Assembly (NCBI GenBank): GCA_951406725.2
Contig: OX597828.1
Span: 72,912,001-72,976,000, forward strand
Direction of reading: 5' to 3'
DNA: 64,000 nucleotides
Origin: Octopus vulgaris
Taxonomy: Eukaryota
The number at the start of each line of letters is the position of its first letter. Position 1 is the stretch's first letter. Shown piece after piece: positions 1 to 64,000 of the stretch. The translations under genes were made by a program, and so were the position numbers. The notes beneath the pieces are model-generated. The model searched no databases, was not told where the DNA came from, and saw only the letters and a program-made list of their open reading frames with translations.

Positions 1-460
1 AATAAAATGATAAGAAACTATATTTATAGGGGGAAAAATGACTAAATATGGCAGTTTCTACACGAGACCTAGTGTCGACAGAATTCGGAAAATATTTGTG
101 CACAATGGGCAAGCGTTCACAGCACGACGTGTCTTTTACCTTAATCTCGGATCGATCAAGTCTTCGGGAATGAAATTTGGTAGATGGAAACTGTATGGAA
201 ACCTGTCGGACCATTCCTATTTTGGGGGTTCTAGAATTAATCCATTGCTAGTAATAATACCATCAACGGGCTCTTAACTGCTTTTAGTGGAATCTTCTTA
301 GTTGCAATTAATCTGGTCAGGTATTTTTCATTTTACTGTCAATTTCAGAGCCCCTTAAAGGAATCGCTATTCTTTCTCTTTTTGCGAAAACTTTAAAATA
401 AAATTACGGAGAAGTACTTGCATAGTAAGTGACCTGATCTGAGATCGTGTGCTGAAACAA

Positions 461-732
461 AACAATTACAGGATGGAAGGTGTTTATTAGCCATTTAAAA
501 ATACACAAAAGCCGTTCGATTTACTTCAACATTTAATTTGCCAAGATATTTTCATCGCTTTGAGATCGCGACCTCTTCACTGATAAAATTATGTGCTGCA
601 TCTCACTGAATTTTGTCAGTGAACAGGTCGCGGTCTCAAAGCGATGAAAATATTTTGGCAAATTAAATTTAAACATTGAAGTGCTTTTGTGTTTTTAAAT
701 GGCTTATAAACACCTTCCAATCCGTAATTGTT
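461..732. mobile_element. Foldback (long palindromic) element, probably Penelope-derived
   Basis: Arms about 461-590 and 609-732 are imperfect reverse complements around a loop of about 18 nt. A single-arm copy occurs at about 3189-3295. Confidence 0.75.
612..662 (+). ncRNA. Candidate minimal type I hammerhead ribozyme, G3-C8 core variant
   Basis: TTTGTCA | GTGAACA | G GTCGC-ggtctcaaa-GCGAT | GAAA | ATAT | TT | TGGCAAA. Helix I, helix II and a palindromic helix III (AAUAUU) can all form. Confidence 0.45.
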
Positions 733-811
733 AAAAATAAAAGCAAACAAACAATTCAGCATGCTAAATGCAACCTCGTGAACATGTTAGGTGAATGCTA
801 TAAAGCAAAGG

Positions 812-1055
812 TAAAGGTTACATCTTCAAGTCAAACTGACTCATAAGGGTCAGTTTCCATGGCGTGTGAATTCTCCACCTGTAAGGAACACCGATCCATC
901 ACTGGATCATTCATTTTTGCCAGCTGACTGGACTGGAAGAACGTGAAATGAAGTGCTTTGCTCAAGAACACAATTCATCACCCGGTCCAGGAATTGAAAC
1001 CACCATCTTACGATCATGAGTTCAACACCATAACCACTAAACCACGCGCCTCCAC
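812..1055 (-). mobile_element. tRNA-derived SINE (CORE-like body)
   Basis: Minus strand begins gtggaggcgcgtggtttagtggtt (A box) ... ggtttcaattcc (B box), then tgtgttcttgagcaaagcacttcatttcac. Confidence 0.75.
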
Positions 1056-1262
1056 AGGGGAATAGCATTGGCACACCTAATGCAGTGTTAGAGGAAGTTG
1101 GATCAAGAGACGCAATTTATTTTCTGTGCAAGAGACATAGATTGATATCATTGCTACTTCGGTACCGTTTGGCGAAAGTTTAAGAGAAATGTTACTGGAA
1201 AAGACGAAGGGTGTCGATTACCTACGAAGCCGATTATATAAAGAAGTAGAGTCAACTGTCTA

Positions 1263-1318
<56 letters not shown>

Positions 1319-1488
1319 ACTATCAATTAAAAATATAGAACTTCTTTGATAAAATCATCAACGATCAAAGTGTCTTTATTGCTTGGAAATCAATTTTTGA
1401 TATCATATATTCGATTATATTGATTGATTATTTTTTTAACTTTAATTACTCAAGAATTCCAATTTTTTCTATATATATATATTTTCAG

Positions 1489-1687
1489 ACTTCTTACCAC
1501 TTTTGAGACATTGTTTTGGGCTGCCTTTGGAATGGGAAATCCAAAAGCTCCAAAGTCTACTGGGAAAAGTAACCACTTGGTTGAAACAGTGGGAAATTTA
1601 ATGTATGGAGTGTATATAATCGGAGCTGTGGTTGTTCTTATTAATATGCTTATTGCCATGATGAGCAATACGTTCGAGGAAATACAG
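1489..1687 (+). CDS. TRPC: TRPC-family cation channel, internal exon (pore helix + S6)
   Basis: Acceptor ttttcag ends at 1488; donor gtaatt starts at 1688. Encodes LLTTFETLFWAAFG (LFW pore motif) and VVVLINMLIAMMSNTFEEIQ (S6). Upstream exons were not found in the window. The symbol is family-level only. Confidence 0.95.
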
Positions 1688-2226
1688 GTAATTACTTGCT
1701 TTATGTCTTTAAACTTTTAAAGCTTTTAATTAATCTTATTATAATTCTGCTTGTTCCTTCGTTACTTAGCCCATCCGTAACGCTTCCGCCAAGGAAAGGC
1801 GGAGAGCGAAATAAAAACGAGAGAGAAAAAGAGGATAAGGCGCAGAGTAAGTGATAAAGAGGAAGAGTACTGTGTATTAAGTTTATAAAATTGTGCAAAA
1901 ATTATATAAAGTGTATATATAAAGTGCATTAAATAACCATGGTATTTCAGTTTCCTTCACTTTTCAACGATTAGCGAACGAGCGACTATCTTTTGATACA
2001 GGCACAACACAGGTTTCACTTTCAGGTTCTTCTGATAACGTTTTCAGAAATAACTCAGTAAATATACTATTAATTCCATGAAATATTCATGGGTTCCGCC
2101 TATATAAATTAGTCTTTCAATTACATATGTGTGCGACATAATGTTAGGTATAAACATCTTCAGCATAACTTAATATTGAACTTAGAACAGTGAACCTAAA
2201 TAAATAATTATAACGAAACGAAACTC

Positions 2227-2547
2227 GCATCCCGTCGGTTACGACGACAAGATTCCAGTTGATCCGATCGGCAGAAGATCCAGCTAGTGAAATTAACGTG
2301 CAGGTGGCTGAGTACACCACAGACACGCTATCTCTTAACGTAGTTCTCAGGAACACTTAGCGTGACATAGAATATGACACGGTTGGCTCATTGAATTACA
2401 GGTACGGCTCATTTTTGCCAGCTGAGTGGACTGGCATAACGAGAAATAAAGTGTCTTGCTCAAGGACAGAACGAACTGCCGGGATTCGAACTCAAGGTAT
2501 CACGATCAGGAACTGAATACCTTAACCACTTAACAACGTGCCTTCAC
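2227..2547 (-). mobile_element. tRNA-derived SINE (CORE-like head, gtaaccgacgg tail)
   Basis: Homologous to 32264-32587. The 3' tail is shared with 51771-52155. Confidence 0.8.
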
Positions 2548-3057
2548 AATTACGACGAAATATTAAGAGTTCTTAACGTTATCGATTGGCAGAGTATGAA
2601 GAGGCAGAGAGCGTTCATCAGTCTGGAAGATTAAATGTAGAACAAATGTATTCAATTTTGCTACCTAATTTATTCAGAGGCTAACTAGAAGTTACACTCT
2701 CCATTCAAACACTTTATTCTGTGTACATGTTTCAAAACTTAGTTTAAAAACATTTTTTAAAACTCATTCCACTTTAAAAGCGTTTAAAAGTATCACTATA
2801 GTGTTTAAATTATATATTGTGTGTCATGTTATAGATGATACATACATATATATAAAAAGCCATTTTAAAATTAAGAAGTGAGTATGATTACAGCTGTTTC
2901 AGTATATCAATTTGTATTTAACTCGTTGCAATTGATAGACATCATCCGAACGATTATATGACAAAGATAAATAGAAGGAACATAGAGAGAAAATATGAGG
3001 AAGAGAAAGGAAAAAAGGATACATCTATCCATTGGTTAGATGGTTAGATTCTTACCT

Positions 3058-3139
<82 letters not shown>

Positions 3140-3411
3140 CGACTAGAAGAATATATAGTGACTATATATATATAAAATTGCAGCGGGGAATTTTGCCAGT
3201 GAAAAGGTTGTGGTTTCAAATCGACGAAAATATTTTGACACAAATTATATTTTGAAGTGAATGTAACGGTCTTTGTTTGTTTTTAAATGGCTTTTATATA
3301 GAGACTATATAAATAAATGTACTTATATATACATTTATACTAAGTCTCCGACTGTAGAGACTAGAACCAATGAAAGAATCTCCAGTCTGTTGTTGCACTA
3401 AATTACTTTGA

Positions 3412-3557
<146 letters not shown>

Positions 3558-3611
3558 CTATCTTGTAGCATTCGCTCGTCGAATTTCGCCCTCGCCAGAG
3601 TATTTTCATAA

Positions 3612-3926
<315 letters not shown>

Positions 3927-4039
3927 TGAGTTTAACATTCCACCGCGCTAAATGTTGTCTTTCGTCGTTTCAGATGAGCACCGGAATCGCACCATCCTCA
4001 CCCAAAATTTCAGGCCTTGTTCCTACACTAAAAAAGATT

Positions 4040-4142
4040 ATTGTTATTATTATTACTATTATTATAATTATTATTATTATTGTTGTTGTTGTTGTTGTTG
4101 TTGTTGTTATTATTATTAATATTAATATTATTATTGTTGTTG

Positions 4143-4213
<71 letters not shown>

Positions 4214-4263
4214 TCCGTCTATCCAATCATCTCTCTTTCTCTCAATCTCTGCTTGTATGTATC

Positions 4264-4297
<34 letters not shown>

Positions 4298-4828
4298 TGT
4301 ATGTATGTATGTATGTATGTATGTATGTATGTATGCATAGATGCCGTTATGTATGTATGCATAGTTGCACTTATATATGTATGTATGTATAGATGCACTT
4401 ATGTATGTATGTATGTGTGTATGTATGTATGTATGTGTGTGTATGCATGCATGCATGTATGCATGTACGTATGTATGTATGCATGTATGTATGTATATAT
4501 GTATGTATGTATGAATGATTGTATGTATGTACGTATGTATGTACGTATGTATGTGTGTATGTATGTATGTGTGTATGTATGTATGCATGCATGTATGTAT
4601 GTATGTACGTATGTATGTACGTATGTATGTGTGTATGTATGTATGTATGTATGTATGTATGTATGCATGCATGTATGTATGTACGTATGTATGCATGTAT
4701 GTATATATGTGTGTATGTATGTATGAATGCATGTATGTATGTACGTATGTATGTATGTACGTATGTATGTGTATATGTTTGTATGTATGTGTGTATGTAT
4801 GTATGTATGTATGTATGCATGTATGCTT
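4040..4828. repeat. Compound microsatellite (ATT/GTT)n + (TATG)n
   Basis: Direct inspection; explains the spurious ORFs at 3974-4946. Confidence 0.95.
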
Positions 4829-5227
4829 GTACGACGTTATAGTTCAATATAGTTTGCTACAATACATGAAAAGCCGCAGTTGTAATCCCTCATCCGGTTT
4901 AATATCACTGTTTGATCCTCAGATTAGTTTAGCGTTGGCGGAGTAAATACACTGTTGTAAGTATATATAGACAGGTCAGGCGTTTCCTTTTTCCTTCCTT
5001 CCCACCAATCTTAGAAGCCCAGTAAAGGATCGTGTCTCATACACGTCCTTACAGAGTAACCGACGTAAAAATATTATACGTCATAGTACTGGTGCATATA
5101 GTTTAGTAGGATACAGTGTCGATATGATGGTGGAGTTGAGAAGAGAATCAATACCGTAATGTGCAAAATCATGTTGAGAAAGATATTCGAATATATATTT
5201 ATATAGAATTGTTTCCTCTCGTTTCAG

Positions 5228-5284
5228 ATGCATTCAGGAGAAGAGCCAACGTCACCTAGTACAATTATAGACTATGAATACAAG
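5228..5284 (+). CDS. TRPC: TRPC-family channel, 57-nt exon
   Basis: Acceptor tttcctctcgtttcag, donor gtaggt, phase 0-0. Encodes [19 protein letters not shown], leading into the rib helix of the next exon. Confidence 0.7.
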
Positions 5285-5378
5285 GTAGGTGTCATTCTAA
5301 ACTCATCTTGAAAAATGCTCCGATAAGGGCGTCTATGTATGTATGCAAATATATAGAAGTGTGTGTGTGTGTATGTAT

Positions 5379-5428
<50 letters not shown>

Positions 5429-5430
5429 GT

Positions 5431-5470
<40 letters not shown>

Positions 5471-5731
5471 ACATATATATATATATGTATACATATATAT
5501 ATATATATGTATACACACATATATATATATATATATAATTTAATAAATAAAATATATGCATACATACATATATGTACGTACCTACATCTACATGTATATA
5601 TACATGCATATATATATATATATATATATATTACTCTGTTTTTTCGTTGTTAAAAAAAGTCCGTTTCCATGTTTGTTTTTATGTTTTCGTTTCTCGTTAA
5701 GTTCTACGTCTATTTGTGGTGTCCTGTACTC

Positions 5732-5837
<106 letters not shown>

Positions 5838-5950
5838 ACATGTAGATGTAGGTACGTACATATATGTATGTATGCATATATTTTATTTATTAAATTATTG
5901 TATGACTGAGCGCCCTAGCGTCGTTTCGTTTCTTTTCTTTTCTCCAAGTA

Positions 5951-5987
<37 letters not shown>

Positions 5988-6189
5988 GCATATAGTTATG
6001 GATCCATGTATATAAAAAACACATATGCAAGAATAGATATCTATATATGTATATACATATAGGCGTGTGCAAAAGTAGGTATACCGTTGCTTAATATGAT
6101 TGGAATGTTCTTTTCACTCTTATCCTAAAAAATAAAAATAAACAGACAGAGGTGGAAAGAACATCCCACACATATTCACTTCAAATACT

Positions 6190-6368
6190 TGCACAAGGCC
6201 AGAAGTTTCGAGCGTGGACGTAAGTCGATTATATCGACCCCGGTGCCCAACTAGAAATTATTTTATCAACCCAGAAAGGACGAAAGGCAAAGTCGATCTT
6301 GGCAGAATTCGAACTCAGAGCGTAAGAACAGACGGAATGCCACGAAGCTTTTCTCGAGCTTGCTGCCT
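6190..6368 (-). mobile_element. tRNA-derived SINE family B, degenerate
   Basis: Contains gaaaggacgaaaggcaaagtcga...gaattcgaactcaga, the reverse complement of the family at 18226-18459. Confidence 0.7.
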
Positions 6369-6562
6369 TAAACATTCCACTCGTATTAAACAAGTGCGTA
6401 TCTGCTTTGTATATATATATATATATATATATATAAATTAGAAAAAAAAAACACCTTTTATCAATTCAAAGTGAACAATTAAATTACACCATCTAGAAAA
6501 TTACATATAATAGAAATATTAAAAAGAAAATAACAATAATATACCGATGATTAAGTAAATTG

Positions 6563-6638
<76 letters not shown>

Positions 6639-7281
6639 TGAATCGTTAACATTCAAATTGGAATATTTCTTACATCTGATATTATGGCGCCACATTGTAG
6701 AATGGTTTTGTGTCCATCAGTGGATTCTTCTCAGATATAAAAATGCTTGCTGGTTTCGATCCACTTGAACGGGATTTGAAGATATATGCGGCATATAACG
6801 TTGATTATTCAACGCAATACGAAAAAAGAGTTAAAAGAAAAACACAAAAACTAACAACAAAAAATGACGACCTCACACAATCGTTTGAGGATCGGAAAAT
6901 GCTTCGTTGTATTTCATCTTCGTCTTTAAGTTCTGAGTTCTAACCACCCCAGGGTCGACTTTACATTTCAACTCCCTGAGGTCGTTAGAAAACAGTATTA
7001 TTCCAGTTCCGGTTTTAATAGTGTCCACTAATATCCTCTACGCAAAACTGCCTTCCACGTTCTTAATTTAGAAACAATTTAATTAATGTATTATCAATGG
7101 AATTATAATACAACTTATTTTCTCATTAATGTCTGTTCTGTCAGGTAAGCAGAAATTCTCATCTACAGACAAATGTTGGAACTAGTTGAAACTTGCGATT
7201 TCTTACTTCTTAAAACCCATTATATGTCGTTTAGTTTTGGACTTCATGTTTGTTTACTAAATGCTAGGGAAAAACTTTGTT

Positions 7282-7425
<144 letters not shown>

Positions 7426-7829
7426 CATATACAGATATATAGACATACACACACACATATATATCTATTTATATATATGTGTATGTATACCCGATGTCAG
7501 TTGTAGACACACACAATACAATACATTAAAATCGAAGTGACATTGGCTGATGTACAAACGTACATATTAAGTGGATTGAAATGGAATTCTGAGGATTGCA
7601 TCAAGCGACAAAGAGGAAAAAAGGAAAAATAATAAAAGAAACTTGAAAATAATAGAAAAGGAAACTAAAAAAAAATTGAAAAAAAAAAGAAAAAACACAG
7701 AGATATATTTCAGAAGATCAAATATTGCCGTTTCTTTCAAAAACCAATTATGGCAATCTTAGAATCTTTAAACTATAGAAACCACTTTTTTTCACCAAGT
7801 ATTTCGATATCTTTACTCTTTTATTCCAG

Positions 7830-7905
7830 TCTACACTTCGCAAGGTGGTATTACGGTACATCCACAAAATGAAATATGATAAAAAAGGAGATGTCGTACG
7901 AGACG
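7830..7905 (+). CDS. TRPC: TRPC-family channel exon (rib helix/CIRB region)
   Basis: Acceptor ttttattccag, donor gtatgg. Encodes STLRKVVLRYIHKMKYDKKGDVVRD, resembling the TRPC motif Y..MR.LV.RY...M. Ends in phase 1, matching the next exon. Confidence 0.8.
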
Positions 7906-8034
7906 GTATGGTTTTAATACATTTTATTCAAAGAATAATTCACTTTTTGCAATAAAATTCCTTCAATAATAGAAACTGCGGTAGTTCTCAACGACAAGTA
8001 TTATGTTTGTCCTGCATACGGTGTCATTGGGCAA

Positions 8035-8352
8035 CGGCGTGGCTGTGTGGTAAGAAGCTTGATTCGCAGCAGTGTGCTTCTGGGTCCAGTTCTACTGCAT
8101 AGCATCTTGGGCAAGTGCGTATTACTACCGCCTCGAGCTGACAAAAGCCCTCTGAGCGAATGAGTGAATTTGATAGACGGAAACTGAAAGAAGCCCGTGT
8201 GTGTGTCTTCGTGTCTTTGTTTGTTTCCCATCACCGCTCGACAGCCGGTGCTGATGTGTTACGTCCCCGTAACTTAGTGGTTCAGCAAAAGAGACTGATA
8301 GAATAAACAACAAGCTTTGCAAAAAAGATGCTGGTGTCTATTCATTCGACTA
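8035..8352 (+). mobile_element. SINE family C
   Basis: gtggctgtgtggtaagaagc...cttgggcaagtg...agacggaaactgaaagaagcc; homologous to 35513-35916 and 48852-49295. Confidence 0.8.
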
Positions 8353-8356
8353 AGAA

Positions 8357-8765
8357 TTGCCAACATAACATGGCGGTCCTGGTTTAGGACGAATGTTGCT
8401 CTAAATTAGCCCCAGGAGAAATTGTCTCCAGCTGACTATAGAACACGATCTATGTCCTTATGTTTTCGCAGAAGGGAATCTAGCACCCCCACTCAACCCA
8501 AAACAATATCTGTGTATCGCGATTTCCGGGTTATTTCCCTTCATCAGCACAGAATAATTGTTCGGCTAGAGGTGCTGATGAAGAAAAATAACCCGGAAAT
8601 CGTGATACAGAGATATTGTTTTGAGCTGAGTTGGGGTGCTAGATTCCCTTGTTCGAAAATATAAGGACACAAATCGTGTCGTATAGCCAGATGGAGACGA
8701 TGTCTCCTGGGGCTAAATTACAGCAACATTCGTCCTAAACCAGGACTACCATGTTATGTCAGCAA
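8357..8765. mobile_element. Foldback element (about 195-bp arms), probably a Penelope-like inverted pseudo-LTR
   Basis: 8357-8550 is the imperfect reverse complement of 8572-8765, with a 21-nt loop. Hammerhead motifs lie next to the loop. Confidence 0.8.
8509..8553 (-). ncRNA. Minimal type I hammerhead ribozyme
   Basis: Minus strand TCTGTG CTGATGA A GGG-aaataa-CCC G GAAA TCGCGA TA CACAGA: perfect 6-bp helix I, canonical CUGAUGA and GAAA cores, palindromic helix III (AUCGCGAU), AUA cleavage triplet. Positions 10.1-11.1 form an A.G mismatch. Confidence 0.65.
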
Positions 8766-8876
8766 ACAATCTTTACTCGAGAGTACTGTTGCTGAATATC
8801 TCCCGTTGTGAGATTTACAAATAGTAATTTTCAAAACCAATGTAACTGTTAAATGGTGGGGAAACAAAGACGCAAA

Positions 8877-9224
8877 TGATTGCGGGTTCAGTCTCACTGT
8901 GTGGCACCTTGGGCAAGTGTCTTCTACTATGGCCTCAGGTCGACCAACGCATTGTGAGTGGATTTCGATGACGGAAACTTAAAGAAGTCCATGTGCGTGT
9001 GGGCGCGCGCGCATATTTCTATGTATGTTTGTCCCCAGCATCGCTTGACAACCGATGTCGGTGTGATTGCGTCCTCGTGACTTGGCGATTCCGCAAAAGA
9101 AACCGATAGAAAAAGTACTAGACTTACAAACAATAAGTCCTGGGGTCGATTTGTTCGACTAGAAGGCGGTACCCCAGCATATTCGCAGTCAAGTGACTGA
9201 AACAAGTAAAAGAGTAAAAGAGTA
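8877..9224 (+). mobile_element. SINE family C
   Basis: gggttcagtctcactgtgtggcaccttgggcaagtg ... tgactgaaacaagtaaaagagtaaaagag tail. Confidence 0.85.
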
Positions 9225-9225
9225 A

Positions 9226-9362
<137 letters not shown>

Positions 9363-9363
9363 G

Positions 9364-9441
<78 letters not shown>

Positions 9442-9548
9442 ATGTATATATATATGTGTGTGTGTATATATCGTTTGTGCTTCATTGGTATTATATTATA
9501 TTATATTATACAGTATTGTATTATATTCTTGTATTTCTTTATTTCTAG

Positions 9549-10015
9549 ATATATTTGATACCAAAGAGGAGATTGTTGGTTACTTGATGAATGTCTTCAA
9601 CAAGATTAGCAACCGCATGGAAAGCATCGAAAACAGTTTGGTGGGTATAGATACGAAACTCGCGATGGATGAATGCAATAATGGTCTATTCCAACAGAAT
9701 CAAAATTCCGATTTCTACAACTTTGACCTCGTGGTCGATGGCAAGAACTTATGTGATAACAACTCGCAAACACATTCCCCACCGCTCAACCGGCAACCCA
9801 AAGAAAATCTCTCTGACAGTAGACAGTCTTTTACTACCGAAGTTCAATATCATGGTAATCCGCAAAAGGACTGGTATGACCGAAGCCTGCGATTTGGGAG
9901 TTCGAAGAGTGACGGCAGGCCAAACAGAACACGTAAGCAAATGGACAGTGTCACAGAAAATGTAATTTCAAGATCTGTCCCTTTACACAGTAAATATTTT
10001 AGTCACGAGGTATGA
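9549..10015 (+). CDS. TRPC: TRPC-family channel terminal coding exon (coiled coil + C-terminal tail)
   Basis: Acceptor tttatttctag; the phase 1 join gives GAT. Open for about 155 codons ([31 protein letters not shown]...FSHEV) to TGA at 10013-10015, with non-repetitive composition. Confidence 0.8.
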
Positions 10016-12642
10016 CGGGACTTTTTTTCTGATATTTTGGGACTTCAGGAGTCATCATTTCCGTTAAATCTAAGAACACGAGAAAAAGTAAAGTTTTGAG
10101 GAAGTCTTTTAAGGACTTTTGAAAACATGAATTGAAAATTCACTTCTCACCAAGGGCCCGTTTTACAAATCATGGCGAGTCGAAAGATCAATTTGACCAA
10201 ATAAAACGGTCTCTATGAAATTGATCGTTGTCCGAATTGGCCAAAGGACTGGCCGAGTTTGTCACATTGATGTTGATTTAAACGAGCTAAACAGGTGTGA
10301 AAAATACAACCTCTCTAATGAAATTTCTGTTTGCTTACTCCAGATTATTTAAGTGAATAATTCACTTGTTTCGGTAATCTGCTGAGGATATTTTCACTGT
10401 ACAGAGACAGATGTGCAGAGGTAATTTCACACCTAAGAAGGGAGCTACGTTCAGTTAGCCCTTAATTTGTACGAAACTACGTGATATCACTAAATATATT
10501 TCACTTATCTCCTCTCTTATATTTATTCAAAAATAATATCCAAAGATATTTCACCAAATTTCAACAGGTGATATCACACTAAATTTCGCCTAGATCATTT
10601 TTCGTGGAATAGCAAAGACAATTTCCTGTAGTTGCGAGACTTTTAGTGAAAAATTAATCTACAGAAATATCTTCACTTTTTGCTTCTTTGCTACAAAAAG
10701 TGATCCCGTATATTTCATGTTACACTTGAATCGCATTAAACATTTAATAATAGTTCATTTAGTTTAAATATAAAATTATAATAATATCATCATTATGTTT
10801 ATTAATATTATCATTATTATCATCATAAAAAATAACAATAACCATGATGTTTTCAACCAATCTACTGCAAGTAAAGTAATTACCAATTAGTTCTGAAATA
10901 CCATTCTCAAAATAACTCCCTAGAATTCACTACGAAAACCACCGTAAATCTGGATTTTATTTCCCAGAGATACGATTTCTTAAACATTTTCAGATCAGTT
11001 AAGGATCTCGTTACTTTCTTTATTTTATCTAATCAATCACGACATTGATTTATATAAGTAGTTAATTAGAAGATATCTTTTTAAACAATAATTAATGCAA
11101 ATATCAAATTAGTGAATTTGAAAATAATATCTGGTAACTTAACTTATTATATATATATATAAAAGTTCTCTTTAAATATTCATAAAATTTGGGTATGTTT
11201 TGCCACAGTTTTGTCAAGATCCTCGTAAGAAGAAAATACGATAAAACTAAGAAAGCAAAAAATAAGTTCACTTTTGAAATTCTTCTAATTCTAATGTCTA
11301 TGCAGAGGCTGGAAGAGAAAGTTTTAAAATATTATATTTGATTTATTGGTATAAAATCCCATCTTAAAACAGGGTTTTAAGTAATTCATTGGAAACAACA
11401 GCAATAGGAATTTGCAACAAAATGGGTTTTTAAATTGTTATTGATTTTTTAAAATAATTTATCATAACCTTTGTTTTATATATTTACACTTTTTTCTTTC
11501 AAATATACATATATATATACATATATATATTTCTTTGTTACACTGTTTTAATTACTATATTTTTGGACCTATCTTAAAATATGAGTTAATCTGTGTTGTT
11601 ATGAAGCCTACAACAGGGGTAGTTTGACTGTTTCTCTCCAGCTTTAATGTGGAAATTTTCTGTAGATATATATTTGTTTTACAGACAAAGTAACAGATGC
11701 TATGTTAAGCTGTAATCACATCACCGATACACACACTGAACTGATCCATTTTTAAACTATTTAAAATTGCAATATATCATGTGATTCCATTTCTACTTTC
11801 ATTGTATTAAAGTTACTGGTTCAACAACAACAGCAGCAAAAACAACAGCAACAACAACAACAAATATGGTCCAGTTATCGTAGGATCCTTGCCTTTATTT
11901 CTTTATACAACACAATTAACACCAATCATTTTATTCCACCAGTTTATTGTTATCGTTATGATCATCCATATATTCTTAAGTGCTTTATTTGAAACTATAT
12001 AAAATTTATACATGATTATGAAATTACGTACAGATGCACAAACGTCATTGAAAACATATCAGTTATTGGAGATAATGTCAAAATAAGTATATTTCAAACC
12101 AGCATTTCCCTAGATTAAGGTAATGACTAGTGCAAGACAATGGTGCAAAGCGGTTAAAATATTTTATCAATAATATTCAGTTTTATGGAATCTTAAAATA
12201 TGTAGCCTCTATCCTTTTGTTACGAAGAAATGTCAAAAATTTCGAAAAATTTGAATGGAACATTTACATCCATAAAATGGATTTTTCAACATCAGCAGAT
12301 GTTTTGAATTTATTATAGATATAAAGGTGGATATAGATTCTTTAATTCTTAGGTAATTATTATTGTGTATGCTATTTGAATATTTGGAGAATTTTAAAAG
12401 AATTCAGATGATAAACTGACGACTGTATTATTGAAAATATTTTTTATTTCTTCCAGCAATATCTTCTTTGAAGCCATTATATATATATATACAAACATAC
12501 ATATTTATAAATAGAAATAGAGATACACGCACACATATATATGATCATATATATAAATAGAAATATATATGTGCGTATATACTAATATTAACTAGAAATA
12601 TATTATTGCATATGCATACATACACACACACAGACACACATT

Positions 12643-12699
<57 letters not shown>

Positions 12700-13340
12700 T
12701 CACTACATATACCTCTGTAATCATAGGCATAAATAGGTTTTCTCTTTGTATGTGCGTATGTTTATATTTTCTTGAGGTAAAAGTATGTTTATGAATGATA
12801 CATATATTCTCGAGAAATAATTTTACATGCTACACATGATTTCTATATGTGTGGAAACATTAGCAAAATATTGTAAATATTGCTGACGCCATTAGAATAT
12901 AAAAATTAGTTTCCTAAAAAGGAATTTAAATAAAGTTTTCAAGAAACACGTGTAAAACATATTTTTCTTCATCAGCAAGAGACTATAAAACTCAAGATAT
13001 AATTGGTTTTACTATTATATATTTAATCATATTCCAAACAACAGGTTTTTTTTATTGTATTCATATACAACTTCCACTTAATTGCATTTGTCATTTACTT
13101 TATCTTATACATATTGTTGTATTAACTAAAGCACTTCTGTGTCACTTTCGAAGTCGTAGAAGTAGGTATGTCTATAATAAATTGCATAATTATATACAGA
13201 GCAGTTTACATCCAAACGAAAAACACTTTACCAAACGATCGACAAAATCTAATAAGTGCCAAAATAGTGAAATTATTTATTAAATACCTATAAGAGTTAT
13301 AACTTACATAAATCATACATTAGGCTGTAAATAAAACACA
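10016..13340 (+). other. Probable 3' UTR of the TRPC gene
   Basis: AT-rich, SINE-free sequence after the stop codon. AATAAA at 13176, 13330 and 14095. The end is uncertain. Confidence 0.45.
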
Positions 13341-13504
13341 TTTATTTCTAAAACTTGTTCAACGAATATGGAAATTATGTTTCGTATTACGCTCTTCTTC
13401 CAAACAGAAATTTATCTCCTTTACAATTAAAATTCTAAGTTACGATATGCTGTACTATAAAACAATGGTTTATACATATATAATATATAATGTATATATA
13501 ATTC

Positions 13505-13537
<33 letters not shown>

Positions 13538-13549
13538 TATATTCATATA

Positions 13550-13586
<37 letters not shown>

Positions 13587-13884
13587 CATATATTCATATG
13601 TATACATATATATATGCATGTATATATATGCATGTATGTGTAATTATGTATATATAAATGTGTATATATATATATGCATATGTATATATACGCATGTATG
13701 TATATATATATATATATATGCATGTATATATATGTATGCATATATACATAGGTATATATATGTATATACATGTATATATATATGTATATATATTTATTTA
13801 TATATGTATATATATATATGTGTGTACATATATGTATATATATATATGTATATATGTTTGTATATATGTATATACAAGTATATA

Positions 13885-13949
<65 letters not shown>

Positions 13950-14317
13950 TATACACAATCTAATCTTAGTATAACTTGGACTTGAATTCGTTTATTATTG
14001 GTCAATTCTATACTTAGTTAATGTTATTTAGAAAAGGACCAAAAACTCACACAAAGAAGTGACATTACGTTGGTTACACTAAAAATATTTTTTAAATAAA
14101 AGTACACTTTGCATGAAATTATATCCAGTAGAGAGAATGGTGCCTTTTTATTTGTATATTCTATCAAAAGTTTCAAAATATACTTCTTTACTTTTGATAT
14201 ACACTCATATAAATTTTATGCTGTTATGATTACGACGTAGAAATGTCTACGACAAATATTATCATGATTTTTTTTCTCAAAATGGAAAAAGTAAATATAA
14301 TTATTACCGTTTTTTTT

Positions 14318-14370
<53 letters not shown>

Positions 14371-14407
14371 GTTATTATTATTATTATTATCATTATTATT
14401 ATTATTA

Positions 14408-14501
<94 letters not shown>

Positions 14502-15605
14502 GTCTATTATTATTTTTATTAATATTGTTAATTTTCACCTTAAAACTTCATTGTTCTCAAATATTGTATTGATATATAATGCCAGCACTTTGTTCTTGTG
14601 CAAAAGTCCTTAGGAAAATGTACATGTCTTCTTTCAACACTTAGTGGACAAAAATAACAAACATTCTGCCAAGAAGCAAATTGCAAATTAACCAAATCAG
14701 AAATATAAAGTAATAAAGATTAAAATCCTGTCTTAGATTCTTCACAATTTCTTGTTGCGTAATTCCATTTTTGCATATTTTTATGAAAATGTAGTGGCTA
14801 GATCCTGTGCTGAAGCTCTGTTAAAAAGAAAAAAAAATAGTTTCATAAAGGGTGGAATGGGTTAATAAATTCATAACTGAAATGCACAAATTCCATTTTT
14901 TTTTTTCAATTTAATTATTTTTTCTTAATTTGGAAATATTAGCACCAAAAGCTTCCTGAGATGCCTTTCTTCGGTATCATGTTGTCGTCTGCCAATGTAG
15001 AAATGTTCCCATTAACTTACGGTATAACCACTGTTTTCTTGTGTGCTTATATGTATATAGGCAGGTAGGTAGATGTACGTATATGTGCACATATGTGTGT
15101 GAATGTATTTTATTCAAAACCAATATTGTTGAAAAAATTCCCAACTTTTCTATGTTGAAGAAAGAAAAAATAAAATTAGAAAAAATGTAAACACTATGAG
15201 TTACATATTCTCCATTAATAAACCAAAAATCTGTCATGAAAAACGTGTTTTTCTTACAACGAAACGAAACTAGATTAGCAACATCAAAATAAATGTTTGT
15301 TCAGTATATTAAATTTTATTCAAGCATTGAAAACTTTGTGATTGTACATGTTATAATACTTTGATCAGTATTAAATTTAGAGTACAATTTTAAACTTGTG
15401 TTTTAGTTAATTAATGGAAAAGACGCGAAACCAGTCAACTGAAATTCGATCTTACCAAGTGTAAAGATTATTATACCTCCATTAACTATAATCGGTTTGT
15501 AATTCTCTTTTTATGCATGCACACATACACACACACACACAAGTACTTCACATGGACACCCACAAACAATACAGCCACACAATACACAGACACAATACAC
15601 ATGAT

Positions 15606-15695
<90 letters not shown>

Positions 15696-15804
15696 GTGTA
15701 TAAAGCAGGTTTATAACTTCTGCTAATATACATATATATAAATGTGGCCATTGATCGATGGTAACGGCATTCCCTAACACGATGCTAAGGAAATGGCATA
15801 AATG

Positions 15805-17568
15805 CTGCAGAAACAATACTGTCTTTAGTGATCTCACTGATATTGGCATAAGAGAAGCGAAAGGAAGTGATTCCCAACATAAAATATCGGACATTACCTT
15901 CACTGCCTCAGACATCATAGCAGCAATAAAGGAGGCCAAATACTATTCTGCTGTAGGCCCTGATAGATTCCCCGCTAGTCTCCTGAAGGGATGTAGACAC
16001 CAACTAGCAGTCTCTTTGACCAACCCCTGGAGAAATTCTTTAGACTCAGGTTATATACCGAAACAGCTCCTATCCCAGTCTGTCATCCTGGTTTTCAAAC
16101 AGGAAAACAGATCCCTCGCATTCAACTATCGCTCAATCTCACTCACCTTCCACATCATTAAAGTGTTTGAAAGAGTGGTAAGGTCAAGGATAGTTGACTT
16201 CCTGGAGATCCACAAACTCCTAAATGCAAATCAGCATGGCTTTCGCTGTGGCATGGAATGTCTAACACAGGCCTTATACCACACTGAAGATATACTTAAA
16301 GCCTTTGGAACAGGTTCGAACTCTGATGTCATATATCTTGACTTCAGTAAAGCGTTTGACAGGGTTGACCATAATAACTTACTCTCAAAATTGGCAAATG
16401 TTGGAATCCGTGAAAAACGCCTACACTGGATTAAGTATTTCCTGGCGAATAGAACACAACATCTTGTAGTTGATGGAGTCCACTGAAGCCCAGCAAAAGT
16501 CACCAGTGGTAACCCCAGTGGGGGTCTTGGGCCCTCTCCGCTTTATAATTTACATAAAAAACCTTACCAGCGTCGTAAATCACTGTCAAGTGAAAATATT
16601 TGCTGATGACTCTAAGCTCCAGCAAATCATCAATGAAGAAGAAGACCGAACTCAACTCCAGTCTGATCTACATGCGGTGAGTCAATGAGCAGACAAAAAC
16701 AAAATGCTACTAAACGAGGAAAAATTTGAGCTGATGCATTTTGGAAGAATGTCTATACCACAACAGCCATACTCTCTTCCTTCAGGGGAACCGCTCACAG
16801 CATCTAATAATATCAGAGAGCTATGTGTAATTGTTCATAACAATCTCAGTTGGAGTGCCCACACCAACAATAAGGTCGATATAGCTCGTAGGATGAGCAC
16901 CTGGATCTTAAGAACCTTCCGGTCCAGAGAACAAGGTGTCATCATTCCGCTTTTCTCCTCCTTTGTACGGCCACACCTCGAATATTGCTGCCCCTCGTTG
17001 TCTCCCCATGCAAAACAAAACATCTGGAAAATTGAATCACCCCAGAGGGCACTCAGTAAACGAATTGAAAGCATGACTGATCTTGATTACTGAGGCCGCC
17101 TTAAAGCCTTGAAACTCTACTCTCTCCAGCGCCGCCGCGAGCGATGCATCATTTATACAATGTGAACAATATACCGCCAGCATTGCCCAAACGACCTGAA
17201 CATTAGTTCACCCAAGGCTAGAACCAGGGGCCATACGTCCCTTTCCCAATTCCAGATCACAACATATAGGTACACTGCGACACTATTTCTTTTCCTCAAA
17301 AGGTCCTGCCTCTTTAACATTGTCCCAAAACTGATCAAAGAGGAAAAGGATCCCATCACCTTTAAACGAAGTCTGGACAGATTTCTTCAAGGAATACCAG
17401 ATAGGACACTCATACCTGGATACAACGCACGCAACAAGAACCCACTGCTTGAATGGACCCTAAACAAAACTTAACTTAAAATGGATTTAGATAATCCTAT
17501 CAGGTGGTGCTATTAAGGTAGACATGGCCTGGAACAATCTTTGGTCGAAACATATCTGAGGTTATCTG

Positions 17569-17572
<4 letters not shown>
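15805..17572 (+). mobile_element. 5'-truncated CR1/jockey-group LINE (reverse transcriptase pseudogene)
   Basis: RT motifs GPDRFP, NYRSISLT, QHGFR, YLDFSKAFDRVDH, LGPL.F.IYI, FADDSKL and VRPHLEYC across frameshifted ORFs. Ends in (ATCTGAG(G)TT)2. A matching 3'-end fragment is at 57876-57942. Confidence 0.92.
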
Positions 17573-17611
<39 letters not shown>

Positions 17612-17644
17612 TTACAGAGAGATAGAGAGCGAGAGAGAGAGAGA

Positions 17645-17778
17645 AGGCATATAACTCAGTGGCTAAAGGGTCGGGTTCACAATCATGAGGTAGTGAGTTC
17701 GCTTCTTAGGCCGAGCTGTCTGTTGTGTTCTTGAGCAAGTCCCTTTAGTTCACATTGCTCCACTTCACTCAGCTATAG
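17645..17778 (+). mobile_element. tRNA-derived SINE head (CORE-like), truncated
   Basis: taactcagtggctaa (A box), gagttcgcttc (B box), gtgttcttgagcaag. Confidence 0.65.
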
Positions 17779-18225
17779 AAAGGTCAAAGCTAGTTTAACT
17801 AAAAATGTTTAATTTGAAGTGAGTAGAGCACACTTTGTTTAAAAAATAGTGTAGGACATATTTGATAATGTAGTTCTTGATACATAAAAGGGCACAGACG
17901 GGTAAAAGTATCTGGTCATCGATCTCCTGGATCAGAGGTGACTTGTAGCTAAACACCAACCACTCAAACGTACACACAAATGTAAGTCGGATATCAATAG
18001 TTTTAATAATCCTAAACATTTTGTTGGGTTTTATGAGTTTACTGGATCAGGGATGACCTAATGTTAAATAACAACAACGAGTGAGCGTCTATATGGTCGC
18101 TTGACTTTCTAAAAATAGCAGCTAAAAGCTTTTCATGTCACAACCTGGTGACTTCGAAATGAATGGACTCATTGATTAGCATAACCGATGATATGTTCAA
18201 TGTGAAACGGTACAAAGGGGTGAAT

Positions 18226-18459
18226 TAAGGCAGCGAGCTGGCAGAAACGTTAGCACGCCGGGCGAAATGCTTAGCGGTATTTCGTCTGTTGTTACGTTGT
18301 GAGTTCAAATTCCGCCGAGGTCGACTTTGCCTTTTATCCTTTCGGGGTCGATAAATTAAGTACCAGTTACGCACTGGGGTCGATGTAATCGACTTAATAC
18401 CTATGTCTGTCCTTGTTTGTCCCCTCTGTGTTTAGCCCCTTGTAGGTAATAAAGAAATA
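18226..18459 (+). mobile_element. Full-length tRNA-derived SINE family B with 17-bp TSD
   Basis: TSD ggtacaaaggggtgaat at 18209-18225 and 18460-18476. A and B boxes present. The central gtcgactttgccttttatcctttcggggtcgataaattaagtacc resembles the Meta/MESC SINE domain (recalled, not searched). Confidence 0.9.
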
Positions 18460-19962
18460 GGTACAAAGGGGTGAATCACAGGAAGAACGTTTCTGATTAT
18501 ATGTTTATTCAACCAGAGCAGATGTGAACTAAACAACAACAGCAGTAGCAGCAGCGGCGGCGGCAATAATCATAACAAGTTTACAGATGTAGACTAGATC
18601 CTAGTGAGAATACAACTTGTCCAGGTTGGACCCGTAAAATAGAGGTTCATCTGGGGCCAAGGTACATACTTGCCTTTTGGTTTGGTGTGTTTCCCAAAAT
18701 TGAAATTCTCTTATATAAGTAGACGTTTTCTCAGATTCCAGGAGCAAGCCGGGCTTGAGAGTCTTGTCCCCTCCTTGCACGCACTCGTCTCTCGTAAGCT
18801 TTGGTGGAAGGTTTCTTATAGTACAAAGAGTACGGTTAACTATTCAACGTCGATGCGAGTAACTTCTGCAAGTAGTAGCGAACAACACAACGAGAGATGC
18901 TGCACGTTTCAGTATGCCTTATATGTTGACGTCTGCAACATGGCAAGAACTGCTTATTGCAGATTGCACCATGGGATCAACTACTACAATTAGTTATATG
19001 TAGCATAGTAGTGACTACTGCGTTCACAGTGTGGAGTTTGAAATTAATTACCCTGTGTTGGCGGTCAGGTCCATTCGTAATTATATATCTGACGCCGCCT
19101 CAAGCTAATCCATTAATAACCTCTGTGCCATGCCTCTGGTCTGCGAGAGATGACCTGGCGATATAACAATAAGAACAGACTAAAATAACACTAAAATAAA
19201 TAGCCGTGACTTGAGACTATTTATTGGAACTAAAACAACAGGAAAATATGATAATGGATTCTAAGTAAGTCAGAAGTCCCACAGTTTTGAAAGGAGGAAG
19301 ATTGAGGATGAAATCGATCCATCGCTCGACTGATGCATTTTATATTAGACATCGGAGGGACGAAAGGCGAAACTGAGTGGGAATTGAACTCAGGATGCAA
19401 TAAGCAGGAAGAAATTATACTTAAAGACAGTTTTTCGAACGCGCTAATGATTCCACCAATATGAAGGACAAGCAACACTAACAACAACAACGACGATGAC
19501 CACGACACAACGTCGAGGCATTACAAATAGAAATAGCCGAACATAATGGCTAAATAAATCGAGATTAATGTTACATAGATTATCTTAATAAGCCATACTA
19601 ACTACTGTCGAATATAACACACACCAATAATTATTACTGATCAAGGGAAATAACTCTCATACACATTTTTAAAATGCAGTTTTCAAGGGAAATAACTCTC
19701 AAACTTTTGTGAGGTTACCTCCCTTTAAATTTAGTTTCCATCAAATCTAGTTTCCATCAAATCTAGTAACCATCGTTCCAACGAACTGAAGAGGATGCTG
19801 TTCGATGAAATACGTAAAGATAAACCATGTTGTTCTGTGTAGTGGAACAATCAAGATGTATTACACTTGCTGCGGTGACCAAGCGCTTTCTGCATCTTCG
19901 CAGATCTTCGTGGTGGTCAGAAGAGAGGCGGGCAGATGGACTCTACCTGCTAGAGTGACAGT

Positions 19963-20302
19963 TACTCTTTTACTCCTTCATTTGTTTCAGTCATTTGACT
20001 GCGGCCATGCCGGAGCACCGCATTTAGTCGAGGAAATCGACCCCCAGGACTTATTCTTTGTAAGCCTAGTACTTATTCTATCAGTCTATTATCGGTTGTC
20101 AAGCGATGTTCGGGGAGAGACAACAGACAAACACACAAACATACACACAAACATACACACACATACATACATAGACATATATACGACGGCCTTCTTTCAG
20201 TTTCCGTCTACCAAATCCACTCACGAGATGCCATGCAGTGGGAATGAACCCGGAACCATGTGGTTGGTAAGCAAAATACTTACCACACAACCACTCCCAC
20301 GC
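19963..20302 (-). mobile_element. SINE family C with internal deletions
   Basis: Reverse complement of 48852-49295, with gaps. Confidence 0.8.
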
Positions 20303-20689
20303 CTCTGATATATAAGTTGTTTATATTTACATTGAATTAGTGGCGTTAATTCGAGCACAACGTTTACGGATTCTGTGATGTTGCAACCGTTCCTGTTCGT
20401 CTTCCCGACCCCTACCTCACCCCCTTCTCTTTTTCCTATTCTTTAACGATTCTCTGGGAATAAAACGGTATTTTCACATGGCTGTCGTGATGCGTTATTG
20501 ATGAATCTGATTGTACGAAGGTGATTTCTGCGCTGTTATGACAGATCTGTCGTGTTTCACGAACCGTTTCCGCCGCTTCTGTACCTGGTCTCCTATTTTA
20601 AAGTGGTTTTTCATTGTGTATGAGATATCTGCCGGTAGTTAACGAGTGTGACTTATGTGCAATCTCTGATGTGCCCAGTTGTTGTTGTC

Positions 20690-20697
20690 CTTGTTGT

Positions 20698-20730
<33 letters not shown>

Positions 20731-20910
20731 CGACGATGATGATGATGATGATGACGACGATGATGATAGTGGTGGATGGTGGTGGTGGTGGTGGTGGTGG
20801 TGGTGGTGGTGGTGGTGGTGGTGGAGGTGGTGGTGGTGGTGGTGGTGGTGGATGTGGTGGTGGTGGTGATAGCGATCATGATGATGATGACGACTACAAC
20901 GATGATGATG
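20690..20910. repeat. (GAT)n/(GGT)n microsatellite
   Basis: Direct inspection. Confidence 0.95.
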
Positions 20911-21544
20911 TTTAGCCACAGATCAATCCTACTCCATTTGACTGATCATCAAAAGCCTTCCATTCATGACCATCCCATCAATCGTTTATGTTCGGGGGGA
21001 ACTTTGTCTACTATTTCTTGTAGGTCGAGCACTTACAGAGAAGCTCCCACCTTGTCTCCTTTGATATCTTTCGTCGTTTATTTTAATTTCTTGTATAAAT
21101 GCTGGGGAGCCAGGATAGACTTGTACAGTCCACCATGGCCCTTACATATCGTTTATACACATTTGATGTTTGTTTGCTAGTCAAAATTCAGCACTAATGA
21201 GGATATGAGGGTTCCGTGCTTGTGCGTCCCTTTTATTTCTTTACTGAATCTCTTAATATTTGCTGTGAATTTCGTGGAAGTGTTGTATGTAGCTCCTATT
21301 ATTTGAGTCTCCTGTGTTGTCTGGTATGTTGAGTTAATGTTGTGGCTTGTAAAGTTAGTGTTGTGAAACAGTTATGTTAAGTGTGATGGTTGTTTGTATT
21401 TGATGCTGTCTTGTGTTCATGGTAAGAAAAGAAACAGTGTAGTTAATAACTGCTACATCAAGTCTGCTGTTGTGGTGTCAGGTCTTTAAAATTATTTATA
21501 CAGAGCTGCGGTAATTGTGCACGACTCTACCACAACGTAACATC

Positions 21545-22385
21545 AGATGAAACGATGAGCCTATATGAGCAGAAGACTATACCTGGATATGTTAGTAGAG
21601 AGCTCCGTGATGGTGGTAAGATCGATCATCAAAGCAGTTTCTCATGGACCAATAACCGGATTACTGCCTCTCACTTTGAATCCAGGAACAGGAAATATCG
21701 ACCAAGTACCTGATGCACAAAAGGGATAGAGATGCAGGAAAATGTGACAACCGATTCACACTGATCATAATCGGTTGTCCGAAAATATCATCACGGTATT
21801 ATCTAGCGATGAGACAAGATGTTGTGGCTAGGACACTATACAATGAAATCTGTCGGCAGATAACTCTTAGGACAAAGAAATAAGAACCCACAGTATATTA
21901 GAAGCCATAGCCACTCTTAATAAAACGGATTACTGGTGAAGTGTCCCAGTCAAGACCTCAATAAAATGCAAGCACAACAGAGCTGGTATAATGATTTGGG
22001 ATACAGAAGAGAAACTGTGCACAATTGTGGAAATTAGCTGCCCAGCGGATGCTAATATAAAACTGAAGATCAGTGAAAAAGACAACACCTACGCTGATCT
22101 ATTGAGAAATCTGCAGTTACTCTATCCAGATTACAAATTCAGGTTTATACCTGTAATTATTGGGGCCCTGGGATATGTAATACACTGCTTAAATACCAAT
22201 CTTGAGAAATTAAGCTTCTCAAAACCAGAAAGGAGAAAGCTGATTCGAAGACTACAGATCCAATCCATCACTGGAACTGTAAAAATCTGTAAAACTTTCC
22301 AGAAGTTTATCATTTTAATATATATCAGCATGTCTAGATATGTAACTATATGCATGAGAATATATACATAAAACATACAAATCTG
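21545..22385 (+). mobile_element. 3' fragment of an R4/Dong-like non-LTR retrotransposon (restriction-like endonuclease domain)
   Basis: IWDTEEKLCTIVEISCP...EKDNTYADL...IPVIIGALG matches the REL endonuclease C-terminus also seen at 41674-42690. Followed directly by (TACA)n. Confidence 0.75.
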
Positions 22386-22476
22386 CACATACATACATAC
22401 ATACATACATACATACATACATACATACATACATACATACATACATACATACATAAATACATACATACATATATAT

Positions 22477-22593
22477 ATGCAGGTAGCTTATCCCGTTCCC
22501 CTCCGACTTTTAGGTCATGTAATTGAAAAAAAACCGCATTACATATGGGATGAGCCAATATATATAAAAGTCGGAGGGGGACGGATAAGCTAT

Positions 22594-22650
<57 letters not shown>

Positions 22651-22680
22651 TATATGTATATATATATGTATATATATATG

Positions 22681-22714
<34 letters not shown>

Positions 22715-22746
22715 TATATGTATGTATGTATGTATATGTATGTATG

Positions 22747-22778
<32 letters not shown>

Positions 22779-22932
22779 TGTATGTATGTATGTATGTATG
22801 TATGTATGTATGTATATAGCGTATCCCGTCTCCCTCCGACTTTTATATATATTGGCTCATCCCATATGTAATGCGGTTTTTTTCAATTACATGACCTAAA
22901 AGTCGGAGGGGAACGGGATAAGCTACCTGCAT
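22477..22932. repeat. Nested inverted repeat: two inverted MITE-like units of about 120 bp around a microsatellite
   Basis: 22477-22596 is the near-perfect reverse complement of 22813-22932. Each unit has its own TIR of about 27 bp (agcttatcccgttcccctccgactttt / aaaagtcggagggggacggataagct). Confidence 0.85.
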
Positions 22933-23379
22933 CAACTTGCTGTAAGAGCAGAAAGTAATTTTACGTTGAACTTATACTTAGTGTACTTAGCCGGCAGCTA
23001 ACGTTTGAAGTCATCTGTCATCGCATGCGCTTCGCGGTCAATCAAACACAGCATCAATCCTCGGTTGATACAATTCCCCTCTCTCATCTGGAACACCTTT
23101 TTTTTTCTGTGTTGCTTCGTCTAGCTTCGTTTCTCGGAGGTATGTTTTCGCATTTTTTCGTCACTGGGTGCAACTTATTGGTAACTTCTTGTTTTAGAAC
23201 CAGCTTTAACATTCGGTCGCTTGCAGAAAGTCGACAAAGAGTGACATGACTGCAATTATCAATTAGAGTTGAGACTGTATTGATCCACGACCGCCTTCTT
23301 TACGATTAGATCTGTGTCTGGTTTTGGTTGATGCATCCGTTGCATTGCTATCAGGCTTCGTAATTTGACATCAACTCTG

Positions 23380-24070
23380 TTGATCACAAATAGGGACCAG
23401 TTTATAATATTCCAGCTCTAACTCATTACAAGCGTTTTACACCCTCACTTTTGTTTCTCTCATTCAGCTGCTTTCACAATGAATCTTACATTTCGGTACC
23501 ACTCCTAATTTACATTTTCTCTCATTAGAAAGTGTTTAACATTGTTTCCTTCACACACTCCTAGATACTAATAACTACCCTGAGGTTCTAATTATTCTAA
23601 GTCGGTGTCTCTATCTAGGTTGATACGACATGTATTTGATAGTTTCCCCTTGGTAATTGTAGCCTTGGGGGGAATTTATGAAGACTATATTCCATTTTGA
23701 TATTATCACTAAATTGTTTGAGTGTGTAGGAGTTGTTGGTCATTGTTTTGCGGATAGTTTCAAGTCATGCAGAGATGGCTAAGCGTTTCTCCATACACTT
23801 TGTATCCACAATTTGTTTGATTCAGGAGTATAAATACAGAAAAAAAATGCTAAGCATAATAGCAAAGGAGATAATGACTCCCCTTGAAGGATTCCATTAT
23901 CGGTATGGAATTGTTTTGCGTTTATATTTGTAGCATCAGTGTTGAGAAGACCGCTTTTAGGGAGCTTCATTGCGTGAGATACAAGATTCCTGATTACTGG
24001 TGAAATTTTCTATCTCTCCATGCATTCCTTTCTCCAACTGGATGAAAGACTGCCAAATGCCTTCTTGTTT
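23380..24070 (-). mobile_element. Degenerate R4/Dong-like RT fragment
   Basis: Minus ORF 23779-23970 contains GILQGESLSPLLLCLA (RT GIxQGDSLSP motif). Flanks are decayed. Confidence 0.65.
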
Positions 24071-24379
24071 AACATTATTACTAGCAGAGATACCCGGTGT
24101 TGCTCGGGATTAAAATGGCATTGTTTGTATATATAATACAGCTACGTTGAAACTGGTGATACTGGAAAGTGCAGTATTGTGGAGTAAATGAAGGGCTAAT
24201 ACGACTAAGCGACATGCCATGCGCCCGTTTGGAGTATTCCGAACCCTAACCTGTCATAGAAAATTTGGAGTGGGAGCATGCGATTTTTGAACGCACCGAA
24301 ATGCTGTCAGTGGATATACTCTCCTTTGCGGGACCCATCGTCTGAAGTTTTGATACCCACTTCGGGTTTGTTGTCCTAT

Positions 24380-24950
24380 ATCACTCATAAAGTAAATTTG
24401 GAGGAACTATGGTTGTTCATTTGTGGGTAATAGGGAACCAATGAGGTGGTAGATTTGCCCTTGAACTTTGAACGTCGGCGTAAATCCATGTTCGTCTTTC
24501 TTTTTAGATGCACCAAACGATACCATTTGAAACGTAAAGTGATATTGTCTGATATTGTTCAGAAATTTCCTTTGACTGGATGGAAGTGCCTTCCAGAAGA
24601 TCCATATGAGGTTAAAGAGGAGCTGGTAGTGCTGGCAATCTTATCGTACCGCCTGAGCAGCGCATGCCATTAGTTTCATGTGGAAATTTTAAAGCTTTGC
24701 AGAAATGACAATTTAACACGGCAATTTGGACAAACTTATCATGTTTATAAGAATAGGGTCGATCATATCTGAAAGCGGCTCCAGAAGTTGTGAAGAACGA
24801 ATTTGTATGTGGTCTCTTTCTGAGAGCCATTCTATTGGATCGCTGTCCACTCATTAAAATGTTTTAATGATGCAGCATTAAGTGCTGCAGCATGCATTTG
24901 TTGATCTTGGGAAAGTCTCGGCTCCCTTCTCTCTTGGGACTCAGCACATG
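24380..24950 (-). pseudogene. Helitron Rep/helicase N-terminal (Zn-finger) region, disrupted
   Basis: CHFCKALKFPHETNGMRCSGGTIRLPAL ... FLNNIRQYHFTFQMVSFG ... GFTPTFKVQGQIYHLIGSLLP ... FLQIYFM, with stops and a frameshift. Confidence 0.85.
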
Positions 24951-25240
24951 ACCTTGAAGGTGGGGCCCAGTTAGAATTTTCTTCAGGTCGAGTAGCCCAT
25001 CCTACTCAAAAGGTCCTTGAATAAGGGTCGTTTAAGGATGTTCTGTTTCGGAGGGCTTCCGGGTCAGGTACTATCATGGATCTAGAAATCCCTTGCCTGT
25101 CGGTAGTATCGGGGAGCGCTGCCAGTTCGAGATAAACTCTAGAAGCTCGGAAATGCATCCAGATGGGACAGCGCAAGATGCGCGTTAAGAGACGAAATCG
25201 TTCTGGACGCATTCGTACAGTGTCCGAGTATTGCTGAATC

Positions 25241-26280
25241 GTGGAGATATGTCGAAGTCGAATAGCTGCTATGACATGTGGGAGATATGTCGAAGTCGAA
25301 TAGCTGCTATGACATGTGGGAGATATGTCGAAGTCGAATAGCTGTTATGACATGTGGGAGATATGTCGAAGTCGAATAGCTGTTAGGACATGTGGGAGAT
25401 ATGTCGAAGTCGAATAGCTGTTATGACATGTGGGAGATATGTCGAAGTCGAATAGCTGTTAGGACATGTGGGAGATATGTCGAAGTCGAATAGCTGTTAT
25501 GACATGTGGGAGATATGTCGAAGTCGAATAGCTGTTATGACATGTGGAGATATGTCGAAGTCGAATAGCTGTTATGACATGTGGGAGATATGTCGAAGTC
25601 GAATAGCTGTTATGACATGTGGGAGATATGTCGAAGTCGAATAGCTGTTATGACATGTGGGAGATATGTCGAAGTCGAATAGCTGTTATGACATGTGGGA
25701 GATATGTCGAAGTCGAATAGCTGTTATGACATGTAGGAGATATGTCGAAGTCGAATAGCTGTTATGACATGTGGGAGATATGTCGAAGTCGAATAGCTGT
25801 TATGACATGTGGGAGATATGTCGAAGTCGAATAGCTGTTAGGACATGTGGGAGATATGTCGAAGTCGAATAGCTGTTATGACATGTGGGAGATATGTCGA
25901 AGTCGAATAGCTGTTATGACATGTGGGAGATATGTCGAATAGCTGTTATGACATGTGGGAGATATGTCGAAGTCGAATAGCTGTTATGACATGTAGGAGA
26001 TATGTCGAAGTCGAATAGCTGTTATGACATGTGGGAGATATGTCGAAGTTGAATAGCTGTTATGACATGTGGGAGATATGTCGAAGTTGAATAGCTGTTA
26101 TGACATGTAGGAGATATGTCGAAGTCGAATAGCTGTTATGACATGTGGGAGATATGTCGAATAGCTTCTTTCACATGTGAGAGATATGTTGAATAGCTGC
26201 TATCACAAGTGGGGTATAAGCAAGTCGAACAGCTGTTATCACATATTTGGGATATATGTCGAATAGCTGCTATCACATGA
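25241..26280. repeat. 38-bp tandem array (about 24 near-identical units plus about 3 degenerate)
   Basis: Unit gtgggagatatgtcgaagtcgaatagctgttatgacat, head-to-tail with no spacers. Some units are 31-bp variants. Confidence 0.95.
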
Positions 26281-26883
26281 TGGTTTCGATTATCAGCCGA
26301 ATCCACCGTGAGGATCGTTCCACCATCTATATTTTAACAAGACAGGGCAGATAATATTCCTCTATCTAATGGCTATGGCGAAAGAGCTTGTGTGTAGCAC
26401 GTGGTTAAAATGATTGAGGAGAGACACCTTCAATTTCGGTCAAACCCTCATCGACATTTCTAAGTTCCACTTGGATAGATAAGTGAGGATGTAGTGGTAA
26501 AAGCTACCACCCAGTGAGTTTGTGAAAAGATGTGAGGCAAAAATGGTTAGAGTGATCTTTCTCTTGGCATGTACCTAAAAATTTGAAAATATGAAAGAGG
26601 GTTCGTGCCTTTGTTGGTTAGAGTAATCCCGGGTCTGTAAGATTCTTTGATTGGCTCTCGTTGGAGTTTCTCCGGGATCAGGAGGACTGCTTCATTCATG
26701 TTATCTCATACTTTATATATTACGTATACTTATATTCGCATTTCACCGCCTTTTCCATTTCTTTCTCCTCGACTTTCATGTAAACCCCGACACAAAGATT
26801 GTTGTCTGCCCTTGTGATGTCCCCACCCATCCTTTTCCCCTGCCAAATAAAAGAAATCACCGCCACCACCTGCACCACCAAAC

Positions 26884-26931
<48 letters not shown>

Positions 26932-27215
26932 TTAATGTTGCACACATCCTTTTGGCAAACTCACGAATTCTTTTTCTTCTCCCCCCCTCCCCATGCACAT
27001 CTTGTCAAGCCCTGAATGCTTTAAAACAAGAGATCGGATTAATTAAGTCGAGACGGGAGTGACTTTTCCTTTTAAAGAGAATAATGAAAACGAGGGGAAT
27101 GCGCAGATAGACAGACAGACAGACAGACGGACGGACAGGCGGACAGCCAAACAGACAGACAGACAGAGAAATAGATATGTAAATATATGTATAAATAAGT
27201 GTATATATCTAAATG

Positions 27216-27270
<55 letters not shown>

Positions 27271-27430
27271 GGCGGTGCCCCAGCATGGCCACAGCTCGTG
27301 AGCTGAAACTAGATAAAATAAAATAATATATATATATATATATATAAGAGTATTATTGTTTACGATAATATCAAGTGTCATAGCATGCGTAAAAGAAGTG
27401 TGCTGGTGCTATTTGTAGAACCCTTAATTA

Positions 27431-27499
<69 letters not shown>

Positions 27500-27675
27500 G
27501 AGAGAGAAGGCTAGGAAAGATTCAAATCATAGCATCAACGCTCTTAAGTGGAGAGGCGTGGGTAGGCCTTCCTAATTCTGCACACAGCTGTAAACCTAAA
27601 AATGGATGAGTGTATACATGTGTGTACGTATGGTAGACACAAGCGCACGTGTACACATAGATGATTATATATATA

Positions 27676-27735
<60 letters not shown>

Positions 27736-27869
27736 CACACACGAACATACATACACTCTTGTAGGCGGTACACTGGGAGAAACTTGTAAGAAAATAGTAT
27801 ATCACACATCGACGCATGCATATATACACGTACATACCCACTTACAATTATACAAGTATACAATCAACA

Positions 27870-27900
<31 letters not shown>

Positions 27901-27910
27901 CATACATACA

Positions 27911-27946
<36 letters not shown>

Positions 27947-28716
27947 TATACTCGGTAGATGTCAACGCGTGACCGGGTAAGACCACTTCCTAAACTCACT
28001 AAGTCTTTGCAAATGTTCTGATAACCCAAGAAGTTCCTGTGCGTGAGTCTACTTTCAGTGGGCGAAATGTTGCACAACCCTAAACCCACTCCTAAATGCA
28101 ACTAGCGATAAAACCAGGTGATACTTTAGGATTTTTGAAAACAAATTTTAATACAAGTTTACCTTCTTCTAGAAGAAAGAATTGACAAAAGCTAAGGTTT
28201 CTTCATACCGAGTGGTTTGCATGTTGGTTAACCCATAAGTGGGATCTTGAAAGGTGTTACTATTCAGGGTCAGATAAGATCTGGGGACACTAGTGTCTTA
28301 GAGGTGGTCTCACACTATTCAAAACACTGGAACTCCCGTATCAGGGCCCTACTACCGGATGCTGTTTACTACTATAGAAACCAATAGCAATTATCTTTGT
28401 AAACACCTCTTCTCGTCACACCTTTCTCTTTCGGGTTATAAAAGAAAAAAAAAACAGGTAGCGATTTAAATACTGAGTATATGCTGTACACATTCACTTG
28501 CACTACACTCACCCACATACACACACGCACACACACGCACACACACACATTTACACACACATATACAAACACATGCACGCACGAAAGCAAAGGCGCAAAA
28601 TTGCTATGATCTTTGGACAATAAGTGACGAGGGGTGAGCTTGTCCACGTCTTGTGTGGGATTTTCCCGTCTGCTCATTTGTCGTCTTTCTGTTCATTCTA
28701 TACATATATATATATA

Positions 28717-28903
28717 CTAGCAGTATCGCCCGGCGTTGCTCGGGTTTGTAAGGGAAATAACTATACAGCATTTTTAGAGAGTTATAGCCAAAAAATAGCA
28801 AAAAAATATCAAAAAAATGCATTAAAAATGGCAAAAATATGATGGTAATTTTTTTTTAAATCGTTGACTCATCGTAGACATTTTTAGAGAGTTACTTCCC
28901 TTT
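28717..28903 (-). mobile_element. Short non-autonomous Helitron-type element
   Basis: ctagcagtatcgcccggcgttgctcggg closely matches the 3' terminus at 24081. Internal inverted motifs aagggaaataact / agttacttccctt. Confidence 0.7.
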
Positions 28904-28937
28904 AAAAAAATATGCATGAAAATAGTCTTCATGTAAA

Positions 28938-29212
28938 CCTACCTACCTACCTACCTACTTACCTACCTACCTACCTACCTACCTATACCTACTACCTACC
29001 TACCTACCTACCTACCTACCTAGTTACTACCTACCTACCTACCTACCTACCTACCTACCTACCTACCTACCTACCTACCTACCTACCTACCTACCTACCT
29101 ACCTATCTACCTATATACCTATCTACCTATATACCTATCTACCTACCTACCTACCTACCTACCTACCTACCAACCAACCAACCAACCAACCAACCAACCA
29201 ATAAACCTACCT
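28938..29212. repeat. (CTAC)n/(CAAC)n microsatellite
   Basis: Direct inspection. Confidence 0.95.
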
Positions 29213-29677
29213 ACATATATACATACATATACACATACATATACACATACGTACATATATACATGCATATATACACACATATACATGTATAATTACATTA
29301 ATATATACACATATAATTGTATACACATATGCATATGAAGACAATTAGCCGTGGCGGCTAAAATAAACTATTCAAGAATATTATTATATAAATATGTAAA
29401 TTATATGTAAATTATATGTACAGATTGTACGAGTACGTTCGATTCCCAACCCTTACATTTCTGTAAAGGAGCAGCTGATATTCTTTAAACATGTACCTGT
29501 ATGTATATGTGTGCATATGCGTGCTTGTGTGTGTGTGTGTGTGTGTGCGTGTGAGTAATTTGTAGGTTCCTGGGAGGATTTTTTCCAGTTAAAAAGTTGG
29601 CCAACGCCCTGTTCAATTTGGAGTTAACAATAACGCACACACACACACACACACACATACATACATACATACATACA

Positions 29678-29709
<32 letters not shown>

Positions 29710-30039
29710 CACACACATACATACATACATACATACAGACAGACAGAGAGACAGACAGACAGAGATATATACATATATGGCTACATACACACATATATAC
29801 CTATACATGCATATATACATATATATATGTGCATATATATATGTTTGTTTATATATGTATATATATGTTTGTGTATATGTATATGTGTGTGTATATATGT
29901 ATGGTTTCATAGTGTAGATGCTGGCACAGTCTCCGAATTTGAATCACATCCGTTATGACGAGGCTCGAAGCAGACGCCGCTAACAATGCCAGTAATGACA
30001 TTAGAGACAGGAATAAAAAAACGAAAGAAAGAAGACAAC

Positions 30040-30455
30040 ACCACGTAGTCTTGGGTTCAGTTCCACTTGGGGGCACCTGGGGCAAAAATCTCCCACTTTA
30101 GCTCCGGGCCAGCCTTGTGAGTGGATTTGATAGATGGAAACTGAAAGAAGCTCATAGTGTGTGTGTGTGTTGTGTGTGTGTGTGTGTGCGCGCGTGTATG
30201 TGTGTGTGTGCATGTGTATGTGCATGTATGTGTGTGTGGATGCGTGTGTGCATCTTTGAGTTCATATTTGCCCTCCACCACCGCTTCAAGGACGGTGCTG
30301 GTTTGTTAACATCCCTGTAACGTAACACTTCAACAAAAGAGACGGATAAAATAAGTATCAGCATTTAGACAATAAATACTGGGGTCAATTAGTTCGAGTG
30401 CAGCCCTCTGAGGCGATGCCGCAGAATGGCCACAGGCATTGACTGGAAGAGGTAA
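30040..30455 (+). mobile_element. SINE family C, degenerate
   Basis: ttgtgagtggatttgatagatggaaactgaaagaagc, internal (TG)n and tail homology. Confidence 0.75.
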
Positions 30456-31085
30456 AAATTAAAAAAGGGCGACAAAACAATAACATCTATTTCTAGCGTC
30501 GGTGCCACTCTGCCTTCTGGAAGTAACCAAACCTCAAAGAATTCCCAATCGAAATCGATAGAATTCCAGTTCATCACTTTGAGAAACAAATTCATATGAG
30601 CCAGCGACAGGATTGACACCTATCGGCTGATTGACTGTCATCTTTAAATGCTCAGGTCCCCGAGAGTTTAGAACCGGATCTTCGATGGAACCAAATAGAC
30701 GAATGTTCGGAGTTGTTCCCTCTCAAGCAATGATCAGACTTACTCCCCTCTGCATCCCCCATAATTAACCATGAAGATGATGATTATTTCTCTTCGCGAT
30801 ATTTTAAATTTTAATTAATTAAAATATTTTTGCTTTATTATATTAAATCGTATTAATACATGTTTTACTAAACATGTGCTTCCGGTGTATTATTTACCAT
30901 TAAATGATCACAGAAAGGTTATTCCTCAATTTACTTCATGAACCATTATTTTTTTAATGAAATCAATCAAGTACGAGGCGGGGTGTGGAGCGCCGGAAAG
31001 TTCTTGGCTTTGGGTGGAAGAAAATACAGGAGGATCAGTTAATTATGATTTTACTCAACATTTTTGATATAATAAGGCCCTCACT

Positions 31086-31505
31086 AAGGCGGCAACGTAG
31101 TAGAATCGTTAGGAGGCCGGGGCAAATGGGGAGCGGCATTGCATCTGTCTTTACGTTCTGAGCTCAAATTTTGAAGAGGTTGACTTTTGCCTTTCATCCT
31201 TTCTGGGTCGATAAAATAAGTACTAATTGTTATAGACTTACCCATCTCCCACTAAAATTTCTGATCTCAAGCCAAAATTTGAAAGCAATATAATGGGTCT
31301 CCATTAAGGCGGCGAGATGGCTGAGTCGTTAGCGCGCCGAAGCAATATACTTAGCGGCATTTCATCCGTCTTTACGTTCTGTGTTCAAATTTCACCTTTC
31401 ATAGTTTCAGGGTCGATAAAATAAGTAGAAGTAGAGCTCTGGGGTCGATGTAATTGACTTAACTCCTCTCTGGAACTTGCTGGCCTTGTGCCAAAATTTG
31501 AAACC
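31086..31505 (+). mobile_element. Two tandem degenerate SINE family B copies
   Basis: Heads aaggcggc... at about 31086 and 31306, each followed by ttacgttctg..caaatt...gggtcgataaaataagta. Confidence 0.75.
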
Positions 31506-32135
31506 GTTATAATTGTGCTTTTCATAAAGATATTTAACCCCTATACGACCTAAAGCTACTAACTGACACAGAAGGATTACACTTATCTCTTTACACATCA
31601 ATATTGTTTTAATCCATTATAATTTTGTTTTTATTCTAATCTTCTCTTTAATCCTGTCTTTTCTGGAGATTAATATAAGTTCGTCAAAATGGCGTTTGTT
31701 TAAACGATTCCATTACATTATATTACATTCAGAATAAAAAGAAATGAAACAGAAATGTCACGAATAAATATCATTTACCTTGCCCCAACACTATACAGAC
31801 AAATGGCGAATGCAGCAACGCGCTGCAACTGCATACATCAGCGCACCTGACCTAACATTTAATGTGTCAACGCCAACGGGGTGGTGGTGGCCAAAGGTGA
31901 ACCTTTGAACTTTGGCATGATTATGGGTCAGAGGGAGTTACTAAAGCTCTGGAATGATTGGTAGTTTTGTGTTGCAAGAGTGAAGGGCTTCGAGAAACAT
32001 TTGAAATAGGCCGACTCAAGATGTGGGTCCAGCGTGTGTATCATGTTGGATACCCTTGGATATCCAACAAGGGGATAATGCTGGATTATCCACAGTTCAG
32101 CCAATTCACGTCCTAATAGACAACACACACACACA

Positions 32136-32188
<53 letters not shown>

Positions 32189-32263
32189 ACATGCATGTTT
32201 GTGTGTGTGTGTGTGTATGTGAAATCATGTGTGTGTGTGCATTATACAAGTCTATATAAAAGT

Positions 32264-32587
32264 GGTCCTCCGTCGGTTACGATGGTGAGGTTTCCAGTTG
32301 ATCCGATCACTGGAACAGCCTCCTCATGAAATTAACGTGCGAGTGGCTGAGTACTCCGCAGACACGCGTACCCTTAACGTTGTTTTCAGGGGGATTCAGC
32401 GTGACACAGAATGTGAGAAGGCTGGCTCCTTTGAAATACAAGTACTACTCACTTTTGCCAGCTGAGTGGACTGGAGCAACGTTAAATAAATTACCTTGCC
32501 CAAGGAGAAAACGCGTAGCCGGGAATTGAACTCGCGACATTACGACCGTGAGCCGAATGCCCTAACCACTAAGCCATGCACCTGCAC
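32264..32587 (-). mobile_element. tRNA-derived SINE (CORE-like head, gtaaccgacgg tail)
   Basis: Minus strand tggcttagtggttaggg...gagttcaattccc; tail shared with 51771-52155. Confidence 0.85.
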
Positions 32588-32629
32588 TATATATACCTAT
32601 ATCTATCTATCTATCTATCTATCTATCTA

Positions 32630-32719
<90 letters not shown>

Positions 32720-32810
32720 ATATATATATATGCACGTACATGCATTCACGTATAGACGCACGCACATTCGTGAACACGCACATACACGTACACACGGACA
32801 CGGACAGGGA

Positions 32811-32850
<40 letters not shown>

Positions 32851-32978
32851 ATAAAAGAAAGAATTGTGTTTCAACGTTGTTTACTTTGAATTTTGCGTTG
32901 CTGCTTATCAAAACATTTTACTCTCAGCTTTTTGCACGTGAGTACCAACTCCGTTAATTTATAGCAACTGGCCTTATA

Positions 32979-33025
<47 letters not shown>

Positions 33026-33370
33026 ATATATTTATATATATATGTATATATATATATCCGTTAATTTATAGCAACTGGCCTTATATATATATATATAGGT
33101 TTGTAGGTGTACATATATATATATGCATGCATATGTATTATATGTATTTATAGGTGTGCATGTATATATGCATAATAATTAGCATGTGCGTGGGTGAGTG
33201 TACGTGCGTGTGTGTGTGTGGGGGGGGTCTGGTCGAGTTCCCCTTTTTTGTGCATACCTGACAATATCTTATACTTGTGTTTGTGTACATATGTAGCCCC
33301 GCCCGCAAAAGAAAGTGATGTTTGAAATCATTTATGCCTAAATCTTATCACACATACACACACCTATATA

Positions 33371-34510
33371 CAGGATGCGGCATTATATTAAAAAGGTTGA
33401 GTAAAATCATGATTAACTGATCCTCCTGTATTTTCTTTCACCCAAAACCAAGAACTTTCCGGCGCCCCACCCCCCGCCTCGTACTTGATTGATTTCATAA
33501 AAAAAATAATGGTTCATGAAGTAAATTGAGGAATAACCTTTCTGTGATCATTTAATGGTAAATAATACACCGGAAACACATGTTTAGTAAAACATGTGTT
33601 AGTACGATTTAATATAATAAAGCAAAAATATTTTAATATTGTCGTCGAAATTACGCAAAAATGAAAATAACACTGACATTCTCATTTTAACAGATATATT
33701 TATTAAAATTACATAAAAATATCTTGAAATACTGAAGAGGAAATTTATTCAATAAAACCGCCATTGGCTTCAACCACGGCCTCCAGACGACTTTGGTATC
33801 TCCTGCAACTCTTCTGGACTCTCTCCTTGTTTAAGTTGGTGAATGGTGCTATAATCCTTACTTTTAGTTCATCTTTGAGGTTACAAGGAGTTCTGTTGGT
33901 CTCTCGCTCAACTGCACTCCACACATAATAATCAAGGGGATTGCAGTGTGGGGAGTTAGGTGGCCAGATGTTAGGGGTGATGTGGTCACAGAAATTGTCT
34001 GACAGTCATTACTGGGTTCTCCTGCTTGTGTGGCATGGTGCAGAGTGCTATTGCCAGATATAAGGTCTTCCAGCTGTCACCTTCTTGACCCAGGGCAGCA
34101 CTACCTCCTCCATGTACTAGATGCAGACCTCCGTCTTGAGTGTGAAGCCGTGTGGGAAGATGAATGGAGGCATAACGTTGCCATCACTAGTGACCACTCC
34201 AAATACCATGATGTTGATTGGATGTTTGATTTTTATCACTCTCGGTACATATCCTCAGATTGCACTGTCCTCAGATGGACACCCAATCACTCTGAAATGT
34301 TCATATTGGAGCTTCCGTCGCGAATGCCAAGCAGCACAGCATGTCGTTTCCAAGTTTCTCGTCCAGCAAATTACGGCATTGTGCTGTTTTTCTCACAGAC
34401 GGTGCCCAGCTGACCCTACTATGCTGTGTAGTCGACAAAATCAAAACCAAAAAACACGCATGCGTGAAGTTAAAAATATATGATGGCAACAATTTACCCA
34501 TAGCACGCTG
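33371..34510 (-). mobile_element. Tc1/mariner-superfamily transposon, maT (DD37D)-like, decayed
   Basis: TA-flanked termini caggatgcggc.../...tagcacgctg. The minus strand encodes SAPCHTSRRTQ..LSDNFCDHITPNIWPPNS..NPLDYYVWSAVERETN...RLEAVVEANGGFIE with frameshifts. Confidence 0.85.
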
Positions 34511-34880
34511 TATATATGTATGCATGTATGTATGTAAGAACAAAGAACTGCCGTTGGCCATTTCGCCTGGCGTGCTAACGATTCAGCCAGATCGTCGTCT
34601 TACGTATGTCATAATATTCCATGTACAAGATGACTAGCAATGGCGGCTGCAGTTGCTCCCACCTCGAAACCACTGAACAACAATACTAGTTTTAATTGTC
34701 AAACCAGAAAGCAGCTGGAGTTATGAGAACTCTTTTGAAGTTGATATTGGGAAACCACTCCGTGCCCATCATGCCTGATTCACTTACAAAGCACAGACCA
34801 CTTCATGTTGTAGTGTCAGGGTAGATTTCATCCCGGGGAATATGCAATAATCCGTGAAGCATGCGAAGTGCTCATTTATT

Positions 34881-35096
34881 CTTTTCTTCTCAAGGCACAA
34901 GGCCCGAAATTTGGGGGGAGCGGGGAGTCAGTCGATTAAATCGACCTCAGTACGAAACAGGTACTTAATTTATTGACACCGAAAGGATGAAAGGCAATTC
35001 GACCTCGGCGGAATTTGAACTCAGAACGAAACGGCAGACGAAATTCGGCTACGCATTTCGTTCGGCGTGCTAACGTTTCTGCCATCTCGCTGCCTT
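34881..35096 (-). mobile_element. SINE family B
   Basis: Reverse complement of 18226-18459, with a degenerate 16-bp TSD gaagtgctcatttatt/gaggtgttcatctatt. Confidence 0.85.
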
Positions 35097-35412
35097 GAGG
35101 TGTTCATCTATTAAAGGATAAATGCGAAGAGAAACTTTTCGCCGAAGAATCCGAAACTCAAAAATAAACAACGAGTTTCTACGGTTTCTTTCGCATCGCT
35201 CAGTCTTGTTTTACTTGAAGAAGACTTTGTACTTTAATTATTTGTTTGTTTATTTATCTAATTATTTATTTATTTTTTGTACTCGATAGACTAAATTTTT
35301 AAAAAAATCTGAGAAGAGTTCTTGTGGTTCCAATATAACGTAGATGACAGAGTTACTTAAATCTCATGTGTGCGTGTATATATAAATGGGTATGCATGAA
35401 TGTATGTATGTA

Positions 35413-35916
<504 letters not shown>

Positions 35917-36051
35917 GTATTTTGTGTGTGTAAATATATAATTAAGTACTTCTGTCTACCCGGTTCCAAGAAGAAAAAAAAACGTACCAATTTGTCAGGT
36001 TTGTTTTTAAACTTAACTTGTCAAGCAGAAGTAAACAGCTACATAACTGTG

Positions 36052-36149
<98 letters not shown>

Positions 36150-36361
36150 GTATATGTATGTATATGTAAATATGCATATGTGTGTGTGTGTGTGTGCGTG
36201 TGTTTGTGTATGTACATATATATATATACATATATGTAAGAATATATTATATATGTATATATATATATATACATTTGCATGTTTATGTGTGTATGTATAT
36301 ATACGTATATATATACACACTCATACAAACACTTACTGAGACTCGCACACACGCACACACA

Positions 36362-36396
<35 letters not shown>

Positions 36397-36423
36397 CGCG
36401 TGTATGCCTGTTTTTCCTGGGAT

Positions 36424-36494
<71 letters not shown>

Positions 36495-37169
36495 TAGTCT
36501 TGTGAAGCTGATTAACACTCTGCGAACTGTGAAGTGTTTAGACGGATGCGGGTTACCACACAGCTCCCAGCGACATTACATCAAAGTTTGCCACAAACAG
36601 ACCACTCAACTGGCGGAAGCCACTTGAATGTAGATAAGTGTATGTGAGGCAGGAACATTGCGAGGTGATATGCAGTGGGAGCAGAAGAATTATGCCGAGT
36701 GTTTCTTTAATTTGAGAAATTACGAAATTTCATTCCTTTTCTAACATGGGTATATATTTTATCCCAAGAAATACGAACTCCCACAGAACCTGATGTAAAT
36801 CTAGCGTGTAGGGGCCAGCACTGTAGCAGCCAATACTGCTGCTGGTGTTGTTGCAGTTGCTGTTTAGCCCCAGGTTAAGTCTCATCAAGAAGGTCTATCA
36901 TCATAGATGTTCACGCATTGAGACTGAACCCGGAACCATGTGGTTGGGAAGCAAGTTTCTTACCACACAGCCAGTGTAACTTTTATTAGAATTTCTTATT
37001 TAAGACAATAGAGTATAATTCTAAGGATATATTAGCTGCTATTTTCAGCAGTTTGAATGACAATATAGAGACTCCTTCATTGGTTGATGTGAGATAATCT
37101 CGAGGAACAGGTTGATAACAATAACAGGACTTGATAACAATAACAACAACTACAACAATAATAGTTTCG

Positions 37170-37373
37170 ACTTTTGGCTAAAGGCCAGCGATTTTAGGGG
37201 GAGGGGGTAAATCAATGGCATCACCCCAGAACTCACCGGGAACTTATTTTATCGATACCGATTGATGAAAGGCAAAGTCGACCTCTGTCATTTGAACTGA
37301 GAATGTAAAGACGGACGAAATGCCGCCAGGGATTTTGTTCGGCATGCTAACGGCTCTGCCAGCACGTTGCCTT
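37170..37373 (-). mobile_element. SINE family B, degenerate
   Basis: gatgaaaggcaaagtcgacctc...tttgaact. Confidence 0.7.
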
Positions 37374-38844
37374 ACTTCTAATGAGTAATAAAGTCATCTA
37401 ACATATCATGCGATTGTTATTTAAGAGGTCTCCCTAAGTCAAAAGGCAGCCACTGGATTTTATAAACGATTGACCACTCTCATTTGCAGGTTTTGATGGT
37501 GAGGTGGGTGCAATCCGTTATCGTAAGCAAAAGGATTTGGATTGTTTGTCCACTACGGAGAGGATTTAATGTGAGGAAAGAACAACTGCACAAACCAACG
37601 AGCACAGCACAATGATATTTTAATAAGAACCGAGATGATTGCTGGACCCTGGGTCTGATCTGAATCTGTGTGTAGCACAGTTATAACCTAAAGCTTCTCA
37701 AGAATGCAACCGTGGATTGTGTTGAACTGCGGAATATTATGCAAATTAGATATTAGTCTTCTACCATAGCCTCGGGTCGGCAAAAACGTTATATGAGGAA
37801 TCTGGAGGATGCAAACCAAAGACTCGTCCGCCAAATGGGTTTCTATCTTTTTTCTGGTACCCAGGGATCAGGAAATGGTATTAAGCGATCACCCGATCGT
37901 TGGGTAGTTTTAGCCGAGTGCATTCTATTGCCAGCATTTAACCCAAGTCTGCGATCTAAGCATACTTTCTTCCCGTCTTCTCGTATTCCCACCAGCTTTA
38001 GAGGTCCTGAAAAGGGTTATGGGACAGACCCTCACTTCCCTAACTGAATGATGGAAAATGTATGATAAAATGAAATTCACAATTTCTGAACGAAAGACGT
38101 GGTGGTCACGTTTGAACATGTTTGCTTTGATGTTTGTCGGGTCAAAATTTATCTCAGGCTTAAAAACAACAAGGTTCAACATAACTACTAACAACTAAAT
38201 GGACTCGTCTATTGACTTTTAACTTGCTTTTCCAGTGCACCGTCACCTCTGACATTTACAGGCCATGACCGCGACAGGAAAGTTTACGCTAATTGGCTTA
38301 CTTCGGTACCTATTTCTCCATCATAAGACCTAAAATCGACACCAAACACTAGACTTACACTGTAAGTCTAGCTCTCGTGTTTGTAAAGTAGTTGTATTTA
38401 GTAAGAGCTGAAATTCCCGGTACTAATGGAATTAATGAGCGTGAAATTGTAATATTAATCTTCCTATCAGATATTATGTAATATTTTGAATTTTTTTTTA
38501 TTTTACTCTTTTTGTTTTAAATAGCATTTCTAATTGGTAACTATGTAAATAATAAAAAAGTTTTTCATACTTACTTTGAAATGATACATTTTCCGGAAAC
38601 ATGGCTTCCGTCTCTCTTGTGTTGTTGTTTGCGGTTTCGTTATTTCTCTCCAAGACAGTCCTCATTGGGCAGGTCTATTGTTAAAATCATTCCAGCTGTG
38701 AACATTCCATTTTTTCTACATTCATGCCTGCATTATCTAATGCATCCTTTTTTTTCTTTTTGTCGTTTGCGAAATAGCATTATGTAGAATGGGATCTGCA
38801 GCAGCTTGGGTGTTTGTGTAAATATCTTTCCATTAAAATAATCT

Positions 38845-39238
38845 TTTCTACTCCAGGGTCAAGGCCCAAAATTTTTGGTGAGGAAGCCATTCGATTAGGT
38901 CGACCCAAGTGCGTAACTGGTACTTAATTTATCGACCCCGAAAGGATGAAAGGCAAAGTCGACCTCGGCGAAATTTGAACTCAGAACGTAACGGCAGACG
39001 AAATACCTATTTGTTTACTACCCACAAGGAGCTAAACATAGAGGGGACAAACAAAGACAGACAAATGGATTAAGTCAATTATATCGACCCAGTGCGTAAC
39101 TGGTACTTATTTAATCGACCTCGAAAGGATGAAAGGCAAAGTCGACCTCGGCGGAATTTGAACTCACAACGTAACGCAGACGAAATACCGCTAAGCATTT
39201 CGTCCGGCGTGCTAACGTTTCTACCAGCTCGCCGCCTT
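38845..39238 (-). mobile_element. Two adjacent or nested SINE family B copies
   Basis: The block gaaaggatgaaaggcaaagtcgacctcggc appears twice (about 38940 and 39123). Confidence 0.85.
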
Positions 39239-39957
39239 AGTAACACGTAACATTAACGCATAAGAAATAATAGAAACACAATCATAAATAAAGGCAAATG
39301 TCCCTACATGGGTGGGAAATCGCCATCTTGTGGGTATATCAGGGTAACCTACAACTATGACCTTCTTCTGCTTCCCTTTACATAAATAGAAAGAAAGTCA
39401 TAAAAATACAAAGACTGCATTGAAAATGACAACACATTATATTCAAATCTGACACTGTTTGGTTGAACGTTATACAATTAGAAAGCTGATAAATATTCAC
39501 TGTAGGGATAGTAAAAAAAAAAAAACCAGGAAAAAAACTAATACAAATATCTAAAAAACGAGAAGGGGGATAAACAACCGTGATTTGTCATAAAGAATTC
39601 CAACACCCACAAGATAGATGCTGAAGTAACGGATAAGTTGATAGGAGAGAGGTGTAACAACGACGAAATTTTGAAGATAAACACTTATGGTTAGGATAGG
39701 CTACGGAATTGCATGATAAAGTGGTGACAAGAAATTCGACCAAATGGCCAATATCTCGGGCAAATATTCAACAGAAAATTTTTTTTAAAAAGGTACAGAC
39801 GTGACTATATATAAAAAACTTATTTCCCAACTAAATGGTTCCGGTTTCAGTCCCACTGCATAGCATCTCGGGCCTCTGTTTCAACTTTAGCCTTGGGCCG
39901 ACCAAAGCCTTGTGAGTGGATTTGGCAGACGGTGCAGTAACTGAAAGAAGCCCATCG

Positions 39958-40706
39958 TATATATGGTCGACTCTAGCGCTAAAAATAGATCCGCTATGGT
40001 ATTAGCCGCTAAAAATTGTTTCCAAGGAGAATTAACACAACATTTGCGGATCTATTTTTAGCGCTAGAGTCGACCATATAGTGGTCACTCTCTTATATTT
40101 ATGTATAAATTTTTATTGTATCCCTGGTTTTTATGCGCTAAGCCACTTGGTGTTAAATTGATGATATCATTAAATTAATATCTAATTTTTCACCCTTATT
40201 TGTAATTTTAATTATACTGCAGTAAATCTTTTATGCAGTATTCGTTTCCGGAAGTCTTATTGCATTTTTGGCGGAGGAATTTGAATCATAACTGTTAGTA
40301 CAATCGATTAAACCGCACGTGTGTTTGACGTTATGTTAAAATTTAGCATGCGATTTAATAAATTGTATTTTAGACAAATTCTACTGATGAACTATAGATG
40401 TTGTGTAAGTAAAATTGCATATTACATTAATAGCGAAACAATTGTCCAGAGTTATTCTATATTTTTGTTATTTTTCACTTGCCTCGTTTACGTTAAATGT
40501 TGTGTTAATTCTCCTTGGGAACAAGTTTTAGTGGCTAATACGATTGCGGGTCTATTTTTAGCGCTAGAGTCGACCATATAGTGGTCACTTTCTTATGTTT
40601 ATGTATAAATTTTTATTGTATCCCTGGTTTTTATGCGCTAAGCCACTTGGTGTTAAATTGATGGGATCATTAAATTAATATCTAATTTTTCACCCTTATT
40701 TGTAAT
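39958..40706. repeat. Composite inverted + direct repeat element
   Basis: 39958-40045 is inverted at 40494-40580; 40045-40206 is directly repeated at 40545-40706. Confidence 0.8.
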
Positions 40707-40725
40707 ATATATATATATATATATA

Positions 40726-41035
40726 AACCCACAAATCAGAAATAGTCGGGCACTGGACGAGAGCGTGCAGAACGATTTCGTTGCTCTGTGCTCCTCTCGG
40801 GCAAGCCCGGTTGACTGCACTTTCATGTCTGTGGAGATTACCCCGAACCAGCAGTGTCCAGAGATAGCACTGCCACGTCAAGGATTTCTGGAAATTATCC
40901 ATAGGCCGCGGCCCGAAAGTTCTCCGGAACAAACCAGGCCAACTCATTCTCGTCGACACCCAGAGTCTCTCCGAGAACGTTGTTGCACTTACCCGCCACT
41001 AACCCTCTGTAGAATGCCTGCGTGGAACTTCCACC
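40726..41035 (-). mobile_element. L1/Tx1-type LINE ORF2 C-terminal (zf-RVT) fragment
   Basis: W..LF...FQKSLTW....LLVR..L.R......CPR.....E...HAL..CP....LW pattern in minus ORF 40696-40959. Confidence 0.65.
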
Positions 41036-41054
41036 GATATTGTTGTTGTTGTTG

Positions 41055-41092
<38 letters not shown>

Positions 41093-41107
41093 AATAATAA
41101 TAATAAC

Positions 41108-41181
<74 letters not shown>

Positions 41182-41183
41182 TA

Positions 41184-42898
41184 TACTAGCGATTGTCAAA
41201 CAATTCAGTGATGACATCAGAATGCAATTTGGCCTCGATAAATGCGCAAAAGCTACCTTTATCAAAGGAAAAATGACAGAAACATCTAACGTTAACCTTG
41301 ACCAGCAGAATGTCATAAAAGAATTAGACCCAGCAGAGAACTACAAGTATCTAGGGGTAATTGAAGGAGAAGAAATAAGGCATTCAGAGATGAAGGAAAG
41401 GATCAGGAGAGAATGTTATCGCAGAGTAAGAGCAATACTCAAGACAGAGCTGAATGCGAGAAACAGGATCGAAGCGATCAATGCATTAGCCATACCAGTC
41501 GTGACTTACAGTTTCAGTATCGTTAACTGGTCGATTACTGAAATATGTAATCTTGACAGAAAAATACGAGAACTGTTGACAATGCATAGAATGCACCACC
41601 CTAAGGCAGATACAGAACGACTTTATCTGCCAAGAAAAGAGGAGGCCGTGGACTTTTACAACTGGCAATAACAATGAAGATTGCTACAATTGGCCTAGAC
41701 ACCTACCTGAAAAACTCTGAGGACTGGATGTTAAAACTTGTCTCAAAACATGAAAACAAGAAAGCATCATACTCAGTAACAAAACAGGCAAAGGAATATC
41801 TAAGTGAATTCCGAATACAACAAATTTCGGAATTAGAGATAGACATACAAGAAACAGGCACAGAAAAAGCTAAGCGCATGAAAACCCGTGCTAAATCTGC
41901 GGCCTTAGATATTCTGAATGATAAATGGCAAGAAAAACCTCTCTATGGCAAATACCCAAAGAGAGTAAATAATGCAGATGTTGACAAAGCCCTGACCCAT
42001 CAATGGCTAATGGCCTCTGGCTTAAAATCTGAAACAGAGGGGTTTATCATAGCAGCTCAAGATCAATGCCTACCAACAAGAAACTACCAGGCCAACATAT
42101 TAAAGATCAGAAGCAGTCCAACGTGTCGTGTATGCAAGCAACAAAATGAAACCATTGACCTTTTGATCTCCAAGTGCAGTCTTCTAGCGCCTACAGAGTA
42201 TCTCAACAGGCACGATAGAGCTGCACAATATATTCACTGGGTAATCTGTAAAGACCTGGATTTGCCCCATGAAAAAAAATGGTTGGAACACAAACCACCC
42301 CCAGTGCTTGAAAATGACCACATCTCACTCCTCTGGAACTTCACCATTCAAACTGACAGAAAGATAGATGCAAATAGGCCAGACATCATATTGAAAGACT
42401 TCAAACAAAGAACATGCCTCCTCATTGATATGACTGTCCCAATCGATATAAACGTATCTGTCAAGACCTACCAAAAACTGAGCAAATATAAAGATCTTGA
42501 AATAGAAATCAGCAAAATGTGGAAGCTGAAGACTAAAACAATACCTGTTGTCATAGGTGCCCTGGGAATGATAGCAAAAGGGGCAGATAGCTACCTAACT
42601 CAGATACCAGGAAACCCAAAAATGGCAGAAATTCAAAAGATAGTGCTCATGGGAACTGCTCATATCCTACGCAAAATACTTTCTATGTAATCTCAAGGTT
42701 TAAAACAAACATAATTTTCGGTTTAAGAAAAAAAAAAAAAAAAAACTTTTTTTTAGACATTCATTAGTACAACACCCCCCCAAATATATGGCACACTAGG
42801 CATAACAACAACATGAACTTCCAACCCTGTTGTCTCTTGAGGTCTCTGGGTGAGACTTGGAGCCAACTTGTACAAATACAAAGCAAAAGTCAAACATA

Positions 42899-42900
<2 letters not shown>
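41184..42900 (+). mobile_element. 5'-truncated R4/Dong-clade non-LTR retrotransposon inserted in (TAA)n
   Basis: FSDDIRMQFGLDKCA and YKYLG (RT); CRVC...ET..L...C Zn knuckle; RHD, RPDII, IDMTVP and KYKDL (REL endonuclease). One frameshift near 41640, stop at 42690. (TAA)n lies on both flanks. Confidence 0.92.
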
Positions 42901-42992
<92 letters not shown>

Positions 42993-43216
42993 AAGAGGAG
43001 GAGGAGGAAGAAAAAGAAGAAGAGGAGGTGGAGGAAGAGGAAGAAAAAGAAGAAGAAGAAGAAGAAGAAAAAAAGAAGAAGAAGAAGAAGAAAAAGAAGA
43101 AGAAGAAGAAGAAGAAGAAGAAGAAGAAGAAGAGGAGGAGGAGGAATAAGAAAAAGAAGAAGAAAAGAAGAAGAAGAAGAAGAAGAAGAAGAAGAAGAAG
43201 AAGAAGAAGAAGAAGA
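42901..43216. repeat. (AAT)n/(AAG)n/(GAG)n microsatellite
   Basis: Direct inspection. Confidence 0.95.
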
Positions 43217-43859
43217 CAGGCTGTGGATCTCATGGCTTCTGGTCTTAACTTATTGGAAGTGTTATCACGTACATTGTTTTGTTTTGATATAAAAGATGGA
43301 CAACAGCAAATATTCTACTCAATACCTCAGATTTGCTTGTCAGTTGTTTGACCTTAACCAGTTGAGGATGTCCTTTGTTGGTGGCTGACGATATGGGCAT
43401 CTCTGATCACGAGTAAGGAATAGTGGGGAAGCATCATAGTCATGTGTTGAGAAGAATTCTTTGGAGTTTGAATAATTCATCTCTGGATGAGCCTGGTCTT
43501 AAGTTGGGGTTTAAACAATGGCAATTAAATATGGTTTTCAAGAAATTGCAATCATGTCGAGACATCTCTCGGCAGTTTTGGAACATTTTTCTACGTCTAT
43601 TCCACCAAACCGGGATGGGCTTATATGACTCGAAGAAAATTGGGTCCCACCTGTAAGGACATGTGCTTTTCATCTTGCTATGAGATCATCGTGTCACCGA
43701 CACTTGGTTGTGATGCATAAGCTTGGTGTACCCATATCAGACGGGTAGTCATGATGGATATATATATTAGGCTTCGTATATTTGTACCCCACAGTCACTT
43801 TGATGACATGTGCTGCCGTCTCACCCAATAATAATAATAATAATAATAATAATAATCCT

Positions 43860-44051
43860 TTGTACTAAAGGCACAAGGCCTGAAATTTGTGGGGAGGGGA
43901 CTTGTCGATTACATCGATCCCAATGTTTTACCGTTACTCATTTTATCGACCCCGAAGCGATAAAAAAGGCCAAGTCAACCTTGATAGAATTTGAACGCAG
44001 AACGTGAAAACGGGCATTTTGCCCGGCGTGCTAACGATTCTGCCAGCTCGC
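43860..44051 (-). mobile_element. SINE family B, degenerate
   Basis: ttttatcgaccccgaag...gaatttgaac...cggcgtgctaacgattctgccagctcgc. Confidence 0.7.
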
Positions 44052-44686
44052 AATAGCAATAATAGTAATATGAATGAGGGTCAATCGTTTAGTTACAAGG
44101 TCAATAATTTTGAAGGAAGAAAGTAAGGTGATGCTGTGGACACGAGTATTTAAGTGGTACTCTATCTGTATTTTATCCACAAACACCCTTCTGCCCACAA
44201 GGATGAAATACCGAATCTTAGAAACTAAAACGGTTTTCATCGCAATGACCTAACCAGGGTTTCTCGTTTCTCCGGTTCCTTCCTGGAGGAGCAAGGCCAT
44301 ATCCAAATACAGCGAAGATTTTAGGGAAGTGTGTTCTACTAAAGAGCTTGAAAGCAAAGGAAATGGCTTAATATCCAGACTTCCTTAAGTGTCAGGCTTC
44401 AGATATTTGTTTGCTAAGAACAATTGTAGTATTTGAGGCTCTTATTGTTGCTACTGTTGCTACCGCTGTTGTTGATGATGATAATGATGATGATGTTGTC
44501 GACTTCTGAAAAAGAGGAAACTGTACAAAATGTTCACTCGTTAATAAAAAATTAATTAATCATATTTGTTTCAGCTTTACATATTAATTTAATTCTCTTA
44601 ACAACGCGGTATTTCCTTTACAGCTTGACCGCACTTGCTTTATAATAACGATAATAATAACGATAATATTAACGATAATAATAACG

Positions 44687-44737
<51 letters not shown>

Positions 44738-44749
44738 TTAATGATAATG

Positions 44750-44809
<60 letters not shown>

Positions 44810-45140
44810 TATACTGACCCACAGGAAAAGCATCTACAGTGGATTTCCAGTCGCCTAGAAATAGTAGCCATTATGTCCCCACTCAAGTTATACCCTGCCG
44901 TAATGCCATGTTAGATAATGTAGGGACAGATCACTTAAGAAGTTGGGACTGTCACAGCCGGGATGCCTTACGTGAAAAACCTGCTTAATCAAGTTTTAAC
45001 TGTGGCAAACCAACAATAACAACAACTAACGAAGAAGCTTCTGTGTGGTCACATTATCTGCTAGAAGTGTTAGCCAACACAACCTCAAAGCACACCCGAC
45101 AATCTCAAAAGAAACAAAGCAGATTTCAAACAGACAATAT

Positions 45141-45339
45141 ACTAGGGGGTACAGAAAGTTTCTTGTTTTAAAGGTATCTCAAAAGACTTGGCTGGAGGCC
45201 CAGCCTTCCGAGTTCTTTTGCAGGACCGTTGCAATAAGTGCGTGAATCTGAGAGGGGAATATGTTGAATAAAGTCATAATCAACTCATCCTCTTGTATTT
45301 TCTTTTATCAAAGCCAAGAACTTTTCAGCAGTCCTTCGA
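45141..45339. mobile_element. Mariner-derived MITE
   Basis: Degenerate TIRs agggggtacagaaagtttctt / aagaacttttcagcagtccttcg. The right half is homologous to the terminus at 30972-31060. Confidence 0.6.
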
Positions 45340-47076
45340 AATATTAGAAAGACGTTTTAAAAAGGCGAGCTGGTCATTGTTGGAATATAGTTTTTGTAGA
45401 TCCTGTGAGTCTGGTTTAAGTTGAGGGTTAAACAATACCAATTACATGTGGTTTTTAAGAAATCGAAATCATGTCGAGATATCTCTCGACAGTTTTGGAA
45501 TATTTTCGACGTCTATACCATCAAACATCCTTCTACGTTCTACAAGGATTCAAGATAAATTTACAAAGAATTTACGTGCCCTATTCTGTCACCAAAACGT
45601 TCTTCGTTAATATATATTTCCTATTTCTTTCAATTCCGTAAAAGAACCGCAGGTGAATGCTTTTCCGGAGCTTGTTACGATTAATTCCTTTATGCTTTAT
45701 TATATTCTACGGCATATAGGTCGTATAAAGTGTAAACACGTAGTGCAATCGTTCAAACATTGTCACTATTTCTCCAAATTCTGCTGCATTTCACATGGAA
45801 AATTTGGTCCTCGAAAGTCGTCTTGGTGTATAAGTCGACCTTATTTTTCTTTTTGTAGGTAGGAGTGGAAATTTTGTCCTAAAAAATTCGAGTTATAATC
45901 AGGAAAATACGGTAATTACTTCATTAATTTTAATCAGTTCCAGACGGTTGAAAGAGTTAAGTCTTGTGAGTCCCGTCTTGAAAATTCCATCTTACAACAC
46001 AACTAGTCGGCTTCTTCACCATTTCTAAGACTCAGTAATCTATTTTACTGTGGGTGGTGAAGTTATGTTTGTTATTTAGAACCAGGCTACTTTTGGCCGT
46101 GTCTCCCATCGATGATCAATGACATTTCAGCGGTGGCTATCTCGTCCTTTTTTCCACAATATATCTGGAGCTACGAGTAGAGAGGCGTGGGTGTTATTTC
46201 TAGCAATTTATGTAACCATTTAAATGCTGACAGGTTACCGCCAGAAATAGATATTAAGTTAATAATATATGCGTGTGTATACACACGCGCGCGCGCCCAC
46301 ACACACATGCACGCACTCACGCGCGCACATACACTCATAAACTTACTGTTAAAAACGTCCCAAAAATACTAATACTCAATTTCGTGTCTTTAACGATAAG
46401 ACTGGGAACTTCATATATCGGTGGCACTCGCAAGATTTGCATAGAATTAGGACTCGAGCTAACAAGATAATAGAGGGAGGACTACGAAAGTCAACAGATG
46501 TAATTTGAAACGATTGATGAAGACGGGATACATACAACTTTTCGGCCAAACACGAGAATGATGGGTAACGCCTGGAAGGAATCCTTAAATGGATAGGAAA
46601 GAGGGAATTAGTAAGAGAGGAGAAAAAGGTTGACCGGCAGGCTAGGTGTCCGGTGGCGAAATTGCAGAGGAGGGAAAATTAGTCACGAGTCACGTAGAAG
46701 GGAAGGAGGATGAGAGAGAGAGAGAGAGAACAGGGAAGGAATGGAGAGAATCTACTATTAAGTGTGAGAAGACGAGAGAGAAGGAGAGAGGAAGTAGGGA
46801 TGCAAGAAAAGGAATGAGAGAGAGAGAGAGAGAGAGAGAGAGCAAGAGAGAAGATAGAGTCGCAAAAAATATATGAAATATCACTATTAACAAAAGTTGG
46901 GATACGTGGCGTTCAGTAACGCGAATCTTTTGCGGGTGCCGCCGATATACGAAGTTCTCAATCTTATCGTTAACGGCACGAAACTGGGTATTAGTATTTT
47001 CCGGTCGATAACTGATGAAGAATTACGGTCCTTCTGCATCTCTCCTATGTGTACGTTCTGTTGTATTTAATGCATT

Positions 47077-47128
<52 letters not shown>

Positions 47129-47307
47129 AAAACGATGTTACTATACACGAAATTTTATAACATTTTTCTAACATAACGATTTAAATATATTCTTTAATTT
47201 AACCAAATAACACAAGTCTTCTGTAATATTTTTCACTCTATTTTGTCTTTTATACATCCAACTATATGCTTTCACATACTAACTCTCTCACCCGATATAT
47301 ATATATA

Positions 47308-47559
47308 TATACTTTTAGAAATAAAAGAGTGTATAAAATACTTTTATACGCAAAGAGGAGACCAATGACAGGCTTCTTTACATGCTAAACAGGCCAGTTA
47401 AAATCCAAACCACGAAAACATGTTATAACGGCGTGCATCATGGATTCTCCTTTTCGTAGTTTGGGTTTAACTGGCCTTTTTAGCATGTAAGGAGTCCTGT
47501 TAGTGGTCGCCTCTTTGTGTATAAAAATATTTTATACACTCTTATATTTTTAAAAATAT
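47308..47559. mobile_element. Foldback element (about 110-bp arms)
   Basis: 47308-47418 is the imperfect reverse complement of 47451-47559. Confidence 0.75.
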
Positions 47560-47897
47560 GTTATGACTTAAGACTTTTATTTATGCATGCTAACCACTGG
47601 TAATAAATCATTTTAATTTATCACACTCATAGAGCCTGTAGTGTTGCCGTCTTGACATTCGGTGTGTCTTGACCATTTTCACATCTGGCAGTGCCTATGC
47701 CTCTCTAGATATGACTAAAGCTAACTTCTTCCGGAATGTAGAAAGATATTGGTACTTGGTTTATCAACGCCGAAAAGATGAAATGCAAAGTTTGACTTCA
47801 ACGGGATTCGAACTCAGCGGGTAATCAGCCGAAGCAATTTATGTGACATGCTAAAGATTTTGCCAACTGGCTGCTTGCATCGTATACGTATATATAC

Positions 47898-47939
<42 letters not shown>

Positions 47940-48020
47940 GCACATATGTATATGTATTTTTGTATTATATATACATTTATACATGTATGTATCTATTTGT
48001 CTATATCTATATATCTACCT

Positions 48021-48080
<60 letters not shown>

Positions 48081-48246
48081 GCGTATGTGTCTATAACTAT
48101 CCATATAGACACAGTATATAGATACATCCATCAATACACCCACACACACACCCCACACGACACACAAAAGAAACACATATACACACCTAATATTTTGAGT
48201 TTCTCTTTTGGCATTTGAATGAAGATAAAGTGAATTTGAAGATAAA

Positions 48247-48360
<114 letters not shown>

Positions 48361-48742
48361 AAAAGAATAAAAAGTCACGGAGAGAAACGGCGGTATGGTA
48401 ATTTAAAGCATCAAAGTATCAGAAATTCTTTTAACATAAGATTAGTGAGGGTTATCGGAATTTAGTCATGGTGTGTATCATATAACCGTTCATCTCTTAC
48501 AATGCAGGCGGGAAGACGAAAAAAGAACACAAGAGAACAGACGACATTTTGTAAGAGAACAGACGATAGGTTTATGCTTTAAATTTGTTTCACTTGTGTG
48601 TGTCATTCTGTAATCTATAAGAAAAAAACAACTCAGGGTTACATATCTGCACTATGGCAGATTATACATACGTGAGGGTGTTGGATAAAGAAAGGATGGG
48701 GAATAGATCCATCGTGCGTATTTATATACACACAAGCTCACA

Positions 48743-48793
<51 letters not shown>

Positions 48794-48851
48794 GTGTGTG
48801 TGTGTATGTATGTATATATATATATATATATATGTATGTATATATATGTGT

Positions 48852-49023
48852 AGTGGCTGTGTGGTATAGCCGCAGGAGTGGCAAGTACCTTGCTTATCAA
48901 CCAAATGGTTCCGGGTTCAATCCTACTGCGTGGCACCTTGGGCAAGTGTCTTCTACTATAGCCTCCGGCCGACGAAGGCCTTCTGAGTGGATTTGGTAGG
49001 CGGAAACTGAAAGAAGCCCGTCG

Positions 49024-49101
<78 letters not shown>

Positions 49102-49295
49102 TGTGTTTGTGTTTGTCCTCCAAACATCGTTAGTGTGTTTCTGTCCCTGTAACTTAGCGGCTCGACAAAAGAGACCGATAGAATAAGTGCTAGGCTTACA
49201 AAGAATAAGTCCTGGGGTCGATTTGCTCGACTAAAGGCGGTGCTCCAGCATGGCCGCGCTCAAATGACTGAAACAAGTAAAAGACAGTAAAAGAC
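48852..49295 (+). mobile_element. SINE family C with internal (TA)n
   Basis: Full body and tail; the head is slightly rearranged. Confidence 0.88.
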
Positions 49296-49953
49296 GTACA
49301 TACATGTATATATACGTACATATATACATATATGCATGTGTGTGTGTGTGTGTGTCTGTGTCTGTGCGTGTGTGTACTAAACCTGGCGGGAATAGGATGA
49401 GGACATTCTGTACTAGGAAGGGCAGGTGACATCTTGATTATATATGTGTGTGCGTGCGTTCATTCGTACCGACATGCGAATGTGTTTGTGTAGTGTGTTT
49501 GCGTGTGTGTTTGCGTGTGTGCATGTGTGTGTGTGTGCATGTATGTATGTGTATACGTTCGTATAGAGGGACAGACGTTGAGCGGTAATAATCCAACTGA
49601 TAGATAAGCGAGAAAGCAAAGTGAGTTGGTGGCGTTTGAGAATCACGCAATAAAAATGTCGGCCTTAAATGTCCTGAGGTCTTTTTCAATTTATAAATTA
49701 ACTGGATCAACATTGGCTTTGTTACTTTTTTCTAAGGTTTAACAATAATCAAATTATATATATGGAAAAAAAAAAAAACAAATCCGTAAATGAAACCAAA
49801 CATATTGAAGGAAAAATAAATTTGTAATTTGATTGTTTTTTTTTATTCTCCTTTTGCCTATAAAATGTCCACCCGCAAATGATTTATTCGGTAAAGATAA
49901 AGCACATTTCTTGTTTAAAAAACCTGTTACTTTAACCAGCATTTCTACCACCA

Positions 49954-49986
<33 letters not shown>

Positions 49987-51770
49987 GCATCATCATCATC
50001 ATCATCATCATCACCACCACCACCTGCGCCACTACCAGAAACATCACAAGCGTCATAGCTATTGTCATCACCAACCCACCAACTCAACCCAACACCACTT
50101 TCAACAACAACAGCAATAACATCATTACTACCTGGAAAAATCGTTAGAGTGTGGCATTTATTCTAAGTCGATTAATTATAAGTTCGAATCCCACCAAGGT
50201 AAACACTGCCATCCATCCTTCCTTGGTCAATAAAATGAAGTACCACTCATGTAGGGGTGTAGATTTAGTCGATTGACCCCTTCCACAGCTATTTAGAAAA
50301 GTTTTTGTGCCTTGCATAAAAGACTGGGAATATCCAGTGTTGTGTTAGTCGAGGAGTAAGGAAGCCGCTACTGAATAACCCGTACAAGACTGGAAGAGCA
50401 ACTTTATACTGTAAATTCTTCTCGACATAGAATTATAGAATCTGGGAAATATGTACGCTAATAGGGTGGCATCAGCAACTTTGGTGTAGTCCTGGATACT
50501 CTGGACGTCCCCCTCTTGAAATCCCTTTCCTCGCTCATGTCTTTCCTACAGCTGCTGACCTACAACGGTATAAACAAAGCATTAACGACATCGACAATGT
50601 CACCGGCCTTTGGAGGACCCGCATGGCTGATAGGCTCTACCTTTCCCTTCAGACTTGTATTGTCCTTAGTAGATCTATCCGCGAAAATTTCTACTTCATC
50701 CAATAAACTGAAGAATTGACTGGTGCTGGATCTAGCCTTGTTCGTGCTTTGGACGTTATAGATCACATTGAAGTGCGCGACACGGTTGAACATTGCTACT
50801 TGGAGGATCTAAACGGCTGATTTGGGACTTACTTCCAGAAGAAAGTTCGCTACGACGTAAAATGGCATGTGTTCGGCGGTCAAGGTAAACAGTTATATTT
50901 TGATTCTCCATTAAGGATTCCCTTTCCATCTCTTCTAAATGTTGTCACGTTGAAGCCATTAGTGAGGACGTTAGAGACATTGTAGAGCATCGCACTCAAA
51001 GTGGCTTTCAGAAACGCAGTGTCTGAAAGTCGCCACCACTCGTCGAGTATTGAAGCAAATGCCGTCATTCCGGAAGGGTGAGATGGAAGCAGGTGTCACT
51101 ACAATGTCGTGGAGCTTGTAACTTGCCAAGTTCATTGACCAGGTCTGCTGATAGAGAAAAACAAACTTAGAAAGATAAAACAAGGAGAGAGTTACTGATT
51201 TTAGTCAGGAATGACCTGAGAGAAAGGTATTTGTAAAAATCGGGTGGAAATGGTTAACGCTTCCATCGCTTCGATAATGAACCATCACCTGTCCTCCAAG
51301 CCTTGTTTCAGGAAGCATTTGATCAGATGGCGTCTATGTTCCCGTTGTTTCTTTTAGAAAGGAGGGGTTCCGCTTTTCAAAACTACATCTATTTCCAACA
51401 CTCACTACAGAGGTTCTTGCGCTGTCGTGGTTAATGATCCGGTGGCATGCGATCAAACTGGAGCATCTACAACGATTCTTTTCATAATTTTAATTCACTC
51501 CATAATTATATTACTAACTCACTGTTGTAAATCTGTCACTTTCTCTAATCTTATTGTTAATCTTCATTTTAATCTTGTTGTTGATTTAGTGTAATTCTGT
51601 CTTAGCTAGGATTAAAAGTTTATATTTAGGGTCAATGCCATCTTAACGATCCTTAACTGTTAAATGTGACTCCCGTTTATGTGTTGGCTTTTAGTATTAA
51701 CATTGCTTTATGTATATGTTACTCATAAAGTTTTCTTGTCTCTATCGTTAAACGGTTCTATATATTGAAT

Positions 51771-52155
51771 GGAGGCGGAATGGCCCAGTGGTTAGGGCAG
51801 CGGACTCGCGGTCGTAGGATCGCGGTTTCGATTCCCAGACCGGGCGTTGTGAGTGTTTATTGAGCGAAAACACCTAAAGCTCCACGAGGCTCCGGCAGGG
51901 GGTGGTGATCCCTGCTGTACCCCTTCACCACAACTTTCTCTCACTCTTACTTCCTGTTTCTGTTGTACCTGTATTTCAAAGGGCCGGCCTTGTCACTCTC
52001 TTGTGTCACGCTGAATATCCCCGAGAACTGCGTTAAGGGTACACGTGTCTGTGGAGTGCTCAGCCACTTACACGTTAATTTCACGAGCAGGCTGTTCCGT
52101 TGATCAGATCAACCGGAACCCTCGTCGTCGTAACCGACGGAGTGCTTTCAAAAAA
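51771..52155 (+). mobile_element. Full-length tRNA-derived SINE with 9-bp TSD
   Basis: A box tggcccagtgg, B box ggtttcgattccc. TSD atattgaat at 51762-51770 and 52156-52164. Confidence 0.9.
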
Positions 52156-52209
52156 ATATTGAATCCATCTCATGGATTATTAGCTGTCAATGAATAGGAA
52201 AGAATACTG

Positions 52210-53000
52210 TGTATGGTGTTAATTTTTACTTACAGATTTTGAAAGGAAAGGCAGAGCCCATCAGCCATGCGGGTCCTTCAATGTTGGTGACATCGTCGAT
52301 GCCGTTAATGCTTTGTTTATACTGTTGAAGGTCAGCAGCTGTAGGAAAGACCTGAGAGAGGAAAGAGATTTCAAGAGAGGGACGTTCAGGAGATCCAGGA
52401 TTGGACATTGTTTTGAATATGAAAAAAGAAGGATCGGACGCAACAAGGGCAGTGAGAAATGGAGCAAGGAGTGCGTTGGGGTGTCTGCTTCGAGGGGGCA
52501 GAAGAGATTATTTTTCCGATATAAAGGAATATAGAGAAGGAAGACAGAACACATATAAACCAACTGTGTCCGTTAGTGCTGCAGTGTCAGTAAACCGTTT
52601 GACTCTTGTCCGGATGCGATCCAAGATATCAATGTTTGTATCAGGAGCAACGTCTCAGATGTGGGAGCAGTGCGCTGCTGTGGGCCTTATTAGGGTCTTA
52701 TAGAGTGCCAGCAGCCTTGGAAAGCTTTGTAACTTGGGGATTAAAATATCTTCTGTTCCCAAAGTGAAGATCTGGTTTTCGGGATGCAGTCTTAAAAACA
52801 CTAAGAACATGCTTCCGCTAGGAGAGATCGTCGGTCATAGGGAGGCTCAACATTTGGAGTGATTGTGTGGACTTCAACTGTTGCTGCTCGTGTTTAGAAA
52901 GGATGTGATGTAATGGTGTTTTCTTAGTTCTGTTTTTTTTTTTGCGGTGTGAAGGTTGCATAGCCGTTGGAGAATGCCCTCAAAATCAATCTTTGTTTAT
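52210..53000 (-). mobile_element. Degenerate LINE (jockey/CR1 group) 3' portion
   Basis: Minus strand LLALYKTLIRPTAAHCSHI (LYK..VRP.MEY.S..W motif). The 3' part is homologous to 50485-50652 on the + strand. Confidence 0.6.
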
Positions 53001-53088
53001 GATTTGGCGCATGGTGTCTAGGTTGTGTGTGGATGATGTCTGGTTAGAAAGGAATGAAGAGTCGAAGTGGCATGTCATCTATGTAAGA

Positions 53089-53217
53089 GTGTGTAAGTGT
53101 GGTGTTGAATGTATGAGGGGTGTTGAATGTATAAGGGTGTTGCTGAATGTGTAAGGGTGTTGTTGAATCTGTATAAAGGGTGTTGTTGAATCTGTATAAA
53201 GGGTGTTGTTGAATGTA
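53089..53217. repeat. Minisatellite, units of about 18-23 bp (gtataaagggtgttgttgaatct)
   Basis: About 6 imperfect tandem copies. Confidence 0.8.
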
Positions 53218-54443
53218 GCAACAAGTAGCTCACTGATATATAGAAGGTAGGGAGGTAGGAACGAACCTTGCAGAACACCAGAATTGGTTAGAGGAAGGCA
53301 GAAAAGGCTCCATCAATACATGCCTCAATGGAACGATCAGATTGGAAGTAGTTACGAGTCTGAGCGAAACGGAATCTTGAACACTTATAAAGGTAGTTTT
53401 TTTTTTAACAAATTCTACAAAATTCTTACGGAAACATCAATAAATAAGAATATTTACAAATATTTCAGAAAAATGGACAACTTCATAGAAAGGGAGTAAT
53501 AACCATGCTTAGAAGAATAACAATAAATTCCCAGAAAGTACTTTTGTTATTATTCATCATCATAGATCCGCAAAGAATACATAAAAGAAAGCCTAACAAA
53601 ATTAGTGATCTTCGTCGCGGGGAAAGAAATAACATTTAAATTCTGTAATATAATATTAACAGCATTAAAAACACCTTTATGGAACTAAAAGATCTTATGA
53701 TATGCAATTTCATGTCACAATAATTGAGTATACATTGTTTTATATTATATTATGTTGATATCAGAGTATGCAGTCGCTTCTTGATAAAGACGGTCTTCTG
53801 ACATACAAAAACAAAAAGAAGGAAATATACCCTTGCATCTAATAAAAAATATTACAAATAACCCCTAAACTAATAGCAAACGACATAAAACTTAAAAGAC
53901 TTCTTTTCAAAACAAAAGACACGAAGTACATTACCTTAATAAACGTATATGAGTATGCATATCGATATGAATATCTAAAAAATATCTATGTATGAATATA
54001 TAAAATCAAAATAAGTAACAAGATGTAAAGTAGAAATGCAGTACGACCGTTTCAAGCGGCTCCATTTAATTGAACAATATACTCATTACGTCAATTTAAA
54101 TACAGCGCTACTTTCAGCTGCAAGAAATATGCATTTTCAACTGACATGATATATTGATATAGTTTTCTCTTAGATATTTTAAGAGAGCAACAGGGTAGAA
54201 GAATTTCATTTTGTCGCTATTGCAGCAAGAATAGCTAAGAGAAGAACCAACTACAATTTTTAGTGGCATGGAATACAATGGGAGGTCATAGGGTTGTAAT
54301 TCATTGGCAATTTATCTATCCCCTTATCATCAACGAAAAATCTAAGAGTAGAAGACCGTGTTTATTTAGAATACCGCATAATGTGAGTTGACAGCTCATA
54401 GCTGGCTGTTAGTCATAAATTTCATACTGTCACAAGTATGTAT

Positions 54444-54486
<43 letters not shown>

Positions 54487-54757
54487 TGTGTGTGTGTGTG
54501 TGTGTGTGTGTCTTAATATATATGTATGTGTGTATGCATGTATATATATGTTAATATATATAAAGAAATACAAAAAATGGGATGAGAACGCAAAATATCC
54601 AGACATGATACAAATAAGGCACAAGAAAAAACAAGCACAGGTCTTTCGGAGTTTTCTTTCGAGTAAGGACGAATTAAATTGAGCTGGCGCGTGTGGAAGT
54701 GAAGCCTTGTGGCAGAGACATAAGAGATGATAGGCATGGGGAGGAATATATATATAT

Positions 54758-54807
<50 letters not shown>

Positions 54808-54810
54808 ATA

Positions 54811-55978
54811 TTGGGTTGCCCGGAAAGTTAGTGCCGATTTATAGTAGCTTACCTTTCGACTTATTTTAGAACATGGTTGAGTCCATAAAATAGGATTTGA
54901 CTACACCTCCATTTAGAGCACATTTAAGCTATCTTTTCGTGGAAGAAGGTTTATGTTCCTATAACCTGTGTTAATTCTGTAACCCTTTAAAATGGAAGAT
55001 AACAAAGTTCATTTTCGGCAATTGATGCTTTTTTTTCCGTAAAAGGAAAAATGCCTCACAAGCAACCAAAGAAATATGCGCAGTTTACGATGATGTTTCT
55101 CTATCCGAAAGAACTGTACAGAAGTGGTTCGCAAGGTTCCAATCTGGAGATTGTAGCCTTATTGATAAAGAGCGATCAGGTAGACCATCCACTGCAGATG
55201 ATGACCAAATCAAGTCATTAATTGAGAATAACCCACATTGCACAACCCGAGAATTGGCAGGAAGCCTCAACCTATCAAAATCCTAGTAAAGCTTCGGTAC
55301 ACAAATCTCTACGATGTTTGGGTACCACTTGAGTTGAGTGAGAAGAACCTTTTGGATCGCATTTCCATCTATGATTCGGTTTATAAACGGAATGGAAACG
55401 GGCCTTTTTTTAAGCAAATTGTGACAGGTGATGAGAAATGGATTATCTACCGAAATATTCAGAGAAAGCGATCCTGGAGTAAGCGACATGAGCCACCCTT
55501 AGCCACCTCAAAGGCGGGTCTTCACCCTAAAAAAGTTTTACTTTGTGTCTGGTGAGATTAGAAAGGAATTCTGTACTATGAGCTTCTCCCAAGTAACCAG
55601 ACAATTCATTCTGAGAAATACTGCAGAGAACTGGATGAGTGAAAAGCAGTAATTCAAGAGAAACGTCCAGAATTGGACAAAAGGAATAGTGTTGTTTCGC
55701 AACATGATAATGCAAGACCGCACGTTTCTTTGGGAACCAGACAAAAATTGCTGCAGTTCGGTTGGAATGTGTTACCACACCCTCCAAATTCACTAGATAT
55801 TGCTTCTTCGGATTTCCACTTATTCAGGTCTTTGCAGAATAGTCTTAATGGTAAAAATTTCAATTCCTTGGATGACGTGAAAAGATACCTTGATGAATCC
55901 TTTGCCATGAAACCACCTTAGTTCTGGAAAGAGAGTATTTTCAAGTTAAAGGAAAGATGGAAACCCATCCAACCAAAT
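54811..55978 (+). mobile_element. Mariner (DD34D) transposon with pseudogenised transposase
   Basis: TA + ttgggttgcccggaaag TIR; ATG at about 54992 (MEDNKVHFRQ). Motifs WVPLELSEKN, IVTGDEKW, HDNARPH, HPPNSLDIASSDFHLF. Frameshifts and stops present; right TIR mostly lost. Confidence 0.92.
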
Positions 55979-56796
55979 TACACGCAGTTTATAATTCATT
56001 ATCTTTATTGTTGTGGGAGCTGTTGTTCTCTTCTAAGTTCTCCCACAACGACTATATCTAAAAGTCAAAAGCATTCCAACCGTGACCATCCTATTCATCT
56101 GTGTGAGGATTCCTGGTCGATAATAACCTACGTGAAATTTTCGAAAACAGTTACATGGGATTTTATGGAGATTTGGCTGCTATTTTTAGCAGTTTAATCA
56201 AGTATTCAAGATCTTGTCTGCGTAGCTACTTCTTCGTTGTCTGGTCACCACGTCAGAGTATAAAGTGCTGCAGAGGCGTCGAATTCAGTATTAGTTACGT
56301 CATTGAATGCGTGTGTGAATATACACCCGTCGTTTCCAACATCCGTCTGTGTGTGTGTGTGTGTGTGCGTGTGTGTGTACGTGTACGTGTGTATGTGTGT
56401 GTGTGAGTGTGTATCTGCACCTGTATGTGTGTACGTGCGTTTTTGTGTCTCTCGATGCCATTTTAGCCTGTAAAAGAATTAAAATATGGATAAAAAGAAG
56501 AGAACACGTAAATGGAGTTGAAGCTGTATGAAAGGATGTGAATGATGGAGGAGAGGCTGCAAAGAATTAATGAATGAAAGAAATAAGGTAGAAAGTAAAG
56601 AAGGAAGAGGAGAATGAGTGAAGGAGCAAGAAGTTAGTCTTTCATCGATTCCAGTGACATTGGCATCAGAAACCGGGAAATCTGACCGCAGACGTGTCTC
56701 GTTTCCCCACTCTGACGACTACAAATGGTTCTTTTGGGTTTTAATGAGCAGTTTAATAAGTATCAAGTATACACAACATATATAAATACATACATA

Positions 56797-56846
<50 letters not shown>

Positions 56847-56949
56847 CATATATAATTACGTATATATACATATGTATATATATATATATATACGTATATG
56901 TATATACATATATATATATATATATATATACATATACATACAGATATAT

Positions 56950-56987
<38 letters not shown>

Positions 56988-57199
56988 AAATACATGTGGG
57001 TGTGTGTGTATGTGTGTGTGTGTATGTGTGTGTGTGTATACATATACATATATACGCGACCATATATATATATATATATATATATATGGATATATAGTTG
57101 TATAATGTATACATGTATATACGTATATACATATCATATATATATCTATCTATCTATATATATATATATATACATACAGATATATATAAGTACATATGT

Positions 57200-57240
<41 letters not shown>

Positions 57241-57291
57241 GGTGTGTGTATGTGTGTGTATACATACACATATATACGCGCCCACATATAT

Positions 57292-57345
<54 letters not shown>

Positions 57346-57875
57346 CATATATATAACATATATATATATATATATATTAGTGTACATATATGAGTGTACA
57401 TGCTCACATATATGCACAACAGTCGGGCAGAAACTGACACGCAAAAACGCACATATACACACACACACCTACACATACATATCTGGCGGAAATTAAAATG
57501 TGTTTGTAGGCAAACGCGTTACATTTGAAATAGTTAAAAAACAAAAACGAAATTGCGAAATAAATGAATAAATCTGTACTAATAATTAATTAGCTTAATA
57601 AACAAGTATCATTAAATAAATAAAGAAAGAAATGGAAAACTAATACATTTAACCGAATCTAAACAGAAATATAGAAAATATTTTGAATAATCCTTTACTA
57701 ATTCAGACTTCAAAATGGGAAAGAAGCAGAAATTAAGGAATATACAAAAAATAAAAGAACCAGAACAGAAATAACTCTGTTGTGTGTGTGTGTGTGTGTA
57801 TTGGTATATGTGTATGTATTTGTTTAAACATATACATATATATAAATCATGTCTGTGTGTGTATATATATATATA

Positions 57876-57942
57876 TGGTGCTATTAAGTTAGACATGGCC
57901 TGGACCAATCTTTGGTCGAAACATATCTAAGTTATCTAAGTT
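57876..57942 (+). mobile_element. Extreme 3' fragment of the CR1-like LINE family
   Basis: Nearly identical to 17506-17572, ending in (ATCTAAGTT)2. Confidence 0.8.
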
Positions 57943-58356
57943 ATATACATATATACATATATATATATCAATACATAAATGCATTAAGATTCTTTTAAAC
58001 GTTAACATCTCTTTTCCATTTTTAACATACTTGTTGAGTGTCTTTGAGATTTATTTCCATAAATTCTCATAACATACCATATACATGTAATAATTTCATA
58101 TTCGCAAAAATCTCACGCCACTAATCTTTGTTAGAAGTCGCTCTTTGGAACCTTCCAAAGGATGAATATAATTCAATCTCTCCACATATATACATACATA
58201 TTTTTTGATAAGTCTCAGCTCAAAGGTGTGGCCATGCTGGGCACCGCTGTTTTGCTACACTGTTATTATTGAGAGCCTTCTCTAATATGTGGCATTTCGT
58301 GAATAAGGGATTTACATGTCGCTACCCTCATTTGCACCTCCTATATATATATATAT

Positions 58357-58634
58357 GGAGGCGCAATGGCCCAGTGATTAGGGCAGCGGACTCGCAGTTT
58401 CGATTCCCAGACCGGGCGTTGTGAGTGTTTATTGAGCGAAAACACTTAAAGCTCCACGAGGCTCCGGCAGGGGCGGGGGCGATCCCTGCTGTACTCTTTC
58501 GCCTCAACTTTCTCTGTTGGCCTGCTCGCTTAGCCAACAGGGTGGTGTCATTTGAAGGCTAAAACAATGCGAAGCGCATTATGACCAGCGATGTGTAGCA
58601 ACATCTGATAGCCTGGTCGGTCACGGTGGTCACG

Positions 58635-58639
<5 letters not shown>
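58357..58639 (+). mobile_element. tRNA-derived SINE with the same head as 51771 but a different tail
   Basis: ggaggcgcaatggcccagtg...aaagctccacgaggctccggcaggg; ends in (gtcacggtg)2. Confidence 0.85.
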
Positions 58640-58677
<38 letters not shown>

Positions 58678-60149
58678 CATATAATTGAACAATGCAATCA
58701 TTACATTACTTTAAATGTGTCTATTTTGAATAAAGGACAAGATTGGGTTGACAGCTCATGGCTAGGTATGGTCATAAATATCATCATATGTATCTCTTTT
58801 CCTAATATATATATAAATATCAAAAGGCGCTTCCTGGCATTGTTGTAGCTTTTCAAGTGAAACGACACCAGTGGCTAGATGGTAGGCCAACATTGACCGT
58901 GTTGGAGCACCCGATTATCGCAATTTTCCGCCATTTATACACCAACGGGAAATGAAATATATTGCTTAAGAACACAACGCACCACTGGTCTGCGAATCGA
59001 AACCACGATCGCAGGTTCGTAGGTTCAACTCACTAACTACAGGGCCAAAAGCGATATTATGGTCTATACAATAATAAGCGATAAACACACACACATAACC
59101 CCACCCCACCCACGCACATTCGTACTGGAAAAGCTTTCCTTTTACGAATGCTTTATTGAATACACGACCATGTTAAGTCTTATCCTTTCTATGTTATATT
59201 TTCTTTTCCTTATTGGCTTTTTACAGTTGGTTTGGAACAATAGAGTCCCTTTTCCATAACCGACGTTTCTAGACCTTCACCGCCTCATTATCAGGAATAA
59301 ACTTTGATATATTAGGCGCTCGAGTTGTTTCTTATATACTGGTTGAATTAGTGCAAATTTCCTTTATGTATAAGCAGTTGCGTGCTGATACCAAATATTA
59401 GATATTAAAATGTGAAATGTGAATTATTAGATATTTGATATGAGATTAGTGTGATATCTGATATACTTAATACAAAAATGAGAATTCTCAAACGTAAAAT
59501 ATGAAAGTTGTAATGTCAAATATATCGAAACTGCTCCAAACAAAATTACTAATTTACTATATTTTAAGTGGGAGCGTTTCTATTCTTTTAAACTTTAATG
59601 TAAATATTTTTATTTCAGCTTCGCTCCATTTTTATTTCATTTTATTCTCCCATTCTTAAATTACCAATGCTTACTCAGAACCAACAATAACAACACGCCC
59701 TAACGTCTAATTTAGTTTCGAGGAAAGAAATTTGGCAATGAATACAGAGTGTGCATTGTTTTCGTTTTATTATGAAAGTTCCAGACCTTTTAGGTGACAA
59801 GCATTGTGACAGCGGAATAAATAAGCGAAATGCAGTGGAAGTTGAAATATTTGATTATTAGGAAAGACAAAAGAAAAGAAAAGAAAATGCCAATTGCCAA
59901 AGACACAACACCAAAATACATTGGCGTATTTAGTTCTGGTAGTTGTACGACTTTACTTCAAAACAGGAGTCGACTGATCTTTTACAATTCTGTGATCGGA
60001 AAAAAAACCCCCAACAATATACAAGTACTGGGATTGAAATAATCGATATGATATATCTCTGTTAGGATTCTTTTCTTTTCCAAAAGTCTAATGCCGCTAA
60101 GCATTTCGTCCAGCGTGCTAACAATTCTGTCAGCTCGCCGCTGCCTTCA

Positions 60150-60151
<2 letters not shown>

Positions 60152-60205
<54 letters not shown>

Positions 60206-60235
60206 GATGATGATGACGATGATGATGATGATGAC

Positions 60236-60270
<35 letters not shown>

Positions 60271-60271
60271 C

Positions 60272-60303
<32 letters not shown>

Positions 60304-60418
60304 CGATGATGATGATGATGATGATGATGACGATGATGATGATGATGATGATGATGATGACGATGATGATGATGATGATGATGATGATGACGATGATGAT
60401 GATGATGATGATGATGAT
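60152..60418. repeat. (AAT)n/(GAT)n microsatellite
   Basis: Direct inspection. Confidence 0.95.
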
Positions 60419-60715
60419 AAAATTTGTGCTGCCAACTCCGTTTTATTTTGAATTGTGGTAATTTAAAGGTGACGGGGAAATAAGGGCAAAGACGGGGTTA
60501 ATAAAAATAGGGATAGGCAGTTCTAGTAGGTCTGATGTCAGGAAAAAAACGATAGAATAGAAGGGTTTTGACAGGCATTTTCATTGTTATCGTTTAGTCC
60601 ACCCAGAGGTGGGTGCAATTTTCCTGACATTTTTAAGGGTATCTGAAACTCAGACCGGAAACCTCACCCGAATGATTATAACAAAGAGAATTTCATTAAA
60701 TGAATTCAAAGGCCA

Positions 60716-60985
60716 GGTGGTGGTGGTGGTGATGGTGGTGGTGGTGGTGGTGGTGGTAGTGGTGGTGATGGTGGTGGTGTGGTGGTGGTGGTAGTGGTGG
60801 TGGTAGTGGTGGTGGTAGCGGTGGCGGCAGCAGCGATGGTGGTGAGGATGGCGGTGGTGGCGATGATGGTAGTGGTGCTGGTGGTAGTGGTGATGGTGGC
60901 GAGGATAGCGGCAGTGGTGGTAGTATTGGTGGTGGTGGTGGTGGTAATGGTGGGAGTAGTGATGGCGATGGGGGTGGTGACGGGG
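60716..60985. repeat. Degenerate (GGT)n microsatellite
   Basis: Direct inspection. Confidence 0.9.
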
Positions 60986-61369
60986 GTGTTACACCTAACA
61001 CCAAATGTTTAAGTTTATGACCCATGAACAGGAAGTGTTCGTATGATGTGCTTTCATGCAGATTCCATCTTTCAAACTGCATTGGGGAGGCTTTGAACAG
61101 CCCGAGGCTGTGGGGAGAGATACTTGCTCGGACCGCCCTGCATCGAAATCGAACCGGAAATTACGCATTTCTGATTGAAGCCTTTTAACCTCACAGCCAA
61201 GCTTGTAGACTACACGACTTTTGAAATGGTGGGAAAGAAGGAGAGGACACAGAGAGGAGAAACGATGCACGCGCGCGCACACAATCTCGCAGGTACGCAT
61301 ACACTTGCACTCACACTTATACACCCACACCCACACATTTATAGATATGAATCTATTTATCTATGTATG

Positions 61370-61434
<65 letters not shown>

Positions 61435-61485
61435 CGGGAAGCTATGAAAATAAACATATTGTATATATATATATAAATAAAACAA

Positions 61486-61581
<96 letters not shown>

Positions 61582-62047
61582 TAAGGATAATCTCTTATGG
61601 TAGTTTATTTATGATGTGTTTAGAATCAGTTCTGCTGAGGATCATAAGACGTAAGTTGAATGTGAAATCACGGTGATACAGAACTAAATTCATTTTTTAA
61701 ATGTCTTGCTTTGAAAAACTGCATTTAGGTATGATTAGTATAATTTTGGTAGTAATGACTTTGTCCCTTTTAGTGTGAGGCATTTATGTGTAATAATGCC
61801 CTCTATACAATATATATATATATATATATGTATGTATATATATATATATAATAAATAAGAGTATGCCCAATGACATGTCACAATTATTTATGCAGACGGA
61901 TGTATATGATTGCATATGTATCATTGGAGTGAAGTAGATATGGGTGAGGTTCTCATTGTGTGTATGTATGTATATATATATATATATATATATAGACAGA
62001 TATATATATACAAAGATATATATGTGGGGATATTGAAGAACATATAA

Positions 62048-62176
<129 letters not shown>

Positions 62177-62519
62177 AATGGTTGTGTCAGTGCAGATATG
62201 CACGTCCATGCATACACATGCACATACGCCTTCACATACGAATATATGTTTATAACGATGTGCTTACAGTTACATAATTAAGTGAAGTTGCTATATGTGT
62301 CTAGTATAGGGGTGTTGACCCTTTTCTTTAAGTGGTGCATCAATTGTGTTGTTTGTATTGCAATTAACTCGATCATTGGCAAGTTCAGCATCCTTGCCAA
62401 CCCCCGAACCCAACGCATAAATGTTATTCTTGTCCGCCAAATTCATATCCGTGTCTCTTTAGTCACGTAGTTAAGAACCGGTGTATGTATACAGGTGTGA
62501 ACGTGTCTATAAGTGCAAG

Positions 62520-62757
62520 TACTAAGGGCGGCGATCTGACGGAAACGTTAGCACACCGGGCGAAATGCTTAGCGGTATTTCGTCTGTCGTTACGTTCTGA
62601 GTTCAAATTCCGCCGAGGTCGACTTTGCCTTTCATCCTTTCGGGGTCGATAAATTAAGTACCAGTTACGCACTGAGGTCTATATAATCGACTTAATCCCT
62701 TTGTCTGTCCTTGATTGTCCCTTCTATGTTTAGCCCCTTGTGGGTAGTAAAGAAATA
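62520..62757 (+). mobile_element. Full-length SINE family B with 12-bp TSD
   Basis: TSD tataagtgcaag at 62508-62519 and 62758-62769; highly similar to 18226-18459. Confidence 0.9.
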
Positions 62758-63257
62758 TATAAGTGCAAGCTTTATGACAAACCTGTGTAATTACATCACT
62801 GACAGGCAATGCCAGTCACCTTCACGCCAACGGAAATACATTAATTTAACCCTCGGCCATCATGTCACTCTGTCTTCTTACTTTTCTACCATTACTATAA
62901 CGTTTTCTGGTCTTCTAAAGTTGCCCACTTTGTATGATGTCTTCTTTCAAATTCGCTCAAATCAAATGAGAGCATGAACGATCAGGCGTAAACTGGTGCG
63001 AAACGACAGCACAAACTCCTGCACCTCCTGCAATCCCTTTTGTGTGCCACTCCTTTTAAACGATGGCAGTTGTAATCACATAAAAAATGAGCGAGCTTCT
63101 ACGCATTGTTCAATGCTAGACAGAGCAGTCATATGTTCACGTGATGTACTCATCACATCTACAACAATGGTTATCACTGCTTTATTAGTCTTTGTGTTTA
63201 AGGGTTAAATACCCGAGTAACATTTCTTCCTTAGCAGGGTATTTCTTCTCAAGGGCT

Positions 63258-63659
63258 CTCTTTTACTTGTTTCAGTTATTTGGCTGCGGCCATGCTGTAG
63301 CACCGCCTTTAGTCGAGCTAATCGACCCCAGGACTTATTCTTTGTAAGCCCAGTACTTATTCTATCGGTCTCTTTTGATAAACCGCTAAGTTATGAGGAC
63401 GTAAACACACCAGCATCGGTTGTGAAGCGATGCTGGGGGGGGGGACAAACACAGACATACAAACATATACGCACACATACATATATATATATGCATATAT
63501 ACGACAGGCTTCTTTCAGTTTCCGCCTACCAAATCCACTTACATGGCTTTGGTTCGCCCGAGGCTAGAGTAGAAGACACTTGCCCAAGGTGCCACGCAGT
63601 GGGAATGAACCCAGAATCATGTGGTTGGTAAGCAAGCTACTTACCACTCAGTCACTCCT
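63258..63659 (-). mobile_element. Full-length SINE family C
   Basis: Homologous to 35513-35916 over its whole length. Confidence 0.9.
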
Positions 63660-64000
63660 GTTATGTCAGAGGAAAATTACCTCAAAGCAGTGTTCCTCAT
63701 GCTGAATACACATAAATTGGGATCTCACTTAAATGTTGTTGTGAGCTGATAACTTACTATTTATGATTATCCACGCAATTAGTAGACATACATGTGTCTA
63801 TGTGGCAGCCTATATCTTGCTTTTAGGTGTCCATAGGGCGGCGAGCAGACATCGATATCCTCCTGTGCCTTTCCCGAAACTTTGTGGTCATTCAAACATT
63901 TAGACACAACAAGCAAGAGAGTCAATATACTATATATAGATAATTATTTTTAAGATAGACACAAGGGCTGAGAATTTCTGGGCAGAGTCAAGTCGCCCAC

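Follow-up and report, generated by a model that had tools for sequence, protein, structure and literature searches.

The window analysed here is a stretch of 64,000 nucleotides from Octopus vulgaris (contig OX597828.1, positions 72,912,001 to 72,976,000 of the forward strand), in which a TRP-box exon matches TRPC chains on the plus strand (best E 4e-15) and the host gene additionally matches the Ion_trans domain (E 2.5e-5). An acceptor-flanked open frame further downstream is probably the terminal exon, which would make the intron in between the last one of the gene (Table 1). Within this intron lies an inverted repeat with two arms of 194 nt (8357-8550 and 8572-8765) that are 88% complementary and separated by 21 nt. 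This confirms an earlier note on this DNA, which had described a palindrome of about 410 bp in an intron of a TRPC gene read from the plus strand. The note had let the element end with the palindrome at 8765, but it continues for 70 bp to about 8832-8835: the arms of the window copy end at positions 158 and 225 of the family monomer introduced below, showing that the insertion reaches ~8835 and carries its tail on the right side. The 21 nt between the arms were found at the spacing given before, but they do not represent a loop; they are element sequence upstream of the ribozyme holding an extension of its helix I, and the true inversion junction lies at 8572-8574. In a genome-wide search this junction gave one exact match, which is the window copy itself, and one match with a single mismatch. 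Two SINE copies flank the insertion (window ~8030-8356 and ~8880-9210), the left of which is missing its 3' part where it meets the element. A later deletion probably removed ~12-15 nt of the element's A end, and with it the target duplication and the missing part of the left SINE. Elsewhere in the window (15755-17470, plus strand), broken fragments of a LINE-type reverse transcriptase were recognised by eye from the translation.

Table 1. Features at the insertion and in its host gene (window coordinates; monomer positions and sites A and B as used in the text).
Feature	Position	Strand	Remarks
Whole insertion	8357-8835		two head-to-head, 5'-truncated copies of a ~350-nt retrozyme monomer; without target duplication
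Inverted (short-end) arm	8357-8574	-	monomer ~290-350, then 1-158; ~12-15 nt short of family site A
Direct (long-end) arm	8572-8835	+	monomer 315-350, then 1-225; stops at family site B
Inversion junction	8572-8574		3-nt overlap common to both arms; essentially unique in the genome
~55-bp tail	8778-8832	+	between site A (~8777) and site B (~8832); on a single arm only
Intact type I hammerhead motif with extended helix I	8502-8562	-	predicted cleavage after AUA, between 8515 and 8514; A.G at helix II base
Sense hammerhead copy	8572-8613	+	helix I cut short at the junction; with four substitutions; inactive by prediction
TRPC TRP-box exon, host gene	3639-3779	+	upstream of the intron
Probable terminal exon, host gene	9551-10015	+	acceptor-flanked open frame, assignment tentative; no family match

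For the minus-strand hammerhead that the note had proposed at 8509-8553, the CUGAUGA core, the GAAA, all three helices and the AUA site were found in type I order. Helix I comprises 6 bp and, past an internal loop, 6 more bp, which reach into the supposed 21-nt loop; helix II has 3 bp and a 6-nt loop, and helix III 2 bp and a palindromic tetraloop. The Watson-Crick pair 10.1-11.1 that closes helix II is missing from family 1, the repeat family of the window copy, where an unusual non-canonical A.G takes its place. PLE (Penelope-like element) hammerheads have been reported in pairs, the two motifs lying on opposite strands at a distance of 100-700 bp, and include a U3-A8 core variant; the minimal PLE form has a helix I of 4-5 bp and a helix II of 7-8 bp (PMC4209133). 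The window motif shares with this form the type I topology and the palindromic helix III, and its sister family also the U3-A8 pair. However, its long helix I with internal loop and its short helix II represent the canonical retrozyme form, and the assignment to the minimal PLE type was therefore not upheld. An Rfam scan of 1,601 and 77 bases with E values up to 10, a check proposed in the note, returned no hammerhead family, only microRNA-like hairpin scores below threshold. The copy on the plus strand is damaged as had been noticed before: it keeps CUGAUGA and GAAA, lacks three helix I bases (8569-8571) and is substituted at 8584, 8585, 8603 and 8610, one of these changes being at a CpG. For a transcript through both arms a fold of about -300 kcal/mol is predicted, and forcing a hammerhead into it costs 65 kcal/mol. 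Both motifs are thereby predicted to be locked in the hairpin, with neither folding from read-through RNA, so that the window copy probably has no effect on the TRPC pre-mRNA. A short direct duplication at 19626-19700 of the window weakly resembles the ribozyme model (E 0.003), but it has no GAAA at the required place and is probably no hammerhead.

The unit of family 1 is a non-coding monomer of 350 nt with a GC content of 40.6%, which at two loci is repeated in tandem, head to tail, with a period of 350 nt and a single hammerhead in every unit (L003 with three motifs, L009 with two). A query with one arm yielded 2,255 first-look candidates, of which 40 were scored; the best full-length matches were 89-92% identical, and arms differ from the family majority by a median of 5%. 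An exact 27-mer occurs 1,370 times genome-wide and its reversed control 0 times. Since both arms retain this 27-mer in 13 of 61 two-arm loci, the family is estimated to comprise ~3,900 arms in roughly 2,000 insertions. The copies are clustered on one contig: 32 of the first 100 matches fall within its initial 7 Mb, and others group at 106-112 Mb and 201-205 Mb. By word shares of 0.55-0.72, family-1 sequence also appears in sequencing runs of five organisms from five studies; the run index listed no RNA run among those carrying it. An excess of same-strand A-to-G changes of the ADAR type was not seen across 162 loci, the largest imbalance being 5. Hammerhead core bases are 96-100% conserved across family arms, partly by ascertainment, and the mismatch rate in the core is 18/725 vs. 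5.1% elsewhere, a difference confounded by base composition and subfamily structure.

Family 1 resembles the metazoan non-LTR retrozymes, examples of which are those of mussel (350-390 bp) and Rtz_353 of axolotl, in having tandem monomers within 150-450 bp, one type I hammerhead in each, a GC content under 50%, no LTR and target duplications of more than 4 bp (Cervera and de la Pena, 2020; PMC7229834). Its hammerhead recalls HHR_Amex2 of axolotl in two details: helix III consists of 2 bp capped by a tetraloop, and helix II is mismatched at its base, with A.G in family 1 and U.U in HHR_Amex2. Unlike known retrozymes, most family-1 copies are dispersed, shorter than a monomer and two-armed rather than organised in arrays. 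Inverted arms or tails are not described for retrozymes in the available text of PMC7229834, where the word "inverted" occurs 0 times. A literature search, with most subscription papers, supplements, Repbase and Dfam outside its scope, gave no account of family 1 or of the pairing of its ends reported below; family 1 is apparently an undescribed family of non-LTR retrozymes. The note's description of a non-autonomous, multicopy, retrozyme-like and Penelope-linked element was borne out.

A search model built from 26 family-1 copies and run over 38 sequence sources yielded a sister family with a monomer of 362 nt and 2,724 candidates, the copies being ~97% identical. The two families are identical in 225 of 375 columns (60%; score 156, shuffles at most 33.5). 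Nine hammerhead pairs are changed on both sides between them and eight of these are still paired, including C3-G8 to U3-A8, a covariation that rests on two well-sampled families with pairs assigned by hand and with which a third family (one copy) mostly agrees. This bears out the conservation of core and helices that the note had expected among genomic copies; within the copies of family 1 no covariation was found. The helix II base pair is A-U and G-C in the sister families vs. A.G in family 1, and the hairpins downstream covary too (7 of 38 predicted pairs). The sister family (L079:12-290; L223:5737-6290; L225-L254) is younger, has a U3-A8 core and a GUC site and sits mostly in (TA)n, and it is the better candidate for current activity. 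In the third related hammerhead (L046:2132-2352, one copy) the core is of the U3-A8 type, and helix II has a G-C pair at its base. A further short motif that resembles a hammerhead, with C3-G8 core and 8-bp helix II, lies inside a different repeat (L140:2004-2040; L093:5626), which in L140 ends in an (AAT)n tract.

The architecture of the insertions was counted over 162 distinct loci from four differently chosen sets (180 were fetched, and 18 re-fetches of the same insertion were dropped). One of these, the unbiased set, comprises 76 loci taken as the first places on one contig with the 27-mer, a choice that is independent of the arm ends. Two divergent arms are present in 132 of the 162 loci and convergent arms in 0. 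The outer arm ends cluster at two sites about 55 nt apart, site A (~167-177 nt past the cleavage site) and site B (~220-231). The 132 two-arm loci divide into 104 with one end at each site (AB), 3 AA, 3 BB and 22 with one unclassifiable end. AB thus accounts for 104 of 110 classifiable loci (binomial p 3e-24), and for 50 of 54 in the unbiased set (p 4e-11), where an independent choice of ends would give about half. In the sister family the ends homologous to A and B lie at 178 and 237, and AB was found in 11 of 15 two-arm loci and AA or BB in none, with a query that favoured B ends and two loci that look like duplicates of one insertion. Target duplications scoring at least 9 accompany 70 of the 104 AB loci vs. 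3 of 312 shifted controls; 57 of the 70 are 12-15 bp long, including 1-4 nt common with the element end, and they contain 76% AT vs. 63% in the flanks. In a template test on the 104 simple arms of the unbiased set, 34 get to the cleavage site and 29 run through it, and 7 arms in this set are longer than one monomer, most arms being shorter. Arms that cross the cleavage site and outrun a monomer indicate that the copied RNA was an uncleaved multimer or a circle. Run-off of the reverse transcriptase at a cleaved 5' end was considered and rejected, the stop rate at the site being 0.20 per 20 nt and that of its neighbours 0.11-0.31.

The insertion in the TRPC intron is probably an aged, non-coding retrozyme insertion made from ~350-nt tandem monomers and integrated by the enzymes of an endonuclease-bearing PLE, which would have primed at both DNA ends. 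In such an event, a Penelope-type GIY-YIG endonuclease would make a cut in the target that is staggered by ~12-15 nt, and reverse transcription would be primed from both target 3' ends by means of short overlaps, on one strand at A and on the other at B, presumably on an uncleaved multimeric or circular RNA. Both cDNAs would stop at variable points and be joined by short overlaps, resulting in a fold-back with one tail. By analogy, the ribozyme's likely job would be to cut multimeric array transcripts into monomers able to circularise, and it might cut as a dimer through its palindromic helix III. Against this explanation stands the window copy itself, in which the A end is shortened and a target duplication is absent. 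Further points against it are that the search described below yielded no autonomous partner, that Rfam gave no hammerhead match, that helix II has A.G at its base, that family-1 copies do not covary among themselves, that RNA-seq reads do not pile up at the cleavage site and that the tail is longer than those described for PLEs. Priming at A and B would probably occur within one dimeric RNP. The simplest reason for the strict A/B pairing would be a dimeric enzyme acting on one RNA, the alternative being two RNAs loaded asymmetrically. The more specific model of asymmetric twin priming, i.e., a Penelope reverse transcriptase/endonuclease dimer that starts on one uncleaved or circular retrozyme RNA at site A for one strand and at site B for the other, we hold with evenly divided confidence. 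In the twin priming of L1 elements both target strands prime cDNA, leading to a 5' inversion with target duplication. There, the two segments cover separate stretches and one of them starts at the poly(A) end, whereas in family 1 a single region is copied into both arms, starting at two fixed sites inside the element.

Similar products are known from EN+ PLEs, whose insertions in rotifer cases show an inverted pLTR, a tail and 8-10-bp duplications (PMC3846280), and for which an inverted copy and a 30-40-bp tail, often at one end, are given in the legend of Fig. 2 of PMC8557442. Moreover, two internal start sites matching the tail, extension of both strands, an uncleaved template and a predicted dimer were reported (PMC11167929); in vitro, the anole PLE did not differ in start site between the strands, which alone does not predict a strict A/B pairing (PMC11167929). 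Family 1 shares with these insertions the 5' truncation, the head-to-head inverted copy, the tail at one end, the AT-rich target duplication, the two internal starts and a template left uncleaved. It differs in the absence of an RT/GIY-YIG frame, in a tail of ~55 bp vs. 30-40 bp and in duplications of 12-15 vs. 8-10 bp, and the pairing of one short with one long end was measured as near-strict in family 1. The use of PLE enzymes by retrozymes was inferred before from co-occurrence and sequence likeness, the mechanism being called unresolved (Li et al., bioRxiv 10.64898/2026.07.22.740005).

The inverted arm might instead arise by self-priming on an antisense template, a reading found in PMC3846280, and head-to-head junctions with short overlaps or palindromes would fit it. 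However, self-priming leaves unexplained why there are two different fixed outer ends, both of which adjoin the target duplication and overlap their copy of it by 1-4 nt, and we consider it unlikely. It is likewise quite improbable that no separate retrozyme exists and that the copies are fragments of an autonomous PLE, derived from its ribozyme-bearing end (pLTR). Such fragments would be expected to carry the same insertion signature, most arms are indeed shorter than a monomer, and in Xenopus a relationship links retrozymes to pLTRs (bioRxiv 10.64898/2026.07.22.740005). But long arms run from monomer position 226 back into 225 and not into coding sequence, as seen in the 7 unbiased arms exceeding one unit and in the arrays L003 and L009, and tblastn with two PLE proteins gave no match inside any of the 162 elements.

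The note had treated the hairpin as the unit of the family and the back-to-back ribozymes as its defining trait, which would make the palindrome itself mobile as a fold-back element with two ribozymes. The high share of palindromic copies is compatible with this, as are four junction pairs that recur among 9 loci. The 132 two-arm loci, however, have 127 distinct junction pairs, and the window junction matches only itself exactly. The recurrent junction at monomer 20 and 42 was found in separate insertions (L137 vs. L211 and L212) with A and B swapped once and with different target duplications, and junction hot spots lie near monomer 30-50 and near 302. Furthermore, just 4 of the 61 two-arm loci in the unbiased set carry both hammerhead cores, as a by-product of two long arms. 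A mobile palindrome is thus largely refuted and very improbable: the unit is the 350-nt tandem monomer, and each insertion creates a fold-back of its own. A fold-back or MITE DNA transposon was rejected since the ends are unequal by ~55 bp and the centre varies between copies.

It is equally improbable, to the point that it can hardly be maintained, that the sense-strand ribozyme was degraded by selection protecting the TRPC pre-mRNA, a possibility raised in the note. It would account for an antisense motif with 0 changes in 45 nt beside a sense copy with four. However, the loss in helix I is the inversion junction itself, and four changes are ordinary: in a set of 51 copies that span the ribozyme and were picked without regard to the motif, 25 show at least 4 changes, 16 retain core and helices and 0 are unchanged, making the intact antisense motif the less usual one. 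The sense arm is overall less diverged than the antisense arm (14/261 vs. 17/224), and the hairpin would mask the sense motif anyway. As the sense motif is junction-clipped and ordinarily aged, selection is not needed.

By itself the locus is an ordinary one, an aged and probably inert repeat. Family 1 adds apparently undescribed retrozymes from an octopus genome, and the target duplications, mirrored arms and one-sided tails counted over 162 insertions provide genomic evidence on how retrozymes integrate. The near-strict pairing of short and long ends together with the read-through of the cleavage site is modest, testable evidence and gives a concrete prediction for the in vitro PLE system. 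If asymmetric twin priming is true, the "inverted copy plus one tail" of PLEs would be explained and animal retrozyme circles would be shown to be Penelope substrates. RNAs of 350 nt, for which two diverged families conserve both sites and the surrounding hairpins, would then be minimal test substrates.

In three RNA-seq runs, of which the species may not be that of the host and the library type is unspecified, 1,869, 1,513 and 1,428 of ~12 million reads match family 1. They run in both directions, at a low depth that follows the truncated genomic arms. Loose ends were seen at site A, and read ends did not pile up at the cleavage site in these runs. Reads that go back across the monomer reference reflect contiguous sequence and are not evidence of circles. 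A>G places (19) exceed T>C places (7-9), a difference that without matched DNA is not readable as editing. The reads fit passive transcription of scattered copies and say little about circles.

As to an autonomous partner of family 1, the link of the arm to a Penelope RT/GIY-YIG frame that the note had envisaged did not emerge: no such frame is linked to the element in the 162 loci, and the coding elements of 40 PLE loci obtained from a GIY-YIG search, which mostly sit in (TA)n, have no DNA in common with the monomer. In this search, 150 of 6,136 candidates were scored, most of them Neptune-like, and a partner of Penelope or Poseidon type may have escaped. Family 1 itself is inserted in ordinary AT-rich DNA. 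Among the coding elements is a young family with many copies (L081-L086, L092, L095, L096, L100) and an intact RT/GIY-YIG frame of 781 aa, which we take to be Neptune-like from its zinc-finger linker. This frame is preceded by one of 479 aa of no Pfam family, and the pLTR carries a minimal U3-A8 hammerhead-like motif (L071:904, minus strand). The Neptune-like elements end in (TA)n, as does the sister family, suggesting that they are candidate drivers of the latter.
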